DNA of 64,000 bases, taken from contig JAPMXV010000072.1 of NCBI GenBank assembly GCA_026936335.1, forward strand, positions 124,001-188,000. Reading direction: 5' to 3'. The position numbers and the translations under genes are program-made. Of the stretch, positions 1-64,000 are shown piece after piece. The DNA comes from Mantamonas sphyraenae STR306 (taxonomy: Eukaryota; Protista; CRuMs). The notes beneath the pieces are model-generated. The model ran no database searches. It was not told where the DNA came from and worked only from the letters and a program-made list of their open reading frames with translations. Within the stretch, counting starts at the first letter, position 1. The number at the start of each line of letters is the position of its first letter.

Positions 1-517
1 GTCAAACAGCTGTTCAGCCCCCCGCCACCCCCGTGTGCCAAGGATCCACACCCAGGCGCGTGCATATGCCACGTCCGATGTCCATGTGTGTATATTTCGT
101 CGTACAACCCTTCCTTTGTCAGTGTTTGTCCTTCCCCGTGCCCTGAAGTTTGTCCCCCCGCCTCATGCTGCTGCTGCTGCCCTCTCCCCCTTCCGTCGCT
201 CCGTCTCCCGCCTGGCACCATGCCATGCCCCACGCCAAACTTACGTCGTGATGCAACGACTTCTGCTTCATGTTGCTGGTGCTCTCTGCCACGCTGGTGG
301 ATCCCTCGGAGCTGGCCATGATGGACACGCGCGAAAACAACCGCACGCTTCCGCAGGCCACGGCCGTCTCGCTCAGCGCTCCCAGCCCGCTCACCACGCT
401 GCTGTTGCTGCTCCTCAGACTTGCCACTGTGCTGCTGCTGCTGCTGCTGCTGCTCTTGCTCACCACACCCACTGTCTTGCTCAGCACACGGCTGCTCTTG
501 CGCACACGCCCAAACAT
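1..517 (-). CDS. 5' part of an unknown, probably mitochondrion-targeted protein (exon 517-245; continues off the window)
   Basis: ATG at 517 starts MFGRVRKSSRVLSK...RLFS, an Arg/Ser-rich presequence-like segment; perfect GTAAGT donor at 244; downstream exon frame unresolved. Confidence 0.5.
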
Positions 518-599
518 TTCGACTTTGGCAGGACTTGGCTCCGCGCTCGCGCCGCTCGCGACGCCACCGAAACCCACAGCCCTTGTTTCCTTCGACGAC

Positions 600-2156
600 A
601 TGTTTGTTCGCCGTGCCAACCGTGCTCAAGGCCACACCCGTCGCGCCATGTCCACTGCCGCCTCGTTCCCTCAAAGCCGCGAGGGTAACGAGTACGAGCT
701 CAACTGGAGCCTGGGTATGTCGAGTCCATCAGCCCCAGCCCCACCCCTTGCCTCCCCCGGTTTCCTTGCCCTGCTTTCCATGATGCCCCTCCCTCCATCC
801 CACCGGCTTCCCCATCCCGCTGTCCATCCCTATCCACCCGTTGTTGGACAGTGCCTCTTGTCTTCCACCATCCCTGGGCCGTGTGCAAAATGCGCTGCGC
901 TGACCCTCCGTTTGCCCGCCTCATCCCACCCGACCCCCCCCCCCCCACACAGCTGCAAACGGCGTCCCTCCCACAAACTCTGCCTACCGTAACCTGTACA
1001 CACCCATTGCCGATGGGCCTGCTGCCAAGGGTAGGTTGCATGCGGTGGTCTCTGGCCCCGTGTGCCTCACCAAGCATGTTTGTTTCCCTCCGACCCGTTT
1101 CCACTCCCCACCGCTCGCTCACACTCGTCTGCGGTTGTGTACCCCATGTGCCACCGTGTATGGTCCATGTGCCCCTCCCCCATCCCCTCCCCCCTCACCT
1201 CCCTCTTTCCTGCAGAGAACACTGCGTTCATCGACTCGTACTCGCTGGGCACGTCGCTGCTCCTGAACAAAGTGGCCGACCAGATTTCCGCCTCGGAGAC
1301 GGTGTATGCCGTCGATGGCCAGGCTGCAGGCGGTGCCGTGGCCCTGCGTTGCGTCACCAACTCACCTCGTGTGTCCAACTTTGCCTCGCTGCTGCTGGCA
1401 CCCAGCACCGACCCGGTCACCGCCTACACCCCCGACTCGGTCGCCTACGTCGCCGCCGCCGCCGCTGCTGATGCTTCAAACTCCTCCTCCTCCAAGCACG
1501 CTGGCGTCACTGCTTCTTTGTACAACGGCCTGGCTGCCCTCTCGGGCTCCTCGGGCTCCGCAGCAGTGAGGGATGTGCTTGCCGCCGCCGCCCGCGCTGC
1601 CGTCAGCGACAAGCTGGCTGCCCTGACCCTCAAGTGTGACGCCGTGGCCACTTCCAAAGGCCTCTCCTTGGTGTTTGCACCCCAGGATCTGACTGTCCAG
1701 GCGGCCGTGCTGGCCAACCAGAAGCTGGCCGCCGCCCACCATCTTGCCTGGAGCAACAGCGCCGTGACGCCCATGTGGAACGCTAGCAGCTCCCTCGTGG
1801 CCGCTGGCGAGCAGGGCTACCGTGAAACGGCCCAGGATGGAAAGCAACATGTGCTCACCACTCCCTTCACCTCAGACTCGGCTGCCCTGGGTGCCCCTGT
1901 CAACCTCGTCTTTTTGGTCGATGACGCCGACGCAAACGCCCCCGCAGTGACCACTCTCGACCAGGCCGCTGCCACCGACTTTTACCAAAGCGAGCGTCTT
2001 GACTCGGTCATGAGCCCGCTGTTCCATCTCAACCGTGCGGGTCGTACCCAGCTTGTCGACCTCGTCAACGCTGCCGGCGCAAAGACCACGCTCATCAATG
2101 TCAATGCCTCACAGGTCAGCAAGGCTCTGCCCAAGGCGGTTGCCAGCGCCCTCTAA
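600..2156 (+). CDS. Mitochondrion-targeted PEP carboxykinase (ATP)-like protein lacking catalytic motifs (exons 600-714, 1216-2156; 351 aa)
   Basis: Presequence MFVRRANRAQGHTRRAMST; phase-1 GTATGT..CTGCAG intron joins the frames; VYAVDG..LRCVTNS, PVNLVFL..PAVTTLD and GAKTTLIN resemble PckA elements; GLSGTGKT and GDDEH are absent. Confidence 0.6.
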
Positions 2157-2274
2157 GTGTTTCCCCTCTGGTCATCTGACCGACATCTCAACTGCACATC
2201 CTGATCACCAACATCAACTCCAAGAACAAATCTCAACTCCACACTGCAAGCAATTGCACCACCTTCCATTTCCT

Positions 2275-4293
2275 TCATCGTCCTCCCCTGCCAAGCACAC
2301 GCCTCTCAAACAGGTAAGCAAACCTTTCCCGTGCGCTCTTTTGCTTCTTGCTGTTGCGTGTTCCGCTTCCTCCCTTGCGCTTCTTCCTGCGGAACGGCAC
2401 TCCGGCCACTCTGCCTGCCTCTCCTGCCGCATCTGCTGTTGCCGCCTGCGTGCCCTCGGATTGCATTTGCGGTGTCGCCGTGGTCATTGTCGACGTCATT
2501 GCCGTCGATGTCGTTGTGTTTGTCGTCCGCCTGCGGTCGACCTGCCCGCGGTTCACCTCCTGCTCCTCAGCGATGGCCTTGGCTTGCCATTTGCGCTGTC
2601 GCTGCTTGGGATGGGCCAAGCCAGCCAGCAGACCTGCCGATGCCACCAGCTGTGTCTCACGCACTTCTCCCCACTCCTCCGTGTGTACGGGCGTCACGCG
2701 CTCAAACTGTTCGCTGACCCGCCTGCGCTTCGTGCCAGGCGGTTGCGGTTCGTCCAGCTCTGCGTGTGGCGTGTCCACGTCCAACAAATCCAGCGTCTCT
2801 TCGTCGTCGCTCTCGTCTGCACGCTCCCGCTTGAATCCCTGCTGCGGTTCCGGCACCGTGCGACTCACGTGCAGATCCATGCCGCGCGTGCTGATAATCG
2901 ACTCGTCCGGTTGACGTCCCGTGTCACGGCTGTGGTTCGTTGTGTCATTGGAGAAGGGTTGTGGGCCTCCACCAGCCCCGTGGTGCCGCGTGCGTGTGGT
3001 CACAATGTGCTGCAGCGCATTGTTTCGATGCAACACGTGCATCAATTCCTTCCCGTGTGCAGGTAGCTCCAGGTCAAGGTTGTCCTGCAGCAGCCATCCG
3101 CCTCCCTTGCTGCTCTGCTCGGGCGATGCACGCGACCCATCGTCCTCGGTCAGCACAAAGTCGTCGCCCACCAAAATGTCGCCACCCCTGTTGGTGCTGA
3201 AGATGTGTGCGTTTACACGCCTGTGTGTCCCCGTGCCTGCGTCATCCTCATCGTCCACGTCTGCCTCCTCCACGTCTTTGTCATCCCTGTCCGCCCCCAA
3301 CGTCGTCCCCGTTGTCGTTCCTGCCCCATTCTCTCGTCGCTTCTCCTGCCCGCGCATGGCCAGCTCCTCCTGCATCACCTGCTCCCACGCCAGCGCCATT
3401 TCGTTGCCTTCTATAATGCCCAGTTCAAGCAACGTCGAGCTGCTGTTCATCCGCCTCCTGCGTCCTCCCTGCAGACCAAGCAACTCGTCCTCTTCCTCCG
3501 CCTCCATCACCTCCTCCGGACGCAGGGCGTTGGGCAGACTCAGCGAGCGTGCAAACATGTTGATGAGGCCGCCTTCAATGTCCGACACCGCCGACGACGA
3601 GCCTGGCGTGCTCTCCAGAGGCGCCGTTGCCGTCGTAGTCGTTGTGCTCGTCGTAACGGAACTGTATGGGCTGCCGTGTGGCTCTCTATACTCACCGTAC
3701 CATCCGTGTGGCACATTTCCGTTGCCAACCATCCCATGCCCATCCGAATCCTGTGCGTACATCGCAAACGGCTCGCTGTGCTGCCGCACCAAACGCACAT
3801 CGTCCCACCCGCTCCCATACCCTCCCAGAAGCTGTTCGTCGCTACGCGATAGATCCAAATACTGTGTACGCAGTGCCACCTCCTCGTCCGTCCCGTTGGT
3901 CAAATCGTCCGAGCCTGCACGCACGGGCCACGCGTCCCAAGAATTGGCACGAATTCGTGCGTTGCTCCCGGAAAAAGAAACCCCCCCCGTGTTCAGCCCG
4001 TCCAGATCCTCCAGGCTCTGTGCAGGTGGCAACGTGAATGGCTCGCCTCCCATACCGCTGCCCCCAACCGTCTCGATGTCCAGCGGGTCATCGTTGTCCA
4101 GTCCCAGGCTGCCTTCCAAATCCAGCAGTGTCTCTCGCCCGCCCCGGCTTTCCTCGATGTCCAGGGCGTCACCAGATAGGGCGGACAGCTGCGACGTCAT
4201 GTCCAACAGCTCATCTTCCATGTCCAGCTCCAGCCCAGTGTGTCCTCGTCTCCCCGCACCGTTCGATGCAGCCAGTTTGCGCCCCTGCTCCAT
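2275..4293 (-). CDS. Uncharacterised acidic low-complexity protein with basic NLS-like C-terminus
   Basis: Single long ORF from MEQGRK (ATG 4293); KRRR and RRKKRK clusters; no domain recognised. Confidence 0.6.
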   Translation of the reverse strand: MEQGRKLAASNGAGRRGHTGLELDMEDELLDMTSQLSALSGDALDIEESRGGRETLLDLEGSLGLDNDDPLDIETVGGSGMGGEPFTLPPAQSLEDLDGLNTGGVSFSGSNARIRANSWDAWPVRAGSDDLTNGTDEEVALRTQYLDLSRSDEQLLGGYGSGWDDVRLVRQHSEPFAMYAQDSDGHGMVGNGNVPHGWYGEYREPHGSPYSSVTTSTTTTTATAPLESTPGSSSAVSDIEGGLINMFARSLSLPNALRPEEVMEAEEEDELLGLQGGRRRRMNSSSTLLELGIIEGNEMALAWEQVMQEELAMRGQEKRRENGAGTTTGTTLGADRDDKDVEEADVDDEDDAGTGTHRRVNAHIFSTNRGGDILVGDDFVLTEDDGSRASPEQSSKGGGWLLQDNLDLELPAHGKELMHVLHRNNALQHIVTTRTRHHGAGGGPQPFSNDTTNHSRDTGRQPDESIISTRGMDLHVSRTVPEPQQGFKRERADESDDEETLDLLDVDTPHAELDEPQPPGTKRRRVSEQFERVTPVHTEEWGEVRETQLVASAGLLAGLAHPKQRQRKWQAKAIAEEQEVNRGQVDRRRTTNTTTSTAMTSTMTTATPQMQSEGTQAATADAAGEAGRVAGVPFRRKKRKGGSGTRNSKKQKSARERFAYLFERRVLGRGGR

Positions 4294-4452
4294 CCGCGTT
4301 TGCGTTTCCTTTCCGTTGATGCTCACTCAATCAACACACACTCACACACTCAAGAGGGAGACACAAAGACAAAGAGGGTGCACGGGAACGAAAAGGACGG
4401 GGTCAAAGAGTTGGTTTTGTGGCCGCACAGACTCCCCGAACAAGCCGCAATT

Positions 4453-6509
4453 TCAATCCCACGCCTGGCGACATTGCACAGAGTACAGCTTTCCGTCTCC
4501 TTCGACTTCAATGCGAAAGTAGACAACCATGGCGTGGTGCGGAAGGATGAGACGTGTGCGAGGTCGCCATGTGGCGACGGCATCCTCGTAGTTGCCCCAG
4601 AGTGTGTCGCACCGCTGGCCATGGTGGCCAATGGGCTCGCCCTGGTGGTCGAGGGCAGTCAACCACACTGAGCCCAGCGTGGACGTATGGTAGTTCACCA
4701 CTATCTCCGAGTTGTTGCGACACCACATCGGCCGCGTTATGGCTTCGTTCGTGTACACCCCGGGGATCTTGATGTACTGCTTGTAGTCCACAAACCCACC
4801 CACCTTGGAATACATGTCGGCGGACATGGGAAACGTGGCCTGCACCCATCCGTTCCGTCTCACCTCGTGCCTTTGCAATCGCAACACTCCGGCTTCGCTC
4901 ACGATGGCTTCCACCATGCTCGTGCGCATGCCATGCTCGCTCACATGCCACGCCAAACCATTGTACAGCCCTCCACCTTCGTCGGCATCCTCCACACCTG
5001 TTGTCCCGTCCAAGTAGCGGTCGCGCGACACCCGATGCCACTCAATCCCGTCCGACGACACAATCAGCGTGCGGTCGGTGTTCCACGGCAAGCGGATTCC
5101 GTGGTACACCAGCCTCACGCTGCGTTCCACCACCGCCACAATCAACGTCCCTGCGTCGTCGCTGATGTGCAAGTGCACACGATGCACAACCTCCTCCACA
5201 CCGTCCAACGCCCGCGGTTCCAGCGACAACCCAGTGCCCTGTGCATGCACTCGCCATGTTTTCAGATCCTTGCTGGCCAGCAGCTTCCACCCTTGGCACT
5301 TTCCTTCCTGCCATGCGCTTCCCTCACGCGTCACTGACAGCAGCCATTGCTGCTGGCCCACATGCCACACTGGCCCGGACACATACAATGGCGCCTGTGT
5401 ACCCACTCCATCGTCCATCTCCATCAAACTGGCGCTGATGTGTTCGCGTGCATCCGATGACGACACGCTGTCCCACTCCAGTCCTGCTGCATCTCGGCTT
5501 TCCACGAGCCTCAGTCCGTCTTCTGCCGACCCCACTGCCCGTGTGTACGATTGTGTGTGTGTGTGTGTGTTGTGCTCTTGTGTGTCAGCCATCCCATCCC
5601 ATTCCATGTGCGTCCACTCTTACCGTCCCCTTTCGCCTTACCCAGGGCTTGCACCGTGTGGTGTTCTTTGTGCGGCCGTCCGTGCGCCTTTGCCCGCTCC
5701 CGAGCCAGCATGGAGGGCTGGGGAACAACAGCAAAGACTTCCACTGCGTCATGAAACACCATTCCTGCGGATTGAGTGTACGATGAGCCCGTGTCGGTGC
5801 TGATCAGTGCGCACACGCCGCAGCCGCTGCCCTCCTCGCCTGTTTCGCACCCGTAGTACGTCACAGTGTGGTTCAGTGACGTCTGCACCACGCTCAACTG
5901 TCGACGCATACTGACCCGGTCCTGTTTGCACACATGCGGTGCCTCATCCACTTTCAGCGGCACCTCCTCTGGGTCCGGTGTCAGCGCTTCCATTCGCACA
6001 TCCATCACCTTGTGACCCAGAACCCCCGGCATGGCCATTGGCTGCACCTGCTCCGCTGCCTCCCACTCTGCCTCTGACTCAGGTGCCCCTGCGTCCACCA
6101 GTGCCTTGGCTTCCCTCTCCAGCGTGTTCTTGTCCACCTGTAGCCTGTGCAACTCGAGCAGCGCTTTCCGCCGCGCTTCCCACGCCGCGCTGCCTTCCCG
6201 GTACGTTTCAATCCGCCCATACTCCTTGCGAATTTCCAATTCGCTCGGTTGCGTCTGCATCACAAACGTCGACTCTCCACGCATCATGTACCGTGGCTCC
6301 TCTAGGCTCAGCGACAGGAGCTCTCGTTTGGCCGTCGGCACCACCACGCTCCACCGCCCGTCCCGCGTCACAGGCTCCGTACCACGTGGTCCACGCACGT
6401 AGCTCCTTGCTCTCGCGTCCGCATCGTGCATGGTCAACGTCACGCCGACAATCATCACGGCACTCAGGCCTATCAGGCCCACCAGAATCCAACCCAAACG
6501 CGCCGCCAT
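4453..6509 (-). CDS. Type II membrane protein with a glycoside-hydrolase-like (beta-propeller plus beta-sandwich) C-terminal part (exons 6509-5642, 5534-4453)
   Basis: N-terminal TM helix LGWILVGLIGLSAVMIVGVTL; STDTGSSY, SRDAAGLEW, SKDLKTW and SSDGIEW propeller-like motifs; phase-1 GTAAGG..GGCAG intron. Confidence 0.65.
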
Positions 6510-6616
6510 CTCCTGTCAAAAAAACAAATCCAATTCCAGTTGCCATGGACAGCGCACATCACCTGTATTGGGTGCACAGTGGCCTCAATTGCTCAATTGG
6601 CCTCCAACTCTCCTCT

Positions 6617-9600
6617 TCATCGTCGTCGTCGCTTGCGCCTGCGCGTTTGCACCGGCTCGTCTTCATCGTCCTCGTCGTCGTCCTCGCCTCCGTTCCACTC
6701 GCTGTCATCCTCACTGTCCAGCGCTGCCAACGCACGCGATCGCTTCCCCTGCCGTGTGCCTCGCCCTCCACTCTTCCCGCCCGACTTGCGTGCACTTCCA
6801 CTTTTCCGCGTGTCCTTGCGCGTTCGTCCACGTGACCGACGTGATCGCGGCGACTGAAACGCATCGTCGTCGTCATCGTCGTCGTCGTCGTCGTCGCCCT
6901 CATCATCATCATCGTCGTCCTCCTCCTCGTCGTCGTCGTCCTCCTCCTCTTCATCCCCATCCTCATCTTCCTCCTCGTCCTCCTCCAGACTCAGTTTGCG
7001 CTTCAGACCACGACTTCTGCTGTTGCTGCTGCTGTCGTTCTCCTGCTGTTCATCGGTCGACACGTGCACCACCGACGCGTTGCTGGTTTCTTCGGGCATG
7101 CGGCTCAGTTCCTCCACGTCAATGTTCAACTCCTCCTGGTCCTTGTCCAGCGACCAGCTCGAATCCTTGATCTCCCCGTTGCTTGGGGTCGGTTGCACAA
7201 GCACCGTGTCCACAAACTGGCCCTCTTCTTCCTTCTGCGCATGTGCTTCCTCCACCTCCACTCCCGCCTCACCGCCCAGCGCATCCACAACCCGTCGTTT
7301 GCCCTCATACTTGCGCCGCAGCTTCTTACGCAGTGCCGACGCCGCCTTGCTCATTTCCTCCACCTCACCCAGGTCAAACTCGTCAAACACGCCCTCAAAC
7401 TCCTGCCTCAGCAGCTTCAGGTCGTCCTCGTCCAGCGTACCCACTTCCTCGTCGTACTGGTCCGCCTCGTCCCAGTCCAGCGTCACCTGACGGAACACAT
7501 TCAACAGACGCGATGCCACCCCGCGCAGCTTGCTCTCGTTTGCCACCTCGGTGCGCACGTACTCGTCCAACTGTGAGTAATCCACGTCGTACACCAGTTC
7601 CAACGCACGTGCCATGGCGTGTGCCGGTTTCTCTCGCGTCGTGCGTCGGTGCGTGTCGATCAGGATGCGCATGGTGCGTGCAAACTCGTGCACCTTGTCG
7701 GCCACCACATCCGTCAGCACGTCCATGCACGACTTGTCCACCTCACCCACACCCTGCATCAGCAGCGCACGCGTGACTCCTTTGCTCAACACCTTGTGCA
7801 TCACACGGTCGTCCGCATACACACCCGCAGGCAACGACTGCCCTGCTCTCCATCGTGGCAACTCGTGTTGGTGCACAATGCGCACCCCAGCACGCATTTC
7901 TGCCTCTTCTTCGGGCGTCGGCGCCACATTGTCGCCTCCTGTCCCTCCTCGTCCGCTCCCGGACGCCCCTTCCGTCTCCATCCCGTTCTCTTCAATCTCC
8001 ACCGTTTGCTCGTTGCCAAAGTCTGTCACGTTCTTGCTGCCATACGTTTGCACACGCTCGCACTCGGCCACAATCCTCGCGTGCAGCACACGGATCTGTA
8101 CGTGCGGCACCTTTTCCCTGCCTCCATGGCCGCCGTCGCCACTGACATCGCCACCCACACTCACTCCACCTTCACCTGTGCCTGTTCCACCTCCGACGAG
8201 CCCACTGCCGCTGCTGCTCGCGGGGTTGAACTGTCGATGCACACGAGGCACGTTGGTCAGCACGGGCACACTCGACGTGCGGTGCGCGTACTCCGGGAAG
8301 AAGTTGAAGCTGTTTGCGTTGTGTACGTTGGCCAGGTAGGCGCTCATGTCCTCCTGGCGACGCACCAGCGCCTCTCGCTCGTCAAGCGGCGTGTTTGCTT
8401 GCTTGTAGCGCGTGTTCAGACTGCGCATGCGTTGTTTGATCGTCAGCTCACGCCAGTTCTTCACCTGAACGTCTGCATACACCTTGCCCAGCTCTTCGTG
8501 CACCTCTGGCTCGGCCTCCTCCAGAGCTCGGATCTTGTGGTACATCACACCCACAGGGATCGTCTTGGCCCCCTCTGGCACCTCTCCTTCCTCCTCCTCC
8601 TCCTCGTTGTTCCCACTGCTGCTGCTCTTGCTACTGCCGCTTTTCTTCTTGCGTCCCCTCCCGCCTTTGCTTCGTCCTCCGCCTCCGCCGCTGCTCTTCA
8701 GGCTCGGCGTCGCCCTGCGAATGGCCTCCTGCTGCGCCAGCAACAGTTTGCGCAGACGAGTCTTTGGATCCTGGCCCTGCTCCGTGGTGGCCACCACGCG
8801 ATACTCTTCCAGGTCTTCTGTGTCATGTTCCAGCGAGTAGTACATGTCGTTCAGGCGCACGTCTGTGGCCCACGGCGACGCATTGCTTGGGTGCACCTTG
8901 TTCTCCTGCTGCACCTCTGTACCACTCACTGCCTCGGCCATTTCCTCCACATTCTTCTCCTCTGTCCCGTCCTCGTCCACATCCACCTCCTTGCTCGGCT
9001 GAAGCTTCCTGAGCATCTCTGCGTCGTGTGCTGCCGCAATCAGCTGCCCTGTCAGCAACGATCGCACTCGGTACTGCAGCAACGGACTCGTAACTGTGTG
9101 TTGCAGCAGTTCCATGTCCACGTCGTCCATGGAGATGCCGCTGCGAAAAGTGCATCACAAGGTCAGTTCCTTTCGCCCCTCCTTGCGTCCAACACACACC
9201 TGCACATGGTCCAAACGGCCTGGATGATCCATGCACACCTCATTTCCTATCCGGCCAATGGCGTGTGTCTGTCCACAACACACGCAATACAGGTGCATAC
9301 GCGGAGTGACACGCAATGTGACCCACTCCACGGCCCTCCTGTGCCAGTGCCAGTGCCATCAGGGACACCCTGCCAACAGGTGGACACGCGACACACTCAA
9401 CATGCACGGACAAACACGGTGCAGCTGCTTTGCTGCTGCTTGGGGTCACACGGGACTTGCTGACTCCAAAAAATGCGCGGGAAGAAAACACATCACCCAC
9501 CTGACGCTGGCTTCCTTCTTGGCCGCCGCCTGGCCCTTGGCGTCCTTCTTGCGCGTGGTCGTAAAGGCGTTGATGTCGAATGGGTGCATCTGCACCTCGT

Positions 9601-9956
9601 CTGCAGCCACGCCATTGGGGAGCACTTCCTTCAGCAGCACACGCAGCAGGCTGGATCCGAGGATCGGAAGCGAGGGGGTGTCAGTACAGCCTCCCCCGGC
9701 CCACGCGGCCCCTCACAAAGCCAATTGGTCTTTGCACGTGCCCCACCCAAACTCACCTGCGCTCCTTCCACCACGCATCAAACTTGGCCCCGCCCATAAA
9801 TGCCTTCCAGTGGCCAAACGAGGTCAGTGCTTGCTGAACGGCGGCATACTCGTCGGCATACAGGCGCAGACGCCAGAAATCCTGCTCGTCCAACGCCACG
9901 GCCGTCTTGTACAGGGTCGCCATGTCGGGCGAGTGTAGCACGTCCACAGTGGTCAT
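6617..9956 (-). CDS. SPT7: SAGA subunit Spt7-like histone-fold protein (exons about 9956-9757, 9650-9501, 9140-6617; extra small exons possible)
   Basis: N-terminal LYKTAVALDEQDFW..WKAFM, plus YYSLEHD, WRELT..R..EALVR..M and the Bromo_TP histone fold (LMQGVGEVDKSCMDVLTDVVADKV) resemble fungal Spt7; acidic tail; phase-compatible splice sites. Confidence 0.65.
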
Positions 9957-10027
9957 TGTGTGCACTTGGTTTGGCGCTGTCGGCGCCACCTGAAAAGCAC
10001 TCCGCACCCCCTGCACAGCACGCACAC

Positions 10028-11256
10028 ATGTCTGAACGCGAGAACCTCATTTCCGACAACCCTGAGCTGGAAGAGCTTGTGAAGCTGCAGGACACCAAGA
10101 TTGGCGTCGTGCGTGGCTCCAGCCTGCTCACCGTCACCATTGTCAGCGGCAGCGACCTCATTCCTGCCGACAAGAACGGTTTGGCCGACCCCTACGTCCT
10201 GGTTTCCATGCCCGGTCTTACTGGCGGCATCAAGAGCGACCGCAAGGACAAGACCCTCAACCCAGAGTTTGATGCCACCTTCCACTTGTACGTGTCAACA
10301 CCCAGCGTGCCGATGCTTTTTGAGGCCGCTTGGCTCCTTCCCTCTTTTTTGCAGACACTCCTGCCTGCCCCCACGCTCCACTCGCCTTAGCATGGGCCCG
10401 TGCACCCCTGTCCCAGGGATCTTTGTGGCTGCAACTATGAGCTGTGGATGGTCCCACACGTTGTGCACCTGCGTGGGCGTCGCTTGCGTGGCGTTTATGT
10501 TGCAAGGCCACGAGATTCCTTGACGGGCGCCGAGTTTGGCAATTTGGGTGCAACGGAAACCTGCCTTGATTTCGCCCACAGTCCACTGACACGCAACACT
10601 CGGATGCGTGGCACACACATACACACCACAGCAACTACAACCGCCGCTTTGCCGATGGCGACAAGATCAAGTTTGAGGTGTGGGACTACGACAAGATGAC
10701 TAAGGACGACTTTATGGGCGTGGCCTCGCTGTCGCTGAGCAAGTTGTCTGCAGAGCCGCTGGAGGTGGACCTGTCGCTGGAGGGCCGTGAAGGCAAGAAC
10801 GACAAGGTCACGGGTAGCATCAAGGTGGTTGCAACGATGGTGGAGGGCGACGATCTCAAGGACGCCGTGGAGGGTCTGGACCCGATCGTGGTGGCCTGGG
10901 AGAAGGAGGCGTACGTGAACCCGAGCTACGTCAACATCTTTGGCGCCAGCCATGATGGCTACCTGTATAAGCAGCCGACCAACTCGCAGTTGGACAGCGG
11001 GAAGAAGTGGGAGAAGCGGTACATGGCCATCAACGGCAAGATCCTGTACTACTTTGCCGACCAGACACAGCACGACACCAAGGGCTTTGTTCAGATCCAC
11101 GAGGATTCGGTCAGGATCGACGACGTCGACGACCACAGCGACCGTGGCAACTGCATCTACATCTTCACCGACTTTGTCACTCTCAACCTCAGCGCAGACT
11201 CGGCCGAGGACAAGCAGGCCTGGATCAGCGCCCTGAAGGCAGAGAACAAGAAGTGA
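10028..11256 (+). CDS. C2 domain + PH domain protein (exons 10028-10287, 10632-11256)
   Basis: C2 motifs DLIPADKNGLADPYV, KTLNPEF, FEVWDYDKMTKDDFMG with Ca-binding Asp residues; PH motifs GYLYKQ, WEKRYM, LYYF, LSADSAEDKQAWISAL. Confidence 0.92.
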
Positions 11257-11352
11257 ATGGCGGATGAGCGCACACGCAGTGAATGAAACCGTTGTTGTTC
11301 CAAAAAAACCGGTGTTGCGGTTGCGTTTCGTCCCCTCTGTTCTCCCAAGCCA

Positions 11353-12940
11353 TCAATCCTCCGCCACAAGCTGCACCACCTCTTTGATGATGGTTTCGCT
11401 CTTGAGCATGCCAAAATGGCCCTCCAGAGGAAACTCCTGCACGTACACGGGCGCCTCCTGCTCGGTTTGGAACTCAAAGCACTTGCGCAGGGACATGGCA
11501 GGCACGGTGCCATCGCCGTCGTCGTCGTATGTGATTTGAGGGTCCACGTTGACATTGCCATCGGGGTAGTTGTACGAAAACTCGGTGGGCACGCCCGTGC
11601 CGTAGATGCAGTACGTGGTCACGTTGGGTGCCTTGATGTGTTGTGTCAACGGCTTGGTGTGCCTGTAGATGGCTGCCGTGTCGTTGGCATCAATGTCCAA
11701 CAGCAGCTGCTCCAGGTCGTGTGTGTACGTCTTGTTGGCCACGCGCACCACAGGTCGCTCCTCCCACATGTTCTCCTGAGGAAACAGCCATGTGATGCCA
11801 CCCGCCTTGCGAATGATTGTGCGCAGGCGCAGCGGGTCCACCAGTGAGATGTCTCCCAACTGGATGCCATTGTTGTCCCCGGACACCACGCCGCGAATCG
11901 TCTTGGGTGCTCCCGACCACGGGCCCGCCAAACTCACAAACCCGCGCACATACTTGTCCTTCCACTCCTGCGTTTGCAGCGACAGAAACGTGCCCATGTG
12001 GATGTTGCCCATGCTGTGGCACACAATATACACACTCTGCAGTTGAGTCCTGCGGTGTCAGCGAGTGTCGATCCACGACGAACAACGACGGACTTGCCCC
12101 CCCCTTTTCTTTCTCTCCGACACACACCCAGTCACACTCATTCCCGCAACTCTGCCCACACCACCCACGCATTCTCCAGACGCATGGACGTCGATGGGAG
12201 CTTACCTTGTTGCCTGCCGTTTCGTAGGCACTCTCAAACAGCCGCGTCAGGTTGGCGTAGAACGGATAGCTGAGAGTCGCCTCGGGCGGCAGCCGCCAGT
12301 CAAACGGGGCGCCAAACAGGGTCTTTCCCTCCACAAATCCGCGTGCCTTGAGGGCTTCGATCATGGGACCATACACAGAGGTGATGCCCACGCCTTTGCC
12401 AAACTTGACGTCCAGGTAATCGACGCCGTGGAGGCCGCCAAAGTCCATGGGACGCGCGTCGATGCCGTGCGGTTCAGAGTAGGTGTTTGTCGTCGCGTTG
12501 TACTCGATGTCCAGGTTGTGGTACCAGCAGTCGATCTCGTAGGGGATGAGTTCCTGCAGGCCCAGCCACAAGCGGAAGTACGAGTTGGTCACACGCTTGC
12601 AGAAGGCCGGGTGCGGGCGAGGGTCGTTGTCCCAAAGCTTCGCCTCAATGGCACTGGCCCCGAGGCCCGGCATCAGAATCACCGGATACTCAATGTCACC
12701 TGCGTTGGGTGCGTTCGACCCTGCCATTGCCTTTTGTCGCAGTGCCTCGCCCAGCAGACGTGCCTCGCGACGCTCCTGCGCATCTTTGTCCGCACAGCGA
12801 AAGGGAAACAACAGCGTTTCCTCCAAATCCGAGTCGTCGCACCCTGTTGCCTTGTTCTTGTTGCCAGGCGCGGCGGAAGCAGCACATGTGGCCACCACCA
12901 GCACGGATACCAGCACGCACACAATGGTTTGGGGTCTCAT
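11353..12940 (-). CDS. LCAT-family acyltransferase / lysosomal phospholipase A2 (exons 12940-12206, 12036-11353)
   Basis: Signal peptide; PVILMPGLGAS, GAPFDWR, nucleophile CHSMG, DGDGTVP and catalytic His in GHFGML. Confidence 0.93.
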
Positions 12941-13043
12941 GTGTGAACCGAATTTGATTGGTGGGGCAGGGTGTCGAGACCTGCGATGCGATCCACCCCG
13001 CCCTCGCACGGACACACAGCTCCTCCCCCCTTCCCCCCTTCCC

Positions 13044-16000
13044 TCACTTGTTCCCACTTTCCTTCTCGCCTTCCACGTGCCAATTCATGAGGTTTGTCTC
13101 GACACGCATCTCTGTGCCGTTGGCCTCAGTGACAGTGATTGTCTTGACCGTATGTCCCGGCACTGCCATGCACTTGTACTCCGTGATGGTGGACTTGTTG
13201 CCTCCATAAGGCGTCGTGCTTTCGCTCACCATCACACTCTTCCAACACATCAGCTTGGTCTCTTCGGGGTCCCCACGCGCCTCCAAACGCACCTCCCCAT
13301 CCCCCAACACATACACGGGCACATCCAACTCCACCACGTTGCTTGTCGTCGTGCTCACCGTGTGGTAATCCTTGTTCTCGCTGCTGCTCGTGAACCGCAA
13401 CACAAGCGGGTACCGGCCGTCTGCTGCGTCGCCTCCATCCACGCTCAGCCACGACGTGGTGTTGCTGTTGGTCGATCCCACATCCACCACCGTGTTGACA
13501 CGCACACATGCCATGTCCTCATCGCCCACTCGCAACACTTCTGTCTCTCCCTGCGTTGCATCCACGGGCGAGCCCTTGGCCATCACGTTGTCCATTGTGG
13601 TGGTGCCTGTCCACTGGTTCGTCGTCTTGTACCTCACCACCGCATCCGTCTCTCGCACCTGATACAGAATCTGCTTGGAAACCGTCGCAGACGTTGCCAC
13701 CTCGCCCGAGTACGACGTCTGCAACGTGGTGGCATGGCTACCCGCAGGGAATCCCAGCCACATGTGCGTCCGCAAATCCGGCCGTTCCTCGAAATCCACA
13801 GGCAAGTTGTCCACACTCTTTTCCACAACCGCACTGTCCAGCGCCGCTTCTGTCTTTACACTCGCCATCTGATCCTTCACCGCTTGTTTCATCTCTTCGG
13901 CACGTGCTCGCATGGCCTCCTCCGCCTCTGCCATGGCTTGTGCCCGGATTTCCTCTGCACGCGCCTCCCTCTCCGCCTTTACACGTGCCTCCTCCTCTTC
14001 CTTGGCCACACGCTCTGCCTCCTCCCTGGCCACCCGTGCAGCCTCTGCCTGCGCCTTGCGTGTGGCCTCCCGTTCCAGGTACGCGGTGCGATTGGCCGCA
14101 AACTCCTCCGCCAGCGCATCCAGCTCCATGGCACGGTCGCGCAGATGGTCCCTGGAGCCGGTCAGAAACATGGTGTGGTAGTTGCCCATAAAGATGTCCA
14201 CGACACAGACTGAATCGAGGGCATAGACGCGCTGCGGACGAAGCTGGGGCATTTGCACCACACTGCCTTCCATGCAGGGAGAGCCTAGGCTGTGACTCAG
14301 CGAAGTGCCCCACGTGTACACAGTGCCATCCTCCAGCACCGCCCCAGCGCACGATTTTTGCGACGCCACACGAAGCACACGCTTGTTCTTGGGCAACATG
14401 GGCCTCGAGGGACAGCGCACCTCACGTGAGCGCAAACCCAGCCCTGCCTGGCCGTCGCCATTGCTGCCAAAGCCGTACAACTCGCCGTCGGCCGTGATCA
14501 CAAAGGTGATACTGCCGCGTGTGGTGAGATCGACCACCACTTTGTCCTTGAGATGACCGCCCACACGTTGCGGATACACGGCCTGGTCACCTTCGTTGGA
14601 CCCACGGCGTTGGTTGCCCCGACGGTAGCTGTGTGCGTACCCCTGCTTCTGTTCTTGCTCATCTGCAGGTGGTCCCAGCTGCGAACAATCCACACTGCCC
14701 ATCGTCCACAGCCAGCCCATGTCATCCAGCAGCACGGTGTGGTCCGTACCACACGCCACCTGTGTCACACGCACATCCTCGTGCCAGTACGGCGGGAATT
14801 CCACGTTTGGGCCGATCCACGTGGTAATCGCCCTGATCAGGGGTCACGCCACATTGCCCGTACCGGTTGTATCCCCACGCGTATGCCTCTCCCTCCGCCG
14901 TGAGTGCCACCATGTGTGCACCGCCCACCGATGCGTCCACGATTCGTTTGTCCTGAAAGTACTTCACCAACCGTGGCGCCATTCGATCTTCCAGGTCGCT
15001 GTGTGCCAGCGCACCAATGCCGCCGCCTCCAAATGTGTACAAATCGCCGTTGGCTGTGAGCACAAACGCAGGCGCCTGGCACGACTTGCCATACGAGGAC
15101 ATGGCGTGGCCCATGCCAGCCTTGACCACCTTTTTGCCTGCCAGCGCACGGATTTGCTTGGGCACCACCTGCGGCTTGGCTGTGCCCAGGCCCAGACTGC
15201 CTGCAGACGAGTTTTGCCCATACGAGTACACATGTCCCTTGCTGGTCACGGCAAGGAAACAGTGGTCGTTGGTGCTGGCATACACCACGTCTTTGCTGCG
15301 CAGTGCACGCACCACTCGCGGTGTGTCCACATTCTCCGCAAAGTATGCCATGTTGCTGTTGGCATACTTGCTCACTTCCATCGCTTCCAGTTCCTCGTCC
15401 GTCATCACTCCACTGTACGGACCTGTGCCACATGCTAGCAGCACCCTCTTCTGTTTCTTTGCCTTTTTGTCCTTCTTCTTCTTGTCCTTCTTGTCCTTCT
15501 TGTCCTCCTCATGACTTTGCTTCTTGTCATGCTCCTTGGGGTCGGCTGCACTTTGCGCCTTGTCTTCCGAGAAGGAGGAGGAGGAGGAGGAAGAGGAGGA
15601 GTTGGAGGATGACGATGACGAGGACGATGACGCCCCTTTGCCCTTGTCATCCTTCTCGTCATCACCGTGCGCATGTATGCCGAGACGTTCGATGATGGCC
15701 AGTCGCTGCTGCATGGCTTCTTCGTTGAGCATGGTCACCTCGCTTTCCGTGCGTGCCTGAAGCTCTTTCAGCGAAACCATGTCCGAGTCAACACCGACCA
15801 GCTCCACACTCTGCTCCTCCAGATCGTCGTTCATCAGCAGCTGTCGCATGCGTTTGTCCTTGCGACCCGCACTGAACATGGCTTTGAAGTTGCCGTTCTC
15901 GTACTGCGTGTCAAACTCGTACTCGTCCAATCCCTTGAGGAAGTTGTCGCTCTCGCGTGTGGCATCCCTCATCAGAAACTCCCGTTTTCGCAGGCGATTC

Positions 16001-19000
16001 ATCGCGTCACTGCGGTTCAGGCTGGTGGCCAGTGTGAACGGCAGCGGCACGGGCGTGTGAAACAACAGCTCACTCATCTCACGGGAGCACGGCAGCTGAA
16101 ACTCGTTGTAAATCTCGATGAAGCGTCCCGTGTAGAAATCAAGCGCTTCCAGGATGCGACCCTGCTGAAAGAGGATGTTGATGATGGAGTTGAGGGCAAC
16201 GAGCTCAAATGGATGCGTCACACCAGTCTCCAGCAGATTCAACACCATGCGCACATACACCTCACACTGCACCTCGTGGCCGTGTGCACGATGGCACTCA
16301 CTCAACAGGAAGAGGAGGCGCACAAGCACACGCGGATGCACCCATCTCTGCTGGCGAAACAGTTCCAGCGAGTTTTGGGCCAGATCCAGCGCCTCCTCGG
16401 TGAGGCCATTCACAAGTTGCAGCTCGACCATGTTGACGCGACTCACCATGGCCAGGCTGCTGGTTTCCCCAAACACAGCCTGCACCCACGAGTGATACTC
16501 TCGCTGCCGGATCAACTGCTCATTGGTGGATTGCAACGTCTCGTCGGCGGCGCCATCCAACTCGCGCGACGAGATGAGTGTGCGGGTGGAAGGAAGCAGG
16601 TGGACGACGTCGGAGGCGTCAAAGGGTTCGGCATCTGTCCATCCATCCTTGCCACGGGCAGCGGCCTGCTCCAGGCTCTCTGAAGTCAACACAGCGCCAA
16701 AGTAGGCACGCACGAGGCCAAACAGGTACTTGAGATTGATGTGAGAGCGCAAGTCGAGTTCAGCCAACATCATGTCGTCGGGGAGCGGACCATACACGCC
16801 GTAGTGCAGGTGGATGAGCATCTTGACCACCACACGCCAAAAGGTGTCGCTGCGCTCGCTGGCTCCCATGACCATGTTCAGGTAGGAAACGACCAGGGCG
16901 TGGTAGGCTGCTGGTTCGGTGGAGGCAATGCTGCGCATTTCCGATCGAAACATGTTTTTGGCCACTCGGGCAACCATTTCCGCAAGGACCAGCGACTGGG
17001 CGCGCTCGGTCTCCAGACGATTGCGCAAAAGGCCCATGTAGCGCAGGTTGATGCCACGCGAGTGCATGGCCGAGCGCAGGCTGCTACTGTCGCACACCCA
17101 CACCGCCCCCGTGTTGATATCATCGGCCAGTTGTGGCACAAGCTCGCGAGTCAGTCGCATCGTCGCTGCGTGCGTTTCCAGGTTGTGCTTGCGCGCACGG
17201 TGGCGACCAAAGCCCGTGAACGAATCGGAACTCAGCGGCGCTGGGTTGCTGCGCACCAGTTCCGGACGCAACAGGCAGTGCAGATGATGGCCCTTGGGCG
17301 ACGCCATGATGACGGCGTCGCCATACACGGGCATGTTGCACAATAACGAGGCTGCTTCGTTCAGCTCAAACTCGTCACCCTCGTCCTTTCCTCGCTTCAC
17401 ATACACCAGCATGAAATCCCACAGCTGCTTCACCTCGAGACGCGGACGCACAGGCGCGCTGCGATGCCTTCCATCGTCGCTGTCGCTGTCGCTGTCACTG
17501 TCGCTGTCACTATCGCTATCACTGTCACTCTCCAGCGCCAAAATGTCGCCAACTTCGCTGCGCCATTCGCGTTTGTCGATTTCCAGTTCGATGTGCACCT
17601 TGCCCTCGTCTGGGGTGGCCAGCAGGAGGATGCCCACGACAACCTTGCTGGGGGTCTCGGGGGGAAACACACGTGCGGTGTCGAGGACATAGATGCGATT
17701 GTCGCGTCCGACGTGGCCTTCGATGTCGCATGGAGCAAACAGTTCCTTCTTCTGGTTGCCGTCGCCGACGACATGGCCCTTGATGTTGAGCCGGTTTGCT
17801 GCCTCCTCCATGAGGGCGCTGACGAGCGCATCATCCTTGTGGACGGTGGTCCCTTGGTCGGAAGAGCCATAGACGAGGGTATGACTGGTGATGGGCACCA
17901 GCGACGAGGCAAACAGTCGGTAGCCGCGATGGTCAACGAGACAACACAGCGGAGTGTGCAACAGGGGCATCTCGCAGTCCAGGTACGCACGCATTCCCGA
18001 CAACTCGTGCTGTGCCACTTTGAAGGCACCTGCTTCGCCGCCATAGATGCCATTGTTGTCGCGCACAAACTTGAAGAAGATGCCCTTGTGGATGAATTTG
18101 TCACCGCCGGCAAAGCCCAGACCCGTGGACGGCTTGATGGTCTTTTGGTCCACTGGAACGTTGGCCTCCTCGATGATGACCCGTCCAACCTCCTGTGCCA
18201 TGGCTGCAAACTCGTTGCTGAGCAGAAACTGCCGTGTTTTGCGCAGCAGCTTTTGGGTCGGCGTCACCGCAGGCATGTCCAACACCTGTTGGAACTCTTC
18301 GTTCCACGCTCGTTCTCCCTTTTTGTTGAGCATCTGTGGCACCGGACCCGTGGTTGCTGCTGTTCCGGTGGTGGATGACGATGGGTCGCTTTCACCAGCG
18401 GTCCCGCTGCTGGTGGTCAGACCTGCACTGCCACTGGCACTGGATACACTGTCTGTGCTGTCACCGCCACCTTCGAGTCCCAGATCCATGTTCTGTGCAT
18501 AGTTGCTTGTGGTGGAGACGGCAGAAAGGAGCATGACCTGCTGAAAGTCGATGCTGCCTGCGTGCTCCAACCCTGCAGCCTGACGTTCCTCCTCCCGCAG
18601 CGTACGTTGCTCCTGCGCCTCCTGGTCGTCCTCATCCTCATCATGGAGGGCATGGGTGGCTCCCAATGCGGACGAGGCACTGCTACTGATGCCATCGCCG
18701 CCATCGTCCTCTGTCAGCGCATTCTCCAGGTACCCTGCATCCAAGTCGTAGTTTGAAGGGATGTCATCGCCTTGGTGTTGGCCAATGTCGTCGTCCTGAG
18801 CCTCCTTGGCCAGGAGGGCAGCCGCTGCCTCATCGTCCTCGACCTCGACTGCTGCGGTTAGGTTGCCCTGAGCCCACTGGTCGACCAGCGCCTGTGCGGA
18901 TGTGTGTGTGTGGCCGTGCTCGTGTTGCGTCTCTTGCACGTCGTCGTCGGGAGTGCCCAGTTCCCCTCCTCCCGGAGCGTACGCTCGATATGCCAGCGAC

Positions 19001-19228
19001 GATTGGCTGTCCAACGCACTCATGTCGTACGACTGGACACTCGAATCTTGGTTGTTGGTGGTGGACACGTCAATCACAATATCGTCGTCGTCGTCGTCGT
19101 CGTCGTCCAAGGCACTCATGGAATACCCGCTGGTTGACACCGACGTTTCGTCCATGCCCAATGACACAGAAGGTTCCGACAGGGATGGATCGTCAGTTTG
19201 AATGTCCACCACATCGTCGTTGTCGTCG

Positions 19229-19259
<31 letters not shown>

Positions 19260-19554
19260 TCAGCAAGGCCTGGGGATCGTAGTTGGAAAAGCCCACGTCG
19301 TCGTCCGCCAGCATGGCATCCTGGGAGTATCCCACGTCATTGTACGCGGGTGGGGCGCCAGAATCATCAGAGGCATTGTATGTGCTTGCAACGGCGGCGC
19401 CGTTGGCACCGTCGTCGTCGTCGTCGTCGTAGTCGTCGTCGTCATCAAACAGGGCGTTTTCAAGGTACGCTGGCGGTGCTTCGTCGGCAGTGGTTGTCTG
19501 AGGCACCTCGTCCTCGTCGTCTGCCAGCAGGGCGTCCATTTCATAGTTGGACAT
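13044..19554 (-). CDS. Giant Clu-domain + helical/TPR-like + RCC1-repeat protein with a beta-rich C-terminal domain; frame break near 14805
   Basis: Clu motifs WNEEFQ, AGGDKF, KVAQHEL, DHRGYRL, LVYGSSD, DIEGHVGRDNRIYVLDTARVFPPE, LRPELV, PLSSD, HSRGINLRYMG; RCC1 repeats (GDLYTFG, VGGAHMVALT..AWGYNRYGQCG, VACGTDHTVLL) continue across ORFs 14722-19707 and 13044-14804. Confidence 0.88.
17475..17530 (-). repeat. Ser-Asp dipeptide (hexanucleotide) repeat inside the Clu domain insert
   Basis: (GACAGC/GACAGT)n encoding ESDSDSDSDSDSDSDSDD. Confidence 0.8.
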
Positions 19555-19752
19555 GGCTGTGTGGTGGTTGCGAGGATTGTGTTGGATGGGGCAGAGGTTT
19601 GCTTCCTCAGCTGCACCACGCCGAGGTGTCCTTCGCTTGGAACGCACATGCATGCATGCATTTGCGCAAAGAGGGGAGTGTCCGGTTGTATGTGTGCGAA
19701 TGCACATGTGTGTGTGTTGTGCGTGTGTGCGTGCATCTCAAAATTGCAAAGG

Positions 19753-21328
19753 ATGATCTCGGCAATCGCATGGACGCCAAAGGGCGTGGCAAAGGCAATG
19801 CCGGATTACTACGAGCCGAGCAAGGAGGAGCTGGAGGCCATGGGGGAGGAGTTGGAGGCCAATGGGATGGACATGGCGTCTGTGCTGAGGCGTGACGACG
19901 CCGGGGAGGAGGAAGAGGAGGACGAGGAGGAGGAGACAAGCAGCAGCAGCAGCCGCCGCAACGGCAGCAGCAGTGCACTGGCAGGAGGCAAGGGCAAGAG
20001 CAAGAACAAGGGCAAGGGCAAGGCGTTGAGTGTGGAGGACGAATTTGACATGGACAACTACGACAACGAGTCGAGTGAGTTTTGCCCCGGGGGGGGGACG
20101 TGCGCTTGTTTGTGCGGACTCCTGTGTTGGGGGGTGGGAGCAAAATTCCGGGCCGCATGCGGTGCAGGCGAGCGTGGGAGGGCGACTGACACGACGGACA
20201 CTCACAGACGCACTGGACACGATGGGCGCATCGATTGGAGACATGTTGGAGGCATTGGATCCGTCTGAGGATCCGTACATCACGGTTCCGGAGGACCAGC
20301 TGGAGGACGACGAGATCGAGGACGTGAAGATCCGCAAGGACGAGTGCATGATCCTGACTGCTCGCAGCGAGGAGGACGTGAGTCTTTTGGAGGTGCAGGT
20401 GTACATGGAGGACGAGGCACACATGTATGTACACCACGAGGTGCTGCTGCCTGAGTTTCCGCTGTGTTTGGCGTGGCTGGATTACAACGCCAGCCGGGAG
20501 CACCTGGGGGATGAGGGCAACTTTGTGGCCATTGGCACGTTTACGCCAGACATTGAGATCTGGAATCTGGACCTGGTGGATGCCCTGGAACCTGTGTTGG
20601 TGCTGGAGGGGTTTGAAGGCAAGGCAAGGAGCAAGAAGGCAAAGAAGAGGGGACACACGGATGCAGTGATGGCATTGTCGTGGAATGCAAACAAGCGCAA
20701 TGCGTTGGCATCCGGGTCGGCAGATACGACAGTCAAGGTGTGGGATCTGGAAAAGGCGGCGTGCTTGTTTACGTACACACACCACGAGGACAAGGTACAG
20801 TGTGTGCAGTGGCACCCGGAGGAGGACACATACATGGCCACAGGCAGTTTCGATCGCACGATGGCGGTGCTGGATGCGGCCAAGCCGAGCGAGGTGAAAA
20901 CGATGGAATTGCCGGCAGACATTGAGGCCATGGCGTGGAACCCGTGGGATTGGGACCAGCTGGTGGCCAGCTGTGAGGATGGCACTGTGGTGTGCTACGA
21001 CATCAGGCGGAACGACAAGCCGCTGTGGACCCTGGATGCACACAACAAGCAGTGTTCGAGCATTGGCTTCTCCAAGTGCAACCGACAGCCTCTGATGGCC
21101 TCGGGCAGCACCGACGGCACCGTCAAGCTGTGGGATCTGACAGACAACAAGCCATCGCTGATCACCTCGCGGGACCTGGGTGTGGGCGCCGTGTATTGCC
21201 TGGACTTTTCCTGGGACATGCCCTATGTGCTGAGTGCAGGTGGACAGAATGGAATGTTGGCCGTGTGGGATCTCACCGAGCAGGAGGAGGTGGAGGATGT
21301 GATTCGCAGGTTGCCCGAGGCAGAGTGA
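19753..21328 (+). CDS. PWP1: Periodic tryptophan protein 1 (WD40; exons 19753-20074, 20208-21328)
   Basis: MISAIAWTPKGVAK, FDMDNYD, DPYIT, YVHHEVLLPEFPLCLAWL, GHTDAV, LASGSADTTVKVWDL; phase-1 intron. Confidence 0.95.
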
Positions 21329-21376
21329 AGAGCGTGGACAGGGAGAGAGAGAGAGAGAGAGCGACAGAAGAAAGCA

Positions 21377-23068
21377 CTATTCGTCAATGCGCACAGTGCC
21401 AGCCTGGTCATCGTCTTCATCGTCGTCATCATCGAGGCCTGGATCGAACCCGGGATCCATGCCGTTCTGTTGGAGCTGTTTCATGCGTTCAGCTTCTGTG
21501 TCGAACCAGCTGACAAAGTTGCCCTGGATGATGTTTGTGTTGGAGCCCGTGAGGAGGGCGGAGCGTGAGCCTGCACGCACCATGCCCACGTTGGGCATGA
21601 AACGGACGATGTGTGCATCGACCTTTGTCTGGATGACGCGTTCACCGTGCGACTGGTCGTTCGCGTAGTGAAAGTGCTTCACAGGGGTGCGCACCACCAT
21701 GGGTGCATTTGTGCGTGGGAAGCAAATCATGCCTCCGCCTGCCGGGATGCCATAGCCCACCACCTTTGGGTTTGCCGTGCGGCCAATCAGCCGTTGCAGG
21801 TACGCGTACCCGTCCACGTCCTGGTCTGTGTCGATGTTGTATGGAAGGATGGCCAGGCCGTCAAACACAGTGGTGTCTTCCATGCCACCCCAGCACTGGG
21901 GGCCCAGGCTGACAGCCCCTGCGCCAACGCCAACCAAGACACTGCCCGCTTGGTGGGCCTCACGCAACACGTTGTCCACACCGGTTTCGGCAAAGTTGAG
22001 CAGACCGACTTCGGGCAAGCCGGGCGAGAGGACAATGACGTTTGCGGTGCGCAAGTAGGCCAGGTCGTCGTCGCTGGGACTGGAGGTGATTTGCCGTGTT
22101 TGCACGAGGCCCACCTCTGCACACACGTCCACAAGGTACTCGTACACATCCTCATCGTCATTGTCGGCTGCACTGAGGTAGGCCACAGTGAGTAGGTCTG
22201 CATCACGCTTGCGCAGGTGAGTAAACTCGTGCCAGCGTCCATCTCGCCTCGCACGTGCCTGCTTTCGCTCCTTGCGTCTGTCCTTTGCATCCCCTTTGCC
22301 ACTCTTGTTGTTGCTCTTGCGTCGCTTCATGCGTCCCAACAGGCTGCTGCTGCCTCGCCTGTCCCCCTGCAGTGTAGGCGAGCAAGAGGAGTCGCTGCCC
22401 TCTTCCGTCGTCGTCGTCGTTGTTGTTGCTTCGCCCGTCGCTTCCTCCTCCTCTGTGGCTTCCACACACGTTTCCAGCCTGTCTTCGCTGCTGGCCTCTG
22501 CTTCCAGCACATCCTCTCCCTGCTCGCTGTTTTTCATCAGCTGCGCCGTCATCAGCACCCGGTAAAAGTACGGCTTCTGGCTGTGCTTCTCCACCGCCTC
22601 AAACAGCAGTTCGTCGCTAAATAGGAACACAGGCCGCCTTGCGTCGTCATGCTGTGGCCACGCATCCAGGAAATCCAGCCACTGGTTGCCATCTGTCTCG
22701 GATTCACTGCTGCTCAGTTCTCCAGCCTCGTCCTGAGTGTGTTTGCGGAGGGATTCGTGGGTTAGTGGCCCGGGAGAATTTTGTGCAGAATCTCCAGGCG
22801 CAATGGCCATACATGCACATGTGTGCGATGGGTATGAAACGCATGGACACAGAGAATGCGGTGTAGGGGGAGGCAGGTTTCCCCCCTTTTGCTCAGGCGT
22901 GTGTGGTGGGTGGGGTTTCCGCTGCTGTTGCTGCTGCTGCTGCACCTTCTCAAGCAGCTCCTGGAGCCGCGCGTCAAAGTCGTCTGCGTCCAGCCCTTCC
23001 ATGCCAGCCCGGCTCGACCGCGAGTAGCGGGAGCCCTTGGAGCCCTTTGAGCCCTGCGAGTTGCCCAT
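21377..23068 (-). CDS. N-myristoylation-motif protein with an inactive peptidase S51 / class I GATase-like domain (exons 23068-22946, 22732-21377)
   Basis: MGNSQS-like start MGNSQGS; VAYLSAAD, ANVIVLSPG, VLVGVGAGA, GLAILPYNID, GYGIPAGGG follow the S51 fold; 213-nt in-frame intron with CTAAC branch point. Confidence 0.7.
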   Translation of the reverse strand: MGNSQGSKGSKGSRYSRSSRAGMEGLDADDFDARLQELLEKVQQQQQQQRKPHPPHTPEQKGGNLPPPTPHSLCPCVSYPSHTCACMAIAPGDSAQNSPGPLTHESLRKHTQDEAGELSSSESETDGNQWLDFLDAWPQHDDARRPVFLFSDELLFEAVEKHSQKPYFYRVLMTAQLMKNSEQGEDVLEAEASSEDRLETCVEATEEEEATGEATTTTTTTEEGSDSSCSPTLQGDRRGSSSLLGRMKRRKSNNKSGKGDAKDRRKERKQARARRDGRWHEFTHLRKRDADLLTVAYLSAADNDDEDVYEYLVDVCAEVGLVQTRQITSSPSDDDLAYLRTANVIVLSPGLPEVGLLNFAETGVDNVLREAHQAGSVLVGVGAGAVSLGPQCWGGMEDTTVFDGLAILPYNIDTDQDVDGYAYLQRLIGRTANPKVVGYGIPAGGGMICFPRTNAPMVVRTPVKHFHYANDQSHGERVIQTKVDAHIVRFMPNVGMVRAGSRSALLTGSNTNIIQGNFVSWFDTEAERMKQLQQNGMDPGFDPGLDDDDDEDDDQAGTVRIDE

Positions 23069-23112
23069 TTGGATGGGTGTGAGCGTGCGATGGCACACAC
23101 ACGGTAAATCCG

Positions 23113-24233
23113 ATGTCGTTTCAGGTCAAGGTTGTGAAGCGCAAGTCCAAGACGGACATGGGCGAGTACACGCTCAACAAGGACGATGACCTTGGGGCGC
23201 TGCGCAAGCAGTTTGCCAAGAAGAGTAGGTGGTGGCAGGAGGCACACGAGGATCACACTCGACACCGGACACTGACACACACACACACACATGCACACTT
23301 TGCACACTTTGCATCGTTCGTTCCGTATGGTGGGGGCACCACAGACAAGGTGGATGCCAACCGCCAGTCGTTCTCGTGTACGTGTGTGAGGGGGGCAGGG
23401 AACACGTGGGAGAGGGGAAAATGCACGTGTGTGGTGCTGACACGAGTGTGGGCACGCGCGCATGCAATGCAGACGAGGTGGAAGGGGAGAAGAAACCAAA
23501 GAAGCTGGAGCTGGGCAAGACTCTGGCTGAACAGGGAGTGACGGACGGGATGACGCTGGAGTTTAAGGACCTGGGGCCGCAGATCTCGTGGCGTGGGGTG
23601 TTCCTGATTGAGTACGCAGGCCCGCTGCTGCTGTATCCGATCTTTTACTTTTTCCAGGAGACGATCTACGGCAGCAGTGCACCGTTCAACTACTCGCAAA
23701 AGGTTGCGTTGGGTCTGTGGACCATCCATTACCTGAAGCGAGAGCTGGAAACGATCTTCCTGCACAAGTTCAGCTCGGCGACGATGCCCTTTGCCAACGT
23801 GTTCAAGAACAGCGGCTACTACTGGCTGCTGGGCGCAGCCACATCGTACATGGTGAACAACCCTGCGTACGCGGGTGTGGACCGTGCACAGGTGAAGATT
23901 GCCGCCGGTGTGTTTCTCGTGTGCGAGTTGCTGAACTTTGTGGTGCACTACCAGCTGGCCAACCTGCGCAAGGGCAAGGAGGACGCTCACAAGCACAAGA
24001 TCCCGTATGGCATCCTCTTCAACGGCTCCACCTGCCCCAACTACTTCTACGAAATCATGGCCTGGGTCAGCTTCAACTTTGTCGCCCCCAGCATCGCCGG
24101 CATGGTCTTCTGCGCCTTTGGCGCCTTTGTCATGTTCACATGGGCCGGCGGCAAGCAGAAGCGCTACGCACGCGAGTTTGGCGACACCTGGAAGAGCCTG
24201 GGTCGCAAGCGCATTGTGCCGTACCTGCTGTGA
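23113..24233 (+). CDS. TECR: Very-long-chain enoyl-CoA reductase (exons 23113-23224, 23345-23377, 23473-24233)
   Basis: FKDLGPQISWRGVFLIEYAGP, ELETIFLHKFSSATMP, CPNYFYE; 33-nt micro-exon is phase-compatible on both sides. Confidence 0.95.
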
Positions 24234-24345
24234 GCGCAGCAGTGATGGGAAATGAATGGAGGCAAGATCGCAATCCCCTCCCAGGGAGGGATGGGGAGAG
24301 TGGAGAATTGGAGTCTTGGCGGGAGGATTGCTTTGGGGTTGGAAA

Positions 24346-25126
24346 TCAGCCCATAAAGTTCATGACAGTGAGGTGGAGGACCAGGGACATGAAAATAAAG
24401 TCAGCAAAGGCGCGTTCGCGGGAGAAGCCAAAGGCCGGGCTCTTGGGATCGGTTTGCAGACGCAGGTTGACTGTGCAAGGGCAGGCAGTGGCACAGACGC
24501 GGTGCAAGATCATGATGGGAAGCGAGGGACGCGTGTGTGCATGCGTGTGGGTGTGAGCAGAAGCGACGAGCGGGGCTGGAAGCAGAGGCACAAAACGCAC
24601 CCAAAGCCACAAACTGGCCGACACAGGAGAGGAAGCCGCTGAGGAAGGAGTTGAACGGGAAGGTGCCTGTGAGAGGTTGGTGTGAACGCACGCAAACGAG
24701 GCCGTGGTACACGTACAGGTGGGTGCGAGGCGGTGGGGGTCAGCATGTGGGCGGGAACCGTGCGATGAAACGCAGCGAGCGAGAGGCCTCTTGGCCGCTG
24801 ATGACGAATGCAATCGGCGCGAGGGCCCCGTCTGGTGGAGGGACACATGTGACGGGTGTGGTTGACACGGCAGGGTGGAGTGGTGCATGTCTGCGGATAA
24901 GATGGGCAGGTGGAGGGGGTCTGTGTGTGTGGATGGGAGGCGGGAGTGGGGCAGAAGAGAGGGAAAACGTACCGACAAGGCCGACATAGACAAACTGGAT
25001 GATGCCTGTGAACAGGACGTAGAGCAGGAAGGCGTCGATGACCTTTGTCTTGTGTGCTGTATCGTTGTTGTAGTTCTCCCAGAGCTGGCCCAGGATTGCC
25101 CACACGCTTGGTTCTCCCTTGGCCAT
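24346..25126 (-). CDS. DAD1: Oligosaccharyltransferase subunit DAD1/Ost2 (exons 25126-24973, 24666-24601, 24470-24346)
   Basis: [66 protein letters not shown]. Confidence 0.96.
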
Positions 25127-25413
25127 GGTGTGTGTGTGTGTGTTGAAGTAGTGAGTTTGGTTGGATGAACCAGGGTCCATGTGCATCGACTGTGGCCATG
25201 CGTCACAAGAGTGGAGCTGTGGAAGGCAAGGCCTGCCCCTCCCCGTGATCTGTGGATGCATTTGACATGAGGAAGGTGCAGGTGCACGTTTGATTATCCG
25301 AGGGTGCTTGGTCGATTGCCACCTTCCACCCCCACCCCCACACCCCACACCTCTTACACACAGCTTCCGTGTCCATAACCGTGCTTCCACGCCCCCCCTT
25401 TGCTTCCCCTTTT

Positions 25414-26704
25414 CTACAACACAAAGCTGGGCCTGGCGACAAAGTTCCTCGTGGCAAAGTTGATCAGAGCGTCGGCGGTGACCAGGGGGTCATCCTCCTG
25501 CAAACAATGGCCGCTGTTGTAGACGACTTTAAACTGAAACTTGCCCTGCATCTGTGCCACCGTGAGTGCCCTGTCCAGCCTGTCTGTGCCAGCAACCATG
25601 AGCATCTTCAGGCCAGGAGCACCCAGGAACAGCTCACTCATGTTCTCGTACCATCCCTTCCAATGCGGTTGGCTCTTTTCCAACGCCGTCCTCCAGTGCC
25701 ACTCTGTGCCTCCGTCATCCCGCTGCACTGCACGCAACCGTGGGGGCATCGACACCTTGGCCGACTCCAGGTTGGTGAGCATCTTGGAGCGCAATGCCCA
25801 CTCGATGGCCTTCTCCTGGGATTTGAACTTGGATGGTCGTTTGGCCAGCACACTTTCCATGCTCGAGAGGGCTGCGAGGGCGGTGCCTTCGACCACATCA
25901 AGCACGACGAGTCCGGCCAGCCAGTCCACACGGCCCGAATTGGCCACATGGGTTGCAATGGCCCCACCCATGCTGTGACCCACCAGGATGATGGGAGGCA
26001 TGTCCATGTTACTGTACAGGGCTTCCATCACGTTGAGGGTGTCTTCCACCAAGCGTTCCGAGCTCAAATCCTCCTCCTCCGCGTTCACACTGTCGCCATG
26101 GCCACGCAGATCGTATGACACAACGCCGTATTCCTTCTTGACCATTCCTGCCACCAGTGCCCACGACAGCGACGAGTGGCCGCCTCCGTGCAGCAGCACA
26201 AACACGGGCGAGTCGCCGTAGATGCTTCCCGCGGTGTATACGCGGAATGTCTGTGCATCCAGTGAGTGTCAGTGCCCCACCGATGTGTCACGTAGCCCAT
26301 GTGTCACACCAGCCCTTCTCCTTACGTTTTCCTTCATCCACCTCCACGTCCTGCTGCGCATCAAAATACTCTTCCCAGCTCGCTGCGCTGTAGTCCACTC
26401 GCTGCCGCTTGAACGACGTTGAAGGCAGAGACAGCGCTTCGGAATCGGTTTTGCCTCGTCCATTGCCTCCTTCGTTGCTACTGCTGCTGCGACTGCTGCT
26501 GCTGCTGTTGGTGTTGGTGCCTCCCTCGTCCTCTTCCTCGTCCTCAAACGAAGCCGCGTCGTCTTCCTCCTCAATCGACGCCTCGGCCACCATCAACGAG
26601 GCTCCGGGCCGCGAGCGGAACATTTGCTTGTGTAGGGCAGAGGCTGAGCCTGCCCCGTCGCTGGAGCGCACCTTTGGTTGGCGAGGTGGCTTGCTCTGGC
26701 TCAT
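25414..26704 (-). CDS. PPME1: Protein phosphatase methylesterase 1 (exons about 26704-26326, 26250-25414; 1-nt phase mismatch at the donor)
   Basis: WEEYFD, TFRVY, LLHGGGHSSLSW, DLRGHG, LVGHSMGGA, LDVVEGTA, AGTDRLDRALTVAQMQGKFQ, GHCLQED. Confidence 0.95.
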
Positions 26705-26787
26705 GGAAGGGAGTGTTTTTGTGTTACAGTTGTGTAGGCGAAGCGCGGGCTCAGCCAAACACACAAAATACGCCTTCCCCTCCCTGA

Positions 26788-28224
26788 ATGAGTGGACACG
26801 AGAGCGGGGAGCGACGGGTGAAGCTTGCACGTTCACCAAACAAAGAGTTTGCGCACCAGTTTCTGCTGGGCAAGTTTGACCAGACGTTTGTGGAGGTTGC
26901 ATCCATTCCTGATGTGTCGTGGTCGCTTCCGCCGACCGAGGTGATGTACGTGCCGGCAGCAGGTGCGCAGCGGTCGATGGAGTCTGTCAAGTCGCCGTTG
27001 GGGCGGGTGGAAAACGGGGCGTTGGAGTTGGAATTGGTGCAGGCGGTGTTTCGGCACGGTGCGCGGACGCCGTTGCACACGTGGAAGAACGTGACGGACC
27101 ATGCGACGTTCCACTGCCCCAGCATGCTTTCTGCGCTGAGTTTTGGACCGCATGAGGACCACCCGCCGGGGGTGTACTTCAAGGCGTACGTGAAGGGCAA
27201 GCAGCTGTTCAAAGGAAACTGCGCCACGGGCCAGTTGACGCCGTACGGCATCAAGCAGTTGCACGTGCTGGGTGCCATGATGCGTCACCGCTACGTGGAA
27301 CGCCTGGGTTTCCTTCCCAAGATGTTTGACAAGGAGAACGAAGCCATGGTGGTTGCACGCAGCACGGATCTGGCGCGCACGCAGCAGAGCATGCAGAGTC
27401 TGCTCAATGGCCTCATCCCACTGACCAGCCAGAGTGGACACGTGACACTCACCATCCACACCATGTCCACGGGTGTGGAGAACATGTTTCCACGCAACCG
27501 GTGTCGCCGGTACAAGAAGTTGCGGGACATGGTGCGTGCTCGCTCCCGGGGCGAGGTGGAGGGTGTGGAGGTGAGCGAACGCAGGCAGGCCCTGATGGCA
27601 CTCATGCGTGAGTTGATAGGCGACGAGGAGTGGACGCCGTCGCAGTTTGTGTCTGTGCACAACACGCTGGCGTCGCTCATGGTCAATGGCAAGCCGTTGC
27701 CCGAAGAGATTGACGCAACGGTGCTGGACGACGTGGAGCGTGAGGCGTTGCACGACTTTGCGGCCCCGTTTGACGGGCCCGACCGCCTGGCAACGTGCAG
27801 GGTGAGCATCGGTCGCTTTGTGGGCGACCTCCACGCCCAAATGGCCCACAAGGTGGCGCAGGGCAAGGAGGACCCCACACGAATTGGCCTGTATGCGGGT
27901 CACGACAGCACGTTGGTGCCCCTGCTCATGTCCTTTGAGCTGCTGGACGGGCAGCGGTTCCCTCAGGTGGCCTCTGTGCTCATGTTTGAGCTCTACCGCA
28001 ACCACGAGGACAACGAACACTACGTGCGTGTCATGTACAATGGCCACGACATGCGCCTGCCTCAATGCCAAGCCTACGTGGTCGAAGGCCACGGTGCAAA
28101 CAACGGCCGTGGCACAGGCTCGCAGGAAGGCGACAAGCCCGTGGTCATGTGCAAGTTTGCCTGTTTCCAGAAAGTTGCCCAACAGTTGATTCCCGACGAT
28201 TACGAGCAGGAGTGTGTCATGTGA
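26788..28224 (+). CDS. Histidine acid phosphatase (ACP6-like)
   Basis: VFRHGARTP, GQLTPYG, ARSTDLARTQQS, YAGHDSTL, YVRVMYNG. Confidence 0.92.
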   Translation: MSGHESGERRVKLARSPNKEFAHQFLLGKFDQTFVEVASIPDVSWSLPPTEVMYVPAAGAQRSMESVKSPLGRVENGALELELVQAVFRHGARTPLHTWKNVTDHATFHCPSMLSALSFGPHEDHPPGVYFKAYVKGKQLFKGNCATGQLTPYGIKQLHVLGAMMRHRYVERLGFLPKMFDKENEAMVVARSTDLARTQQSMQSLLNGLIPLTSQSGHVTLTIHTMSTGVENMFPRNRCRRYKKLRDMVRARSRGEVEGVEVSERRQALMALMRELIGDEEWTPSQFVSVHNTLASLMVNGKPLPEEIDATVLDDVEREALHDFAAPFDGPDRLATCRVSIGRFVGDLHAQMAHKVAQGKEDPTRIGLYAGHDSTLVPLLMSFELLDGQRFPQVASVLMFELYRNHEDNEHYVRVMYNGHDMRLPQCQAYVVEGHGANNGRGTGSQEGDKPVVMCKFACFQKVAQQLIPDDYEQECVM

Positions 28225-28291
28225 TGTGTGATGTGCGATGTGCGATGTGGGATGGCGTTGCGCTGCGCAGCCGGATGAAAACAGAACGACG

Positions 28292-29253
28292 ATGAGTGAT
28301 CACAACCTGGTTTCGCTTCCAGAGTGCTTTGTGTACCAGTTGCCCAAGTTGACCACAGGTCAGGGCTACAAGTAGGTTTGGGTTGTGTGTGTGTGAGGGG
28401 TGAAGGGGGGGGGTTTGTTGGCGGTTGGTGCTCACACACACACGCACACACACACGTGGACGCACGGTGACCCCGCTGCAGGTGTTCCGAATGGGATGTG
28501 GAGCAGTTCATCTGGTCGGGACAGGTGCGGGTGGTGGAACGCGGCGACGAGGGCTTCATTGTGCTGGAAAAGCCCAACGGAGGTGGGTTTTGGGTGATTT
28601 GGGGTGAGAGAAGCGGAAAGGGGAACACGACGACGGAGAGCTGACACAGCCGTTCACAGGCGAGGTGTTTGCCGAGGCACCGATTGACAAGGATGGATCG
28701 ACGGTGCAACGCGTAGTGGACAGCTCGCGCTACTTTGTGCTGAAGATCAGCGACGGACAGGGCCACCACGCGCTGATTGGCATGGGGTTCCAAGAGCGCG
28801 GCGCGGCGTTTGATTTCAACGTCGCCATTCAGCGCCATCTGGAGTAGGTGTCCCATGTGTAGGCGGCAAAACAGAGTGCATGCAAACCACACTGTGGTGT
28901 GTGAGTGAGTGTGTGAATGTGTGTGTGTGTGTCATGTGTTTGTGCAAAGCGGGGGGGGATTTCACGATGGGAGGGGCTGACACCTCGGCAAAACACGCCA
29001 GTTTTCTGCAACGCGAGGAGGAGAGCAAGGAGAAGGGAGACACAGTGGAGGAATACGTGCCCAAGTACAACTACTCGGGTCTCAAGGAAGGCACCAAGGT
29101 CAAGATTGCCGGTGGGAGCAAGAAAAGCCGCGGCAGCAACAGCAACTCGGGCGGCAGCGGCTTCAAGATGGACTTTTCCTCGCTGGGCGAAGACGAGGAG
29201 TCGTCCAAACCCAAGCGAAGTGCCGGTGGTGGCAGGAAGAAGGGACGCTCATC

Positions 29254-29287
<34 letters not shown>

Positions 29288-29392
29288 GGGAACGATCTGG
29301 ATGACTTTTTCGGAGGAGGCAACAGCAACAGCAACAGTGGAGGCGGAGGTGGAGGCGGCAACGACACTCCCAGCGACTGGACGGCGTTCTGA
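28292..29392 (+). CDS. NECAP: Adaptin ear-binding coat-associated protein (4 exons)
   Basis: CFVYQLP..GYK, W..WSG, FAEAP, VVDSSRYFVLKI, IGMGFQERGAAFDFNVA; C-terminal WTAF (WxxF) motif. Confidence 0.93.
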
Positions 29393-29546
29393 TGGGGCAG
29401 AAGAGGCAGAAGGGAGGTGTGGAAGGGGATCGGATCCAACAAAACGGGAGAAAATGTCAACGTTGGTCGTGCATTGTGTGAGGTGATGATGCGTTGGTGT
29501 ACGCAAAAGGGGATGAGAGGGAGAATTGGATCCGGAATCGGTCGCG

Positions 29547-30221
29547 CTACTGCGGGTTGCGAAGGACGAGGACGACGCTGTCGCCGCGGAGGAGCATCTT
29601 TGCAATGAAACGGCGCTGGTTGACCTTCTTGGGCTTGCCTCCTTTCTTGGCCTTGACCTGCTCCGTCCAAATCTCGTGGACGTCCTCGAGGACCATGTTC
29701 CAGTGCTTGTCAAAGGCCTTGACGGTGGCCAACAGCTTGTGGTCGTTGCGGCAGTTGATCAACACCTGCTCGCCTTTGAGCATGCACTCCTTGATCATTG
29801 CCAGCGGCCCGTCTTCAAACTCATCCTCCTCTTCCTCGCCTTCCACCAGGTTCTGTGCGACGTCGTCATTGTGTGCGTGTCAGCAGCGGCCGGAGGAAAC
29901 ACACGCCAAGGTGGAAGATGCGCGCCACGCCTCCCTTTACGCCTCCCTACGGCCTCCCTCCATCACCCGCTCTCCTCTTGCGTACCATCACATCCTTGTC
30001 ATGACTGTGTGTGTGTGTTACAGAGCGTGTGTGCGCGTGTGGCGTGTGTCAAAGGGCGTAGGTGTCAGCATACGGGGCGGCAGACCCACACGTCGTTGTC
30101 GTGCATGCCAGAGGCCTTCGCTTTCGCCTCCCCAACGACCGTGCGTCCCTCGCTGCTTGCTCCCATGTGCAGTGTAGCAACTGGCCAGGGGAGTGGCCAT
30201 GCCTGTGACTTACATGGACAT
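29547..30221 (-). CDS. SNRPD2: Small nuclear ribonucleoprotein Sm D2 (8-nt first coding exon 30221-30214, short exon about 30152-30092, last exon 29852-29547)
   Basis: [63 protein letters not shown]; 5' exons inferred from phase-compatible splice sites. Confidence 0.93.
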
Positions 30222-30283
30222 GTTTGTTGGGCTGGACGGAGGTGCGCGACGTCAGAGGCAACTTTTCGCGCAAACACCTGTAC

Positions 30284-31450
30284 ATGATGACTCCACGATT
30301 GGCAGGAGCGCTGTTGCTGGCCCTGTTGTGTGTGGTGCAGGTGCATGGGGTGATCAACAACGTGACGGTGGAGTGGCAGGAGGCAAGCGGGGCGCAGGTG
30401 TGGCAAGGGATGGATTTTGACTGGCAGCGACGCGTGGCTGGCTTTGAGACGCCACACCGGATTGGAAGCATTGCCAGTTTGTTGCACAACCTTCCCAGCA
30501 GTAGCAATGACAGCAGCACGGCGCAGGCGACGGTGGAGCTTGTGCCTGGCGTCGACGGTGACTACGCCTTTCCACAGGTGTTCCTCAGTGCCTTCCAGGG
30601 CAATGGCATCACGGTGCACACGGGCACGCTGCGTAGCACGTGCACCGACCATTGGGAGGGCACCGACGACAACCCCGACTCGTTCTTGAAGCAGTTCGAC
30701 TTTTTCACCACGCCCGTGCGTGGACCGCAAGTGGCATGGATCAACGGCTTTTCCATCCAACAGTACTGCGATCCAAGCAAGCAGCCGCCAGGCAAAGAGT
30801 GCAACAGCAACGGCACCTGGCCGTACCTGTTTACGATGCGCGTGGATTGCAACCCTGAAGGGACCTGTGAGCTGGAATGGGTGCAGTTCCGCGGCTGGAC
30901 CCCGAGCAAGGGTGGAGGGAAACCGTACAACTACGTGCTGGACTACACCTACGAGGTGGAGATTGTCGTGGTGAGCGGTCCGTCGCTTGTGCAACAACAA
31001 GACGTGAACAACCTGGTGCACAGCAACGTGCACGCAGACGTGTCGTGCAACCAGCAGTCTGCACGTGTTCCTGACAACACAGCATCGCTTGTGGGCGTCG
31101 CTGCGTTTTCGTTTGAGCTGAACGGCACGCACAAGCGACGCGGAAGATATTTGGAGCACCTACATTTTTCCGTGCAGCAGCACAGTGCCAAGGGCAACCA
31201 GAACATGCTGGATTGGGTTGGGTGCATGCAATACGGTGCACCAAAGACGGTGTACAGCAGCGACGTCACACTGGCCATGGTGCAGCGTGTGGCGTCCTTT
31301 GACGCTGCCGACGTGCAAATGCCCGCACAGGTCTCCCAAGCCATCAACGGCACCGTGTGCGACAGTGGCAACGATGCCTTGTTCAAATGTTCCGATGTGG
31401 GCCTGGAAAACGCGCCCAGCGACACTGTCACACACACCATCGAGTGGTGA
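30284..31450 (+). CDS. Secreted Cys-containing, beta-rich protein of unknown function
   Basis: Signal peptide MMTPRLAGALLLALLCVVQVHG; several NxS/T sequons; single exon with typical codon usage. Confidence 0.8.
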   Translation: MMTPRLAGALLLALLCVVQVHGVINNVTVEWQEASGAQVWQGMDFDWQRRVAGFETPHRIGSIASLLHNLPSSSNDSSTAQATVELVPGVDGDYAFPQVFLSAFQGNGITVHTGTLRSTCTDHWEGTDDNPDSFLKQFDFFTTPVRGPQVAWINGFSIQQYCDPSKQPPGKECNSNGTWPYLFTMRVDCNPEGTCELEWVQFRGWTPSKGGGKPYNYVLDYTYEVEIVVVSGPSLVQQQDVNNLVHSNVHADVSCNQQSARVPDNTASLVGVAAFSFELNGTHKRRGRYLEHLHFSVQQHSAKGNQNMLDWVGCMQYGAPKTVYSSDVTLAMVQRVASFDAADVQMPAQVSQAINGTVCDSGNDALFKCSDVGLENAPSDTVTHTIEW

Positions 31451-31511
31451 GTTGCATCGTCAGTGCAAAAAAGGTCCACAAAACCACACTTCAACCTGTG
31501 TCAACAGCATT

Positions 31512-31685
31512 TCACTCGTTGATGTCACCCTCTTTGGCACTCTCTATCTTGCCGTATTGCCGTAGATCTTCAGCGCGATGCGATGCCAGTCCACGCTCTT
31601 CCAAGCACTGCTCGCACAGCCAAACCAAGGGATTGGGTGTTCCACAGCCCTGGCAACGATAATGCATCAACTCGTTATCACCCAT
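31512..31685 (-). CDS. Possible small CxxC..CxxC zinc-ribbon protein (57 aa from ATG; frame open to about 31817)
   Basis: MGDNELMHYRCQGCGTPNPLVWLCEQCLEERG...; below the ORF-track size cutoff; fills an otherwise unusually long intergenic gap. Confidence 0.35.
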   Translation of the reverse strand: MGDNELMHYRCQGCGTPNPLVWLCEQCLEERGLASHRAEDLRQYGKIESAKEGDINE

Positions 31686-32056
31686 GGTCGAAGTGGTCTC
31701 TGTCTCTGGCCACGTCGGTGGTGTTTCCGCTTCCGCTGTGGCACCTGGGAATTCAACATCCTCTGCAGGTTTCTGTTCCCGAATTTCCGTGTCAGATTCC
31801 CTGGTTTCCCTACCACATCATCCATTCAATAGCTTCGCATCGTACACTGCTTTCCTCCTTGCTCATCACTCCCGCTCGTGAATTTGCATTGCCTCAACCG
31901 GCGCGCCTCTCCCCTTCCACCGCCATATTGTATGCCTCCTTCCCCGCCATGCACACCCTCATCCATTGTTTTCATACGACACTGCCTGTGTGCAGTACGA
32001 TGAGTGTGGTACTGCGTGAGGACGACCAAAACAAAGTCGAAACTCAATCCCACCCC

Positions 32057-33731
32057 ATGTCTCGTCGCATGCGTCCGCCTTCAGGCGCATCCAATGCCAG
32101 TGGGAGCAGCAGTGGACGACGCAGTGTGTCGAATGCAAACATGAGTGGCACTGGCACAGGTGGACGCCCGGGGTCCAGCAGAACGTCCAGTTACCGCCGG
32201 CCGTCCAGCAACAGCAACACTGCATACGGCTCGTCATCGTCTTCATCGTCGTCATCCACCACCACTTCTTCCTCGACCTCCTCCTCCTCCTCTTCCTCGG
32301 CCTCCTCTTCATACGGCAGCTCGGGCAGCGGACGCTCCCGCCAGCAGCTTCGCTTCAAAACGGCTTTCCACAACACAATCTCCCACGTCATGAAAAAGCG
32401 CGGCTGGATCGAAACGGACAGGTGAGTGGCATGTCATTTCCACACAACGTCATCCCCATTGTTTCTGCATGTGCCCCTGGCATGTACTGTGAGCCGGTGG
32501 CGGCGGGGAGCGCGCGCCAATTTTGTGAGAATCGCTCACCCAGGCAGGGTTGCCTTTACCCCATGCGCACCGGGTTTTTCCTGACACGTATCACCCATTG
32601 TCCAGCGACCTGGACTGGGACTTTTTCTGGGCCGATGTGGGCTGGTTGCGCGAGTATTTTGACCACGTGCGGTTCGAAGACCACCAGCGCATCAACCACT
32701 TTCGCAACCACTATGAGCTGACGCGCAAAGATCTGATGATGAAGAACCTGAAGCGAGCACGAAAGTCGCTGGAGCGCGAGGACAGGCATGCAGAAGCCAG
32801 TGCGTATGCGTTCATCCCGCCCACGTACGTGTTGCCGTCGGAGTATGCCCTGTTCCAGGAGGAGTACAAACGCAACCACGGCGGCGTGTGGATCATGAAA
32901 CCCATTGGCAGGGCCCAAGGCAAGGGCATCTTCCTGTTCAACAAGCTGAGTCAGATCTCGGACTGGAAGAAGGACTACAAGTGGCGCGGGGACAGCAGCA
33001 GCAGCAGCCAGGCAGAGGCGTACGTGGTGCAGAAGTACCTGGATAGGCCCTACTTGGTGGGAGGCAAGAAGTTTGACCTGCGTCTGTACATGCTGGTGGT
33101 CAACTACTCGCCATTGACGGCGTACCTGCATCGAGGCGGCTTTGCACGCTTCTCCGGCACCCGTTTCACCATGGATGTGGGCAACATCACCAACTCCACC
33201 ATGCACCTCACCAACGCCGCGGTGCAGAAGCAGAGCAAGGAGTACAACAAGGAAAGGGGCTGCAAATGGGATGTGCGCGACTTGAAACTGTTCATGATCA
33301 GCAAACACGGCATGGAGGCTGTGGACGCCTGCTTTGCCCACATGCAGGACATCATGATCAAGAGTTTGGAGAGTGTGGCCAACATCATCATCAACGAAAA
33401 GAACTGCTTCGAGCTGTATGGCTACGACATTATGATTGACGAAGACCTGCGGCCCTGGCTCATCGAAGTCAATGCCTCGCCCAGCGTGACGGCAGACTCG
33501 GACTCGGATTACCAATTCAAGTTTGGTCTGTTGGACGACACCCTCAACGTCATCGACATGGAAGGGGAGCGAGAGGGCGACGAAGACGAAATCGGCGCCT
33601 TTGACCTCGTATACTACCAGGGAAGGCCCTATAAGAAGGGCGACAAGGTCGATCTCAACACACGTCTCGGATGCTACAACGTACGTGCCAAGGAATTTGC
33701 CCACCTGACCAAGAAAGGCAAGGGAAATTGA
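32057..33731 (+). CDS. TTLL9: Tubulin polyglutamylase TTLL9-like (exons 32057-32421, 32606-33731; alternative ATG at 32000)
   Basis: WDFFWADVGWLRE, INHFRNHYELTRKDLMMKNLKR, WIMKPIGRAQGKGIFLF, KKFDLRLY, HLTNAAVQK, CFELYGYDIMID, WLIEVNASPS. Confidence 0.92.
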
Positions 33732-33890
33732 ATCGAATGTTGGCTCAACGCACACCCTCCTTCCCCTTGCCACTGCAGTCATCATCCCTCCCCCCTTCCC
33801 TCCCTCCCGTTTCGTGTCAGTGCCACTTGCCTTTCCTCTTGCGTGGTGCCGTTCGTTCCACCGTTGCGTGTGTGCTGGCAAGGAAAAACC

Positions 33891-36800
33891 ATGTCGTCGT
33901 CATCGTCGTCAAGCTTGTCAGTTGCGGATTTGACGACGAGTTTGTCGAGCAGAAGCGGACAGCGGAGCACGTCGACACCACGCAAAGAGGGCCTGAGCAG
34001 TTCTGTGGGACAACGGCTGCCGGGTGGACACATTCTTCCTCCTTCGGACACGTCACTGCGTGGCGGGGCAGGGTCGACGGCGTCGCGTCCGCGGCAAACG
34101 CCGTTTACGCCGCGCACCCCATCGCTGGGTGTTTCGGGCCGAGGCAGCAGGACGAAAGAGACAAGTCAGAGGAGCACAGGCAGCGAGTCGAGCCGATGGG
34201 CCATGGGAAGCCAGCGGGTGGGAGCGGGAAAAGTGTCCGTTGACCCGCATTCCATTCTTCGCTCGGTGGAAGAGAGCGCCTCGCGAATTGTGCACGAGCA
34301 AAGGTCTCAGTCGATGCGTGTGGGACGCAACAGGGACAAAGGGACCAGTAGCATGGTTGGCCAAGAAAGCGGGGGCATGGAGCGCGCTGGAAACGAGTAC
34401 ACACGCACGCTGGGAGCAATGGTGGGCTGGAGCGGCAGCGGCTACGGGACGGCTGTGGCCAACGAGGTGGAACAGGGTGCGGAGCAGGAGACGCAGTACA
34501 AGCACTGGTTCAACTTTCTCAAGGAGAACTACGAGGGACGTCTGGCGTCGCTGTACGAGAGCATGGGCACGCTTGTGAACCAGTTTAAGCAGGACGAAAT
34601 CCTGCTGGCCATGGCTCGGGATCCGTCGACGGCGTCGCACGCGGCGCTGCGCACGGACGAAATCCTGGCCACTGCGTTGCACTCTGAACGGGAAGCGTAT
34701 GTGGGCAGCCTTGCACGGCAGCTTGCGTTGCAACAGGCGGACAACCAGGCATTGCGTGAGGACAAGCGTGTGCTGTTGCAAGCGGTGCAACACAACATTT
34801 CGCAGGAAAACACGGAGAAGCTGATGCTGTCGAAGCAGTTGCAACTGCGTGACAAGGCACTCTTCAGCACCAAGATCAGCCTGCGTGCCATCCTGCAGGG
34901 GTTGGAGGCAGGCACCCTCAGCACCTCGGCCATCATGAATGACCTGTCACAGTGTGTGCAGCTGCTGGAACAGACAGAGGCGTTGGTGTTTCGAGAGGGA
35001 AACAGCAGCAGCAGCAGGAGCAGCATTGGCGTGGATGGACAAGACACGGTTGGATTGGATTTGGGCCAGCAGCACGAGATGCAACGGAGCATCAATGACC
35101 TGCAGGAAAAGCTGCTGGAACAGCAAAAGAGTGTGCTTGCGCTGGAACAGGCGAACAAGGCGCTGGAGGAGCAGTTGGAGGAGCGAGAGGAGCTGCTGGG
35201 TCGCAGCGAAGCGGATCGTGAGGAACTGAAGCAGAAGTATCTGTCGATTGGGGAGCGCATCCACACGCTGATGCAACACGAGGACCAGGACAGCCAGAAG
35301 AGGATGGGGGATGTGATGCGGCAGCTGGAGGAGTCGCGTGTGGAGGCTACCCGGCTGCGTGAGGAGAATCAGGAACTCAAGGAACGGGTGGCTGCGTACG
35401 ATTACGAAGTGTCGCATTTGCAGTTGCAGGCGGAGCATTCGGTGAGTGCGGCACAGCAGTTGAGCAAGTCGATGATCATGGCGGGTGAGCAGCAGCATCG
35501 GGACGAGATGGCGCGGCTGGAGGCGTTGGTGGAGGAGTTGCAGGAGGAGCGCAAGACATTCCAGCAGGTGGTGAAGCAGCAGTACATCCTTCGAGAGGAG
35601 CACCAGCACCGGATGCAGAAGAAGGAACGGGAAGTGGAAATGCGGATGCGGGAGGAAGAGAACGGACGATGGAGCCGATACGAAGAGGAGGCACGTGGCA
35701 ACTCGGAGGCCCAGTTGGCACTCATGCGCAGGGTGGACGAGCTGGAATCGCAAGTGGAGGATGGCGTGCAGGTGCGGGAGCAGCTGATGCAGAAACTGGA
35801 GAGTGCCAACCAGATGTTGGGTCAGGCACGTGCAGATCTGCAGAGCGAACGCAACGCAGCGGCTGCGATGCGCTCCAAGTTGGAGGAGGCCGAGTTTGTG
35901 GCGTCGATGCAGTCGATGGAGTTGGAACGCACGCAGACAGCCACGCAATCGTCGCTGCAGGTGTCGCAAGCCTCAGCGGCATCCCATGCCTCACAGCTGT
36001 CGCAAATGGGCGAACAGATGCAGGCGGCAAACAACTCGTTGCAAATGGAGCGTTTGCGTGTGGACGAGCTGAACAAACGGACGACGCTGCTCAACGTCCA
36101 GCTTCAGGAGGCGCAACACGAGGCCACCTTGCAGCGACAGCGTGCCCAGGACGCTCACAACGAGGCAGCCACGCTGCGCAACGAAATGGGTGTGGCACGT
36201 GGTCAGCTGGAGATGTACAAACAGCGCAACAGCAAGGTGGTGGCCCAGATGCGCGACCTTTTGCTGGCCATGGGACCCACACGCAGGAAGGAGTACCTGC
36301 AGGACCACTCGGTGGAACACGAACTCCACGCAGAGATGATGGATGGCCTGGAGGACGACGTGCGTGCCGAGCAGCAGCAACAGACGAAGCAGGAACAGAA
36401 GAACGAACTCGCTGCAGCGGCGGCGGCGTCGTCGTCGTCCACGTCCACGTCCACCACCACCACACAGCAACACGAAGCGTTGGATCACATCCTGCTGTTG
36501 GGAGTGCGACAACAGTTGCTGGCGCTGCGTGAGCAGTGGAACAAGATGCAGAAGGCGGCCAAGGATGAACAACGGCGGGCGACGTTGTGGATGGAGGAGC
36601 AGCATGAGGAGTTGCGTCGACAGGTGCGTGCGTTTGAGGAACGCAGCGACAGACAGGCGCCTGTGGAGGTGATCAAGGAGGTGGAGGTGATCAAAGAGGT
36701 GGAGGTGGTGAAGGAGAAGCCCCAAACACAAGATTCTGAGCAGGCGACGGCGACCGCGACGGCGACGGCGTTGGCAGAAGCAGAGGCACGTGCACGAGCG

Positions 36801-39800
36801 GCAGAGGGATTGGTGAAGAAGCTGCAAGAGGAGGTGTTGGCACTGGAGGAGCAACAGACACAGATGGCCAGGGAACACCAGGTGGCGGTGGAGAAGCTGA
36901 GCAGGCAGGTGAACGAGGCCATGCAGCTGCAGGAACGCGACTCGGCGGAACAGACGGCCATGTACGACCGTGCACTGCGTCTGGAAATGCACAGGCACAG
37001 ACGGCTGGTTGGGGCGTTGTCAGACAGGTTGCGTCGCACCGGAGGCGACCAGGAACACGGGGCACAGTTGGCGCAGCAGGTGGAATCGACGCTGGCAGCG
37101 TGGCCTGCAGGCAAACTGGCCACGGCAGAGGCACATACACAGGGACATGGCAGTGCGTTGGACGTGGGCGACGTCGACGTTCGCTCGGATTACTTCCACG
37201 AAGCGGCGGTGGCCAACGACACAAAGCTGCTGCACGCCGTGGTGGAGCATCTGCACAACGACGCACCTGCTGCCACGACGACAGTGGGAGGAGGTGGTCA
37301 GAACGACGGCGAAGCGGGTGCGACGGCGGCGGCGGACGACGAGGATACAGAACGGGGGGAGGAGGAGGAGGAGGAGGAGGAGGAGGTGAGCGAACGCGCA
37401 GCCAAGCGACGCGAGCTGACGTTGCAACTGAAGAGGTTGCGGGAGTACCTGGAAGGCGAGGGAGAACGTGAGGAGGGGGATGAGGTGGATGCACGTGAGG
37501 TGTTGCCGCCGCAGCAGGTGGAGGTGGGAGACGAGGTGGCAGAGGCAGAGGGACAGCTGAGACTGTTGCTGGCAGGGTCTCTGGACGGCGTGGACCTCGT
37601 GGAGATGGTGCAGGTGATGGTTGGGTTCATGCGCAGCGCACGTGCGGAACGGCGTGCGTTGGTGGACGAACTGGTGCGTGTGCAGACGCAGGTGACGCTG
37701 GCAAACGAGGAGATGGAAGAATTGAACACGACGCTGAACAACAGCGTGGCGGACAGCGACCTGATGAGCGACCGCATGCAGCAGCAGGCGGACGAACACG
37801 CGTCGCAGCTGCACATGGTGCGCGAGGAGATCGAAGAATTGCAGGCAGCACACCAGGAGCACCTACGTGACATGGTGGAGGAGCGTGAACAGACGTGCAC
37901 TCGCTTGGAGGCGCGTGTGGCGTCGTTGCAGGAGGAACTGGTGGCCAGTGAGACGCGCGGGGCACGGGTGGAGGAGCACCTTGGCGTGCGTACGAAACAT
38001 CTCAAGGCAGTGTTGGACATGTTGGAAGAGGTGGTGGAGCTGCCGGTGGTACTGGTGGAGGGGCTGATGAGCATGGATGTGCCTGTGTTTACGCGTCATC
38101 TGATGCAGCTGCTGGGCACGCTGAACGAGTACATCGGCCACAAGGTGGACGAACAAACGGGACCGATTCGGGAACTGGTGCGCAAGCTGCAACGGGACAA
38201 GGAACGCATGCACTCGGAGCTGTTGACGTCGCCCGGAGCAGGAAAGAGCCCGGCATCGAAGCTGGCGGCACAGCGTGCTGCGTTGGAGGCCAGGTGGGGG
38301 TCATCGAACAGCAGGTGGAACAGATGCGTCAGGCCAACTCGCGGCTGGAGCAGATGCACAGGGCGTTGCAGGGCAACTTTGAGAATTTGAACGAGGCGTA
38401 CGAAACAAAGGTGGCGGAGATGGAGGCGATGAGGAAACAACACCGGGTGGAGTTGGACGTGGTGCGCGAGCAGGCGGCGAACGAACGCCGGGAGAGGGAA
38501 GACGTGCAGGCGGCGCTGGCGGCGGAAAAGCGGAATCACGAACACACGCGGGAACTGCTGCACAGCGAGCAACAATTGAGCGAAGAGACGTCGGCGCAGA
38601 TGGCACAGGTGAACGAAGACCTGCGTCAGATGCGCAGCAATCACCAGGCGCACAGCGGCACGTTTAGTCGCCTGGAACGGGAGCTTGCCAAAGCCTTGCA
38701 GGACAACGCCTTTCTCAACGAACGCCTGGTCAAGTGCGAAGCCAGGCTGCAAGAATTGCGTGCAGAGCAGCGTGTGGAACAGTCACGCTGGTCGACAGAG
38801 GCACGCAAGAGTTTGCTGGCCAACAAGGGCAGTGGTGGTGAGGCCGAGATGGAGCTGTTGCGTGTGCAGCTGATGGAGGCGGAGCATGGCCACAGGCAAG
38901 CGATGGCCAAGGCAGAGGAGGAGCATGCGTTGGAATTGAGACGGCTGCGTGCGAGTCTGGTGGCCGCTGAGGACACAGATGCGCAGGGGCACATCCTGGC
39001 ATTGGCGGAGGAGCTGCATACACTGCGTAAGGAGAAGGAGACGATGCAGGAGGTGGGTGAAGAGCTGATGGAGAGCAAGGAGAAGTTGGAACAGAGGGTG
39101 CCTGTGCTGGAGCGGGAGCTGCGGAAGCAGGAGACGACACGCAGGCGGCTGGTGAAGGAGCTCAAGGCGTTGAAAGCCAAGTTTGAAGAGTGGGAAGGGA
39201 GGGGCGAGGATGCGGCGAGTGTGTTGGAGCGGGACATCGATGCACTGGCCATGTCGATGATGGGCGGGGGCAGTGGCAGTGGCAATGGCAATGGCAGTGG
39301 TGAGGAGGAGGGTGATGGGAAGAACGCGGGTAGCAGCAGCAGCAGCAGCAGCAGTACGGGGGTAAAGGGAAAGGGCAAACGAAAGGGAAAGGGTGCCAGA
39401 AAGGCAGGCAGGCAGCAGCGAGGAGGTGTGGATGAGACGGATGACCAAGGAACTGTGGAGGATGACGAAGACGAGGGTGATGATGAGGACGATGATGGCA
39501 GCAGTGTGGACGATTTGACACGACGGGGAGCGTCGGCATCCAAAGCGTCGATGGTGCAATCGATGATGAGTGGGACGCTGTTTCGGGACCGGTTTGTGAA
39601 GCGGTCGGAGGTGGCACGGATCAGCAGGAGCAAGCTGCTGAAGATGGCGGCTGCGCTGGACATGAAGGATTTGCCATCGCCAAAGATGGACGACAAGGCC
39701 AAAGCGAAGCTGGTGGAACGTGTCATGGCGTTGCACTTGCGTGTGTCGCAGCTGCCTGCAAAGGGAGCCACACACATCATGCGTGCGGCGGCCATTGCCA

Positions 39801-39931
39801 ACCACGTTGCGCCTGCTCCCAGCAAGGATGCCGATCCGTACGTCTGGTTGGCCAACTGGGTGGAGCCAGGCACGGCGCAGAGTGACGATGGCAAGACGGT
39901 GGTCAGCGGTGTGGGCAGTGTGCGTGACTGA
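33891..39931 (+). CDS. Very long coiled-coil protein (about 2000 aa); frame break near 38291
   Basis: E/Q/R/L heptad-rich ORFs 33843-38390 and 38294-39931 overlap and continue with the same composition. Confidence 0.8.
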
Positions 39932-40000
39932 ACGGAATGAACGGATGGAGACGAATGGAAAAAGAGTGGTTGTTGTTTGTGGCTTCGGTTGAGTCAAGCG

Positions 40001-41656
40001 TCAAGCGTCAAGGGTGTGCTGGTGGAACCTGTTGATTGTTGACATCAGACGGTGGGTGGTGGTGGTGGTGGTGGTGGTCGTGTCGGGTTGTTGTTGTTGT
40101 TGGAACTGTTGTGATGTTGGATTGCTGTTGTTGTTTCCGTACCCTGTGTCATTGACGTGGCTGTCTGTGTTGTTGCTGTTGCTTGTGGTTGTGGTTGTGG
40201 TTGTGGTTGTGCTGCCATACGGCTGCTCGTTCTGCTGTTGTGCAGGCGGCGGCGGCGCGTAGTACCCACTGCTGCTGCTGTTGTAGTTGCCATTCACATG
40301 GCCATTGCCGTTGCCGTTGCCATTGCCATCCCCATAGCCATGGCTACCGTTGTTGTACTGGCCACCGTCCGCACCGGAACCCTGCGGCTGACTGCTGCTG
40401 GTGTTGTCGCCGTGGTACACAGCACTGCCAGCACCTGTGGATCCTCCTCCTCCCGCCTCCCTCTCCTTGTCCTCATACCTGCTGCTGCCTCCCCCATGCT
40501 CCTCCCCTCGGTCGTAACGGTCGTAACGGTCGTAGTCGCGACGATCGTAGTCACGTCGATCGTAGTCGCGACGGTCGTCATAGCCGCCGCCGCCTCCGCC
40601 TCCTCCGTAGCCACGGTCGTAGCCACGTGCATACCGGTCGTCGTCGTCGTCACGTGATGAGGAGCGATGGTGTCTACTGTCGTAGGGTCGATGTCCACGT
40701 CCGTGACCTCGTCCACCGCCATAGTCGCCGCCGCGACGTCCGCGGGATGGTAGGCGTGGCTTGTCGTAGCCAAAGAGATCGCGGTGGAGGGAGTTGGGCA
40801 CATACTTGAGGTGCATAAAGTTGCACAGGCCGCCGCGGGAACACACAGAGGTTTCGAATTGTCTGCACCGGGCCTCGCCAAAGTCTGTGACGGGACACAG
40901 TTCGGCGCGCAGCTGGCGGCCGTCGTAGAAGCGGCCATTGAGCGCTTGCACGGCCTTCTCTGCCCCCTCTTCCGTTTCGTACTTCAGGTACACGTTGCCC
41001 AGCAGGTGGTCCGCCACATTGTCCAGCACGTGCAGCTCACGCAGACGCCCAAACTTGTCGCATTCGTCAAACACGTCCTCGTAAAAGTTTTCAAAGTGGT
41101 CGCGCGCGTCTTCCGGGTCCACCGGCAGCGGCTGCCCATGCTCATCCTGTTCTCCATGCACACACACAGACACACACACACACACACGCACGGACATAGA
41201 GGCACACATGTGGACAAACAGGTGAAACCAGGTGTGCGCATCCGTGTGGTCAAACACACACACAACGTGTCAGCTTGTGCGAATCGCTCACCTGCAGCTC
41301 CGCCGATTTCCGGCTCAACGAGTTTTGTCGCTGCGTTTTCCGGCCTGTTTGCGCGCCTGACTTACGTATTTGAGCTGAGGTTGGTACACGTAAAAGTTGT
41401 GGATGAGGACACTCTCGCTAAACTCGGGTTTGTTGTGTCTGCGTCCACATCGGTCGCCGTGCCTGCATGCGCCGATCTTGAAGAAGAACGGACAGTTCAC
41501 TCTGCGAGGTGTTTGGCGTGTCAGGAATTCTCCACACCACACGTAGGGATACACGCGTGCACCACATCCACACACACACACACACACACTCGCTTTTTGC
41601 CTGCCAACTCACTTGTCCTTCTCCGTCCCGTATCGCGATGCCAGGTGTTCCGCCAT
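40001..41656 (-). CDS. U2AF1: Splicing factor U2AF small subunit (3 exons)
   Basis: [34 protein letters not shown]; UHM with FYEDVF and [14 protein letters not shown]; second [23 protein letters not shown]. Confidence 0.97.
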
Positions 41657-41782
41657 GCTCTTGTTTTCGATGGCTGCACAAGTGCACACACATTTGGCAC
41701 ACGTGTCGGAGAGGGAGAAGAGGGAGAAGGATCGCCACCATTGCGTTCATCTGCTTGCCCCATTTGCACGAGGGGTGGGGCA

Positions 41783-44505
41783 ATGCTGAGGCAAAGGGGT
41801 GTGGCGGCGGCGGCGGCGGCTGGGCCAAAAACGAAACCCAAGAGCGCCGATGTTTGACGCCAATGGCAGCGGATCGATGTCGTGGCGGGAGCTGACGATG
41901 CTGTTCCGTGCGTTGGGGTTGCCACATCTGACACGGTCGCTGTTGGAACGCAGCGGCGTGGGGGCGTCGGTGATGAACGTGGGGCTCAGCTTCTCGCAGT
42001 TCCGCAAGCTCACCGAGTCGGACGCCGTCAAGCAGGCCCTCAATTATTCCACCAACAAACACAATGACATCTACAATGTCAAGTGTCTCAACAAGGCTCT
42101 GGAGGTGTTGAGTTCCACCACCCTGGAGTATGTGTTTCTTCTTTTTGTGTGTGTGGTGTGCCTCTGCCCACTCGGCGGGGGCGCCACGACCGTTGCGGCA
42201 GCGCCGCTTTCCCGGCCGACTCCTGCTGCGAAATCTCGCATGCCACTGACACCCCACACTGCCCATGGCGCCGTCTGCACCTATTCACACGCCTGGCATG
42301 CCTCCATCACAGCTTTGATGATCTGCAGGTGGCCCGTGTGGCCTTTACGTTTAGCGAAGGCGAGATCTCCAACGGCATCACCCGCAGCACCAGCGAGGTG
42401 ATGAAATGTCTGGCCGTAAGTGGACAATCAGCCACCCCTTCCCCCCCTTCACCCACACCCCAATCATCATCATCATCCACTGACACACACACACACACAA
42501 ACACACACAGCTGTGCAAACGTGTGCTTGCACCCAAGCGGTTCCAGGAGTGGCGTGCCAATCGCAAGTTTGACGTGCGTTCACGTGTGCAAATGTACGAG
42601 TTCTTCGAACTGGTGGCCATGTCGGACAGCATGGAGTGGCTGGAGGAGAGCGAACGGTTCCAGAACCGGTTTGAGAGGCCGGTGGAGATTGCCAACGAGA
42701 AGTACGAGAACGGAACGTACCGGATTGCGGACGTGGACTTTATGGTGACCCAGGACAAGAAGATGCAAACGGTGATGAACGAACTGTACGAGGAGGCCAA
42801 GGCGGAACAGTTGGATTTGGCGGAACGCGAGGCGGTGCTGAGCAAAACGGGAAAGAAGAAGGAACTGAAAATCACAGAGGATGTGGAGGAGCTGCACAGG
42901 CTGCACGACCAGGTCAAACGCATTGCTGAGCAAACCAGGGAGGACGATGAGAGGCGGCGACGGCGTGCAGAGGAGAGGAAACGCAACGCGTTGCGCGAAC
43001 AGCTGCGTGCGGAAAAGGAGGCGCTGCGCTTGGCCAAGGAGGAGTTGGCCCTGTTGGATGCCCTGGACGAGGACGATGACGGCTTTGTCATCGATCTGGA
43101 CACAATCGATGAGGCCAACCAGGGGTTGCATTTGCTGGAGAACGACGAATTCCAGGCGGCGCTGGCAGGCATGAGCAAGGACGACCAGATTTTCCTGACT
43201 TATGCCGCGTCGCAGGGGTTGGCCTCGTTTGACGAACAGGGCAACCTCCTGCTGGCAGAGGACCTGAAGCGAGAGTTGCAGGAGGAAGGACTCAGTGTGC
43301 CACGCTTGCGTATGCACACGATGCGTGCCAAGAGTGCATCGAGCACGCGGTCGGGTGGCAGCAGTGGCAGTGGCAGTGGCAGTGGGAACGGGAACGGGAA
43401 ACGGGCAAGGCCCATGTCCAGCACAACGACGTCGTCGTCGTCGTCGTCCAGGGGCAGCGCACGGCCAAGCAGTGCAGTGCTACGCAGGGAGAACCTGACG
43501 AGCACGGGTCTATCGTCGCGGGTGGTGATGAAAAAGCAGGCGGAAATGGACGAGGCGAGGCGATTGCAAAGCCGAGCCATCCAAATGGGAGCCACGGCAC
43601 GGGAGCGCTTCTCCACCATCCCCAAACAGCGCAAGGACGTGAAACCGCTGATTCTGCCTGCCTCAACCAAGATGCTGCACCACAGGCCGGTGAGTGCGCC
43701 TGCACCGCGTCCACGCAGCAGCGGTGGTGGTGGGAAACAACAACCACAACGGCGTCCGCGACCACCGACGGTGCAGGGACGCAAGCCCATGGATGACACG
43801 CGGAGGGAAATCTTGGCGGATGGGGGACAGCCACGCACAGAGTACATGGCTGTGGAGGGCCATTCACCGCAACCACGGCACCACACACATCAGCAAGGTG
43901 CACGGCGTCCCATGACGTCGACAGGTGCCAGGAGGAGGCGGCCCATGAGCAGCAGCAACAGCAGCAGTGGCAGCAGCAGGGGTGGCACTGGTGTGGGTAC
44001 AACGATGACCATGGGAACAACGTCGAGAGAAAGTGGTGGTGGTGGTGGTGGTGGTGGTGGCATGACAGTGCGCAGGAGACCGCAGACGGCTCGTCCGGCG
44101 TGGAATAGGAACACAAAGGTGCGCGGAGGCACGTTTGAGGAACAGGCCATGTACAGGGAGAAGGAAGCCATGTCGTTGACATCGGACACAGGGTCATTGT
44201 TGCCATGGGGTGGGCAACGACCGAGCACGGCGGGCAGCATGGGAAGGGCATCCACCACAACGGCGGTGGCCAAGAGGAGGGGCCAAAGTGCATCTGGGGC
44301 ACGGTCGATGACGTCGTCACGCTCAGCCAGCAGACTGTTTCGCGTGGAAGAGCTGACGGTGGCAGATCAGAAACGCACTTGGAGCGCACGGGAGACACGT
44401 CGTGTCAGCTCGGCACGACCCTACAAGCGGCCGCCGAGTTCGAGGGGAAGGATGGAGGGCGAGTACGAACGGCTGCAGGCGTTGATTGGGGAAATGCGTG
44501 GGTGA
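41783..44505 (+). CDS. EF-hand, coiled-coil and RPxSA-rich protein (introns about 42128-42312, 42416-42510); start 41783 via a frame break, or 41850
   Basis: EF loop DANGSGSMSWRE; phase-compatible GTATGT..CACAG and GTAAGT..CACAG introns; repeated RPMSS, RPSSA, RPVSA, RPQTA motifs. Confidence 0.65.
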
Positions 44506-44584
44506 GGGTGAGGCGCTGGGGCGCTGCTGCGCGTTGGCGCCAAAATCAACGGTTGTCAGGATTTCGAAATTTTGAATCACGAGG

Positions 44585-47500
44585 ATGGCCCAGCGTGTGC
44601 AGAGAGGACAGCAGCGGGGCAGCAAAGAGATGCGCAGTGCGATGGAAGAGGATGTAGTGGACGGATCCAAGGAGAATGCAGTGGAGAATTCGCAGGCAGT
44701 GCGCCGTAGCAGACGGGCAAAGAAAGCCGTCGCGCGGTTGGGGATCGGAGGCGCGGAACGGGTGGGAAAGGGTGGCACGAAGGATGAGAGCAAAGATGGG
44801 TCGGATGAACAGGGTGGGAAAATTGTGGAGGAAAGTGTGATGACACGCAGCAGTCGTCGCAGCAAGCTGAAGGCTGTGGAAGCGTTGAGCGGGCTGGGCG
44901 GTGCCAGGCGAAAGAACAAGGCGACCAAAGAGGTGGAGGAGCGTGGGGTAGAGGAGCGGGAAGAGGAGGAGGAGGAGACGGAAACGAAGGAGAATGAGGG
45001 TGGGGAGGAGGTGGTGGAGGAGATCGAGGAGGAGGAGGAGGTTGGAATGGCACGCAGTGCACCGAACAAGTCATTGCCAAGCAAGTTGAAACCTGTGTCA
45101 GGAATCAAGGCTTTGCAAGGTTTGGGTGGGGCCAAGAGAAGGAACAAGGAGACAAAGGAGGTTGAGGAGCGTGGCGTGGACGGGGATGTGGAGGAGGCAA
45201 CCGAGGATGCGGCGGTGGAGATTGGGAACGAGGAGGAGGAGGAGGAGGAGGAGAAGGTGGAAGAGGAAGGAAGGAAGCGAGGGGACCGTGCACTGCCTAA
45301 CAAGCTGAAGCCAGTGGCAGGGATCAAGGGGATCAGTGGGTTGGGAGGAGCCAAGCGCAAGAACAAGGCGACAAAGGAGGTGGAGGAGCGTGGGGTAGAC
45401 GAGCGGGAGGAGGAGAGGGATGAAAAGGAAGAGGAGGAGGATGAGGAGGGTGTGGACGATGGGCAAGGCGAGGAAGGTGCGCGGGAGGAGGGCGAGGAGG
45501 AGCCTGTGCTTGTCACGCGAGCAAGCAAGGCCCTGCCGTCCAAGTTGAAGCCTGTGGCAGGGATCAAAGGTATCAGTGGACTGGGTGGAGCAAAGAGGAA
45601 GAACAAGGAGACGAAGGAGGTTGAGGAGCGTGGCGTGGAGCAGGAGGGAGGGTTGGAAGAGAGGCAAGAGGCGCTGGAAGAGGATGGGGAGGAGGAAGGG
45701 GAGATTGTGGAGATGGAGGAGACAAAAGTGAGGGAAGAAAGGCACACGGGACGCTCGTTGCCTGTGAAGCTGAAGCCTGTGGAGGGGATCGGTGTGCAGC
45801 TTGGCGGAGCGATGCGCGCAGGACGCAACGGCAAGGCGATCGCAGGGGAGACAGAGGAGATGGAGGATGGAGACGACAAAGATGCAGATGTGATGGAGGT
45901 GGAGGTGGAGGAGAAGACGTTTGTGGAAAAGATGAGGCCGAAGAAGATGATGGGAACCGGGTTGAGCGGCGTCGGGAGGATTGGAAGGGAGGAAGAGGAG
46001 GAGATGCTGGAAGAGATGCTGCGCAATGTTCAGAAGGAGGAGGAAGAGGAGGCAGCAGCGGCAGCAGCGGAATTAGAGGCGGAGAAGGCAAATCGAAGGA
46101 TGACGAGCGCGGAGAAGGCGCAGATGGAGGCGTTGGAGGCATTTGGTGGAGCTGGATTGGGTTCACTGGAGGTTGCGAGCAAGCAAGAGGGTTCTGCTGG
46201 TGTCAGCGAGGAGGGGGAAGAAGTTGTGGAGAGGAGGCTGACCAGAGCCGAGCAGGCAAGGTTGGAGGCACTGCAGGCATTTGGTGGGGCTGGGCTGGAG
46301 TCGCTGGAGGTGACAAGCACAAAGAGTGTGGGTGTGGATGGTGAGGGGGAGAGTGGACAACAGGAGGAGCAGCAGCCAAAGAGGCTGACCAAGGCTGAGC
46401 AGGCAAGGTTGGAGGCACTGCAGGCATTTGGTGGAGCTGGGCTGGAGTCGCTGGAGGTGACAAGCACAAAGAGTGTGGGTGTGGATGGTGAGGGGGAGAG
46501 TGGACAACAGGAGGAGCAGCAGCCAAAGAGGCTGACCAAGGCTGAGCAGGCAAGGTTGGAGGCACTGCAGGCATTTGGTGGAGCTGGGCTGGAGTCGCTG
46601 GAGGTGACAAGCACAAAGAGTGTGGGTGTGGATGGTGAGGGGGGAGAGTGGACAACAGGAGGAGCAGCAGCCAAAGAGGTTGACCAAGGCTGAGCAGGCA
46701 AGGTTGGAGGCATTGCAGGCATTTGGTGGGGCTGGGCTGGAGTCGCTGGAGGTGACAAGCACAAAGAGTGTGGGTGTGGATGGTGAGGGGGAGAGTGGAC
46801 AACAGGAGGAACAGCAGCCAAAGAGGTTGACCAGAGCCGAGCGGGCAAGGTTGGAGGCACTGCAGGCATTTGGTGGGGCTGGGCTGGAGTCGCTGGAGGT
46901 GACAAGCACAAAGAGTGTGGGTGTGGATGGTGAGGGGGAGAGTGGACAACAGGAGGAGCAGCAGCCAAAGAGGTTGACCAAGGCTGAGCAGGCAAGGTTG
47001 GAGGCATTGCAGGCATTTGGTGGGGCTGGGCTGGAGTCGCTGGAGGTGACAAGCACAAAGAGTGTGGGTGTGGATGGTGAGGGGGAGAGTGGACAACAGG
47101 AGGAGCAGCAGCCAAAGAGGTTGACCAGAGCCGAGCGGGCAAGGTTGGAGGCACTGCAGGCATTTGGTGGGGCTGGGCTGGAGTCGCTGGAGGTGACAAG
47201 CACAAAGAGTGTGGGTGTGGATGGTGAGGGGGAGAGTGGAAAACAGGAGGAGCAGCAGCCAAAGAGGTTGACCAAGGCTGAGCAGGCAAGGTTGGAGGCA
47301 CTGCAGGCATTTGGTGGAGCTGGGTTAGAGTCACTGGAGGTGACAAGCACAAAGAGTGTGGGTGTGGATGGTGAGGGGGAGAGTGGACAACAGGAGGAAC
47401 AGCAGCCAAAGAGGTTGACCAAGGCTGAGCAGGCAAGGTTGGAGGCACTGCAGGCATTTGGTGGAGCTGGGCTGGAGTCGCTGGAGGTGACAAGCACAAA

Positions 47501-47969
47501 GAGTGTGGGTGTGGATGGTGAGGGGGAGAGTGGACAACAGGAGGAGCAGCAGCCAAAGAGGCTGACCAAGGCTGAGCAGGCAAGGTTGGAGGCACTGCAG
47601 GCATTTGGTGGAGCTGGGCTGGAGTCGCTGGAGGTGACAAGCACAAAGAGTGTGGGTGTGGATGGTGAGGGAGAGAGTGGACAACAGGAGGAACAGCAGC
47701 CAAAGAGGTTGACCAAGGCTGAGCAGGCAAGGTTGGAGGCACTGCAGGCATTTGGTGGAGCTGGGCTGGAGTCGCTGGAGGTGACAAGCACAAAGAGTGT
47801 GGGTGTGGATGGTGAGGGGGAGAGTGGAAAACAGGAGGAGCAGCAGCCAAAGAGGCTGACCAAGGCTGAGCAGGCAAGGTTGGAGGCACTGCAGGCATTT
47901 GGTGGAGTCAGTCTCGACGCACTCGAGATCGTCAGCATCTCTCAGGACGAGGAGGAAATTCACGAATGA
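44585..47969 (+). CDS. Glu/Gly-rich repetitive protein with two repeat families; +1 G indel at 46639-46644
   Basis: ORFs 44585-46693 and 46620-47969 encode the same repeat; start could be 44585 or 44630. Confidence 0.75.
44863..45820 (+). repeat. About 5 dispersed copies of a ~33-aa basic motif (KLKPVxGIKGxSGLGGAKRKNKxTKEVEERGV) separated by acidic spacers
   Basis: Copies near 44863, 45080, 45300, 45540 and a degenerate one near 45765. Confidence 0.85.
46234..47907 (+). repeat. 147-bp (49-aa) coding tandem array, 11 full units plus 1 partial
   Basis: Unit KRLTKAEQARLEALQAFGGAGLESLEVTSTKSVGVDGEGESGQQEEQQP; period from 46381 to 46528 is 147 bp; units near-identical. Confidence 0.95.
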
Positions 47970-47985
47970 TCACCCTGTGATCAAA

Positions 47986-49392
47986 TCAAAGGTACATTGC
48001 ATCGTCTGCACCCAACTGCTGCACTCCATCCTGCACAACCTGCAGCTTCTGCTTGAGCACATCCAGGGCGCGCTCGACAATCAACGCCGGATCCAACGCC
48101 CCGCTCGATTCCACGTAAAACACAAACCGCTCCTGCGAGGCTTCAATCTTGACCAAATCGGGTTGTTCAATGGCCTTTGCCAGATGCACGCACTCGTCGC
48201 AGTACGTGCAGCCGCGTGCGTTGGTCACCTCGATCTTGCGCAGCTCGTCGTTGTATGCATAGACATTGGTGGGGCAGCTGTTGATAAACTGTTGCTTGTC
48301 ATCCTCAGACATGTTGCTCTGTACCGTGTCGTTGATGCGGATCTCCGGGTCAAACTGGTAGGTGGCCACCGTCACAGGAGACCACTTGGCGTGTTCCTTG
48401 CCCACGCTCTTGTGTGCGTATGCCGTCAGCTTGATGCGCTGGTTCTTGCGCAGCTTGGCCAACAGGATGCCTCCCTCTTCACCTTCGTGCTCCTGTGCAT
48501 ACAAAGAGAGAGAGTGTGAGTGTGTGTGAGTGAGCATCCGGAGCATCCTCCTCGCATCCTCTTCCCCCCCCACGGCAATCCCACCCTGCTCCTCTTTGCC
48601 ACTTCCTGCCTCCCGCCACACTTACCCTGTCCCACTGCGACCATGCAGGGTACGCCACGGGCTGGTCGTTGATCCCGTCCGAGACCTTGGGCACGAGCAT
48701 GTCGCTTGTGACCCGCATGTGCTCGTCGTCCTCACACTTGGCATCCATCTCCACCACCACTGTGCAGTTGTCGCATCCAGACACACAGCTGCATTCTGCT
48801 TTGTAGTTTAACTTATCCGCTGCGTTTACGCCGTCGCAAGCGTGGCAAAACACACAACCGCGCGCCGCGTCAGCCTCTTTGCTGCCCTCCGTCGCCTTTT
48901 GCACTCGCCACACACTCACCATTGGTCGACACAAACGGCACCAGCCCCAGCCGATGTGCCAGAAACTCGTCCACGAGCACTGTGGTGTGTGTATGTGTGT
49001 GTGCGTCGTCCACCGTGCTGCGTCAGCGTCCCGTCGTTGTCCCCTCGGGTGCCTTTTCCACCTGCGATCACCCTCGCAAAAACTCACCCGAGCTGTTGTG
49101 CTGGTACTTGACCAGGTCGATGGCAATGGTGGGCACCTCTGCAATCATGATACGGCGCAATGAGTTGGCCATGCTGCATCCATCCAATTGAACAGAGGGC
49201 GCGCCAAGCCGGTGTCAGCCTCAGTTTGCTCGAACACACAACCACTCACCTTTTTGCACACACACACACACACACACTGTGAACTCACCTCACGTCCGTC
49301 TTGCTCAGCACAAACCGGATCGAGTCCGACTTGAGCTCAAGGATCTCCACCTCGGGAGCACGTGAGAACTCGGTCGGGTTGTTGCTGCTCAT
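47986..49392 (-). CDS. POLR2C: RNA polymerase II subunit Rpb3 (5 exons)
   Basis: [44 protein letters not shown], Zn motif [36 protein letters not shown]. Confidence 0.96.
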
Positions 49393-49447
49393 CTGCTGGC
49401 TGCCTCCACCTGCGCTCCTTCGCCCAGCCAATCTCAAACTCGACACA

Positions 49448-50244
49448 ATGGTTCGTTTGTAGTTGCCACCACATGCACACCTTGCCCATGTGCACCACCC
49501 ATGTCCACCTTTCACATCCATGGCCCATGCATACACGTACGCACACATGTGCACGTGCAAGGCAGCCCCCCGTTGCTGGAGCCCTCGCTCCAAATTCGCC
49601 TTGCTCCCGCCAAGGCCCTTTCGGCCGCCCCGCCAGGCTTCCACACACGCCACAGATTCACAGCACCTGCAGCCATGCATGCAGCCTGGCTCTATGTACA
49701 TATACCCTGGCTTGCGTGTGGCCCTGTGTCTCGTGCTGCGTGTGCCGGGCTGCCTTTGCGTCAGGTGCATGCAACTTTTTCGCCCGCCAGCCACACTGCC
49801 AATGCCGCGTTTGCCGGCCGCGTCAGCCGTGCACACGCCCTGGCGTACCATGCGCACGCATGTGTGTGTGTGCCTCCCGTCTGCATCATCCTGCACCTGT
49901 CTCTATTCACCTGTGTTGTCCATCCCGGAGCTGCGGTGCACTTTAAGCCTCGCCTGCATGCCAGCCAATTTCGCTCACACCCTCCGTTTCTGCCTTCTCC
50001 CACCCTCGTCGACTGTGTCCCCGTGTGCCTCCCACAGCCCAAACAGATTACCGACATCAAGCAGTTCCTGACCATCTGCCGCCGCAAGGACACCCGCTCG
50101 GTCAAGATCAAGAAGACTGTGCGCGTCACCAAGTTCAAGGTGCGCACTTCTAAATATCTGTACACCTTCTGCGTCAAGGATGCCGACAAGGCCGAGAAGC
50201 TCAAGCAGTCTCTGCCGCCCAACGCCAAGGCCATCGATGTCTAA
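49448..50244 (+). CDS. RPL38: 60S ribosomal protein L38 (ATG-only first coding exon 49448-49450; exon 50038-50244)
   Basis: [47 protein letters not shown]; ATG|GTTCGT..CACAG|CCC. Confidence 0.96.
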
Positions 50245-50325
50245 ATGCAACACGGGTTGTGTCCATGTGTGTGTCCATTTTGTATGTGTGTGCGTGTGTG
50301 GGGTGTGTGCTTGCATGCTCCTCCC

Positions 50326-51117
50326 CTACTCGGTTGAACTCGCCTGTTTGGATGCCAGCTGCATCTTAAAGTCCTGGATCTGGCTGCGCATGTTGTAGTT
50401 GGGGATGATGGTCTTGTTGTCCAGGGTCTGGTTGGTCATGGGCGATGTGTCGTGGGTTTTGAGCCAGTCCTCAATGGCCGTCCGTTCGTACGTGTACCCA
50501 TCGCACAGGAACACAGGGTCGCTGTAAACTGTAAAGGCAATGGGACACACAAACGCATCGGGTGCCTCTTGGCTCAGCTGCTCCTCCAGGTCCTCGTTTG
50601 CGTTGGCCAGCGACTCGATCTTGATGCGCGTCAACCCGCTCACTGTTGTCGTCTCTGTCTCTGTCTCTGTCTCTGCTGTCGTCTCCACCTCCACCCCCGT
50701 GGTAGACGTGGCATTCACCACACGCAGCTGCACCCCTTTGCCGTTGTGCATGTCCTGGAAGGAGACGTCGTCCAGGAAGAGGTAGTCCTTGAAGGAGACG
50801 TCAAAGAACTGCAGTTCCGCATCCAGAGGCACCCCCAGCTGGCAGTTCAGTTCCGACTTGAGTTGGCCAACCCCAGCCACACTCACCGTCAGCTCGTATG
50901 CCTTTTCCTGGAACTCCACCGTCAGCGTGAGATCCTTGACCCCCTGGTCCTGCCTGGTCCATTCCGCAGGCTGCTCCACCTTTTTCTGCTGTGGATCGTA
51001 GCTTCCGCCGTACGAATAGCCGCCGTAGCTGCCATAGCCACCGTAGCTGCTGTATGAGTTCTGATTGGTCGTCTGCTGCGGCTGGTAGTACGACCCATAC
51101 TGGCCGTAGCTTGAATA

Positions 51118-51153
<36 letters not shown>

Positions 51154-52698
51154 CCTGTACGACGACACATAGCTGTTGTATCGGTTGTACTGCTGCCGCT
51201 TCAACCCTGCTTTGCCGTACTGACGCATATCCTTGGGCGGCTTCTCATGGTACTCCACCTCGATCACCTTGCCCGCAAGCGCCACGTGCTCATTCAGAGC
51301 CACCACAAAGCGACCCATGCGTGAGCAGTCTGTGAAACGGTCCATGAATGCCGGCGTCTGTACGGTGAGGGTCACCTCGCCGGCCTGGCCTGTGACGATC
51401 TGCGTGGGGGAATCCTCCACGTTGTTGCCCAGCCTGTCTGTGGAAAAGTGCAACTTGTGAAAGTGCACACGTGCACTGATGCCGTGGGAGAGCATGGTGC
51501 CCTCGACACCAAACTGGACCCCCTTGGGTGCATTGATGACCATGATCTGTGCACGCAGTGTGTTGACCGCAGCATCCTCTGTGCGATGCACACTTGCAGT
51601 CATCACCATACCCCGTGCCACCTCCCTCAGCGCTGTGTTGCCCAAACACATGCCCACATTCATGCCTGCCACCGCCCGGCTCACCGACTCGTTCCACACC
51701 TCCATCGACTTGACCACCTTGCGCAACCCCAGCGGCGCAAGCATCACATTGCTTCCCACATCCAACGAGCCCTGCAGCACAACCCCAGTGACCACGGTGC
51801 CCACCCCACCGATCTTCATCTTGTCATGGATCACCATGCGGAACGGTGCGTCCACCTCACGTTCCATGGGTTCCAACGCCGCAAACAGTTCGCTCAGCGT
51901 GGCGCCTTCATACCATGACACCGCACCTGTGTTCTCCGTCAGGTTGTCATACGTGAATGCCATGCGAAACTCCTTTTCGTCCTTGCTCGGGCGTCGGCAC
52001 TGCAGCACCGTCCACGTCTGCCGATCCTTCTTCACACCCACTTTGGTGGCGTACTTGGTCAGCTCCGCCTTTACCTCTCCGTACAACTTGGCCTCGGCCT
52101 CGTCCTCATTGCCGCTGACCACGTACGCAAACACAAAGTCACGCACCCCGAGCGCAAGCGCCATCGAGAGTTGTGCTCGAAGACCCTGCCGGCGGTCGTG
52201 TCCCACATCCGCCTGGATGAACGCCTTGGAACACACAACCAATGCCACATCCGTCTATTCCAGGACGGGTGGTCATGGAAGCAATGCATGGGCAGTGTCG
52301 TGCAAGGGAACAGCCAAGGGCGTGTGTGTGTGTGTGAGTGGGAAGCACCCGGGTGTGTGTTAAGCCAGCAATTCCGCGAAATTGCCTTTGCTGCCAAAAC
52401 CAGGCCGGAATGGGCAATGCCAACTCACAATACCCATCATACGTGCGCGGTTGCGTCGAGAGTTGCCCGGCACGTGGAACCATGTGCCTTTCTTCCCGCC
52501 AAAATCCAGCGGAAACGAGAAGAGGTCGCCTTTGGGATTGGTAAGGTCTCGATCAGCGTAGAGACGTCGGAACTGGGAATTGTCGTTTACCAGCGCCCCC
52601 AGAACCATTGTGCTCAAGTCATGCTCCCCCAACACACACGCGAGTATGTTATTGTCGTCTGCTTGGACCTCTGTGTTTTTGCCCGATCGAGTCGACAT
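50326..52698 (-). CDS. eEF1A-derived pseudo-GTPase fused to a prion-like tract, possible ubiquitin-like domain and U-box (exons 52698-52429, 52254-50326; 732 aa)
   Basis: Domain II REVDAPFRMVIHDKMKIGGVGTVVTG..VKSMEV..AGMNVG; domain III AQIMVINAP..MGRFVV; U-box FVCPIAFTVYSDPVFLCDGYTYERTAIEDWL..TSPMT..PNYNMRSQI. Confidence 0.85.
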
Positions 52699-52713
52699 GA
52701 CGGATTTCGAGTT

Positions 52714-54097
52714 TCAGCTGTGTGCGTTGGCGTCGCTCAGATCCGCCGCCGTCGTCTCTCCATGCACGTCGATCACACGTCCCGTCATGGCCACGCGTGA
52801 GTCATACTGGAGCACCATGCCCATGGTTGGTGAGACACTTGTCAACGGCTGCAGTGGCAGCAACTCCAACTCCAGCTGTCCGTCGTCATCACCCTGCTTG
52901 CCTTTTTCCACCCGTGTCACGCGTTCCACTCGCGTCGCCACATGGATCCCTCGCACATACAGTTGCACCTCGTGGCCCTCTTGCACGCCATTCCGCGGCT
53001 GCCAATGGACGTGCACACGCACGTCCAGAGTGAGCACCGCATCGCGTTGCATCACCTCCTTTCGCGTCCCGTGTGTGCTGTCGGGCACACGCACCGCCAT
53101 TCCTGACTCAACACGAGTCAGACCGTAGACCGCAGCGCCCACGTATGCGCCCGCCTCGCCTGTGGACAGTGTGTCGTCAAACACGTGGAAGGAGTCCACG
53201 TACGCCTGCATGCCGTTCCATCCGATCAACACGGACTTGGAAGGTGTCATCCTTCCCTGCAGGATTTTGCCAGAGACCACAGCACCGACGCCAGAGACGT
53301 TCATGCGATGGTTGATCACCAGCAGGAACGGAGCATCCACGGCTCGCTCAGGCACAGGGACTGCGTCGATGCACTCGATCAGACACTGTCCCATGTCGAC
53401 CCCTCCCGTGTCTCCTTTGCTGGGGTGGACGTTGACAAAGGGCATGGGAATGTCCTCAAACGCCCCTTTCAGTTGTTGCTTGACAAACAAGGGGCCGTCC
53501 AGCTGGATGGTGGTCCACTGGATGTCCAGGACTTCACCACACAGCGTACCCATGCGCTCCATGTATCCTTGCACCCGTATACGTGCACTCTCGCTGTCTT
53601 CCAGGCTCTCCTTCTGGCCCAAGGAGTAGGCAAAGACGAACGACCGGATCCCCAACGCCACCGCACGGAGCACCTGTGCGTGCATGGGCGAAACTTGCCC
53701 ATTGTCAATCTCAAAGTCCTTCTCATTGCGCAGCATGCCCAGCACCACAATGGCAGCGTCACTCTGTGAGGGGGGAAGGGGGGGGAAGGGGGGGGGTCAG
53801 TGGAGAGGAGTGACACAAAACGCAAACACACCACCACGCACTCACCATGGCCAACATGCGACTTTGGTTTTTGACAGACACGCGCGACTGTGCACTGAGA
53901 TCAAACACAGTGACACGCCGTGTGCCTGTGTGCAATTGGAAGGCGTGGAGGTGGTGATGTGTCTCCATCGACGCCGCACTCTTGACACGCGCCCGCACGT
54001 CACCCAAAGCACAACACAACACCTCTGTCTTTCCCACCCCTGGCGAACCCAACATGCACAGAGTGAGGGCCTCGCTGCGATCCTCCGTGGATGACAT
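52714..54097 (-). CDS. Second eEF1A-derived degenerate GTPase (exons 54097-53846, 53763-52714; 433 aa)
   Basis: P-loop GSPGVGKT; VTVFD; DAAIVV; AVALGIRSFVF; LIECIDAVPVPERAVDAPF..VSGVGAVVSGKILQG; AGAYVG; no NKxD. Confidence 0.8.
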
Positions 54098-54250
54098 TGC
54101 CTGTGGAGGGAAGTGTTCGGCCTTTTTTTGTTCAAATCAATCAATCGCAAGTTTCCTTGCATCCAACGGGGGCACCCGTGTGTCACAGCACAGCAGCCCA
54201 CACCATCACCACCCTATTCACACACACACACACCCTTCCCCGATTGGCTC

Positions 54251-55527
54251 TCAATCCGGTGATTGGTTGTCGCCAAAGGCAAAGTCGGATGGGTATTTGA
54301 GGACGGGAAACTCGTCCTCGAGCATGAGGGCACCCTTGCGGCCAAAGGCACAGCAGGAACGTGAGCGTTTGCTGTTGATGCCATCGTTGTGGTGTTGGAA
54401 CGGGTCGACGTGCAGCACGTAGCGTGTGTTTGCCCAGGCCTGGTAGAAGCGAAAGAGGGCGGCGTCGGAGATGTCACCCTCCAACACAGGCATGGCCACA
54501 ATGGTTTGATAGGTGGACACCACCTTGTGGACTTTGATGCGGTCCTTGCTGAACGTAAACGACACAAGCTCCTCGTCTGTTTCCGTCACCCTGTCCGCTT
54601 CCACAATCAACAGCGGCGCCAGCTTTTGGTTGTACTCACGGAAGGGCAGGATCTTTTGTACCACGTACCAATCGATGGTCGGGAACAATCCCACCCCACC
54701 GCCTTTGTACTTCATCAGGCACGGTCCCAACCCGTCCACCCAGCACGGTGCTCCCAGACGGCCCATGTACACAAACGAAAAGTCTTCCGGTCCCGTGTCC
54801 TCTGGTATCCTGTGGTGTGGTGTGGTGTGTTGTGTGGGTGTCAGACAGAGCCAGAGGCGGTGCCGGTGAGTGCCAGGGGCACGAAACGAGAGGGGGGATG
54901 CGATGGGCCGTTTGCTCAGCTCACCCGCAAAACCACCCCCCGCTCTGTGGACGGCGCCACAACGTACGATGTGACTTGGCGAAACACCTGCGTGTCGTCG
55001 TGGACTATTTGAAACTTGAGGCCGTCGGGGATGTTGCGGAACATGCTGACGCGCTGGTGCATGTCCTCCACGGCCACAACGGTCCTGGCCAGCAACTTGA
55101 GGCTGGTCTTGTGCGAGCGCAGCATGCCCTTCATGTTCCGCTTGCCACCCGTTGTCGTCTTGCCTTCCTCGCCCCGTGTCTGTGCATGCCCTACCCCGCT
55201 GCTGCTGTTGCTACTGTTGCTTGCCTCCTCTGCAAGCAGCTCCTCCGACTCTTCGTCCCTCAGCGGCGCGATCTGCGTCAGCTCCACGCGGCTCTTTTTC
55301 TTCTTTTTGCGCTTCTTCTTCTCCTCCTTCATCATCCGCCGATGCTCCTCCATCGGAGACCCGGGCACCACGATGGACGACGTCGACATGGGTCCTTCCT
55401 CTGTTGTCACACGTCGTTTGCCCAAACCCTCCTTTGGACTTGTGTTGCCTCCATCAGTGTGCCTGTGTAGGATGCCTGGGACACTTCCTTCGTTTCGTGC
55501 GCCCTCATTCTTGGTTTCCATTTGCAT
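54251..55527 (-). CDS. Uncharacterised protein (2 exons, intron about 54924-54810; junction phase ambiguous)
   Basis: ORFs 54916-55557 and 54251-54772 are separated by GTGAGC..CACAG; poly-Lys NLS-like tract; no family recognised. Confidence 0.55.
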
Positions 55528-55586
55528 TCCCCACTTTCTCCCGTTTGCTCGATTCAATCACTCACTGCTCACTCCTGCAGAACCAA

Positions 55587-56678
55587 ATGAACCTCTCGGC
55601 GGCTGCATTTGGCCTTGCACTGTCCCTTTGCCTGCTCTGCGTCTGCATCCCATCCGCACGGGTCATGGCCGTGTCGCATGGCAACGACGACGCGCCCGTG
55701 GACGTGTTTAGCGCGGGTGAACACGGGTACTCGTGCATCAAAATTCCTGACTTGCTCGTAACCAAAAACGGCACCCTGCTGGCGTGGGGAGAGGCACGTG
55801 TGGGCAACTGTTCCGACCACACAAAGACAGATCTGGTGTTGAAGCGCAGTGAGGACCAGGGAGCCACGTGGAGCACCCTTCAGGTGTTCCACGCCCACGA
55901 CACAGACACCATCGGCAACGCCGCCCCCGTCCAGTCCAGCGTCACACGACGCATCCTCGTACCCTTCACTTCCAACAACCGGGTTGTATTTATCAAACAC
56001 AGCGACGACGACGGTGTCACGTGGAGCGCTGCACGTGCGCTGCCCAACGTGGTTCCCAGCGACTGGAAGTGGATCGGATTGGGACCTCCAGCTGGTCTGG
56101 AGCTCACCTCTGGCCGTTTGCTCATCCCATGCTACCATGTGTGGGAATACCATGGCGACGGCGAGCTTTCAAACGGCCATGTCATGCTCAGTGACGATTA
56201 CGGCGACAGCTGGAGGCTTGGAGGACGCTTCGAGAGCCCCGAGCTCTCCAACGAGTGCCAAGCTGTCGATCTGGGCAACAACACGGTCATGATCAACGCA
56301 CGTTCCTTTGCCACCCACAGACTGCAGGTGTTCAGCACCGATGGTGGAGAGACATGGGGCAAGGAGGAGTACGCCCCGGATCTGCGCGAGCCTTTCCAGG
56401 GCTGTGAAGGCTCCACCATCTCTCACCGTGGGAGGCTGCTCATCTCATTGCCATCTCCCGACCATTGGACGGTGTATCGGTACAACCTGACCGTCCACGA
56501 GTCCCATGACCGCGGGCAATCGTGGAATCCCGTGCTCGTGGTCAACGAGGGTCCCTCTGCGTACAGCGCCATGCAGACACTGCCCAACGGCGCCGTGGGC
56601 ATCCTCTACGAACGAAGCACAGAAACCAAGATTGTGTTTGTGCCCCAACACATCTCCTTCCGCGTGCTCAACTTTTGA
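55587..56678 (+). CDS. Secreted GH33 sialidase-like protein
   Basis: Signal peptide; five Asp boxes (SEDQGATW, SDDDGVTW, SDDYGDSW, STDGGETW, SHDRGQSW); EAR..SD, NECQ, NARS, RYNL, SAYS. Confidence 0.92.
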   Translation: MNLSAAAFGLALSLCLLCVCIPSARVMAVSHGNDDAPVDVFSAGEHGYSCIKIPDLLVTKNGTLLAWGEARVGNCSDHTKTDLVLKRSEDQGATWSTLQVFHAHDTDTIGNAAPVQSSVTRRILVPFTSNNRVVFIKHSDDDGVTWSAARALPNVVPSDWKWIGLGPPAGLELTSGRLLIPCYHVWEYHGDGELSNGHVMLSDDYGDSWRLGGRFESPELSNECQAVDLGNNTVMINARSFATHRLQVFSTDGGETWGKEEYAPDLREPFQGCEGSTISHRGRLLISLPSPDHWTVYRYNLTVHESHDRGQSWNPVLVVNEGPSAYSAMQTLPNGAVGILYERSTETKIVFVPQHISFRVLNF

Positions 56679-56712
56679 TGATGATGATGATGAAGACAAC
56701 AACTACCCCTGT

Positions 56713-59001
56713 TCATTGCTTTGCCTTGACCACCCACACCATGATGGTGCCGTCTTGACAGCCTGCCACAAGGGTGACGGCGTCCTGTGTGGTGCATACG
56801 TCCAGACACTTGACCGGCGAGCCTGCGCCGGGAAGGACGGCAACCTCGGAGCCGCTGACCAGTTCCCACAGACGCACGTTGCCAGAGTTGCCGCCGGCCA
56901 CGAGATAGTTGCCGTCTGTGCACACGGCATGCATCACTTCCGATGGATACAGAGTCAGCAGCTCGCCTCCGTTGAATTCGCTGACCATGAGCATTTCGTC
57001 TGCGCTTGCGCTGACCACCTTGTCTCCCTCCGGGGACAGGGCAATGGCTGTGATTTCGTCTCTGTGTGCATGGACCAGTCCACGCATGGAATAGCCCGCC
57101 TGCACGTCCCACTCCACGTAGGTGCCGTCCTTGGATCCGCTGACTGCGTAGTTGCCCTGGGCATCCATCGCCAGGCAGTTCACCTCGGTTTCATGTTCCA
57201 CAAACTCCGCCACGGGCACCGACCCCAGCCCCTGACCCGGTGTGTACGTCCACTGACGCACCGAAGCGTCCCAGCTGCCCGACAGCAGCGTACTGTTGGC
57301 AAACGCCAGGCACGAGACAGCGTCCTCGTGCGCAGGCAGACTGTCACTCACGCGTCCGTAGTCCACCGAGTAGACGTGGATCTGGTCGTCCCAGGAGCCC
57401 ACCACTACGTCTTTTTCCGACGGCGTCAACACCACCGACGACAGGGTCATGTCGCACACATTGGTCGATCGCAATTGTCTCTCCTCGGTCAATGAGTACA
57501 GCTTCAACGACTGATCTTGCGACACAGAGTACACCACTGTGCCCTCCTTGCCCAGTTTCACCTCGGTTACCTCGTCCCTGTGCAACCGCGTGCACAACAC
57601 ACGCTCCCGCAACTCCTCACGCCCCAGCGACCCCCAATGGATGCCACCTCCCGACTCGCCATCCCCACCGTCGCCTACGCCGTCACCGGTCATGCCTGCG
57701 GTGTCATCCCCCTGTACAAAGCCTGCGTCGCTTCCCGACTGCAAATCAAACGCACCCATGCTGTCCAGACCACTGCTGCTGCCTCCGCTTGGAGACAGGA
57801 GGCCCATTTGCGCACTGCCACTCCCGCCGTGGATGGTACCGTGCTTGCCTGCCTGCTTGCGCTTGGGATGGGGCTTGCGAAACAGCTGCCTCGGTGTTTG
57901 GCCAAACTCGCTGATTTGCATCTCCATGCCCTTGCGTTCCATGGGATCTGTGATGCTGTCGATGTCCACCGCACCCTCGTACGTGAGGTAGTAGAACAGG
58001 TTGTCCGCTTTGACCGCCTCCACGCCGCGTTGCTTGTACCCAAACACGAGGTCGATCCACTGGTGCAGGTGCTTGCTCACATACTCGCACTCCAGCGCCT
58101 CGCGCATCTGACGCGTAAAGTCCGCGGCGTCCTTGGCCCACGGTGGCAACTTGACGTCGTCCACCTTTGTGCCGTCGCTACGCACGCCAAAGTCGATGCG
58201 GTTGCGATTGACCAGGAAATCGCCGGGGGGCACATAAAACTCGGGGATCAGCTCCTTCACGTCGCCTGTGTTGGTCAGCACGTTGTTGTACGTGTCTGCA
58301 ATGTCGTCAAACAGTCGGTCCGCCTGGTCAAACTTGCCGTTCTGCAAACGCAGCATGTACTGCGGCGCCACACGCACCAGATAAAACAGCACGTAGCCCG
58401 GCGTGGAGTAATGCGTGCCATACAGGAACCGTTTGCTGATAAACGTATCCCTGTCGTCCGCAGCGTCTCCCAATCCTCCGTTGCCGTCTCCGCCATCATC
58501 CGCACCGCCTCCAAGGTCACCGCCTCCAGTGGTGCCCAGGTCGGCGCTGCTGCCGCCTGCGGGTCCCATGTCGTCGTCGTCGGGCATCTGTTCGTAGCGC
58601 TCGCGAAAGACTTCCAGGCGCTCGGGATTGAGGGCGCCCACGGGTTTGCTGAGGTCGCGGAAGGAGTCTGGGTTGGTGAGGTCCAGGGTGTCTGAAGTGT
58701 AGTCCTGCAACACCCAGGGAAACACAGGGTACTGGGTGAGGTCGTTGTACGTGCGGCCGGCGAGGAAGTTGACCTGCTGCAAATAATCAAAGTTGGACAC
58801 CAGGCCGTTGACCCACTTCAGCGTGAGGGTGTCCAGATCGTCCAAGCGCACGTGGTTATGCGACGTCAAGTCCACCAGCAGTTCATACATGCTTTCCCGC
58901 GCCTGGTGGTCCTTGAAGGAAAAGAACACCGAATCCGTGGCACTTGCACGCTTGGATAGATCTCCTGTGCCACCGGTGCTTCCATTGCCACTGCTGCTGC
59001 C

Positions 59002-59034
<33 letters not shown>

Positions 59035-60252
59035 TCTGCTGCTTCCACCTGTGCCTGTGCCAACGTCGTTGGAGAGGAAAAACACCTCGAGACCCACGTG
59101 ACGCAGCATATGACGGCGCAGGGAGACATTGATGATGCTGTCGAGAGGGTACTTGAAGACAGGAGTGGCGGAAATGTTGTTGCTGGGTTGGAAGTAGAGG
59201 ACAGAGTTGGTGAGGAGCATGCGGCCCGGTTCGTTGCACAACGGCGTCACACGCGTCACCATGCACTGCTTCAACTGCTTCTCCGTCGTCATCTCCAGCC
59301 AGCTCTTGTCAAACGGAATCGATTCGTTGCGTTCCTGCATCCAAGCCTGACAGAGAGAGAGTGTGTGTGTGTGAGTGTGTACGTGTGCAGTGGGAGGGTG
59401 TGGGGGGGGAAGGGTTTGGGGTGGGAGGGCAGCAAGTTGATCACGTGCCGTCCCCAGGGTGCACACATGCACTCGTGATGCAAGTGGAGTGGGTGATGCG
59501 TGGCATGGACCCAGTGTGAGGGTGTGGCGTGGTGGAACGCTTACCTCGAGTTCCTCCTCGCCCTCGCCGGCGGGCTTGCTGGCCATCTGGAAAAGTTCCT
59601 GAAAGACCGGGAGCAGGGCGCCTGCGTTGACGTAGTTGAGGGAGAAGCGATGGTGTGCCTGCTGGGTGTGAAAGGCATAGGGGGCGTTCTCGTTGAAGGC
59701 CAGCATGGAGATGTGCTGTGTGCAGAGGAGCTCCACCAGGTCGCCGTTTACGGCGGCAAAGGGGCCGGTGAGCGACGACGTGTACGAGTCCAGGTACACA
59801 GTGTTCTTGAAGGGAAACTTGAGTACAGGGTTGTCCAGACCCGCAGGCTCAAACACCAGCGAGTGGGAACACAGCTTGAGGCGTCCCTTTTGCTTCCTGC
59901 ATGCGTGGGAGCGCGGGTCAGCAAGGTGCGAAGGAGGGCACATTCGCATCGCGCGCGAGGGATCCACTCGGGGGGCAAACGAGGAGGGACATCACCTCCA
60001 GACTTACTTGGCGACGGACTCTTGCTCAGACCGGGCCGGTGGGTAGTAGTAGACGCTAAAGTCGTCGATGTAGTACTCGCCCTCGTCCAACAGGAGCAGG
60101 GAAAAGCGAGTTTTCGAGGGGCGAACAAACTGATGGGGGGAGTGGGAGTGGGGAGGGGAAAGGGTTAATGGGATGGAGGAGGGTGGTGAGGTGGGGTGGA
60201 GGGTAGGTGGGTGGGTGGTGGTGGTAGGGGTGGATGGAGGGTGGTGTACCAT
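56713..60252 (-). CDS. NSMAF: FAN/NSMAF-like GRAM-PH-BEACH-WD40 protein (exons 60252-60250, 60129-60008, 59896-59545, 59346-56713)
   Basis: RFSLLLLDEGEYY, GRLKLCSHSLVFEP, SNFDYL..AGRTYNDLTQYPVFPWV, YGTHYSTPGYV, DVKELIPEFY, WIDLVFGYKQRG, FGQTPRQLF and C-terminal WD40 repeats. Confidence 0.94.
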
Positions 60253-60573
60253 TTGGGAAGATCGTGGGTGAGCCAGCGCATGGTGGGGAGGATGGGGGTT
60301 GGAGGGAGGATGGACAGAGTGTGGGGTGTGTGGTTGGGTGGGATGTGTCGCTGCAGGGAAGTGGTGGATACGAGGATCTGGACGATGTGATGGAGAGCGA
60401 GGGTGAAAGGTTGTTTGCATCGCAGATGTTGGGCTTCGGCGTGTGCTGGGAGGAAGGAGTGCATGGGAAACATGTGGTTGCATGCGACAGGAGTGGTGAC
60501 GGTGGTTGGAGATGGATCTGGGAGGAGGATGGGGTGTTGTTTGGGAGGGAGGTGCGCGGCTGGGGACACTTCA

Positions 60574-63500
60574 ATGGACAAGAGACAACGTGATGAAGGG
60601 GGAGAGACGGAGGTTGGAATTGAGGTGATGAAGAGACAACGGATAGAGGAGGGGGGACGTAGGGCAATGCAGACGCGGTTTGTGGAAGTGGAGATGTCAA
60701 GAGGGAACGGCGACAGGGACGGAGAGGCTGGGGAAGAGGGGGAGGGTGCTATGGATGTGGATGGAGTGGGGAGGGTGGAAGGGGCGCACACGGGTGAGTC
60801 ATCGTCGTCGTCTGGAGTGAGGGATGGGCAGGGAAAGGATGGGAACACGAAAAGAAGGGGGAAGTTTGGTGGTCACTGGTGGGAGGAGGGCGGAATGAGG
60901 GATGTGAGGGTACTGGTGCTGGGGAATGATGGGAATGGGACACTTGGATCTGTGGATGAGCAGCGGGTGATTGAAGGGGCGTGTCATGAGACGCCATTGG
61001 AGCCATTGGGGAGGCTGGACACGCGTCAGGACGCTGTGGTGCGGCTGGCGCGTGAGTACGGGCAGCACATGGTGCATATTGTGGCACACATGGGAAGAGA
61101 GTACGTGGAGGCTGAGGATGGGGATGTGATGCGGCAGACACTTGTGGATGCAGTGAGGGAGGCAAGGCCTGTGCTGGTGTTTCTGAACGGGTGTGAGAGC
61201 GAGGAGATAGCAAAGAAGGTGGGTGAGTATGTGCCAGTGGTGATTGGATACAGGGAGAAGGTGCTCGACGGGCCAGCTGTGAAGATGGCAGGGGCACTGT
61301 ATGAGGCATTGGGAGCGGGAGAGGGAGTAGCGACGGCGTTTGGGGAAGCACAGAAGGCAGGAGGGGACAGAGAGGGGAAGAAGGCAGTGTTGGTGACATG
61401 GGAGGGGTGGGAGAAGGAGAGGCTGGTGAATGGGAGAGGGAGGAGTGCAAAGGAGGCAGAGGCAGGATGGGCAAAGCGGGTGGACAATCTGAGCAAGAAG
61501 AGGGAGCTGGTGGCGAGGAATGGTGTCATGGAGAAGGTGTGGGGAGAAGAAGGGGTGGTGGTGATGCATGGGGCACGGGGCATGGGCAAGACAAGTGTGG
61601 CACAGATGTATGCGTGGAGGTTGAAAGAGGAAAGGGCGGCGGAGGTGGTGTGGTGGGTGCGTGGGCAGAGCAGGGAGGAGGTGGTGAGTGATGTGCTGCA
61701 ACTGGGAGTGGCATTGGGGGTGTTGAAGAACCAGGAGGTGGAGATGGCGAACAAGGAGGAGGTGCGGGAAGGGATGGCACGGCAGACGATACGCGCGCTG
61801 AAGGGACGACGGTGGGTGATGGTTGTGGATGGAGTGGAGGAGTGGGGTGATGTGAAACCTGTGCTGCAGGAGGGAGGGACGGTGGTGGTGACAACGTGGA
61901 GGGATGGGATTTGGGACACGAGGGCGGTGGACAAAGTGGTGCGAGTGGGGATCATGGAGGATGGGGAAGTGGATGCAGTGTTTGAAAGTGAAGGGGTGGT
62001 GATGAGTGGAATGGATGAGGAGGAGGAGTTGAAGGCGTATGGGGAGCTGAAGGAGCTTCTGGGAGGGATGGCGCTGGCAGTGCGACAAGCAGCGGCTGTG
62101 ATTGGGAAGGGTAGAGGAAGAGGACGGGTGGGCAAGTACAGGAAGAGACTGGGGAGGAACTTGGGGCAGCTGGAGAAAGGGATTGATTCAGATGCTTATG
62201 ACAAGACGACGATGGCAGTGTGGAAGTTGGCGATGGAGGCAGCTGGGGAGAAGAACGAGGATGCAGAGGGACTGATGCAGTGTCTGGCACTTTTGGATGG
62301 GAGTGGAGTGCAAAGGAGAGTGGTGGTGACGCTGATGGAGAATGTGGAGGGCGTGGGGGACAGGGACGAGGCAGAGGAGCGGGCAGAGGATGCGATGGAA
62401 TCGTTGGAGCGTGTGTCGCTGGTGCAACGGGCTGTGGATGGGGATGGTTGGCAGGTGCATGGACTGGTGCAGTTGATGACGCGGGGAGGGGAGGAGCTAC
62501 AGGTGGAGGCAGACGGGGGTATGGAGGCATGCCAGCGTGTGTTGAAGATGATGGGGAAGGAGTTTGCCTTTGACCCAAGTAGGTCACTGGAAGAGCTTGT
62601 GTGGCACAGGGAGATGCTGATGCATGGGGAGCGGGTGTGGAGGGTGTGTCAAGCAGCGTGCCAAGCTTCAGGTGAAGTTAACAACGTGCGTTGGGTTGGG
62701 CAGAATGTGGCAGCGGTGCATGATTGGATGGGAGCATACGGGAAGGCGGAGAGGGTGCTGGAGGAGGTGATTGAGGTGCAGAGGAGGGCAGGGATGGATG
62801 GGGAGGAGAATACGGGATGGGCAAGGAGCATCCACAACATGGCTGGGGTGTACGAAGCCAAGGGAGAGTACGATCGGGCACTGGAGCTGCATGAGCAGGC
62901 ACTGGAGATCATACGACGGGTGCATGGTGGGGATGCGCACCCGTCTGTGGCCACGAGCATCCACAACATGGCTGGGGTGTACCAGGCCAAGGGAGAGTAC
63001 GATCGGGCACTGGAGCTGTATGAGCAGGCACTGGAGATCATACGACGGGTGCATGGTGGGGATGAGCACCCATCTGTGGCCACGAGCATCCACAACATGG
63101 CTGAGGTGTACCAGGCCAAGGGAGAGTACGATCGGGCACTGGAGCTGTATGAGCAGGCACTGGCGATCGAGCGACGGGTGCATGGTGGGGATGAGCACCC
63201 ATCTGTGGCCACGAGCATCCACAACATAGCTAGTGTGTACGATGACAAGGGAGAGTACGATCGGGCACTGGAGCTGTATAAGCAGGCACTGGAGATCGAT
63301 CGACGGGTGCATGGTGGGGATGCGCACCCGTCTGTGGCCACGAGCATCCACAACATAGCTAGTGTGTACGATGACAAGGGAGAGTACGATCGGGCACTGG
63401 AGCTGTATAAGCAGGCACTGGAGATCAAGCGACGGGTGCATGGTGGGGATGCGCACCCGGAAGTCGCAGCGAGCATTCACAACATGGCTGTGGTGTACCA

Positions 63501-64000
63501 GGCCAAGGGAGAGTACGATCGGGCACTGGAGCTGCATGAGCAGGCACTGGAGATCGATCGACGTGTGCATGGTGGGGATGAGCACCCGTCTGTGGCCACG
63601 AGCATCCACAACATGGCTGGGGTGTACAAAGCCAAGGGAGAGTACGATCGGGCACTGGAGCTGTATGAGCAGGCACTGAAGATCGATCGACGTGTGCATG
63701 GTGGGGATGAGCACCCGTCAGTGGCCACGAGCATCCACAACATGGCTGAGGTGTACCAGGCCAAGGGAGAGTACGATCGGGCACTGGAGCTGTATGAGCA
63801 GGCACTGGAGATCGAGCGACGGGTGCATGGTGGGGATGAGCACCCGTCAGTGGCCACGAGCATCCACAACATAGCTAGTGTGTACGATGACAAGGGAGAG
63901 TACGATCGGGCACTGGAGCTGCATGAGCAGGCACTGGAGATCAAGCGACGTGTGCATGGTGGGGATGAGCACCCGTCAGTGGCCACGAGCATCCACAACA
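60574..64000 (+). CDS. NLR-like STAND protein: CHAT (caspase-fold) protease + NB-ARC NTPase + tandem TPRs; truncated by the window end
   Basis: Frame +1 is open from 60391 to 64000 (first ATG 60463, likely start 60574). VHIVAHMG and LVFLNGCES; Walker A GARGMGKT; Walker B WVMVVDGVE; VVVTTWR; LGGMALAVRQAAA; WQVHGLVQ; 43-aa TPRs. Confidence 0.9.
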   Translation, partial: MDKRQRDEGGETEVGIEVMKRQRIEEGGRRAMQTRFVEVEMSRGNGDRDGEAGEEGEGAMDVDGVGRVEGAHTGESSSSSGVRDGQGKDGNTKRRGKFGGHWWEEGGMRDVRVLVLGNDGNGTLGSVDEQRVIEGACHETPLEPLGRLDTRQDAVVRLAREYGQHMVHIVAHMGREYVEAEDGDVMRQTLVDAVREARPVLVFLNGCESEEIAKKVGEYVPVVIGYREKVLDGPAVKMAGALYEALGAGEGVATAFGEAQKAGGDREGKKAVLVTWEGWEKERLVNGRGRSAKEAEAGWAKRVDNLSKKRELVARNGVMEKVWGEEGVVVMHGARGMGKTSVAQMYAWRLKEERAAEVVWWVRGQSREEVVSDVLQLGVALGVLKNQEVEMANKEEVREGMARQTIRALKGRRWVMVVDGVEEWGDVKPVLQEGGTVVVTTWRDGIWDTRAVDKVVRVGIMEDGEVDAVFESEGVVMSGMDEEEELKAYGELKELLGGMALAVRQAAAVIGKGRGRGRVGKYRKRLGRNLGQLEKGIDSDAYDKTTMAVWKLAMEAAGEKNEDAEGLMQCLALLDGSGVQRRVVVTLMENVEGVGDRDEAEERAEDAMESLERVSLVQRAVDGDGWQVHGLVQLMTRGGEELQVEADGGMEACQRVLKMMGKEFAFDPSRSLEELVWHREMLMHGERVWRVCQAACQASGEVNNVRWVGQNVAAVHDWMGAYGKAERVLEEVIEVQRRAGMDGEENTGWARSIHNMAGVYEAKGEYDRALELHEQALEIIRRVHGGDAHPSVATSIHNMAGVYQAKGEYDRALELYEQALEIIRRVHGGDEHPSVATSIHNMAEVYQAKGEYDRALELYEQALAIERRVHGGDEHPSVATSIHNIASVYDDKGEYDRALELYKQALEIDRRVHGGDAHPSVATSIHNIASVYDDKGEYDRALELYKQALEIKRRVHGGDAHPEVAASIHNMAVVYQAKGEYDRALELHEQALEIDRRVHGGDEHPSVATSIHNMAGVYKAKGEYDRALELYEQALKIDRRVHGGDEHPSVATSIHNMAEVYQAKGEYDRALELYEQALEIERRVHGGDEHPSVATSIHNIASVYDDKGEYDRALELHEQALEIKRRVHGGDEHPSVATSIHN
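62827..64000 (+). repeat. 129-bp (43-aa) TPR tandem array, at least 9 full units, continuing beyond the window
   Basis: Units start at 62827, 62956, 63085, 63214, 63343, 63472, 63601, 63730, 63859, 63988; consensus SIHNxAxVYxxKGEYDRALELxxQALxIxRRVHGGDxHPSVAT. Confidence 0.96.

Follow-up and report, generated by a model that had tools for sequence, protein, structure and literature searches.

The window, a 64,000-nucleotide stretch of the genome of Mantamonas sphyraenae, carries on its minus strand a two-exon gene model, obtained by reading the sequence from 52698 to 50326, that joins an eroded eEF1A-like body to a ubiquitin-ligase module. At the DNA level the architecture is real and consists of five parts: a G-domain remnant, domains II and III, a low-complexity tract, an 85-aa segment and a U-box. 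In the interpretation that we favour, and to which we give about even chances, the product would be a single-chain U-box E3 ligase of ~730 residues in which a GTPase-dead eEF1A paralogue, specific to this lineage, forms the module that recognises the substrate or site.

Architecture of the eEF1A-like U-box gene

The sequence-only reading had treated positions 50326-52698 as one gene for an eEF1A-like protein fused to a U-box. The frame does run unbroken from the remainder of the G domain through the U-box, but the interval is divided between two exons and is not a single ORF, as it contains 3 in-frame stops, all of which lie in 52428-52255. Exon 1 (52429..52698, minus strand) has 90 codons beginning with an ATG at 52698 and would encode what remains of the G domain's first third, while exon 2 (50326..52254, minus strand) has 642 codons and a TAG stop. 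The predicted intron between them (52255..52428, minus strand; 174 nt, GTGAGT...AATAG, phase 0) is without a coding signature (GC3 of 0.60/0.52/0.57), whereas every 60-codon window of exon 2, the linker included, has a GC3 of 0.72-0.82 and a GC2 of 0.33-0.53. Removal of the intron creates an in-phase junction, RMMGI|TDVALVV, that matches NMITG|TSQADLAVLIV, and the intron lies at the homologous codon in this gene and in its tandem sister. Illumina reads were used to polish the assembly (PMC10492846).

The exons were searched, aligned and folded one by one, with AF2 run separately on the EF part and on the C-terminal part. Exon 1 gave no match to Pfam and none by BLASTP, and its hhalign comparison with the G domain returned a local match only, in the right register (E 0.006, probability 6%). 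Its position and the in-phase junction nevertheless hint that it may be what is left of the start of the G domain.

In the 640-aa ORF at 52248-50326, the Pfam families GTP_EFTU_D2, GTP-eEF1A_C and U-box all clear their curated cut-offs. Domains II and III of eEF1A type are thus as recognisable as had been claimed. The domain II beta-barrel occupies 51598..51801 on the minus strand (PF03144, 1.3e-8; AF2 pLDDT >90), and domain III occupies 51265..51558 on the same strand (PF22594, 5e-11; pLDDT likewise >90), where the assignment also draws on phmmer against the PDB, the AF2 model and superposition. The best phmmer match in the PDB was eEF1A (1.6e-28, 103 bits, chain residues 120-431), followed by eRF3 (1e-19, 74 bits), Hbs1/Hbs1l (1e-15, 60 bits) and EF-Tu (at most 52 bits); the yeast eEF1A-eEF1B-alpha structures stand at the top of these matches. 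Superposition on Hbs1l, eRF3 and aEF1A gives Z of 27-31 (VIA-align), and the AF2 model of the EF part (pLDDT 86.8) superposes on ribosome-bound Hbs1l over 317 residues (Z 30.9, 2.5 A) and on the GTPase-like domain of Ski7 with Z 22.2. Of the columns in the domain II/III alignment that are invariant or nearly so, all 19 are retained, and identity to the genome's own eEF1A is 34% in domain II and 26% in domain III. Phylogeny of the translational GTPases, which the sequence-only reading had proposed as a check, places the protein on a long branch within the eEF1A-like radiation, while the eRF3/HBS1 sequences form a clade (starred in the trees) that does not include it. By these comparisons eRF3, HBS1, EF-Tu and SelB all appear more distant from the protein than eEF1A is.

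The G domain, which continues in exon 2 (51802..52254, minus strand; from alignments, with AF2 pLDDT of 72-91 except in two loops), is eroded, and the degenerate motifs quoted earlier, together with the absence of NKxD, are all borne out by our alignment with the genome's eEF1A. In exon 1, G1 reads VLGEHDL-ST where eEF1A has GHVDSGKST, with the Gly-Lys gone; ~20 residues of the switch-I region are deleted; and G3 reads HVPGN for DAPGH, with loss of the Asp. In exon 2, G4 reads VSGNED for NKMD, and the G5 region contains a 13-aa insertion that is common to the tandem paralogue. The Pfam GTP_EFTU G domain has no match on exon 1 or exon 2. From the loss of G1, G2, G3 and G4, the protein is predicted to be a GTPase-dead eEF1A paralogue. 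In the domain II pocket, HDKMKIGG stands for QDVYKIGG, with the aromatic residue replaced.

Downstream of domain III, a tract of ~78 aa (50965..51198, minus strand) is dominated by S (24%), Y (21%), Q (13%), N (12%) and G (12%), together 82% of its residues, which bears out the earlier description of a Y/S/G/Q/N tract. By composition and motif count (8 [GS]Y[GSQ] motifs) it would be classed as prion-like, or FUS-type. The 85-aa segment that follows (50689..50943, minus strand), earlier called beta-grasp-like, is conserved in Mantamonas plastica (46% identity to P0025), but the fold proposed for it is not proven. AF2 draws a b-b-a-b-a-b pattern at a pLDDT of ~50, and the Atlas feature matches (Rad60-SLD, PB1, TDP-43_N, CIDE-N and GRHL1_C, at 0.81-0.84) lie below 0.9, at the level of leads; Pfam yielded no match at E up to 10 and a profile search of the PDB nothing relevant. 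The segment is therefore best described as possibly ubiquitin-like. A Thr/Glu-rich linker, recognised from the sequence, and a helix predicted by AF2 (model residues 109-122) lead from it into the U-box (50566..50688, minus strand).

For the U-box itself (50359..50565, minus strand), the claim that it is intact stands. It matches PF04564 at 4.7e-19 (68.7 bits, cut-off 21.4), is modelled at a pLDDT of 95-98, and adopts the canonical fold, with an rmsd of 0.6 A and 48% identity to the GmPUB13 U-box by Foldseek and an rmsd of 0.6-0.8 A to plant U-boxes in their free or E2-bound structures. The positions conserved in the family (C-P-I, D-P-V, D-G, Y-E, W-L and S-P-x-T) are all retained, including those that face the E2. 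A predicted complex with the genome's UBE2D-like E2 (C67:71333-71773) scored 0.14 against a mark of 0.34, a score that informs neither way. The remaining U-boxes of this genome follow different binding modules on their C-terminal side, the MORN repeats on contig C62 being one case.

Degenerate eEF1A paralogues and the distribution of the fusion

Directly upstream lies a tandem sister gene (52714..54097, minus strand; exon 1 54097-53846, intron 53845-53764, exon 2 53763-52714) that is also eEF1A-like and degenerate and has no ligase module. Its intron is 82 nt long (GTGAGT...CACAG), its TGA is located 15 nt upstream of the ATG of the U-box gene in the same frame, and the two genes are grouped in trees with SH-aLRT of 98-100. 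The sister keeps GSPGVGKT, has lost DxxG and NKxD, and carries a deletion in domain III; its domain II match (0.017-0.018) is under the Pfam cut-off. The housekeeping gene eL38 is an immediate neighbour of this locus.

Overall, the genome contains at least 9 degenerate eEF1A-like genes (the U-box gene, its sister, 4 with an F-box and 3 on contig C31), mostly in tandem arrays, with mutual identities of 16-40% and a divergence beyond the range of dN/dS; it also has its own HBS1-like (C49) and eRF3-like (C54) genes. The 4 genes that combine an eEF1A-like body with an F-box-like domain are found at C4:172783-175800, C4:176178-179210, C4:179119-182112 and C6:112488-115952. Their N-terminal body is divergent and a/eEF1A-like, with aEF1A/eEF1A as best matches in the PDB, and the F-box lies at approximately residues 780-985, after ~400 uncharacterised residues beyond the EF-like part. 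Their G motifs are better preserved (GQMGVGKT, DTPGK/DAPGH and N/T-R/H-L-D), and the F-box paralogues are no nearer to the U-box protein than canonical eEF1A is. The trees neither support nor reject one clade that unites the degenerate paralogues (AU p 0.515), and a word-index protein search with the C-terminal 600 aa of one F-box paralogue gave no match.

Coupling of eEF1A-like modules to E3 modules therefore recurs in this genome, with both a U-box and an F-box. In F-box proteins of SCF ligases, the part outside the F-box is normally the substrate receptor. The 4 additional genes thus add weight to the idea that the eEF1A fold could serve as a targeting surface, and the joining of two unrelated E3 modules to eEF1A-like bodies in one genome makes a chance fusion unlikely. 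The ~400 uncharacterised residues of the F-box paralogues could, on the other hand, be the true receptor in those proteins.

Outside this genome, the architecture, which the sequence-only reading did not recognise as described, proved elusive: when 1.84 billion representative proteins were searched exhaustively with HMMER, the best 150 matches included no protein with both EF-Tu-type domains and a U-box, and we found no description of the combination in the full-text literature. Word-index protein searches with the exon-2 ORF and with a two-sequence profile of the tandem pair returned only weak matches to EF-Tu and SelB, swamped in both cases by common domain II words. A pattern scan of metagenomes with the conserved segment and the U-box turned up no relative, a metagenome scan with the tandem pair gave only generic domain II matches, and neither the protein nor the metagenome searches found an orthologue outside Mantamonas. 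The eEF1A-like plus U-box combination, found in no other organism searched, thus seems to be lineage-specific.

Within the genus, the module formed by the conserved segment and the U-box is 44% identical over 174 aa to its counterpart in M. plastica, which argues for purifying selection. That counterpart, P0025, has 188 aa and no EF part; as an ORF labelled p3 on a Trinity isoform, it may be a fragment. By these comparisons, the fusion is known from the M. sphyraenae genome alone, the M. plastica match covering only the segment and U-box.

Several apparent relatives were set aside. The top match of the exhaustive search, P0024, is a duplicated canonical eEF1A chimera. P0074 and P0141, short eEF1A-like proteins from gene-dense contigs with unannotated neighbours, fall with the U-box protein in one tree; P0074 shares 49% identity with the canonical eEF1A of M. 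sphyraenae as against 31% with the U-box protein, so that the two are not its orthologues, and this grouping is probably long-branch attraction.

Proposed function and alternative readings

In the ligase that we propose, the U-box would recruit a ubiquitin-charged UBE2D-type E2, and the frozen eEF1A-like body would dock at sites used by the eEF1A family, bringing the E2 to its target. The S/Y/G-rich tract may act as a flexible tether or drive condensation, and the conserved 85-aa segment may be a ubiquitin-like adaptor or regulator. As to the target, our tentative preference is for the translation machinery: either ribosomes whose A site or GTPase centre is empty or blocked, or partners of eEF1A. 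A parallel is offered by Hbs1 and Ski7, eEF1A-family proteins that have been turned into surveillance adaptors. Without switch I and, as predicted, without nucleotide binding, the protein could, however, lack the surfaces by which eEF1A in its GTP form contacts aminoacyl-tRNA and the ribosome. In a broader and equally tentative form, the eEF1A fold of Mantamonas may represent a new class of E3 substrate receptor, used with both U-box and SCF ligases, that reads the A site or GTPase centre or captures hijackers of eEF1A, with the ligase-less neighbour as a possible partner or regulator.

A different and rather unlikely use of the same parts would be as bait, in which a dead eEF1A mimic traps bacterial effectors, or the replication proteins or RNAs of viruses, when these would otherwise seize eEF1A, and marks them with ubiquitin. 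The family has the look of a fast-evolving, lineage-specific expansion, given its size, its mostly tandem arrangement, its low mutual identities and the failure to find an orthologue outside Mantamonas. Its members, catalytically dead as judged from sequence, are joined to two kinds of E3 module, and among the F-box paralogues the EF-like part (35-40% identity) is less conserved than the F-box and C-terminal part (47-53%). However, a good decoy should keep the surface that is targeted, while the part eroded here is the G domain, the seat of the best-known effector site: Lgt of Legionella glucosylates Ser53 of eEF1A, in this domain. The location beside eL38, a housekeeping gene, also speaks against this use, and we know of no pathogen of Mantamonas.

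Less probable still is that the mimic regulates the canonical pool, either by pairing with eEF1A or by competing for eEF1B or for chaperone-like clients, so that ubiquitination would tune eEF1A/eEF1B levels or send misfolded nascent proteins to the proteasome. Domains II and III of eEF1A carry the pocket for eEF1B-alpha and the aminoacyl end, as seen in the yeast eEF1A-eEF1B-alpha structures, and these are the best-preserved domains of the U-box protein, in identity and in pLDDT. A ubiquitin-like segment beside the U-box, if it has that fold, would also suit delivery to the proteasome. Against this, the aromatic residue of the domain II pocket is replaced, and no result favours eEF1B over other ligands.

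That the locus is not one working gene, but a decaying duplicate, a pair of separate EF-like and U-box products or a gene in which exon 1 is unused, is similarly improbable: exon 1 lacks significant similarity in Pfam and BLASTP, the sister is clearly decaying, in M. plastica the counterpart of the U-box part stands as an ORF of its own and only 15 nt separate the gene from the one upstream, but the 642-codon frame is open with a uniform coding signature in an Illumina-polished assembly (PMC10492846), scores and model confidence are high for the U-box and for domains II/III, and the intron, in phase and with canonical ends, restores a homologous junction at the codon where the sister too has its intron.

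Comparison with known systems

The closest parallels to the proposed ligase are Ski7 and Hbs1, which also have a three-domain body of eEF1A fold and a role other than elongation, and on both of which the model superposes. Ski7 no longer acts as a normal GTPase. The U-box protein differs from these in that it sits with eEF1A-like proteins outside the eRF3/HBS1 clade, is without an N-terminal exosome- or Ski-binding region, has far more eroded G motifs and carries its own E3 domain; to our knowledge, no Hbs1 or Ski7 protein does so. With CHIP/STUB1, plant PUBs and kinase-U-box proteins it shares the arrangement of a recognition domain and, after a helix, a C-terminal U-box, but its recognition module is an eEF1A-like pseudo-GTPase instead of TPR, ARM, WD40 or kinase domains, and none of the U-box matches that we inspected has EF-Tu-type domains. 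The F-box genes (the C4 trio and the one on C6) resemble it in combining a divergent eEF1A-like body with an E3 module in tandem, lineage-specific genes; their E3 module is, however, an SCF adaptor F-box.

The translation-watching ligases ZNF598, Listerin and RNF14/RNF25 reach the ribosome via their own RING-type domains or adaptors. A ligase built on a copy of an elongation factor, if true, would be a different and very direct solution to watching translation. In the RNF14/RNF25-GCN1 pathway, eEF1A trapped on stalled ribosomes is ubiquitinated (bioRxiv 10.1101/2022.03.21.485216), so that here too ubiquitin ligases are tied to eEF1A and the ribosomal GTPase centre. RNF14 and RNF25 are nevertheless RING/RBR ligases unrelated in sequence to the U-box protein, and for them eEF1A is the substrate, whereas the U-box protein has the eEF1A fold built into itself. 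In rice, SPL33/LMM5.1 is an eEF1A-like protein with an added N-terminal zinc-finger domain whose role lies beyond elongation, in the negative regulation of cell death and defence; it is not known to carry a ligase domain, and functional EF-Tu domains are reported for it (PMC5441852).

The U-box and F-box couplings in one genome point to a general use of the eEF1A fold in targeting. For CRuMs, a little-studied group of eukaryotes that branches deeply, this would be a concrete, lineage-specific invention. The protein also offers a naturally occurring pseudo-GTPase, the frozen conformation of which could serve as an A-site probe, and it is small enough for expression.

Gene model and domain order of the eEF1A-like U-box gene

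The minus-strand region 52698-50326, which the sequence-only reading had described as one gene, is a single frame with the reported architecture present, but it contains three in-frame stops, all inside 52428-52255. This 174-nt segment (minus strand, phase 0, GTGAGT...AATAG) looks like a spliceosomal intron, and its GC content at codon positions 1/2/3 (0.60/0.52/0.57) is without the coding pattern of its flanks (exon 2 GC3 is 0.72-0.82 throughout; window GC is near 59%). Its GTGAGT start abuts the RMMGI codons and its AATAG end the TDVALVV codons; the predicted splice joins these two, giving in alignment the counterpart of the eEF1A junction between NMITG and TSQADLAVLIV. The tandem upstream paralogue (54097-52714, minus strand), an eEF1A-like gene with no ligase module, carries an intron of 82 nt (GTGAGT...CACAG) at the homologous codon, and the frame of this paralogue is kept only when that intron is removed. 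Intron shape, missing coding composition, restored junction and paralogue intron together lead to a two-exon model, predicted from sequence, with exon 1 at 52698-52429 (90 codons) and exon 2 at 52254-50326 (642 codons and TAG). Frame errors are unlikely, since Illumina reads were used to polish the assembly (PMC10492846). Each exon was searched, aligned and folded separately, and the results refer to single exons, not to the spliced product.

Well-kept eEF1A-like domains II and III, recognised earlier from the sequence, were confirmed on exon 2 by Pfam matches above the curated cut-offs to GTP_EFTU_D2 (1.3e-8) and GTP-eEF1A_C (5e-11), and by phmmer against the PDB, where eEF1A came first (1.6e-28, chain residues 120-431), followed by archaeal aEF1A, eRF3 (1e-19), Hbs1l (1e-15) and EF-Tu. 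The AF2 model of this eEF1A-like portion (mean pLDDT 86.8, pTM 0.81) superposes on ribosome-bound Hbs1l (Z 30.9, 2.5 Å over 317 residues), on the Ski7 GTPase-like domain (Z 22.2), and on eRF3 and aEF1A. The G domain is eroded, as first described, and by its motifs dead: the P-loop reads VLGEHDL-ST with Gly-Lys absent, the switch-I region is short by about 20 residues, HVPGN and SGNE stand where eEF1A has DAPGH and NKMD, and G5 bears a 13-residue insertion. Neither Pfam, BLASTP nor profile comparison gives exon 1 by itself a significant match; we assign it to the G domain by position, motif remnants and comparison with exon 1 of the upstream paralogue, which still carries GSPGVGKT. Because the defining motifs of working eEF1A GTPases were looked for in the target and found to be lost, it falls outside that class and is, on its sequence, an eEF1A-derived pseudo-GTPase.

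Domain III is followed by a 78-residue tract and an 85-residue segment, after which a linker rich in Thr and Glu, containing a helix, precedes the U-box. Composition (82% S/Y/Q/N/G) and eight [GS]Y[GSQ] motifs bear out the low-complexity tract noted previously. The U-box is intact, as first described: the Pfam match on the exon-2 ORF (4.7e-19) is above the curated cut-off, the model (pLDDT 95-98) lies within 0.6-0.8 Å of the plant PUB13 and CIE1 U-boxes, and all conserved positions of the family are present, making this a bona fide U-box protein by profile, fold and conserved positions. The 85-residue segment shares 46% identity with P0025, a 188-aa Mantamonas plastica ORF (44% over 174 aa with the U-box included), and this conservation marks it as a real domain. 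Its earlier description as beta-grasp-like is only a lead: the order of strands and helices in the AF2 model is b-b-a-b-a-b, with pLDDT about 50, and Atlas feature matches are to ubiquitin-like, PB1 and CIDE-N families (0.81-0.84), with no Pfam or PDB sequence match.

Search for the architecture elsewhere

Searched exhaustively with HMMER, 1.84 billion representative proteins gave 18,075 matches, of which the best 150 were inspected; a protein with both modules was expected at the top, since both scores add. The sole match above 150 bits proved to be a chimera of duplicated canonical eEF1A and was rejected as a relative. Among the best 150 of 18,075, no EF-type match had a U-box, the best being ordinary eEF1A at about 30% identity, and none of 10 long U-box matches scanned had EF-Tu-type domains. 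P0025, from the M. plastica transcriptome, was the only specific relative among the matches listed and, of these, the nearest to the C-terminal module, of which it spans the conserved segment and the U-box; as ORF 'p3' of a Trinity isoform, with the first predicted strand absent, it may be incomplete. Word-index protein searches and two metagenome scans yielded no further relative, and a full-text literature search found no description of the architecture, in agreement with the initial impression that it was new. We regard the target as a putative U-box E3 with a class of targeting domain not described before, so far restricted to one little-studied lineage; it should surprise specialists and lends itself to direct testing in vitro.

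Two short eEF1A-like proteins of 406-411 aa on public metagenome/SRA contigs (L027:4323-5543, L028:472-1707), which lack the switch-I region and have a changed NKxD, resemble canonical eEF1A more than they do the target. Their contigs are GC-rich and packed with ORFs without Pfam match, possibly of viral or compact-protist origin.

Related genes in the M. sphyraenae genome

Alongside canonical eEF1A at three loci and eRF3-like and HBS1-like genes, the genome holds four F-box genes of about 1000-1150 aa on two other contigs: C4:172783-175800 (L013:3784-6798 in the extracted stretches), C4:176178-179210 (L018:1179-4208), C4:179119-182112 (L018:4120-7110) and C6:112488-115952 (L029:1989-5450). 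Each has a divergent a/eEF1A-like N-terminal body, identified by GTP_EFTU and/or GTP-eEF1A_C matches, and an F-box-like domain near residues 780-985. Their G motifs are better kept than those of the target (GQMGVGKT, DAPGH/DTPGK, N/T-R/H-L-D), and between them the EF-like part is 35-40% conserved, whereas the F-box and C-terminal part is 47-53% conserved. A word-index search with their C-terminal 600 aa found no relative. The coupling of EF-like bodies to E3 modules is thus recurrent: with these genes and the target, the genome has joined eEF1A-like bodies to two unrelated modules, U-box and F-box. The three C4 genes form a tandem array, and an LRR gene (C4:182181-183248) comes after them.

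Of the genome's U-boxes, the one nearest to that of the target (54% identity, with a shared HD(T/S)SPMTNQ motif) ends a MORN-repeat protein on contig C62 (L008:1-1719, plus strand); its place behind MORN repeats shows that C-terminal U-boxes are mobile modules in this genome. U-boxes here stand behind varied binding modules.

A tandem trio of fully degenerate eEF1A-like genes (C31:296415-301482; L014:3416-5239, 5139-6854, 6911-8479) gives domain II/III matches only, with all G motifs lost and N-terminal extensions of 150-250 aa. A 485-aa gene, duplicated as an inverted pair (C18:28670-30124 and C18:37686-39140; L006:1162-2616 and L005:1396-2850), keeps its G motifs save DAPGC for DAPGH, has a Lys/Glu-rich C-terminal tail and about 39-57% identity per domain to canonical eEF1A, and is apparently a second functional elongation-factor-like paralogue.

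In trees, the target and its tandem neighbour are sisters (98-100 SH-aLRT) within the eEF1A-like radiation and fall outside the eRF3/HBS1 clade. The degenerate paralogues all have long branches, and the analysis neither establishes nor rejects (AU p 0.515) a single clade of the eight in the tree, which does not include the C6 gene.

Proposed function and genomic neighbourhood

We give about even credence to the target being an E3 with an eEF1A-like targeting module. The U-box would recruit a charged E2, with the address supplied by the frozen eEF1A-like body, aiming the ligase at sites or partners normally contacted by eEF1A-family proteins. Two parallels lead us to favour this aim: in F-box proteins the part other than the F-box serves as substrate receptor, and Hbs1 and Ski7 are members of the eEF1A family turned surveillance adaptors. 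The translation machinery is a tentative candidate for what the ligase would act on. The S/Y/G-rich tract could be a flexible tether or a ticket into RNA-protein condensates, and the 85-residue segment, if ubiquitin-like, a proteasome or regulatory handle. The original interpretation is supported in part, and the F-box paralogues sharpen it.

A decoy that traps pathogen proteins would suit a tandem, fast-diverging, lineage-restricted family, but erosion has affected the G domain, which contains the best-known effector modification site of eEF1A, and the immediate neighbours are housekeeping genes, namely ribosomal protein eL38 and, presumably, Rpb3 (from the sequence-only reading); we consider a decoy unlikely. 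That the target tunes eEF1A or eEF1B levels, or is a non-functional or mis-joined gene, seems to us in each case quite improbable.

The eL38 gene (50047-50244, plus strand; Pfam 8.2e-30) is convergent with the target, and with only 81 nt between the two stop codons, the 3' UTRs would have to be very short or overlapping. Directly upstream of the eEF1A-like pair, a 173-aa ORF (54251-54772, minus strand) has no Pfam match at E up to 0.001. Within the pair, 15 nt separate the TGA (52716-52714) that ends the upstream paralogue from the target ATG (52698) in the same frame, and this arrangement (52699-52716) could reflect transcription units that overlap, co-transcription or read-through of the stop codon.

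Follow-up and report, generated by a model that had tools for sequence, protein, structure and literature searches.

Death pathways of the NLR-protease-gasdermin type have been described from animals and bacteria as well as from filamentous fungi, and expansions of NLR families are often tied to multicellularity. The coupling of a CHAT (caspase-HetF) effector to an NLR architecture is already known from bacteria and fungi. In multicellular bacteria, CHAT was described as an N-terminal NLR effector (bioRxiv 2020.01.06.895854), and all-in-one CHAT-STAND-repeat proteins include the metagenomic CHAT-NB-ARC-WD40 protein P0071 as well as the CHAT-NACHT-HEAT proteins P0030, P0066 and P0088. A bacterial Roc-COR-CHAT protease cleaves a gasdermin of Runella (bioRxiv 2021.06.07.447441), while SAVED-CHAT is activated by oligomerisation and cleaves a second caspase-like protease (bioRxiv 2023.06.23.546230). 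Fungal gene clusters link CHAT effectors to gasdermins (PMC8851545; PMC9815663; PMC12881547): a CHAT domain processes a gasdermin in Podospora (PMC8851545), and the experimentally shown fungal case is a TPR-CHAT without NB-ARC. Fungal NLRs, which one survey found only in filamentous fungi and not in yeasts, include proteins of effector-NB-ARC-TPR layout whose highly conserved TPRs show variation in repeat number, high internal identity and a few hypervariable sites (PMC4986451). Finally, Ectocarpus, a eukaryote that is neither animal nor plant, underwent a paired expansion of NB-ARC-TPR and LRR-ROCO genes, candidate immune receptors with positively selected repeats shuffled as exons and no mention of caspases in the paper that describes them (PMC3341825).

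This study focuses on a stretch of 64,000 nucleotides (the window) from Mantamonas sphyraenae STR306, corresponding to positions 124,001 to 188,000 of contig JAPMXV010000072.1 (C72). Mantamonas is a solitary marine flagellate of the CRuMs, which branch close to the base of Amorphea. The window ends within a gene that joins CHAT, NB-ARC and TPR modules (Table 1). What is new here is the lineage, a variant of the active site and a possible pathway.

The gene, its surroundings and its relatives

The original prediction, made from the window alone, called for a continuous plus-strand frame of more than 1100 codons, and the sequence past the window bears it out: the frame closes at C72:188935, 935 bases beyond the window, after 16 regular TPR anchors and a capping helix. 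A disruption just past the window, which had been named as a possible objection, was looked for downstream and not found. The non-repeat part of the gene runs for 751 codons without a stop; the longest such run in 500 shuffles was 223. The gene is thereby confirmed as real and intact, undamaged beyond the window. The ATG at 60574 is a candidate start, which matches the initiating Met of paralog C68:317k in the alignment; the CHAT domain itself opens with a conserved Met (60895). The frame upstream of the CHAT Met is open in 13/13 paralogs, and the E/G/R-rich leader that it encodes is probably disordered and barely constrained.

Table 1. Features of the CHAT / NB-ARC / TPR gene and its upstream flank, in window positions
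Feature	Position	Strand	Remarks
Divergent intergenic region, about 290 bp	60283..60573	.	Between FAN-like BEACH-WD40 gene and CHAT gene
CHAT / NB-ARC / TPR gene, single open frame	60574..64000, on to stop at window-equivalent 64935	+	1453 aa from ATG 60574
Leader, low-complexity, E/G/R-rich, 107 aa	60574..60894	+	dN/dS 0.7-1.0
Minimal CHAT domain, predicted caspase-hemoglobinase fold	60895..61404	+	Profile, ESM Atlas, AF2, Foldseek
Catalytic-His strand VHIVAHMG	61072..61095	+	His at 61087; Ala before, Met after, both Gly in canonical form
Catalytic-Cys strand LVFLNGCES	61174..61200	+	Cys at 61192, aligned with C422 of SAVED-CHAT
NB-ARC / STAND module	61483..62480	+	Pfam NB-ARC 33.6 bits, cut-off 23.5
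Walker A GARGMGKT	61570-61593	+	Invariant in all paralogs
Walker B WVMVVDG	61813-61833	+	Sequence read
Sensor-1 VVVTTWR	61882-61902	+	Sequence read
GLPL-like motif, reads GMAL	62065-62076	+	Sequence read
Winged-helix MHD-like motif, reads VHG	62455-62463	+	Sequence read
Helical arm and one irregular first TPR	62481..62826	+	AF2 secondary structure
Array of 43-aa TPR units	62827..64000	+	9.1 units in window, 16 anchors in gene

The upstream neighbour, on the minus strand, is a FAN-like BEACH-WD40 gene (Pfam BEACH, PH_FAN and WD40; its start codon is inferred), and a kinesin gene lies farther downstream. The genome-wide search that had been suggested for paralogs was run and yielded a close family of 13 members on 8 contigs, with about 5 to 57 TPRs each. 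About 5/13 appear frameshifted, and the frame breaks in the repeats of some paralogs may be assembly errors (indels). Fourfold sites are extremely G-rich and C-poor (G 63%, C 3%).

Outside Mantamonas, relatives are distant. A collection of 15 billion sequences contains no identical copy of the protein, whichever start is taken; a word-based search with the CHAT region gave no match, and the same search with CHAT and NB-ARC together returned only four distant NB-ARC-TPR proteins (26-28% identity). Pattern scans of viral and bacterial genomes gave no match, and those of metagenomes recovered only CHATs with the canonical GHG-type motif. A literature search, with most subscription journals outside its coverage, turned up no publication that connects Mantamonas with NLRs or gasdermins. 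The nearest relatives of both CHAT and NB-ARC are bacterial. In the CHAT tree, the NLR and Roco CHATs of Mantamonas group together on long, compositionally biased branches; no donor or transfer is deduced from this tree because its hits were drawn with the Mantamonas CHATs' own profile. Such bacterial affinities, together with the non-axenic cultures, could suggest that the gene is a bacterial contaminant or that a bacterial insert was mis-assembled. However, this explanation is effectively refuted, since the gene sits among eukaryotic genes with apparent introns and has a host-like GC content, its family is spread as 13 copies over 8 contigs, and scans of bacterial genomes, metagenomes and viruses found no close match, the best identity outside Mantamonas being <30%.

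The CHAT domain and its active site

The original calls of a CHAT fold, an NB-ARC and TPRs, and the NLR-like reading built on them, are backed by profile, structure and selection evidence. The closest solved structure is SAVED-CHAT of Haliangium ochraceum (PDB 8TL0), which the family profile matches at E 1.1e-15. The CHAT region has an ESM Atlas CHAT score of 0.96, and its AF2 model (pLDDT 87) resembles SAVED-CHAT (Foldseek TM 0.79, Z 20), Atlas CHAT clusters (TM 0.83-0.90), separase (Z 13.4) and caspases (Z about 12). The region is accordingly modelled as a caspase-hemoglobinase alpha/beta fold. Pfam CHAT (PF12770) scores 17.7 bits in this copy, under the curated cut-off of 24, and matches 14/15 family members at E up to 0.1, with some paralogs above the cut-off; a search with the family profile gathered 12,605 relatives, and the top hits scanned were mostly Pfam CHAT.

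The His and Cys codons were correctly placed by the original prediction. In the profile alignment, from which the register was taken, both residues align with H375/C422 of SAVED-CHAT; a single-sequence PDB alignment mispaired the His. In the AF2 model the dyad sits where the two central strands end, the His coming after strand 60-64 and the Cys after strand 95-99, and the loop after the His (residues 69-74) is poorly predicted (pLDDT <50). SAVED-CHAT differs in having a SAVED/cA3 sensor that acts in a CRISPR pathway, a canonical GHG and a His-Cys spacing of 47. The HxxGHG motif originally invoked is not what the gene encodes: the actual sequence is HxxAH-M-G, in which the Gly on either side of the catalytic His is replaced. 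Among 179 related domains, Gly precedes the His in 165 and follows it in 155, whereas Met follows it in none; the His-Cys spacing is 35 aa here vs mostly 39-44 in relatives. Four lineages of Mantamonas CHATs, with 24-46% identity between them, share only 19 invariant columns out of 168, among them the His, the Cys, the Met after the His and the Asn two before the Cys. Because His-Met plus Cys is kept across such divergent Mantamonas CHATs, catalytic activity is plausible, and we lean towards CHAT being an active protease. CHATs with His-Gly coexist in the same genome. Among paralogs, dN/dS is 0.41-0.53 for CHAT and 0.35-0.45 for NB-ARC, and both modules are under purifying selection.

The His-Met variant invites a different reading, in which an NLR-type sensor carries a pseudo-protease: the CHAT would be catalytically dead or weak and, like c-FLIP or a CARD, would act upon oligomerisation, either trapping substrate or serving as an adaptor, and would bring in an active enzyme, for instance a His-Gly Roco-CHAT or the caspase-like protein. 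We consider this unlikely, if well worth weighing. His-Gly is a near-signature of the caspase clan, and in caspases the Gly after the catalytic His contributes to the oxyanion hole. The loss of both glycines, a CHAT dN/dS (0.4-0.5) that is not below that of NB-ARC and is above that of the arm region, and the His-Gly CHATs of the same genome all favour a pseudo-protease. On the other hand, pseudo-enzymes usually lack the Cys or the His, both of which are kept here at about 25% identity; the Met is fixed, not variable, across lineages; and the oxyanion hole works through a backbone amide, which Met also supplies.

The NB-ARC module and the TPR array

The Walker A and Walker B motifs lie where they had been predicted, the GLPL-like and MHD-like motifs and the TPRs called with them are present, and the NB-ARC motifs are conserved in 12 paralogs. 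At sensor-1, canonically TTR (Thr-Thr-Arg), every paralog has TTW and then R or K, the basic residue being shifted by one and replaced by Lys in several. Foldseek matches the NB-ARC to the STAND-TPR protein 6MFV, Apaf-1, RPP1 and CED-4. With CHAT, NB-ARC and 17 TPR-like units in one frame, the layout is the tripartite effector - NOD - repeat. A bacterial-context CHAT-NB-ARC-WD40 protein is collinear with it over CHAT and NB-ARC (prob 99%, E 3.8e-18), and the bacterial CHAT-STAND-repeat proteins bear the same short CHAT subtype N-terminal to a STAND NTPase and repeats. Unlike these, the Mantamonas gene is eukaryotic and nuclear, shares about 25% identity with them, has His-Met for His-Gly and a shorter His-Cys loop, and ends in a near-identical, diversifying array of 43-aa TPRs.

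Within the window, at 62826-64000, the array has a regular period of 129 nt and 9.1 copies with 92% nucleotide identity. Unit positions 7, 10 and 29 are hypervariable; chosen in this gene alone, they rank most variable also in C68:146k, C68:317k and C77. Their pN/pS, obtained by simple counting rather than with an ML codon model, is 2.8-6.3 vs 0.17-0.29 at constant sites, and the variable helix-A sites gather on one face near a conserved Asn (p 0.03). The array thus shows what characterises the fungal type: repeat identity >85%, copy-number variation among paralogs and diversifying sites on one face. The same regime was reported for the TPRs of fungal NLRs (PMC4986451). In contrast to fungi, Mantamonas is a unicellular flagellate outside opisthokonts and no gasdermin adjoins the gene, and in contrast to Ectocarpus, a single open frame contains its TPR array and CHAT is present in both the NB-ARC-TPR and the ROCO family.

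The C72 gene product is very probably an NLR-type sensor. Another reading is that these repeat genes are silent or decaying, having multiplied through duplication and gene conversion, and now lack a function; the frame breaks in several paralogs and the skewed fourfold sites speak for it. Nevertheless, it is a very improbable explanation: the C72 gene is unbroken through its 1453 codons, CHAT and NB-ARC have dN/dS values well <1, and change in the TPRs is limited to a few non-synonymous sites, the same ones in several genes. Moreover, birth-and-death is usual in NLR families, and the repeat indels may be assembly errors.

A candidate output on contig C68

As originally stated, no substrate gene is recognisable within the window; neither a gasdermin nor a candidate substrate adjoins the C72 gene, which, like most paralogs, has no effector neighbour. 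Contig C68 carries a cluster that includes a Roco-CHAT, CHAT-NLRs and two head-to-head caspase-like/gasdermin-like pairs. One pair lies between two close paralogs, next to the Roco-CHAT; the second pair and the other CHAT loci are known from positions alone. A putative gasdermin-like gene is found about 3 kb from paralog C68:146k. Its assignment is a single language-model score (ESM Atlas bGSDM 0.93, 185/256 features, low recognition 1669), and it has no match in Pfam, NCBIfam, PADLOC, PDB or a word search, the spliced caspase-like and gasdermin-like models having been searched one exon at a time. The gasdermin Pfam family PF04598 has no match anywhere in the genome. The Mantamonas LRR-Roc-CHAT genes carry the same CHAT subtype as the C72 gene, and one of them, on C68, has His-Met and lies a few kb from the putative gasdermin-like gene, an arrangement reminiscent of the Runella Roc-COR-CHAT and its gasdermin. 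This likeness applies to relatives of the C72 gene, not to its locus, and the gasdermin assignment is weak. A gasdermin-linked output is put forward tentatively, as a possibility that we hold to be somewhat doubtful.

The sensor-protease could also be active with an output other than cell death, by cleaving a signalling or regulatory protein in prey discrimination, self/non-self or mating recognition, or a stress response; bacterial CHATs, whose targets include an anti-sigma factor and a second protease, are the precedent. For a unicellular bacterivore (PMC10492846) suicide pays less than for a mycelium, most paralogs, C72 included, have no effector beside them, and the target of SAVED-CHAT is another protease and no pore-former. 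Yet two caspase-like/gasdermin-like pairs stand beside close paralogs on C68, and we regard such an output as fairly improbable.

Proposed mechanism and significance

The proposal as a whole, an all-in-one NLR-type sensor-protease with a death output encoded on C68, is one to which we give an even chance. The TPR solenoid would bind a variable ligand through its concave groove, most likely proteins or peptides from bacteria, viruses or parasites that the cell has ingested or that invade it. By analogy with other STAND proteins, binding would lift NB-ARC autoinhibition and allow ADP to be exchanged for ATP, followed by oligomerisation. The clustered N-terminal CHATs would then meet and order the His/Cys site, as in SAVED-CHAT filaments and Apaf-1/CED-4 assemblies. 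The protease, with its lineage-specific His-Met site, would cut a substrate encoded elsewhere, for which the best candidate may be the caspase-like/gasdermin-like pair on C68, leading to lytic cell death. Counting against the proposal are the prevalence of Gly and the absence of Met after the catalytic His in related domains, a His-Cys spacing below that of nearly all relatives, the poorly predicted loop behind the His, the unusual sensor-1, the weak gasdermin assignment, the lack of a candidate substrate at the C72 locus and the apparent frameshifts in about 5 paralogs.

A diversifying CHAT-NLR family in a solitary CRuMs flagellate would place receptor arms races in single-celled protists. 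Pyroptosis-like death would perhaps also occur in solitary protists, and something akin to an inflammasome may defend free-living ones. The conserved His-Met would be either a working exception, informative on catalysis and specificity, or the mark of a new class of pseudo-caspase adaptors. Mantamonas would offer defined, culturable parts for asking whether protists possess innate immunity and, if so, in what way.

Gene structure and genomic setting

Mantamonas sphyraenae, a bacterivorous flagellate of the CRuMs whose genes mostly consist of one exon, has an assembly of 25.06 Mb, 78 contigs and 59.19% GC (PMC10492846); the assembly holding G000:C72:124001-188000 comprises 25,061,354 bases in 78 contigs. 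The CHAT / NB-ARC / TPR gene at 60574 is real and intact. As originally predicted, direct reading of the sequence finds the frame uninterrupted to the window end, with every motif at its predicted place, and in the downstream DNA it continues undisrupted to a stop at C72:188935, giving 1453 aa. Its 751 non-repeat codons without a stop, against a shuffle maximum of 223, are well beyond chance. Upstream it faces a FAN-like BEACH-WD40 gene head-to-head, and the genes that come after it are ordinary eukaryotic ones; it therefore belongs to native nuclear DNA; contamination is extremely improbable. Its nearest relatives are bacterial, <30% identical to it and on long branches in the tree.

A divergent promoter region of roughly 290 bp is common to the BEACH-WD40 and NLR genes, and a GTGAGT donor-like site at window 60795-60800, within the leader-coding region, could mark a short intron. 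Fourfold sites of window 60895-62700 are extremely strand-biased (G 63%, C 3%), a bias also seen in the His-Met Roco gene, where G reaches 81%, and weaker in neighbouring genes.

A CHAT fold with an atypical His-Met site

This copy's domain alone scores 17.7 bits against Pfam CHAT, under the cut-off, and several of the further loci known by position only (on C5, C13, C73, C49 and C51) outscore it. With a profile built from 15 Mantamonas copies, 12,605 proteins come up at E ≤ 0.001, and the Haliangium ochraceum SAVED-CHAT (PDB 8TL0) is matched at E 1.1e-15; this alignment puts His and Cys opposite the published dyad residues H375/C422. The AlphaFold model (pLDDT 87) matches 8TL0 at TM 0.79 and Z 20, followed by separases, metacaspases, MALT1 and caspases at Z 12-13. 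The predicted caspase-like fold of the N-terminal domain is borne out by profile and model and is settled.

Of the known HxxGHG-plus-Cys dyad, the gene has the His and Cys residues and lacks the GHG motif, with HIVAHMG where relatives have HFSGHG. Among 179 related domains, 155 have Gly directly after the catalytic His and none has Met; His-Cys spacing, mostly 39-44 in these domains, is 35 here. The His-Met site seems to be more than the degeneration of a single gene copy: it is kept with Cys in all 13 close paralogs, and also in the divergent CHAT-NB-ARC gene C68:247k and the Roco-CHAT C68:142k, two genes whose CHATs are no more than 24-27% identical to this one; other Roco-CHATs of the genome retain His-Gly. 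Across four Mantamonas CHAT lineages, 19 of 168 columns are invariant, including both motif His, Met, Asn and Cys, a rough argument because structural constraint preserves such sites too. Protease activity of the His-Met CHAT is somewhat favoured, and a pseudo-protease adaptor is rather unlikely.

NB-ARC module and TPR array

The NB-ARC call is upheld by a score over the Pfam cut-off and by paralog motifs (Walker A invariant; Walker B, GMAL and VH(G/E) conserved; sensor-1 TTW(R/K)), and the multi-domain model (pLDDT 71) matches archaeal STAND-TPR 6MFV, Apaf-1, RPP1 and CED-4. Among paralogs, dN/dS is 0.41-0.53 for CHAT, 0.35-0.45 for NB-ARC and 0.7-1.0 for the leader.

The expected TPRs follow as one irregular unit and 16 regular 43-aa anchors; the 15 full units are all distinct, yet 92% identical at the nucleotide level. 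Most variation sits at positions 7, 10 and 29 of the unit, each of which takes as many as 12 residues across 132 family units; picked from this gene, these positions are also the top three in three other genes, although common ancestry and probable unit exchange mean that the four arrays are not independent tests. By simple site counting, the ratio of pN to array-wide pS is 2.8-6.3 at these three positions and 0.17-0.29 at the constant ones. In helix A the variable sites fall on a single face close to the conserved Asn (p 0.03), the usual peptide-binding groove. Family members carry about 5 to 57 repeats. In all this the Mantamonas arrays fit what is reported for fungal NLR TPRs (PMC4986451) and for Ectocarpus NB-ARC-TPRs (PMC3341825).

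The family and the C68 cluster

The genome-wide search recovered 13 close paralogs in two subgroups on 8 contigs, and the genome yields 31 CHAT-like and about 20 NB-ARC matches, tandem LRR-Roc-CHAT genes on C68 among them. About five paralogs look frameshifted; a silent, decaying family is improbable. The insertion of the C67:113 kb paralog contains a hydrophobic stretch resembling a transmembrane helix, and the two tandem copies on C67 are each arranged head-to-head with an ankyrin-repeat gene. The LRR-Roc-CHATs of C68:200-235 kb have the same CHAT subtype as the NLRs.

Features of the window and of related loci (C, contig of the M. sphyraenae assembly G000; L015, L016 and L030-L032, stretches of C68; L021, of C67)
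Feature	Location	Strand	Remarks
Two tandem eEF1A-like genes	window 50326-52248 and 52360-54097	both -	one with C-terminal U-box-like fusion
FAN/NSMAF-like PH-BEACH-WD40 gene	window 56713-60282	-	apparent introns
LRR-bearing Roco-like CHAT gene, His-Met	L015:1677-5063 = C68:139.7-143.1 kb	+	tail-to-tail with CHAT-NLR
Caspase-like spliced gene	L016:587-3204	-	His and Cys motifs on different exons, read by eye
Gasdermin-like spliced gene	L016:3229-5085	+	ESM Atlas placement of one exon
Four tandem LRR-Roc-CHAT genes, His-Gly	L030-L032 = C68:200-235 kb		ankyrin-repeat genes then follow
CHAT-NLR paralog	L021:1048-5625, C67:113 kb		45-aa insertion between CHAT and NB-ARC
Paralog, 3478-aa open frame	G000:C51:about 133-143.5 kb	-	about 57 TPR units
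More CHAT / CHAT-plus-NB-ARC loci	G000:C5:276-281 kb, C13:240 kb, C73:155 kb, C49:453-468 kb, C51:535 kb		by position only

The cluster at C68:138-162 kb holds, in this order, the His-Met Roco-CHAT and its CHAT-NLR neighbour, candidate caspase-like and gasdermin-like genes head-to-head at 148.6-153.1 kb, a STAND-like gene and one more CHAT-NLR. The caspase-like and gasdermin-like pair recurs at C68:163.8-166.9 kb, in a copy known by position only. The nearest ESM Atlas relatives of the gasdermin-like exon are bacterial gasdermins (0.93, but with low recognition), and HMM and sequence searches, whose queries were single, unjoined exons, confirmed neither call. The arrangement recalls the Runella Roc-COR-CHAT plus gasdermin system, fungal CHAT/gasdermin clusters and the SAVED-CHAT to PCaspase cascade. 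A gasdermin-linked pathway together with an active His-Met protease is doubtful, and a non-lethal signalling protease has a smaller chance than the pseudo-protease adaptor.

Classification and proposed mechanism

Reviews list CHAT among fungal and bacterial NLR effectors, and a CHAT-NB-ARC-WD40 protein of bacterial context aligns collinearly with the Mantamonas gene. Since fold, dyad residues, NB-ARC and tripartite layout are present and His-Gly is absent, the gene is best classed as an NLR-like STAND whose CHAT is atypical and whose proteolysis is a prediction. The best explanation overall, held at about even confidence and conjectural past the anatomy, is a ligand-triggered CHAT-NLR sensor-protease that would work like the all-in-one CHAT-NLRs of fungi and bacteria. 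The TPR groove would bind a foreign, variable ligand, upon which NB-ARC would switch on and oligomerise, and the clustered CHAT domains would cleave a substrate encoded elsewhere, possibly the caspase-like or gasdermin-like protein of C68.

Follow-up and report, generated by a model that had tools for sequence, protein, structure and literature searches.

A high-internal-conservation TPR array with diversified positions in an NLR-like gene family of the unicellular flagellate Mantamonas sphyraenae

NLRs with high internal conservation (HIC) are defined by C-terminal, superstructure-forming repeats that share about 85% identity or more for at least 100 aa (Dyrka 2014; Ament-Velasquez and Saupe 2026). 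In 2026, they were reported from all domains of life; HIC repeats go with STAND ATPases, and the proteins that carry them have CHAT among the domains listed at their N-termini (PMC13449251). So far, such NLRs have been studied almost wholly in filamentous fungi. In the NB-ARC/TPR NLRs of Podospora anserina (Pa_2_10340, PaPnt1 and Pa_7_3550), the NB-ARC domain is followed by long kinesin-light-chain-type TPR units with identities above 85%, the few positively selected or polymorphic positions are reported to lie on the concave side, and the repeats are reshuffled and exchanged between otherwise divergent paralogs (PMC4986451, PMC13449251). The HNWD proteins of Podospora, namely HET-E as well as HET-D and HET-R, follow the same regime, in that their repeats are near-identical, diversifying selection acts on four hypervariable positions, and repeats are gained, lost, shuffled and exchanged between unlinked paralogs (PMC13449251), but they are built of WD40 beta-propeller repeats with a NACHT NOD and a HET effector, and no homology to the repeats described below is implied. 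Among eukaryotes that are neither plants nor animals, the NB-ARC-TPR genes of Ectocarpus are candidate receptors for which shuffling of TPR modules was proposed to generate diversity (Zambounis et al. 2012, PMC3341825). For non-fungal cases, the 2026 survey gives architectures only, without site-wise selection or inter-locus dS contrasts of the kind computed here, and it mentions neither Mantamonas nor CRuMs (PMC13449251); likewise, the genome paper of Mantamonas sphyraenae makes no mention of NLRs or TPRs (PMC10492846).

Here we argue that a TPR array at the end of a 64,000-nucleotide stretch of the M. sphyraenae STR306 genome (hereinafter the window; positions 124,001 to 188,000 of contig JAPMXV010000072.1) probably serves an NLR-like STAND protein as its sensor domain, with homogenised units, diversified surface positions, and recombination within and between loci. 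The array forms the C-terminus of a single-exon gene of the CHAT-like / NB-ARC / DUF7779 / TPR_10-12 type, which lies on the plus strand and, with no apparent intron, occupies positions 60574-64000, continuing past the window edge. The coding frame is open from 60391, contains in-frame ATG codons at 60463, 60574, 60694 and 60895, and terminates at the window-equivalent positions 64933-64935 (188933-188935 of the contig). A compact N-terminal domain (60895-61428), assigned as CHAT-like, with a putative caspase fold, from a sub-threshold Pfam match, paralogs and atlas features, is followed by the Pfam-defined NB-ARC nucleotide-binding domain (E 5.5e-9; score 36.1 bits, cutoff 23.5) and a DUF7779 winged-helix-type region (E 3.9e-5), which together span 61477-62700, with the P-loop GxxGxGKT at 61570-61593. 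Profile matches of the array are TPR_12 (361 bits) and TPR_10 (348 bits, E 3e-107). The combination of NB-ARC, DUF7779, TPR_10 and a CHAT-like N-terminus supports the assignment of the predicted protein as NLR-like. The gene shows a strong bias towards G-ending codons.

The near-identical 129-bp units noted at the end of the window were confirmed by TRF (period 129 bp, 9.1 copies, 92% matches, 62826-64000). As delineated by TRF, translation and the unit profile, HIC TPR units 1-9, each of 129 bp or 43 aa, occupy 62827-63987 and start at 62827, 62956, 63085, 63214, 63343, 63472, 63601, 63730 and 63859, and the first 13 nt of unit 10 (63988-64000) close the window. The count of nine thus holds for the window, the edge of which cuts the array: units 10-15 run on to window-equivalent 64761, 761 bp past the edge, so that there are 15 conserved units (62827-64761) and a degenerate 16th that serves as the C-cap (window-equivalent 64762-64890), the reading frame being unbroken through all 16 units. 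On the other side, translation reveals a degenerate N-terminal cap TPR unit (62689-62826); a nhmmer search with the unit profile gave no match there, and this cap is a unit that escaped homogenisation. Across the 15 units, which cover 645 aa, the mean pairwise identity is 0.918 at the nucleotide level and 0.869 at the amino acid level. The 43-residue unit is one residue longer than the 42-residue TPR of the kinesin-light-chain type, a helix-turn-helix unit that builds right-handed solenoids.

According to the original prediction, the differences between the units centre on unit positions 5-7, 10-11, 22 and 29, and the residues listed for these positions in units 1-9 are exactly reproduced by in-frame translation from 62827. 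In the 15-unit array, these seven positions account for 68% of the amino acid entropy; the differences are not confined to them, however, with positions 23, 27, 37, 40 and 43 also varying in units 1-9. Several changes are, as claimed, multi-nucleotide and non-synonymous: codon 7 is found as GGG, GAG, AGT, GTG, TTG or ATG, and codon 29 as ATA, GAG, GAT, AAG or TAT. The block described as IAS..DD consists of five nucleotides (nt 15, 19, 21, 30 and 32 of the unit) and is joined to four different right halves in units 4, 5, 9 and 15. A six-nucleotide right block (nt 110, 118, 119, 123, 126 and 127), referred to as EVAA, is common to units 5 and 13, the left halves of which differ.

With regard to structure, a model of the TPR solenoid (pLDDT 93.9) assigns unit positions 39-43 plus 1-12 to helix A and 15-33 to helix B. 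The top structural matches of this model are KLC1/2 and consensus TPRs (CTPR), with a TM of up to 0.83 by target for KLC1, and the sequence matches of the units include the crystal structures of the Podospora HIC TPRs, 4y6c and 4y6w (E about 1e-30); in the model, the 43-residue units are shown as a TPR solenoid of the kinesin-light-chain type. Across all units in the genome, nine positions stand out as variable, of which 40, 43, 3, 7, 10 and 11 belong to helix A and 22, 27 and 29 to helix B of the model. The hypervariable concave face of TPRs comprises positions 2, 5, 9, 12, 13, 33 and 34 (PMC1261162). Under the CTPR alignment, where the TPR position equals the unit position plus 2, six of the nine variable sites align to TPR positions 2, 5, 9, 12, 13 and 33, a placement that derives from the consensus-TPR alignment and the published list, as opposed to measured geometry.

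Rather than being evenly spread or mostly synonymous, the variation shows a non-synonymous excess that sits at a few codons. Relative to the global synonymous rate, dN/dS, as estimated by simple counting on one tree despite recombination and with a synonymous rate possibly lowered by the G-ending codon bias, amounts to 2.3-4.3 at codons 7, 10, 29 and 40, about 2 at codons 27 and 43, and about 1.7 at codons 3, 11 and 22. Parsimony on the tree of 124 unique units yields 67.5, 65, 71 and 41 non-synonymous changes at codons 7, 10, 29 and 40, respectively (Poisson p between 2e-22 and 2.5e-6 when compared with the global synonymous rate), and codons 27 and 43 are likewise significant by these counts. 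When scaled by the mean synonymous diversity, the per-site pairwise non-synonymous diversity reaches 3.8, 3.1, 4.0 and 3.2 at codons 7, 10, 29 and 40, and ranges from 2.1 to 4.0 over codons 7, 10, 27, 29, 40 and 43, compared to 0.64 or less at the 34 scaffold codons. Because the synonymous diversity at codons 10, 29 and 40 is itself 2-3 times the mean, some local heterogeneity of rates is possible.

The gene belongs to a family with 13 NOD-domain loci of this type in the M. sphyraenae genome, which contains 14 repeat arrays on 9 contigs, with at least 199 full units. The comparison of the paralogs called for by the original prediction shows that the number of units varies from 3 to at least 76; the latter figure refers to a giant array on another contig (C51), which is frame-slipped and organized in higher-order blocks, and some other paralog arrays also contain frame slips of 1-2 nt. 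Across the 199 units, identity is 91.5% at the 34 scaffold positions and 35% at the nine variable ones (3, 7, 10, 11, 22, 27, 29, 40 and 43), and the same variable sites rank sixth or higher by entropy in 7-10 of the 10 larger arrays. Outside this genome, residues 1-740 (CHAT plus NOD) had zero matches at E up to 0.001 in a word-indexed protein search, and an exhaustive HMMER search recovered distant relatives only (best E 1.5e-23, about 31% identity). These NOD relatives have the same domain order, and the nearest of them carry TIR_2 and SIR2_2 N-termini.

Several lines of evidence indicate that the units recombine. Within the array, 124 of the 253 informative site pairs are incompatible (PHI-type permutation p = 0.001-0.0015), with incompatibility in 7 of the 28 pairs within the left block and 1 of the 28 within the right block, compared to 45 of the 64 pairs between the blocks; Rm is 3-9 per array. 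The block breakpoints fall in the invariant middle of the unit, and reshuffling of multi-nucleotide blocks within and between units is supported. The similarity of units does not decay with their distance in the array (0.905-0.934 at all lags from 1 to 14), so that exchange does not seem to be limited to adjacent units. Nucleotide identity is 0.918 within the array versus 0.868 between arrays, the nearest relative of each unit is found in its own array, and a comparison of the arrays of this genome revealed no identical units common to different genes, of the kind reported in Podospora, at either the nucleotide or the amino acid level. Between the two paralog clades, the dS of the NOD domains is 0.75-1.18, and that of the TPR units is only 0.18; because of this disparity, the repeats appear to have been exchanged between loci, and exchange or homogenisation between loci is supported.

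The nature of the N-terminal domain is less obvious. In the window copy, the Pfam CHAT profile (PF12770) matches with E 0.0022 and 18 bits, under the gathering cutoff of 24, and the alignment covers just profile positions 223-265 of 289, near the C-terminal end. The profile matches 9 of 10 paralogs, with the best E of 8.3e-7, and His61 (61075-61077), His65 (61087-61089) and Cys100 (61192-61194) are invariant in the alignment of 10 paralogs, which span two clades that are 46% identical. The AF2 model shows alternating strands and helices, but with pLDDT of only 52; the atlas feature score against short CHAT proteins is 0.96. The domain is thus best described as CHAT-like, a putative caspase-like protease.

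The following scenario can be envisaged for the function and evolution of this protein, with a CHAT-like protease, an NB-ARC switch, a winged-helix region and a TPR solenoid in this order. Unequal crossing-over and gene conversion, within arrays as well as between loci, would keep the units homogeneous and at the same time bring about novel combinations of units. Diversifying selection would retain variants at the predicted concave-face positions of helix A (40, 43, 3, 7, 10 and 11) and at sites 22, 27 and 29 of helix B and, because variants are retained at these positions, each array would offer a different binding surface. Ligand binding might then release oligomerisation of NB-ARC and activate the CHAT protease, by analogy with other NLR-like systems, and an immune role, or recognition of non-self, can be suggested for the putative receptor. 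The recombination-driven receptor diversification that was originally predicted is, then, borne out as far as the NLR-like architecture, the concentration of variable sites, recombination and inter-locus exchange are concerned, while the receptor and its binding of ligands enter as putative. The analogy to HET-E that had been drawn does not hold as such: the HET-E repeats are WD40, and the fungal NB-ARC/TPR HIC NLRs are closer (PMC4986451, PMC13449251).

A much simpler history, in which a young tandem amplification was followed by neutral drift, such that the likeness of the units comes from recent duplication and the variable positions are unconstrained surface residues, appears very unlikely. 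It would be compatible with the global pN/pS of 0.77 among the 15 units, which is near neutral, and with the giant array, where blocks of nearly identical units resemble a very recent amplification. Relaxed constraint, however, would yield dN/dS of about 1, yet the values are 3-4 at a handful of codons and do not exceed 0.9 at the 34 scaffold codons; besides, the most variable codons are the same in 10 independent arrays. The pS of 0.10-0.20 between units implies that they are not brand new, and the TPR units of paralogs with NOD dS of about 1 are as alike as units within one array, which indicates continuing exchange, not one recent burst. An error of assembly or polishing, whereby PacBio RS II reads would have been collapsed and afterwards corrected with short reads that map to multiple places (Racon, Pilon), is to be considered as well, since the Illumina polishing reads have no unique place among the 92%-identical units of a 2-kb array (PMC10492846) and the 1-2 nt frame slips in some paralog arrays may be consensus errors. 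The Logan contigs that were placed on the array originate in the study that produced the assembly and are pieces of only 52-109 nt, 201 of 287 of which fit two places, so that they confirm local words but cannot test the order of units. Nevertheless, the PacBio coverage is 112x, with reads far exceeding the 2-kb array (PMC10492846), the frame is intact across 16 units, zero alternative letters were reported within the array in four runs, 14 arrays, spread over 9 contigs, show one and the same pattern of variable sites, and perfectly linked multi-nucleotide blocks are unlike random mis-polishing. An artefact is, accordingly, highly improbable, and, as far as the assembly goes, the mosaic is real.

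A different kind of doubt concerns function: with the evolutionary regime taken as real, the protein could be not an immune receptor but a regulated protease or scaffold, the TPR surface of which binds endogenous partners or prey-derived cues. Roles in programmed cell death, mating or feeding recognition are conceivable, and the sequence itself names no ligand; kinesin light chains use TPR_10/12 arrays to bind endogenous cargo, and fungal HIC NLRs serve allorecognition besides defence (PMC13449251). Still, in fungi, plants, animals and bacteria, the combination of a multigene family, diversifying selection on the sensor surface and a cell-death-type effector is the signature associated with recognizing non-self (PMC4986451, PMC13449251), which, along with the N-termini of the nearest NOD relatives, makes this alternative rather unlikely. 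The N-termini in question are TIR_2 and SIR2_2. Both are typical of defence systems.

Returning to the sensor reading, the Mantamonas family has an NB-ARC NOD, repeats of HIC identity and length, hypervariable positions as judged by the counting method, and reshuffling along with exchange between paralogs, and it matches the already described HIC NLR kind. It differs from its Podospora counterparts in several respects, namely, repeats of 43 residues versus 42 (4Y6C/4Y6W), a CHAT-like N-terminus versus sesB-like or prion-forming (PFD) ones (PMC4986451), a NOD domain that is only about 30% identical to any protein found, and the organism itself, a unicellular CRuMs flagellate as opposed to a filamentous fungus; the fungal hallmark, furthermore, is polymorphism of repeat number between individuals, whereas the diploid M. 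sphyraenae is represented by one primary assembly. By NOD sequence, the best relatives are bacterial and metagenomic STAND proteins of the NB-ARC / DUF7779 / TPR_10-12 type, which share the domain order and have swappable N-terminal effectors, e.g., TIR_2 and SIR2_2, their identity to the Mantamonas protein being 33% or less. Unlike in Ectocarpus, the entire Mantamonas array is one exon, and its units are much more alike. In Ectocarpus, there is one exon per TPR, and the shuffling is exon shuffling.

In Mantamonas, a homogenised scaffold, variable sites that match the canonical binding face by alignment, recombination inside units and exchange between chromosomes appear to be coupled to a putative caspase-like protease, and this clean, single-exon system in a small genome lends itself to the question whether the diversity-generating regime is ancestral or convergent in eukaryotes. 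It also raises the questions of what the putative receptors sense in a bacterivorous protist and how inter-chromosomal exchange of repeats occurs without RIP or multicellularity. A speculative extension, which we regard as most improbable, is diversification of the cassette type, the giant array and other frame-slipped arrays being silent donors from which expressed CHAT-NB-ARC-TPR genes on other chromosomes would receive units by gene conversion; if true, this would be a functional analogue of the immunoglobulin pseudogene donors of the chicken or the VLR cassettes of the lamprey, found in a eukaryote that is unicellular, free-living and placed near the base of Amorphea. As to the other reading frames of the array, the long antisense and +1-frame ORFs that run across it were discounted as by-products of the stop-poor repeat.

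The array with which the focal gene ends has a period of 129 bp (9.1 copies with 92% matches at 62826-64000; Tandem Repeats Finder), and translation in frame from 62827 shows each unit to be a 43-residue TPR repeat, reproducing exactly the residues that the original prediction had listed for units 1-9. The reading frame is open from 60391 and continues beyond the window edge in contig C72 (window, C72:124001-188000) to a stop codon at window-equivalent 64933-64935. On the forward strand, the array comprises one degenerate N-side cap unit (62689-62826), 15 conserved TPR units (62827-64761, window-equivalent), with mean pairwise identity of 0.918 at the nucleotide and 0.869 at the amino acid level, and one degenerate C-terminal unit after 64761. 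The coding strand (60391-64000) is extremely G-rich and C-poor: G makes up 50% of first and 55% of third codon positions, C 12-18%, with a GC skew of up to 0.61 in the 60-62 kb bin. Most units, both at 62827-64000 and in all paralog arrays, have no stop codon in the +1 frame, and the antisense frames are stop-poor too, so that frame slips leave the ORF open and long mechanical ORFs arise on both strands (e.g. 62668-63714, minus strand, 348 aa).

Pfam searches of the focal protein matched TPR_12 (E 2.6e-110), TPR_10 (E 3e-107), NB-ARC (36.1 bits; cutoff 23.5) and DUF7779. The N-terminal domain of ~180 residues gave a weak CHAT match in the focal copy (18 bits against a cutoff of 24); nine of the 10 paralogs match CHAT, with E values down to 8.3e-7. 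Its His61, His65 and Cys100 are invariant across two paralog clades that are only 46% identical there, and its language-model features are closest to those of short bacterial CHAT proteins (0.96); the AF2 model of this domain (pLDDT 52) is too uncertain for use. Judging from the Pfam matches and the CHAT evidence, the predicted architecture is CHAT-like/NB-ARC/winged-helix/TPR, i.e. NLR-like. For the nucleotide-binding region with DUF7779 (NOD), an exhaustive HMMER search of 1.84 billion representatives yielded no protein better than E 1.5e-23 (~31% identity). Each of the ten best matches is an NB-ARC or related STAND NTPase with DUF7779. TPR_10/12 repeats occur in eight of them and a TIR_2 or SIR2_2 N-terminus in several; one of the ten comes from Actinokineospora, with metagenome sequences among the other nine.

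The assembly (GCA_026936335.1; 25,061,354 bases, 78 contigs, GC near 59%) agrees with Table 1 of the Mantamonas sphyraenae genome paper (25.06 Mb, 78 contigs, GC 59.19, genes mostly mono-exonic; PMC10492846). It contains 13 loci with the family NOD, on contigs C72, C68 (three), C67 (three), C51, C73 (two), C76, C2 and C77, and 14 arrays of the same 129-bp unit with 3 to at least 76 units each, from which 199 full-length, indel-free units were collected.

Variation among these units is concentrated at few positions. When nonsynonymous pairwise diversity per site in the first 126 units is divided by the mean synonymous diversity (0.151), the ratio is 4.0 at codon 29, 3.8 at codon 7, 3.2 at codon 40, 3.1 at codon 10, 2.3 at codon 43, 2.1 at codon 27 and ~1.6 at codons 3, 11 and 22, against at most 0.64 at all 34 other codons. 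A caveat is that synonymous diversity, too, reaches 2-3 times its mean at codons 10, 29 and 40. In the complete set of 199 units, identity is 91.5% at the 34 scaffold positions and 35% at the nine variable ones. A SLAC-like parsimony count on a FastTree phylogeny of 124 unique units gave 211 synonymous vs 591 nonsynonymous changes, counted without regard to recombination and with a synonymous rate that may be depressed because codons ending in G are strongly preferred (G at 55% of third positions). The nonsynonymous excess is significant, after correction for 43 tests, at codons 7, 10, 29, 40, 43 and 27 (Poisson p 2e-22 to 8e-5). Among the 10 arrays with at least 7 units, positions 7 and 10 rank in the top six by variability in all 10, position 29 in 9, position 40 in 7 and position 22 in 6. 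The seven positions singled out originally (5-7, 10-11, 22 and 29) hold 68% of the entropy of the focal array, but most of the rest lies at positions 27, 37, 23, 40 and 43.

The AF2 model of eight units, built with an alignment of ten paralogous eight-unit windows, has a pLDDT of 93.9, with helix A at unit positions 39-43 and 1-12 and helix B at 15-33; the solenoids of kinesin light chain and consensus TPR proteins are its Foldseek matches. HMMER alignment to the engineered consensus TPR equates unit position n with canonical position n+2 and places an insertion of nine residues after position 29, so that unit positions 43, 3, 4, 7, 10, 11 and 40 correspond to canonical positions 2, 5, 6, 9, 12, 13 and 33, respectively. 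According to Magliery and Regan, variability is highest at TPR positions 2, 5, 9, 12, 13, 33 and 34, which jointly form the concave face, and HOP binds peptides via positions 2, 5, 6, 9, 12 and 13 (PMC1261162). By this alignment, six of the nine variable sites would fall on six of the seven concave-face positions, and Asn4, which hardly varies, matches position 6, a ligand contact. The expected concave location is thus predicted for these six sites. Sites 22, 27 and 29 are on helix B, 22 and 29 within the stripe 15-18-22-25-29-32 and 27 off it. Burial of sites 7, 10, 29 and 40 appears disfavoured, because charged and bulky side chains are among the residues accepted there.

The mosaic noted originally extends to the full array: units 4, 5, 9 and 15 carry the five-nucleotide block (IAS..DD), each with a different right half, and a six-nucleotide right-hand block (Ala37 with EVAA) is common to units 5 and 13, the left halves of which differ. 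Of 253 informative site pairs in the focal array, 124 are incompatible (PHI-type permutation test, p = 0.001-0.0015). Incompatibility is low within the left (7/28) and right (1/28) blocks and high between them (45/64), which places the breakpoints in the invariant middle of the unit. The Hudson-Kaplan minimum is 3-9 recombination events in each of eight arrays. Identity is higher within arrays (0.918) than between them (0.868), every focal unit has its closest relative in its own array (2-9 differences vs 5-13 elsewhere), and the units at both edges are degenerate. The strongest evidence comes from the two paralog clades: their NODs are dS 0.75-1.18 apart (56-64% amino acid identity), whereas pS between their TPR units is 0.161 (dS 0.18), about the same as among the units of a single array (0.148). 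Since protein-level purifying selection cannot hold synonymous sites, this contrast indicates exchange or homogenisation of the repeats between loci that lie on different contigs. The permutation test, the event counts and the NOD-TPR contrast all favour the recombination-driven diversification proposed originally.

Such a mosaic could also be produced by misassembly of repeats. The assembly was made with FALCON from 112x PacBio RS II reads and polished with Racon and Pilon (PMC10492846). A wholesale artefact is unlikely: no frame break interrupts the 16 units, 14 arrays show one and the same pattern of variable sites, and the blocks are perfectly linked. Errors may affect single units or the unit number. 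Short Logan contigs from the same study, which are not independent of the assembly and too short to report on unit order, contain no alternative letters inside the array.

High internal conservation (HIC) of repeats is already known from fungal NB-ARC/TPR NLRs, which have mostly 42-residue units, repeat-number polymorphism, and three positively selected and additional polymorphic sites, all of which lie on the concave side (Dyrka et al. 2014; PMC4986451). Divergent TPR HIC NLRs of Podospora exchange repeats, HIC repeats accompany STAND ATPases in all domains of life, and CHAT is among the N-terminal domains of such proteins (Ament-Velasquez and Saupe 2026; PMC13449251). The fungal analogy holds, but HET-E, the example initially chosen, carries WD40 rather than TPR repeats. 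This lineage and these genes appear in neither PMC13449251 nor the Mantamonas genome paper (PMC10492846). The new elements are the host (a unicellular flagellate of the CRuMs), the unit length of 43 residues, the predicted CHAT-like effector and the clear difference in synonymous divergence between NOD and repeats. Concerted evolution combined with diversifying selection on a putative binding face is the probable mechanism, and an immune role of the family is plausible.

Several family members depart from the focal gene. The C51 paralog (C51:131501-143500, minus strand; stretches L026, L027) combines the same CHAT/NB-ARC head with a giant array of at least 76 units, which extends past the start of the examined stretch, is organised in higher-order blocks of ~9-13 units repeated three times, and contains three frame slips (-1, +1 and -2 nt), one 3478-aa ORF staying open across two of them; it may represent a pseudogene, an error of the consensus or a reservoir of repeats. 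The C77 paralog with a 22-unit array (C77:80705-81932; L012) has one TGA and one TAG within the NOD region, the match to which is divided into two pieces, and is either a pseudogene or intron-containing. Further frame-slipped members are C68:156397-157433 (L014/L025) and C76:73297-74843 (L017), each with an indel in one unit (spacing 131 and 128 nt, respectively, instead of 129) and the ORF split in two. Short, more diverged unit copies (pS ~0.27 to other units) at C34:601595-601981 and C60:89524-89681, on contigs with no family NOD match, may be parts of other TPR proteins or relics. Finally, the C67:111047-115624 paralog (L018:3047-7624) has a ~500-residue N-terminal extension, with the P-loop at ORF residue 875, and an insertion between CHAT and NB-ARC that includes a ~23-residue hydrophobic stretch, either a membrane anchor or a read-through unspliced intron.
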